A stretch of 16,547 bases of DNA from a bacterium (GCA_046759165.1 JBHIBS010000030.1:1-16547), one strand, 5' to 3'; counted from the first letter of the stretch, positions 1 through 16,547 are shown. Translations and numbers: made by a program. The notes: generated by a model from the letters alone, not told the origin.

Positions 1-1013
1 GATGAAATGAAACCTTCAATGTAAGTATCTTTCTTAAATTCAACTTTGTCGAAGATGCCCGCATCTACAAGGATAACATTCATTTTCAAATAATTACTAG
101 CATCTCCAACTGGGTCCTGAAATTTAACTCTCACTCCATTAGAAGCGACAATAGTACCTTCACCTCCAACTACTCCAAAATCAAGCGAGCCCCAATCTTT
201 TCTAAAATTATACACCTTCCCATCTTCCATAATAAAGGGGTCAGGCGGGTCCCCAGTCCCCATGTCCACAGCCCCAGCAAGAAGCTCCCCTTCATCAACC
301 GAGGGGAAAGCTAATTCAGGAACATCTGACCATTCTTCAATATAAGGATCGCCCACGATTCTATCTTCTTGTATAATCCAGCTGTTACTCTTCACTTCTT
401 GAGAAGAATCCACAGTAAGCGTCTTACCAGCTTGAATGAGAATCATTTCATCCAATCCCCACCATCCTTCCTGGGCACTTGTGTAAACGGAACCATTATT
501 ATTATCATCAGGAATCACTGTGGTGTTCTCATTAAACCACAGATAACCATTACTGTGAATATTCCCCTTGATTGTGGTTGGGTCAAAAATCCAAACACCT
601 CCAGCCACCCGAATGGCTTGTGCAGCTTGTTGTGGTGTTCGCTGAACGACTGTTTCTACTCTTCTTGTCGCCTTTGGGTTCGCGGCGTCAGGAATATGGG
701 CAACCGAAGTGATTAGGTATCGATTAAGTGGTTGACCAGCTGTAGAAACAGTAACCGTATAAGTGCCATCTCCAAGACTATTGGTAGTAGGTCCTCTGTA
801 ATTGGGATTCCCTTTCAATTGACTTATTGCAAACTCCACTCCACCATCCGCAATATAGAAAGTAGCATCTGACAATCTTTCTTGCACTGCAAATCTGGTT
901 TCATGTATACCTATAGCAACGAGGCCAACTCCAATAATGGATAAAACAACCATGGCTACAAGTGCCAACATTAGTCCAATTCCTCTCTCGTTTACCCAAC
1001 TAATTTTTATCAT
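1..1013 (-). CDS. PilX-like type IV minor pilin / pilus assembly protein, 3' end beyond the window
   Basis: Manual translation from ATG 1013 (SD GGAGG upstream) is open to the window edge: MIKISWVNERG|IGLMLALVAMVVLSIIGVGLVAIGIHETRFAVQERLSDATFYIADGGVEFAISQLK... This is a prepilin-like G cleavage site, a hydrophobic helix without Glu5, and the PilX-N-type 'FYIADGGVEFA' motif. It is missing from the ORF track because no stop lies in the window. Confidence 0.85.
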   Translation of the reverse strand, partial: MIKISWVNERGIGLMLALVAMVVLSIIGVGLVAIGIHETRFAVQERLSDATFYIADGGVEFAISQLKGNPNYRGPTTNSLGDGTYTVTVSTAGQPLNRYLITSVAHIPDAANPKATRRVETVVQRTPQQAAQAIRVAGGVWIFDPTTIKGNIHSNGYLWFNENTTVIPDDNNNGSVYTSAQEGWWGLDEMILIQAGKTLTVDSSQEVKSNSWIIQEDRIVGDPYIEEWSDVPELAFPSVDEGELLAGAVDMGTGDPPDPFIMEDGKVYNFRKDWGSLDFGVVGGEGTIVASNGVRVKFQDPVGDASNYLKMNVILVDAGIFDKVEFKKDTYIEGFIS

Positions 1014-1273
1014 TTTCGTCCTCCAATGCTTCAGTTAGAGCCAGAATAGCCGCTGACAGTGCCGCTATCGTTTACAGAAACGCTATCGTTGCCTTAAGGC
1101 CTTACAGAATATATTACAAAATAATCTCCATTATCTGAGGTATCACGCCCATAATTACTTCCCGAGGTAAAAAGGCCCGCAAGAAAAAGGCTGACAATTA
1201 ACCCTCAACTCCACTCGGGAGTGTCCTTAAGTCACTTCAGCCTGGCTAATTTAACTATGTTAGGATAAGATGT

Positions 1274-1426
1274 TTAATCTTGCGTAGCTCTTACTATTTC
1301 TTCTATTGTTATTATACCTTGTTTGACCTTATCCATACCATCTTCTTTGAGCGTCTCCATTCCCGAGTTCCAGGCAGCTTTTTGCCTTATGAGTACTGCG
1401 GTAGAAATGGCAGTTGCAGTTATCTT
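1274..1426 (-). pseudogene. C-terminal remnant of a PilB/GspE-type secretion ATPase
   Basis: Translates as KITATAISTAVLIRQKAAWNSGMETLKEDGMDKVKQGIITIEEIVRATQD*, matching the typical PilB/GspE C-terminus (GMxTLxEDGxxKVxxGxTTxEEVxRV). An in-frame TGA lies just upstream and no ATPase core is present. Confidence 0.75.
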
Positions 1427-1535
1427 ACTTCATACATCATAATTTTTTACTTATGGAATATGATGTATGATTTATAATTCCTTTCCTTTTTGGACCCGTT
1501 TTTCCTTCTGTGTTCCTATTCTATCCTTCATTATG

Positions 1536-1564
1536 ATATTATATCGATTTTTGCCATTTGGCAA
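1536..1564 (-). promoter_or_regulatory. Possible sigma70 promoter with a palindrome over the -35 element
   Basis: Minus strand TTGCCA (1564-1559), then TATAAT at 15 bp or TAATAT at 17 bp spacing. Palindrome TTGCCA-TT-TGGCAA at 1551-1564. Confidence 0.35.
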
Positions 1565-1609
1565 TTGGTTTTTTTTGTTTGTCGACACTAAAATTACTAA
1601 TTTACCAGG

Positions 1610-2440
1610 GGTATTATCCAGAATTTTGTTTAATTTTAAAAAGAGGTCTATTCTCCATTTGCAATTTAAGCAATAGAACTAGAAAGAATAATTCTTTCCT
1701 CACTCTCTCTATTCTGAGAACAACTCATCGGCCGAGTCCTCTTCCTCACTTCCCTGAAGAGCCGTTCAATAGTCTTGGGGACCGTAGTCTCTTCCAATCT
1801 TCCACAGGACATGCGAAGCAGGTTACCAACTCTTTTATCTCCTCCTTCAGAAATTCTACCGCTTTAGGTACCACAGGACGCCATATCCTCGCCGATTTCT
1901 TGAAATTCCATACCGCTTCTTTATAAGATTCAGCTCCATATATATTTCTTGCACCATTGATACAAAGCTTTTGCAATTTCTTTGGTATCTTATTAGCCAC
2001 ATTCCTTAACTTATGAGCCCACAATCTTTCTTTATCTACTCCCGGATAAACCAATTTTATCGCATTCCTTAACCCTTTGTTCCCATCTATCCTCCCCAGT
2101 CTCAAATGCTTTCCCTCTAATCCCCGATAATACAGCTTATTGAGAAAATGCTCCCAGGCATTTTGTGACTCTCCTTCGCCTACTAAATAAGAATCTCCCA
2201 CTTCTTTCAATCCCATATGCTGCCAGTATGCACCTTCTCTTCTTCATCGCCGGGCTTTTGGCATTTAAAAATATCCTATCTAATATCAAACATACATACT
2301 CATCTTTAATAGCTCGATTATGAAACCTCCTCACTAAACTATCCAATCTCTTGCTGATCTGGGAAACACTCCTTGCCAAAAGAAGAATACCCCTTTTATT
2401 GCCTTGTCAAATCAAATTACACAAAAAATTCTAAATTACC
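1610..2440 (-). mobile_element. Degenerate, internally deleted IS256-family insertion sequence
   Basis: Imperfect 27-bp terminal inverted repeats at 1610-1636 (GGTATTATCCAGAATTTTGTTTAATTT) and 2414-2440 (reverse complement GGTAATTTAGAATTTTTTGTGTAATTT), 19/27 identical. They enclose transposase fragments. Confidence 0.75.
1650..2379 (-). pseudogene. IS256 (Mutator-like) transposase pseudogene, frameshifted and N-terminally deleted
   Basis: Three frames: SVSQISKRLD...YVCLILD...ILAAYGI (2379-2200); ESQNAWEHFLNKLYYRGL...DGNKGL...WAHKLRN (2216-1780); TIERLFREVRKRTRPM (about 1775-1720). These are IS256 signature motifs. Confidence 0.9.
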
Positions 2441-2889
2441 AGCAGGTCTGAATTAGCCAAATCCTTAAGGGTAACCAGAACAAGAATAATCAAGATAACC
2501 AATCTTTTGGGGATTCCTCCTTCAATTAAAGAAATAATCCTATCTTTAGGGGAATACCTAAATAAATCCATTAATTACAGGAAGAGATCTAAGAAAACTT
2601 TTAAAATTTAAAGGATGTGATGTTATTTGCAAATGAGGGCATTAAATGAAACGATTAACAAAAGGGGGAAATGACCACAAAAGGGTTTGAAGTGTATGTG
2701 ATTTTAGAGATGTATTGTGTGGTAGGAATTTATTGGGATTTGCTATAGGAAAAGATAAAACTTTTAAGCTAAGAATCTTGGGATAGTTCTTTTGTTTCTG
2801 GTGGCCTTTTCTTTCGCATTTGAGCCTTTTTTTATTGTCTATCTTTTCAATGAGAATGCACAAAAATTGGATTTTCAAGTAGTTCAATA

Positions 2890-3175
2890 TTATTTAGTGT
2901 TACCAGAGCATTTTCTCATATTTGCATTTGTCCTATTAACCTCTCGTAATATCCTCCTTAATTCCCGCTTTTTCCCATGAGTAGCCGTATAAATTTTATA
3001 TCTGTAATTTTCTTCCTTACCCCCTTTCCATTTAAGCCGGATTAAGACCGAGTTCTTCCATCAGTTTCGGCCAATGATACTTTAGATTTCTTTCAGAGAT
3101 AAGGTTTTGTCTGACCATATGTTTTTGGGTAATCTTTTCATTTCCTAAAAGATGATTAATGATTACTATTTTCAC
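2890..3175 (-). pseudogene. Possible frameshifted small hypothetical gene
   Basis: GTG 3175 with upstream AAAGGAA gives a 47-aa ORF ending at 3032. A start-less frame (KWKGGKEENYRYKIY...RELRRILREVNR) continues to 2890. No family recognised. Confidence 0.25.
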
Positions 3176-3401
3176 AAGTTCCTTTTTTTCCTTTTCTCCT
3201 TTTGGACCTCTTCCAAATTCGGTCTAATTCGGCTACAGAGATATCTGCAATCTTTTCGAAATGCCACCAATATTCGGGTAATCCATCATCTTCAAAAAGG
3301 AAACAAACACCCACAAGACGTTCATTGCAACGGTGGTTTGCTCCCCCTCGACAGTAAGGACATTCCCTGGCTATCTTTTCCCGTAGTTGTTTCAATGTCA
3401 T
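3156..3401 (-). CDS. Small hypothetical protein with CPYC and two further Cys, basic C-terminus
   Basis: 81-aa ORF with ATG start and protein-like composition; possible Zn-binding. No family recognised. Confidence 0.5.
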   Translation of the reverse strand: MTLKQLREKIARECPYCRGGANHRCNERLVGVCFLFEDDGLPEYWWHFEKIADISVAELDRIWKRSKRRKGKKGTCENSNH

Positions 3402-3549
3402 CTTGCTAATCCCTACAATAAATAGTTCCTATTTGTCTTTTAATCCCTAAAAAAATCGTTACTATCAGCTCGATTTTATAAAGGTCAATTTTCTGAATTT
3501 ACCAGTCCTTGAATCTAGGCATTAAAGGACAAGAACCGTTGATTTTTTC

Positions 3550-3578
3550 TTGCATTAGGCAGTTTTTATTTATATAAT
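3550..3578 (+). promoter_or_regulatory. sigma70-type promoter upstream of the cassette array (Pc-like)
   Basis: TTGCAT (3550-3555), 17 bp, TATAAT (3573-3578). Confidence 0.7.
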
Positions 3579-3589
3579 TTTTTGGCGTA

Positions 3590-3630
3590 AAACCAAGGGT
3601 CGACCGAGGTTGTCAATATACCCTTGGTTT
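3590..3630 (+). other. Strong leader stem-loop
   Basis: Perfect 11-bp inverted repeat AAACCAAGGGT (3590-3600) / ACCCTTGGTTT (3620-3630) right after the predicted transcription start. Confidence 0.6.
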
Positions 3631-3685
3631 CCTTCGCTTTTCAATCTAGCTTTAACAAGAAGAGCTTTGTTACAGATTGCATAAA

Positions 3686-3753
3686 CGAAGTACTTCGCAA
3701 AATATACCAATTTGGGAGCATAGATGAAGTATTTCGCTTATTCTAAGTTAGAT
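3686..3753 (+). other. Putative attI-like recombination site at the start of cassette 1
   Basis: Core site GTTAGAT (3747-3753) has no attC-type inverted structure in front of it. It is preceded by two near-identical palindromes, CGAAGTACTTCG (3686-3697) and TGAAGTATTTCG (3725-3736). Confidence 0.45.
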
Positions 3754-3790
3754 GCAATTTTCGGCTTAAACTGATAAAGGAAAGCACAAC

Positions 3791-4306
3791 ATGGATATAA
3801 AAATAAGAAAAGAGGAAGAAAAGGACTATAAAAAGGTTTATGAAGTAAACCGGTTGGCTTTTCAACAAGAAAATGAAAGTAAACTGATTGAGAAAATCAG
3901 AAAAGGTGAAAACTTTGTTCCTGAACTCTCACTTGTAGCTGAGATTGGCAACGAAATTGTCGGACATATTCTTTTTTCAAAAATAAAAATCATTGGGAAT
4001 TCTGTCTTTGAGTCTCTTGCTCTGGCTCCCATGGCAGTTATCCCTAAGTTTCAGAAACAAGGTATCGGAGGTAAATTAATTAAAAAAGGGCTTGAAAAAG
4101 CGAAAAGGCTGGGTTTTGATTCCATAATTGTGCTAGGGCATAAAGAATATTATCCAAAATTTGGATTTCAAAGAGCGTCAAAATGGAGTATAAAATGTCC
4201 TTTTGAGGTTCCTGACGAAGTTTTTATGGCAATTGAATTAACTAAAAAAGCGTTAGAATGTAAGGCTGGAACTGTCAAGTATCCCGAGGAATTCATGGAA
4301 GATTAA
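3791..4306 (+). CDS. GNAT family N-acetyltransferase (YhbS-like), integron cassette 1
   Basis: Motifs SLVAE...IVGHILFS, LAPMAV.P.FQKQGIGGKLI (acetyl-CoA-binding QxxGxG), VLGH..YYPKFGF. SD AAGGA upstream. Confidence 0.93.
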   Translation: MDIKIRKEEEKDYKKVYEVNRLAFQQENESKLIEKIRKGENFVPELSLVAEIGNEIVGHILFSKIKIIGNSVFESLALAPMAVIPKFQKQGIGGKLIKKGLEKAKRLGFDSIIVLGHKEYYPKFGFQRASKWSIKCPFEVPDEVFMAIELTKKALECKAGTVKYPEEFMED

Positions 4307-4354
4307 TAGCAAATAACATGGATGAAGTCTGAAACAAATTCAGCCGAAAACTGC

Positions 4355-4448
4355 ATCTAACAGCGGATACCCGGCTCCACACTTCGTGCTTCGCTCAAAT
4401 CGCCTCGCCATTGGCTCGACAACTTCGGGTATCCGCGGAACGTTATGC
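4355..4448 (+). repeat. attC site 1
   Basis: R'' ATCTAAC ... R' GTTATGC with inner stem GCGGATACCCG/CGGGTATCCGC. R'' is complementary to the GTTAGAT core at the start of the same cassette (3747). Confidence 0.85.
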
Positions 4449-4483
4449 GAAATCGGCCACAAGTCACACAAGGAGTGTATCCT

Positions 4484-4990
4484 ATGTCAGCAGAAGAAAA
4501 CAAGATCCTAAAGGTTGAAACCAAGCTACAGAAACTTGGCCTCATCCTCCCAGAACCATTAAAAACCCCACCGGGGATGAAGTTACCCTTCCCGTGGGTG
4601 AGGGTGCGGGGCAATCGGGCCTACATCTCGGGACATGGTCCTCAGAACCCTGATGGCTCAATCGCACATCCGCTAGGCAAAGTGGGCGGGGACTTGTCAC
4701 TAAATGAAGCCTACCAGGCAGCACGGTTAACCGCACTGTCTATCCTGGGGAGCCTCAAGCGTGAACTGGGCGACCTGGACCAGGTAGTGGCCTGGCTGAG
4801 GGTCCTTGGTATGGTCAGCTCGGCACAGGGCTTCAATCAGCAACCACTGGTGATCAATGGCTTCTCCGACCCGATCCTTGAACTGCACGGACCCGAAAGG
4901 GGACTTCACGCACGCTCGGCCGTGGGTATGGCAGAGTTGCCGTTCGGCATCCCAGTCGAGATTGAGGCCGAGGTCGAGATCATCGGTTAG
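4484..4990 (+). CDS. RidA/YjgF/YER057c/UK114 family protein, integron cassette 2
   Basis: AYISGHGP...GKVG...AARLTALSILGSLK..LGDLD...NGFSD...HARSAVGMAELPFGIPVEIE. Likely start is ATG 4484 (SD AGGAG); the ORF-track start at 4445 lies inside the attC core. Confidence 0.92.
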   Translation: MSAEENKILKVETKLQKLGLILPEPLKTPPGMKLPFPWVRVRGNRAYISGHGPQNPDGSIAHPLGKVGGDLSLNEAYQAARLTALSILGSLKRELGDLDQVVAWLRVLGMVSSAQGFNQQPLVINGFSDPILELHGPERGLHARSAVGMAELPFGIPVEIEAEVEIIG

Positions 4991-5104
4991 CATCCGAATT
5001 GGCCCATCCATCGAGCAGGTCTTTGACTGCGTGACCAGGCCGGGCTAAGAAACATGACGTCCCGCTCTCAATAACTGAGCAATGACATAAAGCTGGGCAG
5101 CGTC

Positions 5105-5195
5105 GCATAACACGCCGTAAGCGACTTTACTTCGTTCCGCCCAAAACCGCCTCCGCTGCACTTCGACGGCTTCGGTTACGGCGAGCACGTTGCGA
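5105..5195 (+). repeat. attC site 2
   Basis: R'' GCATAAC; TCGCATAAC (5103-5111) is the exact complement of GTTATGCGA (4442-4450). Inner stem CGCCGTAA/TTACGGCG; GTT at 5189-5191. The central region resembles attC1. Confidence 0.85.
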
Positions 5196-5232
5196 AATCG
5201 CCTTCTAAAAAGAAAAATAGAAGGAAACTACT

Positions 5233-5400
5233 ATGGATAAATCAATACCCAATTCCTACTTCAAATTCATTTCTTTCAACTACAAATTTCGGGATTTCTT
5301 CTTGCCCCGCATGAATATCTTGAAAGAAGTGGGGATAATTTGTTACCATTTTTTAACACAAATGCCCAAAAATGCCGTAAGATCCAGTAAGTTTCCATAA
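5233..5400 (+). pseudogene. Truncated cassette 3, N-terminus resembling a class I SAM-dependent methyltransferase
   Basis: ATG 5233 with SD AAGGA; MDKSIPNSYFKFISFNYKFRDFFLPRMNILKEVGI, then unrelated-looking residues to TAA 5400. The N-terminus resembles (from memory) small methyltransferases in which KEVGI precedes the VLDxGCGxG motif, which is absent here. No following attC. Confidence 0.55.
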
Positions 5401-5450
5401 AATAAAAAATCCCAAAGCTACTTGCAAACTCAAGGAGAGTTGAGATTTTT
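5400..5450 (-). terminator. Possible intrinsic (perhaps bidirectional) terminator between the convergent units
   Basis: Imperfect hairpin AAAAATCTCAA...TTGGGATTTTT on the minus strand, followed by T-rich sequence, about 60 bp downstream of coaE. Confidence 0.4.
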
Positions 5451-5510
5451 GTGGGTCTTTCTTAGGTCTACTATTTCCTGCTTTTTGTTTACGAAACTGT
5501 CGCTCTGCCG

Positions 5511-6152
5511 CTACTGACATAAACTGAGCAATTCTTTCCAGATCAATTCCACCTGCTTTCGCAAACTGGTAGAATCCGAATCACCATTAATAACGTAATC
5601 TGCGTGTTTCTTCTTCTTATAGAGAGGAATTTGCGCACCTATCCTGGCTCTGGCCTCCTTAACAGTAAGATTATCGTCCTCCCGTAATCTCTCAATTTGT
5701 ATTTTCTGAGGCACATAAACGAGAACTATCTTATCGACTAGATACTCAAGTTTAGCCTCAAATAGAAGAGGTATATCCACCAGCAGAACATTCCCCTTCC
5801 TTCCACTTGCTCCCAGCTTAGACAGTCTTGTGAGTTTCTGAAATTCCCTTATCTTTCTCTTTATTTCAGCAACGATTTTGGGATGCATAATTGCGTTTAG
5901 GCATTTCCTCTTTTGTCTATTTCCAAATATTATGTGAGCCAGCCTTTTTCGGTTCAATCTACCGTTTCTATTTAATACTTCCTGGCCGAATTTCTTAACT
6001 ATCTCTTCGAAAACTTTTGTGCCAGCCCTGGTCAACTGGTGAGCAATTTCATCGGTATCGATAGTTCTGCAACCAAAATTCTTGAATATCTTGACCACTG
6101 TGCTTTTCCCTGAAGATATTCCTCCTGTCAAACCCACAACGAGCATATCCAA
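5511..6152 (-). CDS. coaE: Dephospho-CoA kinase
   Basis: VGLTGGISSGKSTV P-loop, D.DEIAH, LNAIMHP, DIPLLFE, ARIGAQ, ADYVING. Start is TTG 6152 or ATG 6146. Confidence 0.96.
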   Translation of the reverse strand: MDMLVVGLTGGISSGKSTVVKIFKNFGCRTIDTDEIAHQLTRAGTKVFEEIVKKFGQEVLNRNGRLNRKRLAHIIFGNRQKRKCLNAIMHPKIVAEIKRKIREFQKLTRLSKLGASGRKGNVLLVDIPLLFEAKLEYLVDKIVLVYVPQKIQIERLREDDNLTVKEARARIGAQIPLYKKKKHADYVINGDSDSTSLRKQVELIWKELLSLCQ

Positions 6153-6163
6153 TTTTCTCCTTT

Positions 6164-7681
6164 TTACTTCTCCTCTTTAAAGACCTGTGCTGAAAAAGTA
6201 TATATTTCTGTATCCTTATCCTTCCACGCATCCTCAGCCAAATTGGCCTTATCGTAACAGAGCCTATTCAGAAACTCCTCTTTTGACCAGCCAGTTTCAG
6301 TCGCCACCTGGGGCAAAAAGACTCCCTGGCGGTAGCCTTTCTTTACAATCACACCGTGTTTCCCCAACTCTATCTCATCTACGCTCTTGATTTTTTCTGG
6401 CACTGTCAAAACAGAAAGCTCAATTTCAATCTCATCTAACTCTTCGGGCCTTACTGGGGGAAAACGAGGATCACCAGTGGATGATTCAATCGCCATTTTG
6501 GAGACAGCCTTGTAGAGTTCCTCGAGAGGCATAATATACCCGATGCAGCCGCGAAGCAGTCCCCTTCTATGTAAAGTTACGAAGACTCCTCTCTTCTCTT
6601 TCAACAGAGGGTCTTCTACATTAAACTCTGGTACCTTCCGAGACCGGATATATTCTTCAATTGTCTTCCGTGCGATATCCAGGAGAACCTTCTGTTGTTT
6701 TTCATCTAACATTTTCCTGCCTCCTTTCTCTTTCTTCAGTTCGGGAGTCATCTCTTCCTTTTTCAGGTGTATTATGGCAAAGGCACCATAACCCACCACT
6801 CTTCTCTTATCTCCAGTCACATCTCCAGAATTTGCATATTTCAATAGCTTTATTCTGTTTGCCCCGCATGCTTTTGCGGCCAGAATTGCAGTAAATACAG
6901 CTGCACCACCACAGAGCTCCGCTTTTCCACTGGTGATGTGTTCCCTTAAGCCATCGAGATCAAAATTCTCTAAGTCGCGGATTGCTACTCCGTCTATCAG
7001 ACATGCTCTCCCATAGGTGTGGTAATGGGACATATCCGTAGAGGCAACAATGAGTATTCTCTTCTTCCCCTTTGAACGCACAATAGCATCGGCTAAAAGC
7101 TGACAGAACTCCTCGGAATTGTTATTAAAAACTATGGGAACTATCTTGAAATCTTTTAATGTTGACTGGAGAAACGGAAGTTGCACTTCGAGAGAATGTT
7201 CATTCTTGTGGGCTTTCTCATCAAAATAGAACGATTGATGTTTTCGTATAATTTCTTTAGAAATTTCAGAATCTACTTTAACTTTTCCCAGGGGAGTTTC
7301 CCACCACCCTTCAGCATAAACAGAAGCCCCATCAACAGGGACATAGTGGCTCGGTCCCAGAAGAATTACAGTGTCAAAATTCTCCCCCTCCAGCTGACGA
7401 TAACCATGTGCTGCGACCTGACCAGAATATGTGTAGCCTGCATGGGGTAAAATCAACGCTACCAGGGTTCCGGGCAGTTTCTCCTGGTCGACCTTTTTAA
7501 GAAAACCCCCGATCATATCCTTCAAGACCCGAGGCGAGCCTGGATAGAACTGACCACCCCAGCGAGCTCGACGAACCATGGACTCATAGGCCTCTGCTGC
7601 CCCCTGAGGCGAAATACAGAAAAAGAGAAAAATAAAAGAGAGAAAAATTCTCCTAATAGAGATTGTGAACTCCTTTGACAT
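6164..7681 (-). CDS. AmmeMemoRadiSam protein B (MEMO1-like) fused to protein A (AMMECR1-like), with N-terminal signal-like segment
   Basis: MEMO motifs GQFYP, PHAGYTYSG, GPSH, EHSLEVQLPFLQ, STDMSHY, YANSGD..VVGY. AMMECR1 motifs GVFVTL, LRGCIG, DPRF, ELSVLT, GVFLPQV. Confidence 0.93.
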   Translation of the reverse strand: MSKEFTISIRRIFLSFIFLFFCISPQGAAEAYESMVRRARWGGQFYPGSPRVLKDMIGGFLKKVDQEKLPGTLVALILPHAGYTYSGQVAAHGYRQLEGENFDTVILLGPSHYVPVDGASVYAEGWWETPLGKVKVDSEISKEIIRKHQSFYFDEKAHKNEHSLEVQLPFLQSTLKDFKIVPIVFNNNSEEFCQLLADAIVRSKGKKRILIVASTDMSHYHTYGRACLIDGVAIRDLENFDLDGLREHITSGKAELCGGAAVFTAILAAKACGANRIKLLKYANSGDVTGDKRRVVGYGAFAIIHLKKEEMTPELKKEKGGRKMLDEKQQKVLLDIARKTIEEYIRSRKVPEFNVEDPLLKEKRGVFVTLHRRGLLRGCIGYIMPLEELYKAVSKMAIESSTGDPRFPPVRPEELDEIEIELSVLTVPEKIKSVDEIELGKHGVIVKKGYRQGVFLPQVATETGWSKEEFLNRLCYDKANLAEDAWKDKDTEIYTFSAQVFKEEK

Positions 7682-7686
7682 TCACC

Positions 7687-8799
7687 CTAATAGGCATCGC
7701 TCAAAAGGTGAATGTTGCCTATCTTAACCCTTTTTAAACCAGCCCTCCTTGCCCCTGCCAGGCATTCCTCAGCGTGCCTTCGGGAAGTGGTTGGAAGATC
7801 CGACATATAGAAATGGGGATGGAAAGCCAGGATGGAATATGGAATCTCAGGGTCTAAGGAGGCTATGAACTTAGCAAGCTTTGAGACCTCAAAACTGTCA
7901 ACATATCCGGGCACGAGAAGCGTTGAAGCCACAAGAAAAGGTGGTTTCCTCCTCTTCTTAGTATAATCAGCCAGAAGAGAGAAGTTCTCCTGTGTCCTCC
8001 TGTTCGAAACTCCGCACAAGGCTATGTTTACCTGTTCACTGAAAGCTTTCAGGTCAAATTTTATACAGCCACCTGAATCTATGGAAAGTTCAGCTATCTC
8101 CTTTAAGAATTTAGGATTCATACAGCCATTCGTTTCCCAGCAGATGCGCACTCTTTTCTTCTCCAAAGCGAGCCGTGAAGTCTCCAAGGCATGGTATATC
8201 TGGGGAACAGGGTCGCCGCCAAAATAGCAGATGCAATTTGTTTTCCCATCCACACAGTTAGACAACTCCTCTGAAGTTACGAAATTTCCATCTTTCAGGC
8301 TTTCGGGATTCCCCAGAACGGCTGGAGTCGCCCGTTTCATCATGCGTTCAACCTCCTCCCTGTAGTGCCAGTTCTGGCAGAACAGGCAATCGAAAGAACA
8401 GCCGTGGTAGAAGACCGCTAAATTTTTGTATCCATAGCTTTCTCTCTCGCCACAAACCCATTCAGCCACACAATTGGTTGGTAGTGGGTCGTGGTACCAG
8501 CTGAGGCTTCCTCTTTCTCTACTTATCAGATGGACCAACTTTCCCAGATGGTTAGTTCTCAGGCCACAGTAGCCAAAGCTTCCCTCTGCAATTCGGCATT
8601 CATTGGCACAAATATTACATTTCAGTCCTCTGTTATCTTTCGGGACCTCTTCTGGAAGGCGAAAACTACTTCTTGAGACTTTATGGGCTTTCTCTATTAA
8701 AGGTGAAACTTTCTCGAAGTCTCGCCTTATACATTCAACACAAACGCCCAGAATTTTTCCAATTAACGGAGACTCCTTTTTGCAATTAAGACACTCCAT
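7687..8799 (-). CDS. Radical SAM protein, PflA/AmrS-like activase superfamily, with extra N-terminal Cys motifs
   Basis: CSFDCLFC (CxxxCxxC), CYFGGDP, CWETNG, KFDLKA; N-terminal CLNC/CVEC and CNICANEC..CGLR. Likely start ATG 8799 (SD GGGAGG); the ORF-track extension to 9015 overlaps the DUF72 gene. Confidence 0.88.
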   Translation of the reverse strand: MECLNCKKESPLIGKILGVCVECIRRDFEKVSPLIEKAHKVSRSSFRLPEEVPKDNRGLKCNICANECRIAEGSFGYCGLRTNHLGKLVHLISRERGSLSWYHDPLPTNCVAEWVCGERESYGYKNLAVFYHGCSFDCLFCQNWHYREEVERMMKRATPAVLGNPESLKDGNFVTSEELSNCVDGKTNCICYFGGDPVPQIYHALETSRLALEKKRVRICWETNGCMNPKFLKEIAELSIDSGGCIKFDLKAFSEQVNIALCGVSNRRTQENFSLLADYTKKRRKPPFLVASTLLVPGYVDSFEVSKLAKFIASLDPEIPYSILAFHPHFYMSDLPTTSRRHAEECLAGARRAGLKRVKIGNIHLLSDAY

Positions 8800-8809
8800 A
8801 GTCCTCCCA

Positions 8810-9520
8810 CTATCTTCCGACCATCTTTTTGAACCTTGAGGCATCTTCAAACATATAGATATTGTTGAACATACAATATATCTCGCTCTTTTCTTCACAT
8901 TTTGCTTTAAGTTTTCTGAGATCCCTATCAGCGTAACGATATCTGTATCCACCCATTCCATGTAGTCGAAAATAGTTAAACTGTCCAAAAAGAGCCTCAG
9001 CTTTAAAAGGGTCAACGCAGTGAACCAGTCCCAATTCAGAACAGATACCCCTTATTTCCTTCCCATCCCATTTTCCCCTAGGCTCCCAGAGTAAAAGGAG
9101 ACCTTGTCTTTTAATTTTCTTGAAGAATTTTCTCATATTCCTCTTATTTTCAACTGTGGGATGGAAGCTGGGTGGCATCTGAAAAATAACTATTTTCGCT
9201 TCAAGAAGTTGGGCAATTTTCTGAGTCTTCTTCCACGCTTCAAAGACCATATCGGTTGGCTTGAAGGAACCATAATTTGCCTTCTCCTTTTCTGGAATTG
9301 GATAGCCAAGTTTCCTGTAAGTTGGGCTGGATGGCAAATGGGTAATCAACTGGGAAGCCTTTAGAGTAAATTCGAATCCCTTAGGAGCCTCTTCCCTCCA
9401 TTTAAGGACGGTTTCCAACCTGGGGAACTGGTAGAATACTTTCTGTATCTCCAAGACTTCAAAATTCTTATAATAGCTCGCCCTAGCCACGGAAAATCCA
9501 CAACACCCAACCTTAACCAT
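8810..9520 (-). CDS. DUF72 (YecE/UPF0759) family protein
   Basis: VKVGCCGF, LEIQKVFY, W....P..FEFTLKASQLITH, FQMPPSF, WEPRG.W, VDPF, YFRLHG, YCMFNN. Confidence 0.92.
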   Translation of the reverse strand: MVKVGCCGFSVARASYYKNFEVLEIQKVFYQFPRLETVLKWREEAPKGFEFTLKASQLITHLPSSPTYRKLGYPIPEKEKANYGSFKPTDMVFEAWKKTQKIAQLLEAKIVIFQMPPSFHPTVENKRNMRKFFKKIKRQGLLLLWEPRGKWDGKEIRGICSELGLVHCVDPFKAEALFGQFNYFRLHGMGGYRYRYADRDLRKLKAKCEEKSEIYCMFNNIYMFEDASRFKKMVGR

Positions 9521-9543
9521 ATAATACCCCTCATTACAGCTTT

Positions 9544-9594
9544 CTGGAGTCCTTGCGAAAGCAAGGTCTTTCCTCCCTTTCGGGAGGACTCCAG
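9544..9594. repeat. Double-hairpin intergenic repeat, complete copy A
   Basis: CTGGAGT-[CCTTGC GAAA GCAAGG]-TCTTT-[CCTCCC TTTC GGGAGG]-ACTCCAG. Confidence 0.85.
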
Positions 9595-9602
9595 TTCCGA
9601 TT

Positions 9603-10610
9603 TCACGTTGTTATTGGAAGCGGCTTTCCACAATATGGGCAATTGCCCTCTTCAATTTTCATCTCCAGTATAGAGAAACCGTCTCTTTTAATGATTAGTT
9701 TTCCACAGTGGTAGCAATAGGTGTTTTCACCCATGTGTCCTGGAACATTGCCAATGTAAACATAGTGGAGACCCCTCTCAAGTCCAATCCTTCTGGCCTC
9801 TTCCAAGGTTTCTACGGGTGTAAAGGGGAGATGGGATAACTTCAAATGAGGAACGAATTGAGTCACATGCCAGGGCGTATCCTCGCCAAGCTCTTTGAGT
9901 ATCCAGGAAGCAATTCCTTCTAAATCTTCCCTATCATCATTATATCCTGGGATAATATTGGTTACAACCTCTACCCACATTCTCCATCTCTTCTTTGCCC
10001 TCGCGGTAACCTCCAGAATTCCAGTAAAATCGGGAATGTTCCCAATCTTCCGATAACCCTCCTTTCTGAACCCTTTAATATCCACTCTGAAAGAGTCGAG
10101 ATAGGGACCAATTCTATCCAGCGCCTCGGGTGTAATGTAGCCATTGGTAACATAATTTGTAAGTAACCCTTTCTTCTTTGCCAGTTTAGCAGAATCTAAA
10201 GTATATTCAAACCAGATTGTTGGTTCATTGTAAGTCCAGGAGATTCCCCGACAGTGCCCTTTCTCTGCCAGTTTCACAGCATCTTCTGGAGAAAAGTATT
10301 GGGCCTCTCCTTCATAATCAACATGGGAGATGTCGTAATTCTGGCAACCAGGACAGCGAAAATTGCAGCCGAGAGTACCTAAGGAGAGCCATCTCGATCC
10401 TGGGTAGAAGTGGAAGAGGGGTTTCTTCTCTATTGGGGATATAGCCCAAGTGGAAACTCTTCCATAGATAAGAGTGTAGAGTTTCTCTCCCACCTTTTTC
10501 CTCGTCCGGCACCACCCGGTCTCTCCTTCTCCAATTATGCACCTTCTCTGACAGATGCCACATCTCACCCTGCCATCTTTCAGAACCTGGTAAAGAGTTG
10601 CTTCTTTCAA
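9603..10610 (-). CDS. amrS: AmmeMemoRadiSam system radical SAM enzyme
   Basis: VRCGICQRRC..GWCRTR, PIEKKPLFHFYPGS, GCNFRCPGCQNYDIS, WTYNEPTIW.EY, VTNGY, VDIKGF, YVYIGNV, TYCYHCG, CPYCG. Likely start is TTG 10610 (SD GGAGG 6 nt upstream); the extension to 10697 runs through repeat DNA. Confidence 0.93.
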   Translation of the reverse strand: MKEATLYQVLKDGRVRCGICQRRCIIGEGETGWCRTRKKVGEKLYTLIYGRVSTWAISPIEKKPLFHFYPGSRWLSLGTLGCNFRCPGCQNYDISHVDYEGEAQYFSPEDAVKLAEKGHCRGISWTYNEPTIWFEYTLDSAKLAKKKGLLTNYVTNGYITPEALDRIGPYLDSFRVDIKGFRKEGYRKIGNIPDFTGILEVTARAKKRWRMWVEVVTNIIPGYNDDREDLEGIASWILKELGEDTPWHVTQFVPHLKLSHLPFTPVETLEEARRIGLERGLHYVYIGNVPGHMGENTYCYHCGKLIIKRDGFSILEMKIEEGNCPYCGKPLPITT

Positions 10611-10616
10611 GACATC

Positions 10617-10696
10617 CCTCCCTTTCGGGAGGATTCCAAGAAATTCTGGAGTCCTTGCGAAAGCAAGGTATTTCCCTCGCTTTCGGCAGGATTCCA
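10617..10696. repeat. Double-hairpin repeat: half copy C (10617-10638) plus copy B (10646-10696)
   Basis: TTCTGGAGTCCTTGCGAAAGCAAGGT is identical at 9542-9567 and 10644-10669. CCTCCCTTTCGGGAGG is identical at 9572-9587 and 10617-10632. Confidence 0.85.
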
Positions 10697-10704
10697 AGGT
10701 GGAG

Positions 10705-11454
10705 CTAGAATATGAAAAAGCCGGCCTTTCTCATCCTTTTTACGGAAGTATCATAGGGATCGCAAATTTCTTCCTCCAGATGGTCTTTATACCCCACCTC
10801 CCTCAATTTTCTTACCATCTTTCTTCTTTCCTCTTTGGACATTAGGCGAGAATCACTCATTGAGGCAACCCGAAAGTATATGCCTTCCCTATTCAAGGTC
10901 TTCACAGCTAGGTAGGGCAGTTCATAAAACTCACCCCTTCCACCCGTCCTCTTCTCAAAACTTTCGGGAGTGCCAGCCTTTATGGAGATTCTAACATAGA
11001 GATTTTTATATTTCTTTAGAGCCCTGACATATTCTGGCTGTTTACCGAAAAGAATCCCATTTGTCTCCAGAACAAAGAAGAAGTTAGTATCGTCAACCAA
11101 GTCCAGAACTCTAAGTAGATGCACCTTCCCCAGAGTCGGTTCTCCGCCAGATACGCGTAATTTCTTAACTTTTGCCTTTCTGGCATTGGAAACGAGTCTC
11201 TCAAAAACCTCCTCAGGAGTAAAGAATTCTCCATATTTGTTAGGGAAATCCCGGGAGAATGAAACCCAGCAAAACACACACCTCAAACAGCAGCCCACAA
11301 GATATCCAGTAGAAATTCCACCATATACCCCTGTACAGTAGAAATTTGTGTATTTGCGGGAAGAATCCCTTAAGCATAACTTTTCGGTCTCCCTCGCTAA
11401 ATTAAGCGGATCGAAAGGAACAGAATCTTTCGTAATGAAACCCTGATATTCCAT
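10705..11454 (-). CDS. Radical SAM protein, small uncharacterised type common in archaea
   Basis: YGGISTG..VGCCLRCVFCW (CxxxCxxC), RVSGGEPTL, FVLETNGI, VRISIKAG. Confidence 0.88.
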   Translation of the reverse strand: MEYQGFITKDSVPFDPLNLARETEKLCLRDSSRKYTNFYCTGVYGGISTGYLVGCCLRCVFCWVSFSRDFPNKYGEFFTPEEVFERLVSNARKAKVKKLRVSGGEPTLGKVHLLRVLDLVDDTNFFFVLETNGILFGKQPEYVRALKKYKNLYVRISIKAGTPESFEKRTGGRGEFYELPYLAVKTLNREGIYFRVASMSDSRLMSKEERRKMVRKLREVGYKDHLEEEICDPYDTSVKRMRKAGFFIF

Positions 11455-11463
11455 TATGTTATT

Positions 11464-12198
11464 TCACCTTTTCCATTTTTCCGCTTCATCACCAGTCATG
11501 GGAACAAACCGGACAGGAATTACGTCCTGGACGGTCAATTTTCCCTTTTTCCTTTCTACGATCTTGAGCACCTGGGGAAAATGGGTTTCTCCCACAGGTA
11601 TCACCATCCTGCCACCTTCGGCAAGTTGATCAATTAGAGGCTGGGGAATATGGTCAGGTGCACAGGTCACTATGATTCCATCGAAAGGCGCATACTCTTC
11701 CCAGCCTAAATACCCATCACCGCATTTTACCTTTATATTTCCATAACCCAATTTCTGGAGAAGCTCTTCTGCCCTCTTAGCTAAAGGTCCCAGTATCTCT
11801 ATTGTATAGACTTCCCGAGCCAGTTCAGAAAGGATCGCTGCCTGATAACCCGAGCCCGTGCCCACCTCCAATACTTTCTCATCGCCTTCTAAATTCAAAC
11901 ATTCTGTCATCAGGGCGACAATATAGGGCTGAGAAATAGTCTGTCCCTCTCCTATAGGAAGAGGATAATCGCTATAGGCAAATGATCTGTATTTTTTGGG
12001 GACAAACTTGTGTCTGGGAACAGTCTCCATTGCCTCCAGAACCCGTCTATCTCTTATTCCTCTCCCCTCAATCTGCTCAACAACCATCGCCCTTCTTTTC
12101 TTTTTGAAGTCCGCTCCATTTTCGCCCCTTCTTCCCAGGCAACAGTTGAAGATTATCAAAAAGGCTACAATCAAAAAGAGAACAACTTTTCTTTTCAT
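11464..12198 (-). CDS. pcm: Protein-L-isoaspartate(D-aspartate) O-methyltransferase with N-terminal hydrophobic signal
   Basis: VPRHKFV, AY.D.PLPIGEGQTISQPYIVA.M, VLEVGTGSGYQAA, GDGYLGW...APFD.IIVT, QL..GGRMVIPVG, VRFVPM. Confidence 0.96.
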   Translation of the reverse strand: MKRKVVLFLIVAFLIIFNCCLGRRGENGADFKKKRRAMVVEQIEGRGIRDRRVLEAMETVPRHKFVPKKYRSFAYSDYPLPIGEGQTISQPYIVALMTECLNLEGDEKVLEVGTGSGYQAAILSELAREVYTIEILGPLAKRAEELLQKLGYGNIKVKCGDGYLGWEEYAPFDGIIVTCAPDHIPQPLIDQLAEGGRMVIPVGETHFPQVLKIVERKKGKLTVQDVIPVRFVPMTGDEAEKWKR

Positions 12199-12833
12199 CT
12201 CAACCTACTCTCCAGTTTTTTACTGCATTCTTCGCAAAAATCTGCTTCTTTTATATCAGTATCCCGAAGACTATTGGAAAAGTGCATCACACATTTCGCA
12301 TTGCCACAGTGCTTTAAACCGAAAGCATGTCCCAACTCGTGAACCGCTTCCTTAATTGCCCTTTCAAGAAAAAGCTTATCATTCCTGCTATTTCCGTAAA
12401 ACTCTTCCCGCAATCGAGTTAAAGAGATCAAAGCCGCCGTTCCACCCAGGTCTGCCTGGCCAAAGATGAAGTTTAATGCGGGAACGAAGATGTCCACATC
12501 GAGAACACCTAAAACTTTGCCTGCATCTTTCGGGATATTTTGCTTTAATTCTTCCAGTATAGGAGTGGCAAAATATTGTCTCCGCTCAGCCCTGTAAGCA
12601 TCCTCAGAAAGTGGCAATGGTTCCCCTATCTCAAAGACTGCATCAAACTTCTCTCGCAAAGCCCAGGACAATTTCAAAAGAGTCTCTTTATCAACATGTC
12701 CAACTTCTATAATATAAATCTTCATTTCTGCTCCTTTTAATCTCCCTTTCTCCTCTTGTGGCAAACACCCGGCAAGGAAAATTAAGAATAAAAATATTAG
12801 AATTATCCCTGACATCCATTTCCCCATCTTCAT
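12195..12833 (-). CDS. Archaemetzincin family (M54) Zn metalloprotease with in-frame lipoprotein signal
   Basis: AY...RRQY, LNFIFGQA, KEAVHELGHAFGLKHC....CVMHFSNS...D.K...FC..C. Upstream in frame: MKMGKWMSGIILIFLFLIFLAGC. Alternative start ATG 12725 with SD AAAGGAG. The stop overlaps the pcm start. Confidence 0.9.
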   Translation of the reverse strand: MKMGKWMSGIILIFLFLIFLAGCLPQEEKGRLKGAEMKIYIIEVGHVDKETLLKLSWALREKFDAVFEIGEPLPLSEDAYRAERRQYFATPILEELKQNIPKDAGKVLGVLDVDIFVPALNFIFGQADLGGTAALISLTRLREEFYGNSRNDKLFLERAIKEAVHELGHAFGLKHCGNAKCVMHFSNSLRDTDIKEADFCEECSKKLESRLR

Positions 12834-13154
12834 TCCAGGCACTGCCCACCTTCCCTCCCAGCGACCATCTCTTCCATTATTCTTCAGTTTTGCGAAGCAT
12901 CGCTTACCAACTGTGGGAACAGGATATGTCCCCCTGTACACCAGGGCTTTAGCAATTCTGTCTCTAAACTCCACTTTAAAGTGTCTATTCCTTATTCGAG
13001 CGTAGATTTCAACGAAACCGTAATGGAGATGGTCTTCTCTGTTTCAAGATAGATAGCTGGTTGCGACCAGCGGTGGGCAATGAAGAATGCCAGAAAAATC
13101 ACAATTGAAAATAATAGGAAAAGGGACCTTTTTCGTACTGTTTACAATTCGTAC

Positions 13155-13613
13155 CTAAGATTTAGTTTCCAGAAGAATGGTTACAGGTCCGTCATTATGG
13201 ATGTCCACAAGCATACGGGCCTGAAACTCTCCAGATTTGACTTCTACTCCCTTTGCCTTCACCTTTTCAATAAATTTTTCATATAGATCCTCTGCCATCT
13301 CTGGTGGGGCAGCAGAAGTGAAATCGGGCCTCCTCCCCTTTCTACAATCGCCATAAAGGGTAAACTGAGAAATAACCAGAACTTCCCCTTTCACGTCGAG
13401 AACTGAAAGGTTCATCCTATCGTTTTCGTCAGGAAAGATACGCAGATTTGAAATCTTTTCGGCAAGATATTCGGCATCCTCCTCACTATCCTGTCTTCCT
13501 ACCCCCAAGAGAACTACTAATCCTCTTTTAATTTTATTTATCTCTCTCAATGATTCCACTTCGTTCTTAACACTTACGCTCGCTTCAGATACTCTCTGAA
13601 CAATTGCTCTCAA
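13155..13613 (-). CDS. dtd: D-aminoacyl-tRNA deacylase
   Basis: RAIVQRV..ASV, LRIF.D....MN.S, SQFTL, KGRRP.F, NDGPVT. Likely start is TTG 13613 with SD GGAG. Confidence 0.96.
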
Positions 13614-13629
13614 TTCTCTCTCCAATAAA

Positions 13630-14067
13630 TTATCCTTTTTCTATCTCCTCCATTGCCTCATCGATATTTCCCACAGAAATTATACCCTCAATATTCCAGG
13701 TATTGATTCCCACCACCCTTTTGCCTGTGCCAAGAGCCAGTCCAATCTCGGACAGAGTGCCATACTTTCCGTCCACAGCAATCACAACATCAGCAGTGCG
13801 AACGATAATGGCATTTCGAGCATAGCTCATTGAAGTGACAATGGGTATATCCACAAAAGGATTGGCCTCAGTTTTTTCCTTGCCCGGAAGAATGCCTATT
13901 GTCAAACCGCCTCCATCCTTCGCTCCTCGGCAGGCTGCCTCCATCACCCCACCCAATCCTCCGCATAGGAGGATATGCTTTCTCTGGGCAATCTTCTTTC
14001 CCACCTCATAAGCAATCCGGGCTATTTCTTTACTGCAATAATTCCCACCAATAACAGCAACAATCAT
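13630..14067 (-). CDS. TIGR00725 family (LOG/Rossmann-fold nucleotide-binding) protein
   Basis: [39 protein letters not shown]...D.VIAV.G.YGTLSEI..AL. Confidence 0.92.
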
Positions 14068-14090
14068 TTTTAACTCTCCTAAAAACCACT

Positions 14091-14113
14091 CTGGGGTCCT
14101 CCCGAAAGGGAGG
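14091..14113. repeat. Half copy D of the double-hairpin repeat, inverted orientation
   Basis: CTGGGGT-CCTCCCGAAAGGGAGG is the reverse complement of the right half of copy A (9572-9594) with one mismatch. Confidence 0.75.
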
Positions 14114-14130
14114 CCTTGCCTCTAGGCTTT

Positions 14131-15276
14131 TCAGCCCCGTCTAATATAATGGTAAAAGACAAATGTACCCAAAAGGCTTATCACTCCAGCCACAAAGAAC
14201 ACAGATTTCACCCCTAAAATATCCATAACTACACCTGCTATCAAAGGGGCTGCTATCATACCAGCACTCATTGCTGTATTGAATAGCCCCATGGAAACGC
14301 CCATCCCTAATCTTTGACCCACTTCTACCGTTATAGCTGATGCAGAAGGCATCGATGTTGCCCCACCAAGCCCCATTATGGAACTTATAAAAAATAGCTG
14401 CCAAAAATTACGAGCAATTGGTGTAATCAACAATGCCAGCGCTCCCACACTCGAACCTATCAATACCAAAAATAACTTATTATACCTATCTGCTAACCTC
14501 CCAAATGGATTCTGTAATAAGGCAATAAGAAATATATGAAAAGAAATTATTATTCCCACCTGAGATGAGGTTATATCTATCCTGGAAGCAAAAATTGGTA
14601 GAAACGCCATTATTCCACCTCTTCCCATCGCAGTAATAATTCTATAAAGAAGGAGTCCTTTCATAACATTATTTTTGATGATTTCTTTAAATGGGATTGG
14701 ATCATCCATTTTCGTTATTCCCGAATACCTCATATCCGGCAAGAACACTAAGGTTATCAAAAATGCAATTGCAGTTAAACCTGCCATCGCGTAAAATACT
14801 GATGCAATTCCAAATGATTCGTTCAGAAGGCCGCCCAGAAAGGGACCAGCACCCATCCCCAAAAGAAGCGCCATATTGAATGTCCCCATGTACCTACCCT
14901 CTCTTCCCTTTTCTGCAATCTCCCCGACATATGCCATGGCAACAGGAATGACCATCGCTGACGCAAGTCCATGGATAAACCTAACACTTGTTAGATAGTA
15001 AACATTACCAGCCACGATGTATACTAAGGAAATTCCAGAATACAATAACAATCCGAATGTTATAAATCCCTTTCTTCCTTTTTTGTCAGAGAGTTTTCCA
15101 ATTATTGGCATAAAAACTGCACGGGAAAGCGAATAACCCGAAAATATTATCCCTAACCATATACCAGTTGCCCCTAAGCTTCTTGCGTAAACCGGCATAA
15201 GTGGAGCAATAATTCCCAAGCCGAGCATTGCAGCGAATACCGAAATAAATAAGACACTAAATATTCTTTTTTTCAT
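14131..15276 (-). CDS. MFS transporter (DHA1-like)
   Basis: About 12 hydrophobic segments; motif A GKLSDKKGRK and its repeat GRLADRYNK; GPFLGG. Confidence 0.93.
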   Translation of the reverse strand: MKKRIFSVLFISVFAAMLGLGIIAPLMPVYARSLGATGIWLGIIFSGYSLSRAVFMPIIGKLSDKKGRKGFITFGLLLYSGISLVYIVAGNVYYLTSVRFIHGLASAMVIPVAMAYVGEIAEKGREGRYMGTFNMALLLGMGAGPFLGGLLNESFGIASVFYAMAGLTAIAFLITLVFLPDMRYSGITKMDDPIPFKEIIKNNVMKGLLLYRIITAMGRGGIMAFLPIFASRIDITSSQVGIIISFHIFLIALLQNPFGRLADRYNKLFLVLIGSSVGALALLITPIARNFWQLFFISSIMGLGGATSMPSASAITVEVGQRLGMGVSMGLFNTAMSAGMIAAPLIAGVVMDILGVKSVFFVAGVISLLGTFVFYHYIRRG

Positions 15277-15314
15277 AAAATCCTTCTCTTACTATTGACT
15301 CATTTACGATTTAT

Positions 15315-15494
15315 CTAATCTCGATGACGGCCCTTCCGAGTGAAAAGCATCGAAATACCAAAAAATACTATAACTAATGGCCAAAGCATAGCCCAGAAAT
15401 TCGCAGTAATTACTCCTAAATTTCTTAATAAAAGTAATACTCCCAAAATAATCAAGAATAAGCCAAGCATCCTAAAATAATTCCATTCAATCAT
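15315..15494 (-). CDS. Small two-TM membrane protein (DUF5668/LiaF-TM-like)
   Basis: GLFLIILGVLLLLRNLGVI...W..LWPLVIVFFGISML. Start is ATG 15494 or 15470. Confidence 0.75.
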   Translation of the reverse strand: MIEWNYFRMLGLFLIILGVLLLLRNLGVITANFWAMLWPLVIVFFGISMLFTRKGRHRD

Positions 15495-15517
15495 TTTTTC
15501 TAACCCCACATGAAAAA

Positions 15518-16021
15518 CTACTCTTCTAAAGTTATAGTCTCTTCGCAGTAAGGAGAATAAGGTCTTATACAATCATAATTCCTATCAAATTTCAATTTCG
15601 GATTAATCCTCGAAAGAAAAATCTGTACAGGTCTATGATACGATTTTTTACAAACTATTCTTGTATCTAAACCAAGTTTTCTGCAGACTTCTAAAATAGG
15701 ACAATGATTCCACCACCTCATTACGAACTTTTTATCCGTCTTCTCCACAATTTCCCCATCTTTCGGAACCGAAATCCCCAAATACTTCTCATAAAAAATC
15801 CTATAACCATCCTCAACAGCATCCCCCGTTCTCTTTATCTTATCCAGACTATCATGTAACCACGCCAATCTTTTCTCAATCACACATCTCTCCAAATACT
15901 CCAAAGCTTTCTCTAAACCTATCTCATTAGCAATTGATAAAATGGTTTGAAACAATCCACCAAAATCCCTTTCCTTGTCTTGATATTTTTCCAAAATAAG
16001 CCCATAATATTCGTCTTTCAT
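15518..16021 (-). CDS. Hypothetical protein, Cys pattern like V4R / L-2-amino-thiazoline-4-carboxylic acid hydrolase-like domains
   Basis: 167-aa ORF with CPILEVC..LG......C...INPKLKF.R.......YCEE. Confidence 0.7.
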   Translation of the reverse strand: MKDEYYGLILEKYQDKERDFGGLFQTILSIANEIGLEKALEYLERCVIEKRLAWLHDSLDKIKRTGDAVEDGYRIFYEKYLGISVPKDGEIVEKTDKKFVMRWWNHCPILEVCRKLGLDTRIVCKKSYHRPVQIFLSRINPKLKFDRNYDCIRPYSPYCEETITLEE

Positions 16022-16110
16022 AATTTTATCGCTGCTCTTCAGTCTTTTTCATAATAAAAAGACATTTGAAACTCCTGAGGTCGTTCCATTTTCACACATA
16101 GGACCGACTA

Positions 16111-16335
16111 CTATATCCTTTTGAAATTCGATGTGTCCCAACTATGACATTTTGGACACCCAACTGGTTCTCCAATTTCTGCATCTCCAATGGCTTTATC
16201 TCTTACCCAATCTGGTGGTTCGCTTAAGTATTCAGGCTCTTCGGTATTTGTGGCAACACAATAGGCATAAGTACTAAACTGAAAGATTAAATCACACCCC
16301 ATATAACCACAATTTTTGCATTTATATTGCTTCAT
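16111..16335 (-). CDS. Small Zn-ribbon-like hypothetical protein
   Basis: YKCKNCG near the N-terminus and CPKCHS near the C-terminus; starts 2 bp after the upstream stop. Confidence 0.7.
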   Translation of the reverse strand: MKQYKCKNCGYMGCDLIFQFSTYAYCVATNTEEPEYLSEPPDWVRDKAIGDAEIGEPVGCPKCHSWDTSNFKRI

Positions 16336-16337
16336 CT

Positions 16338-16547
16338 TTATCCCCTGTTGTATTTCTTGTTAGGTCTTAGTATATGACTGTTAATTTCGTGTTTATCATA
16401 GCATTCAAAAACACACTTGCAAAAATTAATCATTTTCTCATCATTATTAACAACAGCCTGGTGATATATCTTTATAAAATACTTTTTGCCTGCTTCTGTT
16501 TGAGAATAGTTCTTTTTCATGAGATTGTGTTCCATACACAAGGTTTG
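16338..16547 (-). CDS. Hypothetical protein, probably 5'-truncated by the window edge
   Basis: The frame is open to position 16547, and its stop abuts the next gene. Confidence 0.5.
   Translation of the reverse strand, partial: QTLCMEHNLMKKNYSQTEAGKKYFIKIYHQAVVNNDEKMINFCKCVFECYDKHEINSHILRPNKKYNRG

Follow-up and report, generated by a model that had tools for sequence, protein, structure and literature searches.

Predicted export signals on an archaemetzincin, a second Pcm and a Memo-AMMECR1 fusion encoded in one operon of the Elusimicrobiota

The analysed stretch of DNA (the window; 16,547 nucleotides) belongs to a genome of the Elusimicrobiota, labelled G000, and carries on its minus strand an operon that encodes an archaemetzincin (Amz), a paralog of Pcm (PIMT) and an AmrB-AmrA (Memo-AMMECR1) fusion. 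Proteins of these three kinds normally act inside the cell, and each of the three encoded here begins with a predicted export signal. The following features were assigned:

5511..6152, minus strand: dephospho-CoA kinase gene coaE, final gene of the conserved row (TIGR00152, 169.5 bits)
6164..7681, minus strand: AmrB-AmrA fusion, predicted secreted (TIGR04336, 292 bits, cut-off 26; TIGR04335, 182 bits, cut-off 99; PF01875; PF01871)
7589..7681, minus strand: predicted signal peptide of AmrB-AmrA, 31 aa, ending in GAAEA and followed by YES (n-h-c layout conserved)
7687..9015 as listed, minus strand: AmrS-like radical SAM paralog (TIGR04337, 86.8 bits, under the cut-off of 220)
8810..9520, minus strand: DUF72 protein, conserved in the operon (PF01904, 113.5 bits)
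9603..10697, minus strand: AmrS, the AmmeMemoRadiSam radical SAM enzyme, without signal (TIGR04337, 319.6 bits, cut-off 220)
10705..11454, minus strand: radical SAM protein of 249 aa, without signal (PF04055, 75.5 bits)
11464..12198, minus strand: second Pcm/PIMT paralog, predicted lipoprotein (NF001453, 262 bits, cut-off 188; TIGR00080, 239.9 bits, cut-off 159.05; PF01135 (PCMT), 225.7 bits, cut-off 20.3; 3LBF alignment)
12139..12198, minus strand: predicted signal of Pcm, MKRKVVLFLIVAFLIIFNC plus Cys20 ([LFVI][NS][CSG]C, Cys invariant)
12195..12833, minus strand: archaemetzincin (M54) gene, long form of 212 aa with its ATG at 12833, predicted lipoprotein (NF033823, 187.3 bits, cut-off 145; PF07998)
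12720..12734, minus strand: internal Shine-Dalgarno sequence (AAGGAG) and ATG (Met38, MKIY...) in the archaemetzincin gene, at the start of the catalytic domain
12765..12833, minus strand: predicted signal of the archaemetzincin, MKMGKWMSGIILIFLFLIFLAG plus Cys23 (LAGC lipobox)
12834..13040, minus strand: remnant of a gene for a 641-aa signal-anchored protein, 5' of amz (match to a G007 protein)
14131..15276, minus strand: MFS transporter (PF07690, 189.4 bits)

The listed frame of the AmrS-like paralog overlaps the DUF72 gene, and its real start is therefore probably the ATG near 8799, while the 249-aa radical SAM protein returned no NCBIfam model above its cut-off in a profile search. The row amz-pcm-rSAM-AmrS-DUF72-rSAM-AmrBA-coaE is conserved in four relatives (G004, G005, G007 and G008) and partly in G003, with coaE retained 3' of AmrBA. 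In relatives, amz is preceded by the gene for the 641-aa protein, which was seen in full in G007 and for which a profile search returned no Pfam family; this gene is mostly deleted in the window genome, where the remnant still matches the G007 product at residues 36-103 (E 3e-21; 47% identity across 68 aa).

The N-termini quoted in the preliminary description, i.e., MSKEFTISIRRIFLSFIFLFFCISPQGAAEA for AmrB-AmrA, MKRKVVLFLIVAFLIIFNCC for Pcm and MKMGKWMSGIILIFLFLIFLAGC for the archaemetzincin, are present as quoted on the minus strand, and all three lie 5' of the parts that align with known structures. Residues 35-237 of Pcm align with residues 7-207 of 3LBF (E 1.7e-54), leaving the extension outside the alignment; the archaemetzincin aligns with 4AXQ/3ZVS only beyond its extension (from query residue 34/37); and AmrB-AmrA aligns with MEMO1 from residue 36, likewise beyond the extension, and with 1VAJ at 330-504. 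With the archaeal AmzA proteins (A. fulgidus 4AXQ/3ZVS and M. kandleri 2X7M; MEROPS M54, NF033823) the window archaemetzincin shares the HExxHxxGxxH motif and the four-Cys site (HELGHAFGLKH and CGNAKC...CEEC), in an alignment (E 6.5e-32) that begins at the MKIY Met and extends to the C-terminus. It differs from them in being bacterial, in carrying a canonical lipobox signal ahead of the retained original start and in sharing an operon with Pcm, an arrangement found in one family only. As to Pcm, the motif VLEVGTGSGY, which we take to be the SAM-binding GxGxG motif, and QTISQPYIVALM show conservation of 90% or more across the 18 signal-bearing rows, and the later motifs are kept too. These motifs, together with TISQP (presumably the substrate motif), are shared with the PIMT structure 3LBF and the scores exceed the equivalog cut-offs for genuine PIMT. 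The family assignments of all three proteins are firm; for the window Pcm, SAM-dependent isoAsp methylation is predicted.

The one operon encodes every component of AmmeMemoRadiSam, i.e., proteins A and B and the radical SAM protein, with scores above their cut-offs; the nearest known references are that system, MEMO1 (3BCZ, 7KQ8) and the AMMECR1-like PH0010 (1VAJ). The window fusion is unlike these references in that B and A are joined and a cleavable signal is predicted. Balaji and Aravind (PMC2034487) give RGCIG and DPRF, both present in the window fusion, as AMMECR1 motifs and propose a role in RNA base modification; the terms signal peptide and periplasm do not occur in their text, and an exported AmrB-AmrA would be hard to fit with such a role.

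All three extensions are kept in 8/8 same-family genomes. Signal calls were based on published motif rules together with conservation; for a lipobox the rule is a basic n-region, then a hydrophobic h-region, then [LVI][ASTVI][GAS]C. In the archaemetzincin, the n-region MKMGKW and a hydrophobic run lead to LAGC, followed by an acidic stretch; this is indeed the canonical lipobox that had been described, and its Cys is kept in 9/9 family loci. The lipobox candidate of Pcm (FNCC in the window) is looser: 47/51 close homologues fit its pattern, with an invariant Cys, C, S or G at -1 and Asn or Ser at -2. Asn at -2 falls outside the consensus but recurs elsewhere in the window genome (LNGC, LNSC). 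AmrB-AmrA presents KE..RR, a hydrophobic run and AEA followed by YES, an n-h-c layout seen in 8/8 family loci, and 23 of 26 close homologues have a small-x-small site ahead of the conserved YES/GE..VRR (13 AxA and 10 other), with an AxV site in one further homologue. The Tat consensus, S/T-R-R-x-F-L-K, contains an invariant twin arginine; a Tat signal on AmrB-AmrA was rejected, as the window has RRIFL but RR occurs in only 13/26 close homologues, the others having GR, TR, RK, KK or FR. By way of a chance baseline, lipobox-type starts occur in 37 of 2311 frames of at least 120 aa in the window genome, and basic-plus-hydrophobic N-termini without further membrane helices in 122 of 1239 frames of at least 200 aa. 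N-terminal hydrophobic segments are borne by 108, 114 and 55 of the 120 best matches to AmrBA, Pcm and Amz, respectively. The genome encodes Lgt (198.8 bits) and LspA (142.1 bits) for lipoprotein processing, as well as Omp85 (BamA; 214.3 bits) and TatC (238 bits).

Comparison of start sites confirms the three predicted signals as real and conserved rather than start-codon artefacts. It is very improbable that the extensions are untranslated and that all three products, starting downstream, are ordinary cytoplasmic enzymes. An in-frame Met does occur close to where the domain begins in Pcm and in the window AmrB-AmrA; however, Met35 of AmrB-AmrA, its sole downstream candidate, is missing in 7/8 relatives, whose conserved SD-backed ATG sits 5' of the hydrophobic core, and Met38 of Pcm is a family-wide residue that is also found within clearly longer or cytoplasmic homologues. 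The close spacing of the genes also supports the long starts. In the window and in 8/8 loci checked, pcm begins with an ATG that overlaps the stop of amz (ATGA). The AmrBA ATG lies 5 nt past the stop of the upstream gene. Well-formed n-h-c signals moreover recur over phyla. For the archaemetzincin, an SD-like AAAGGAG or AAGGGAG stands 6-7 nt 5' of the Met38 ATG in 9/9 loci, at the start of the domain, and gene callers took this internal Met in 24/44 close database homologues. Against an untranslated amz extension, its codon position 2 changes least (90 changes versus 155 and 164), a pattern that sequence coding for a hydrophobic segment should show. In 6/8 relatives the first ATG is preceded, two codons away (one Asn codon), by a stop codon. 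In the window that ATG has only a poor SD, which counts the other way and is attributed to deletion of the coupled upstream gene. Downstream starts, by which the preliminary description could have been refuted, are thus contradicted by the conserved long starts of AmrB-AmrA and Pcm and stay half alive for the archaemetzincin, where the perfect and conserved internal SD and ATG make a second, cytoplasmic isoform possible.

Immediately after its Cys, Pcm is strongly basic, with at least two K/R in +2..+5 in 41/47 cases, and such a stretch would hinder Sec export in E. coli. It might be argued that the hydrophobic segments are uncleaved N-out, C-in anchors that keep the catalytic domains at the cytoplasmic side of the membrane, where they would use cytoplasmic SAM on inner-leaflet or nascent membrane protein targets. 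Pcm is indeed more basic after the segment than before it (RR..KKKRR in the window, RKK...K..K.RK in relatives), and the SAM paradox would vanish. We nevertheless consider such anchoring improbable in view of the invariant Pcm Cys with small residues at -1 (47/51), the canonical lipoboxes of sister lineages, which are followed by neutral or acidic residues, the acidic stretch after the amz LAGC and the AxA site in AmrB-AmrA; K/R after the Cys also recur in other lipobox candidates of the genome, two or more being present in 8/37.

A second Pcm without the extension is encoded in G000, on contig C2 and 5' of an NlpD-like lipoprotein gene, and in all 8 family genomes; G000 likewise has a second, signal-less AmrB of 267 aa. 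In a 50-row Pcm tree the signal label needs three changes, compared to a shuffled mean of 15 (0/500 shuffles as low), and the two Pcm paralog groups of family f1 form separate starred clades. Among the 80 nearest Pcm loci in named genomes, from many phyla, 70 encode an N-terminal hydrophobic segment. Characterised PIMT members are cytoplasmic, unlike the predicted location of the window Pcm with its signal conserved in 47/51 homologues; it differs from them also in its 20-residue lipoprotein-type signal, its occurrence as a second paralog in addition to a copy that lacks a signal, its translational coupling to an archaemetzincin and its separate clade over many phyla. Signal-bearing Pcm and AmrB-AmrA constitute large clades over many phyla.

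Co-occurrence of the signal-bearing genes, which had been raised as a check, was found: amz and pcm are adjacent in 8/8 family genomes and in 0/6 non-family genomes with an amz match. G009 and G010, two same-order genomes, share the row AmrS-TatD-pcm(lipobox)-amrBA(lipobox), in which pcm directly adjoins amrBA, and in one distant genome a signal-bearing pcm adjoins a signal-less amrB. Around the 80 named Pcm loci, tblastn (1e-8) returned no AmrBA, AmrS, Amz or DUF72 within 7 kb, and three-way linkage is therefore confined to the window lineage.

The conserved order, with three radical SAM genes between the exported ones, is also consistent with a dedicated maturation pathway, in which the radical SAM enzymes would modify AmrB-AmrA or another exported protein and Pcm and Amz would tailor that one substrate, as in anaerobic sulfatase-maturing enzymes, where modification precedes export. 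PIMT homologues act as tailoring enzymes in RiPP systems, and TIGR04364 and TIGR04188 both match the window Pcm below threshold. A second case of a peptidase beside an exported system comes from G013, where an exported M3/M32-like lipoprotein peptidase is encoded with a Tat-signal AmrS on one side and a lipoprotein AmrBA on the other. This pathway is nonetheless unlikely: Pcm scores 262 against a cut-off of 188 for PIMT but reaches only 135 (cut-off 320) and 119.7 (cut-off 380) with the RiPP-type models, a small gene resembling a precursor was not seen (the stretch 5' of amz being the gene remnant), and most exported Pcm genes elsewhere lack these partners.

The question of extracytoplasmic SAM supply, as raised in the preliminary description, is a genuine one, the SAM-binding motifs of PIMT being intact, and we know of no SAM source in the periplasm. 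The upstream MFS transporter, then put forward as a speculative partner, was ruled out as a conserved neighbour: none of the three relatives with sequence 5' of the SLOG-dtd pair (G003, G005 and G007) gave an MFS match in the stretch retrieved, and G007 has a TauE/SafE gene there instead. A better candidate is encoded on contig C10, beside a Tat-signal AmrS and TatC, namely a 7+7-helix membrane protein with matches to NF037959 and PF01564 (spermidine-synthase-like). By a hand-made hydropathy and positive-inside count its K/R-rich loops alternate and residues 221-538 fall outside, suggesting that the domain is outward-facing. Long frames of this type (at least 700 aa) occur in 9/9 families with signal-bearing Pcm compared to 5/23 without (in family-level counts kin are treated as independent); elsewhere, a protein of ~800 aa is encoded adjacent to signal-bearing Pcm at about 10/70 loci, and 7 of 11 such neighbours tested gave weak SpeE matches.

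Whereas the signals and their conservation, the processing machinery, the division into paralogs and the linkage of the genes are shown by these data, a joint repair/turnover system of the three enzymes is a proposal; that they leave the cytoplasm as an envelope repair or processing set, with SAM supplied via the C10 protein, is assigned a probability of about 0.5. The archaemetzincin and the second Pcm would be made as lipoprotein precursors, processed by Lgt and LspA and tethered at the periplasmic side of a diderm cell, AmrB-AmrA would be cleaved by signal peptidase I and released into the periplasm, and the three radical SAM proteins and DUF72 encoded in between would remain cytoplasmic. 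Exported Pcm would methylate isoaspartyl (or aspartyl) residues of envelope proteins out of reach of cytoplasmic Pcm, the archaemetzincin may trim or remove damaged or processed envelope proteins, and AmrB-AmrA may act on an extracytoplasmic substrate, possibly after modification by AmrS prior to export. Such methylation would require SAM in the periplasm, for which the C10 protein is the best candidate route. In agreement with the suggestion that such an envelope system is undescribed, no paper on it was found in literature searches, which did not cover the likely relevant Burroughs et al. 2019.

That exported and cytoplasmic (radical SAM) proteins are encoded in the same operon counts against the envelope-set reading. 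So do the non-canonical Pcm lipobox with its basic stretch, the internal SD and ATG of amz and the confinement of the three-way linkage to one lineage. Anaerobic sulfatase-maturing radical SAM enzymes, which modify a protein in the cytoplasm before its export, offer a precedent, in arrangement, for mixed compartments in one operon. The proposed module also resembles MsrPQ, a periplasmic methionine-sulfoxide repair system, in that envelope proteins are repaired outside the cytoplasm and a membrane partner supplies what the periplasm lacks; MsrPQ differs in its chemistry and protein families, and in requiring electrons rather than SAM.

An exported Pcm operon, if true, implies SAM chemistry in the periplasm. 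As a tentative extension, which we hold to be less likely than the envelope set itself, many uncultivated diderms may conduct such chemistry (protein carboxyl methylation and perhaps radical SAM catalysis by Tat-exported AmrS), fed by a 7+7-helix membrane protein whose outward-facing spermidine-synthase-like domain would carry or present SAM. In the window lineage, Pcm, Memo-AMMECR1 and Amz would then form one envelope module for repair and processing of proteins, in which the single Amz gene would serve two compartments by means of its conserved internal start.

In the Elusimicrobiota genome under study (G000), the archaemetzincin (encoded by amz), the PIMT protein-repair methyltransferase (Pcm) and a Memo-AMMECR1 fusion (AmrB-AmrA) are encoded in a single gene row together with AmrS, the AmmeMemoRadiSam radical SAM enzyme. 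Judged from sequence, the N-terminal segments of the first three, although these enzymes are known from the cytoplasm, are genuine and conserved export signals, joined in one operon in this Elusimicrobiota family.

Gene row of the window, listed in the direction of transcription
14131-15276, minus: MFS transporter, plain MFS_1
13630-14067, minus: SLOG/TIGR00725 protein
13155-13625, minus: D-aminoacyl-tRNA deacylase
Between D-aminoacyl-tRNA deacylase and archaemetzincin: 322-nt stretch without an intact gene
12833 (ATG) to 12195 (end), minus: archaemetzincin
11464-12198, minus: Pcm
10705-11454, minus: radical SAM protein, 249 aa
9603-10697, minus: AmrS (TIGR04337, 319.6 bits versus a cut-off of 220)
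8810-9520, minus: DUF72 protein
7687-9015 as listed, minus: AmrS-like radical SAM paralog (86.8 bits, below the cut-off)
6164-7681, minus: AmrB-AmrA fusion (TIGR04336, 292 bits; TIGR04335, 182 bits)
5511-6152, minus: coaE

Outside this row, positions 4001-5500 have a G+C content of 0.49-0.50, versus 0.35-0.45 elsewhere, and span a plus-strand ORF (4445-4990), while 1746-2379 (minus) holds two overlapping ORFs in different frames that resemble fragments of a disrupted transposase gene.

The preliminary description had proposed that three typically cytoplasmic enzymes of one operon carry export or lipoprotein signals, and the three N-termini that it quoted match the window sequence exactly. Alignments to solved structures begin past the N-terminal segment in each case, i.e., at residue 35 of Pcm (E. 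coli Pcm, 3LBF), at residues 34 and 37 of the archaemetzincin (A. fulgidus AmzA, 4AXQ/3ZVS) and at residue 36 of AmrB-AmrA (MEMO1). The Pcm ATG overlaps the archaemetzincin stop codon (ATGA) in the window and likewise in all eight loci compared, and Met38 of Pcm is a family-wide residue that is also found inside homologues with other starts. The AmrB-AmrA ATG lies 5 nt past the stop of the upstream gene; in relatives the start is marked by an AAGGAG box followed by an ATG situated six codons further in than the window ATG. Codon 7 is ATC in the window gene (7661-7663, minus) and in that of a 96% identical database protein, versus ATG in relatives, and the start in the window would therefore either have shifted to the upstream ATG or be non-canonical. 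Both candidate starts (the window ATG and codon 7) precede the hydrophobic core, and Met35, the only start candidate past the core, is replaced by Lys or Glu in seven of the eight family loci. For the archaemetzincin, a stop codon that terminates a 641-aa gene lies 3 nt before the ATG in six of the eight relatives, which suggests that the long form is translationally coupled in those six. The lipobox Cys is kept in all nine loci, and an ATG is absent at the equivalent place in the relative G002. Furthermore, codon position 2 of the 22-codon archaemetzincin signal varies least (90 changes versus 155 at position 1 and 164 at position 3), which fits selection for hydrophobic residues.

Signal calls were based on motif rules from the literature and on conservation. 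The archaemetzincin signal opens with a basic n-region, continues with a hydrophobic run and LAGC, and gives way to acidic residues. The Pcm signal ends in [LFVI][NS][CSG]C in 47 of 51 close homologues, the Cys being invariant and position -1 alternating among small residues, and more distant members exhibit the canonical lipoboxes LFIGC, IVNGC, LLVGC and FIAGC. The residues past the Pcm Cys are very basic, with at least two K/R in positions +2 to +5 in 41 of 47. Such a stretch would be unusual in E. coli; among the lipobox candidates of G000, 8 of 37 also have at least two K/R past the Cys, and N is again found at -2 (LNGC then PKKK; LNSC then YPRVKRR). The AmrB-AmrA signal ends in AEA, followed by YES, and its close homologues possess AxA (13/26) or another small-x-small site (10 more). 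A Tat route for AmrB-AmrA was rejected: its RRIFL motif is Tat-like, but the RR is retained in only 13 of the 26. Lgt, LspA, an Omp85/BamA protein and two copies of TatC are encoded in the genome. As a chance baseline, a lipobox-type start was found in 37 of 2311 G000 frames of at least 120 aa, and 122 of 1239 frames of at least 200 aa combine a basic hydrophobic N-terminus with the absence of any further membrane helix. The preliminary observation of the three N-terminal signals is confirmed, far beyond chance.

The archaemetzincin gene, of which G000 has a single copy, may in addition encode a second, cytoplasmic isoform from an internal start at Met38 (MKIY), a hypothesis drawn from the following features. 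An SD-like AAAGGAG or AAGGGAG is present 6-7 nt before this ATG in all nine loci, and the linker just 5' of it varies freely, unlike the SD itself. Met38 corresponds to residue 1 of the archaeal proteins with solved structures and was chosen by gene callers in 24 of 44 close homologues, and most signal-bearing archaemetzincins of other lineages, as judged by eye and uncounted, also retain a Met just before the domain. The 'gap' upstream of the window gene is a remnant of the 641-aa gene, which encodes a signal-anchored protein of no Pfam family: positions 12834-13040 (minus) encode 68 residues with 47% identity to residues 36-103 of its product (E 3e-21). About 540 codons have been deleted in the window, and the remnant continues in frame into amz. 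Because the upstream gene is largely deleted, the first archaemetzincin ATG of the window is without coupling, and it is preceded by only a distant SD-like run. A promoter and terminator scan of 12600-13300 returned 2 and 1 sites versus 1.2 and 0.8 expected, with nothing usable among them.

Co-occurrence of the signal-bearing variants across genomes holds within the family, where the operon row is kept, and not for exported Pcm at large. Adjacency of amz and pcm was observed in 8/8 family genomes and in none of the six non-family genomes that have an amz match, and the row from amz to coaE is fully kept in four relatives (G004, G005, G007 and G008) and, in G003, up to the contig end. Two genomes of the same order (G009 and G010) possess a row of AmrS with a hydrophobic N-terminus, a TatD-type hydrolase, a lipoprotein Pcm and a lipoprotein AmrB-AmrA, and in the distant G014 a signal-bearing pcm adjoins an amrB without a signal. 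Signal-bearing Pcm occurs in 9 of 32 families and signal-bearing AmrB(A) in at least 11, a lower bound since the best-scoring loci alone were inspected, with six families in common. Within 7 kb of 80 named Pcm loci, tblastn at 1e-8 detected no AmrBA, AmrS, Amz, DUF72 or 249-aa radical SAM protein, nor the membrane protein of G000 contig C10 that is described below. Linkage of all three thus characterises this lineage and not exported Pcm generally.

G013 offers a second example of an exported AmrB-AmrA system with an exported metallopeptidase next to it (locus L091, C28:18000-28000); this locus combines a Tat-signal AmrS, a lipoprotein M3/M32-like peptidase and a lipoprotein AmrB-AmrA with a mannosylglycerate-synthase-like gene and a 765-aa membrane SpeE-like protein.

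A second Pcm without the extension is present in G000 (C2:13520-14185, upstream of an NlpD-like lipoprotein gene) and in all eight same-family genomes, and G000 also encodes a second AmrB of 267 aa without a signal (contig C1). When 50 Pcm domains from 41 sampled genomes were placed in a quick maximum-likelihood tree, the signal label required 3 changes versus a shuffled mean of 15 (0/500 shuffles as low), and the two Pcm paralog groups (f1) formed separate clades with 97% SH-aLRT support. The deeper branches of this tree are weak, and a single origin of the signal is conceivable. In the 18 signal-bearing rows, conservation of the PIMT motifs is 90% or higher. Among the best 120 database matches of each protein, an N-terminal hydrophobic segment was found in 114 Pcm matches (76 of them with a lipobox by our own rule), 108 AmrB-AmrA matches (26 with a strict lipobox) and 55 archaemetzincin matches (20 with a lipobox), and several matches without such a segment are obvious start miscalls. 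By source name, the nearest matches are Elusimicrobiota and the remoter ones Omnitrophota, Zixibacteria, Latescibacteria, Calescamantes and others. When species-representative genomes were scanned, 70 of the 80 nearest Pcm loci had the extension, and these 70 span Desulfobacterota-type bacteria, Verrucomicrobiota, Chloroflexota, WOR-3, Nitrospirota, Acidobacteriota, Bacteroidota, Planctomycetota, Leptospira and Gammaproteobacteria.

The upstream MFS transporter, previously advanced as a speculative partner, is absent from the upstream sequence fetched for G003, G005 and G007, with a TauE/SafE gene in its place in G007, and was rejected on synteny. The candidate for SAM supply is instead a membrane protein with a SpeE-like (spermidine-synthase-like) domain, predicted to face outward, encoded on contig C10 of G000.

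Gene row at C10:6497-11260 (locus L096)
C10:10514-11260: TatC
C10:9277-10506: AmrS paralog (TIGR04337, 366.4 bits) with a ~58-residue extra N-terminal stretch containing LSRREFFK
C10:6979-9270: 763-aa membrane protein, matching NF037959 (fused MFS/spermidine synthase) and PF01564
Same row: DUF362 protein with a TIGR01409 Tat signal

By hydropathy scan and K/R counts, the 763-aa protein comprises seven helices, the SpeE-like domain (residues 221-538) and approximately seven more helices; the alternation of K/R-rich loops predicts that the domain faces outside, this topology being a hand count and not predictor output. Frames of at least 700 aa with this architecture are present in 9/9 families with signal-bearing Pcm versus 5/23 without (Fisher p 7e-5, in a test where kin are not independent and the family is a coarse unit). 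Furthermore, about 10 of the 70 signal-bearing Pcm genes in named loci adjoin a ~800-aa protein without a Pfam family. Weak central SpeE matches were obtained for 7 of 11 such neighbours. Direct comparison of two, including that of the cultured Lutimonas saemankumensis, with the C10 protein showed collinearity (E 5e-8 and 0.004). The Tat-type LSRREFFK motif of the C10 AmrS is kept in the seven other family genomes that have the paralog and in G011, G013, G025, G033 and G039; the TIGR01409 Tat model gave no report on this AmrS at E 0.01 or better.

Many Tat-type AmrS matches in relatives (e.g., G005:C21, G008:C67, G013:C28, G033:C17 and G035:C121) contain exactly one in-frame TGA or TAG, which may reflect split genes, selenocysteine or sequencing breaks. 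A third, signal-less AmrS paralog of G000 (C4:17945-22706) lies between genes whose N-terminal sequences resemble those of the Rnf complex, together with genes resembling CutA and an ApbE lipoprotein.

Conservation of Memo and AMMECR1 extends from bacteria to humans. The work of Burroughs et al. in J Biol Chem on the Memo superfamily reportedly links Memo to nucleotide-base and isoprenoid modification, and may mention exported forms. The gene neighbourhood and fusions of AMMECR1, radical SAM and dioxygenase-like proteins were noted by Balaji and Aravind (PMC2034487), who proposed RNA base modification; neither a signal peptide nor the periplasm is mentioned in their text. 'Memo-Ammecr1 systems', as described by Burroughs et al. 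2019, are cited by Kaur et al. (PMC7159879). The literature searched on exported PIMT, exported archaemetzincin, AmmeMemoRadiSam and Tat/periplasmic radical SAM or SAM enzymes, which did not extend to Burroughs et al. 2019, yielded nothing relevant, and PMC5442454 was ruled out as a report of an exported pcm since its pcm is without a signal.

The window contributes the operon link of an exported Pcm, an exported AmrB-AmrA and a lipoprotein archaemetzincin, a clean paralog split and a possible dual start of the archaemetzincin. Of the envelope-localised repair/turnover system that had been proposed, the conserved signals and the operon linkage stand, while repair or turnover of envelope proteins would be the most economical reading of them, with a dedicated maturation pathway as a serious alternative for the operon. 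We know of no repair route for isoaspartate damage in long-lived envelope proteins, nor, to our knowledge, is SAM known to exist outside the cytoplasm. Export of the AmrB-AmrA fusion speaks against RNA as the substrate in that clade and narrows the search for its function. In the cultured L. saemankumensis (locus L235), the exported Pcm adjoins its membrane partner, and genetics and fractionation are therefore feasible. A large conserved clade of exported PIMTs with intact SAM sites opens envelope isoaspartate repair and extracytoplasmic SAM to testing.
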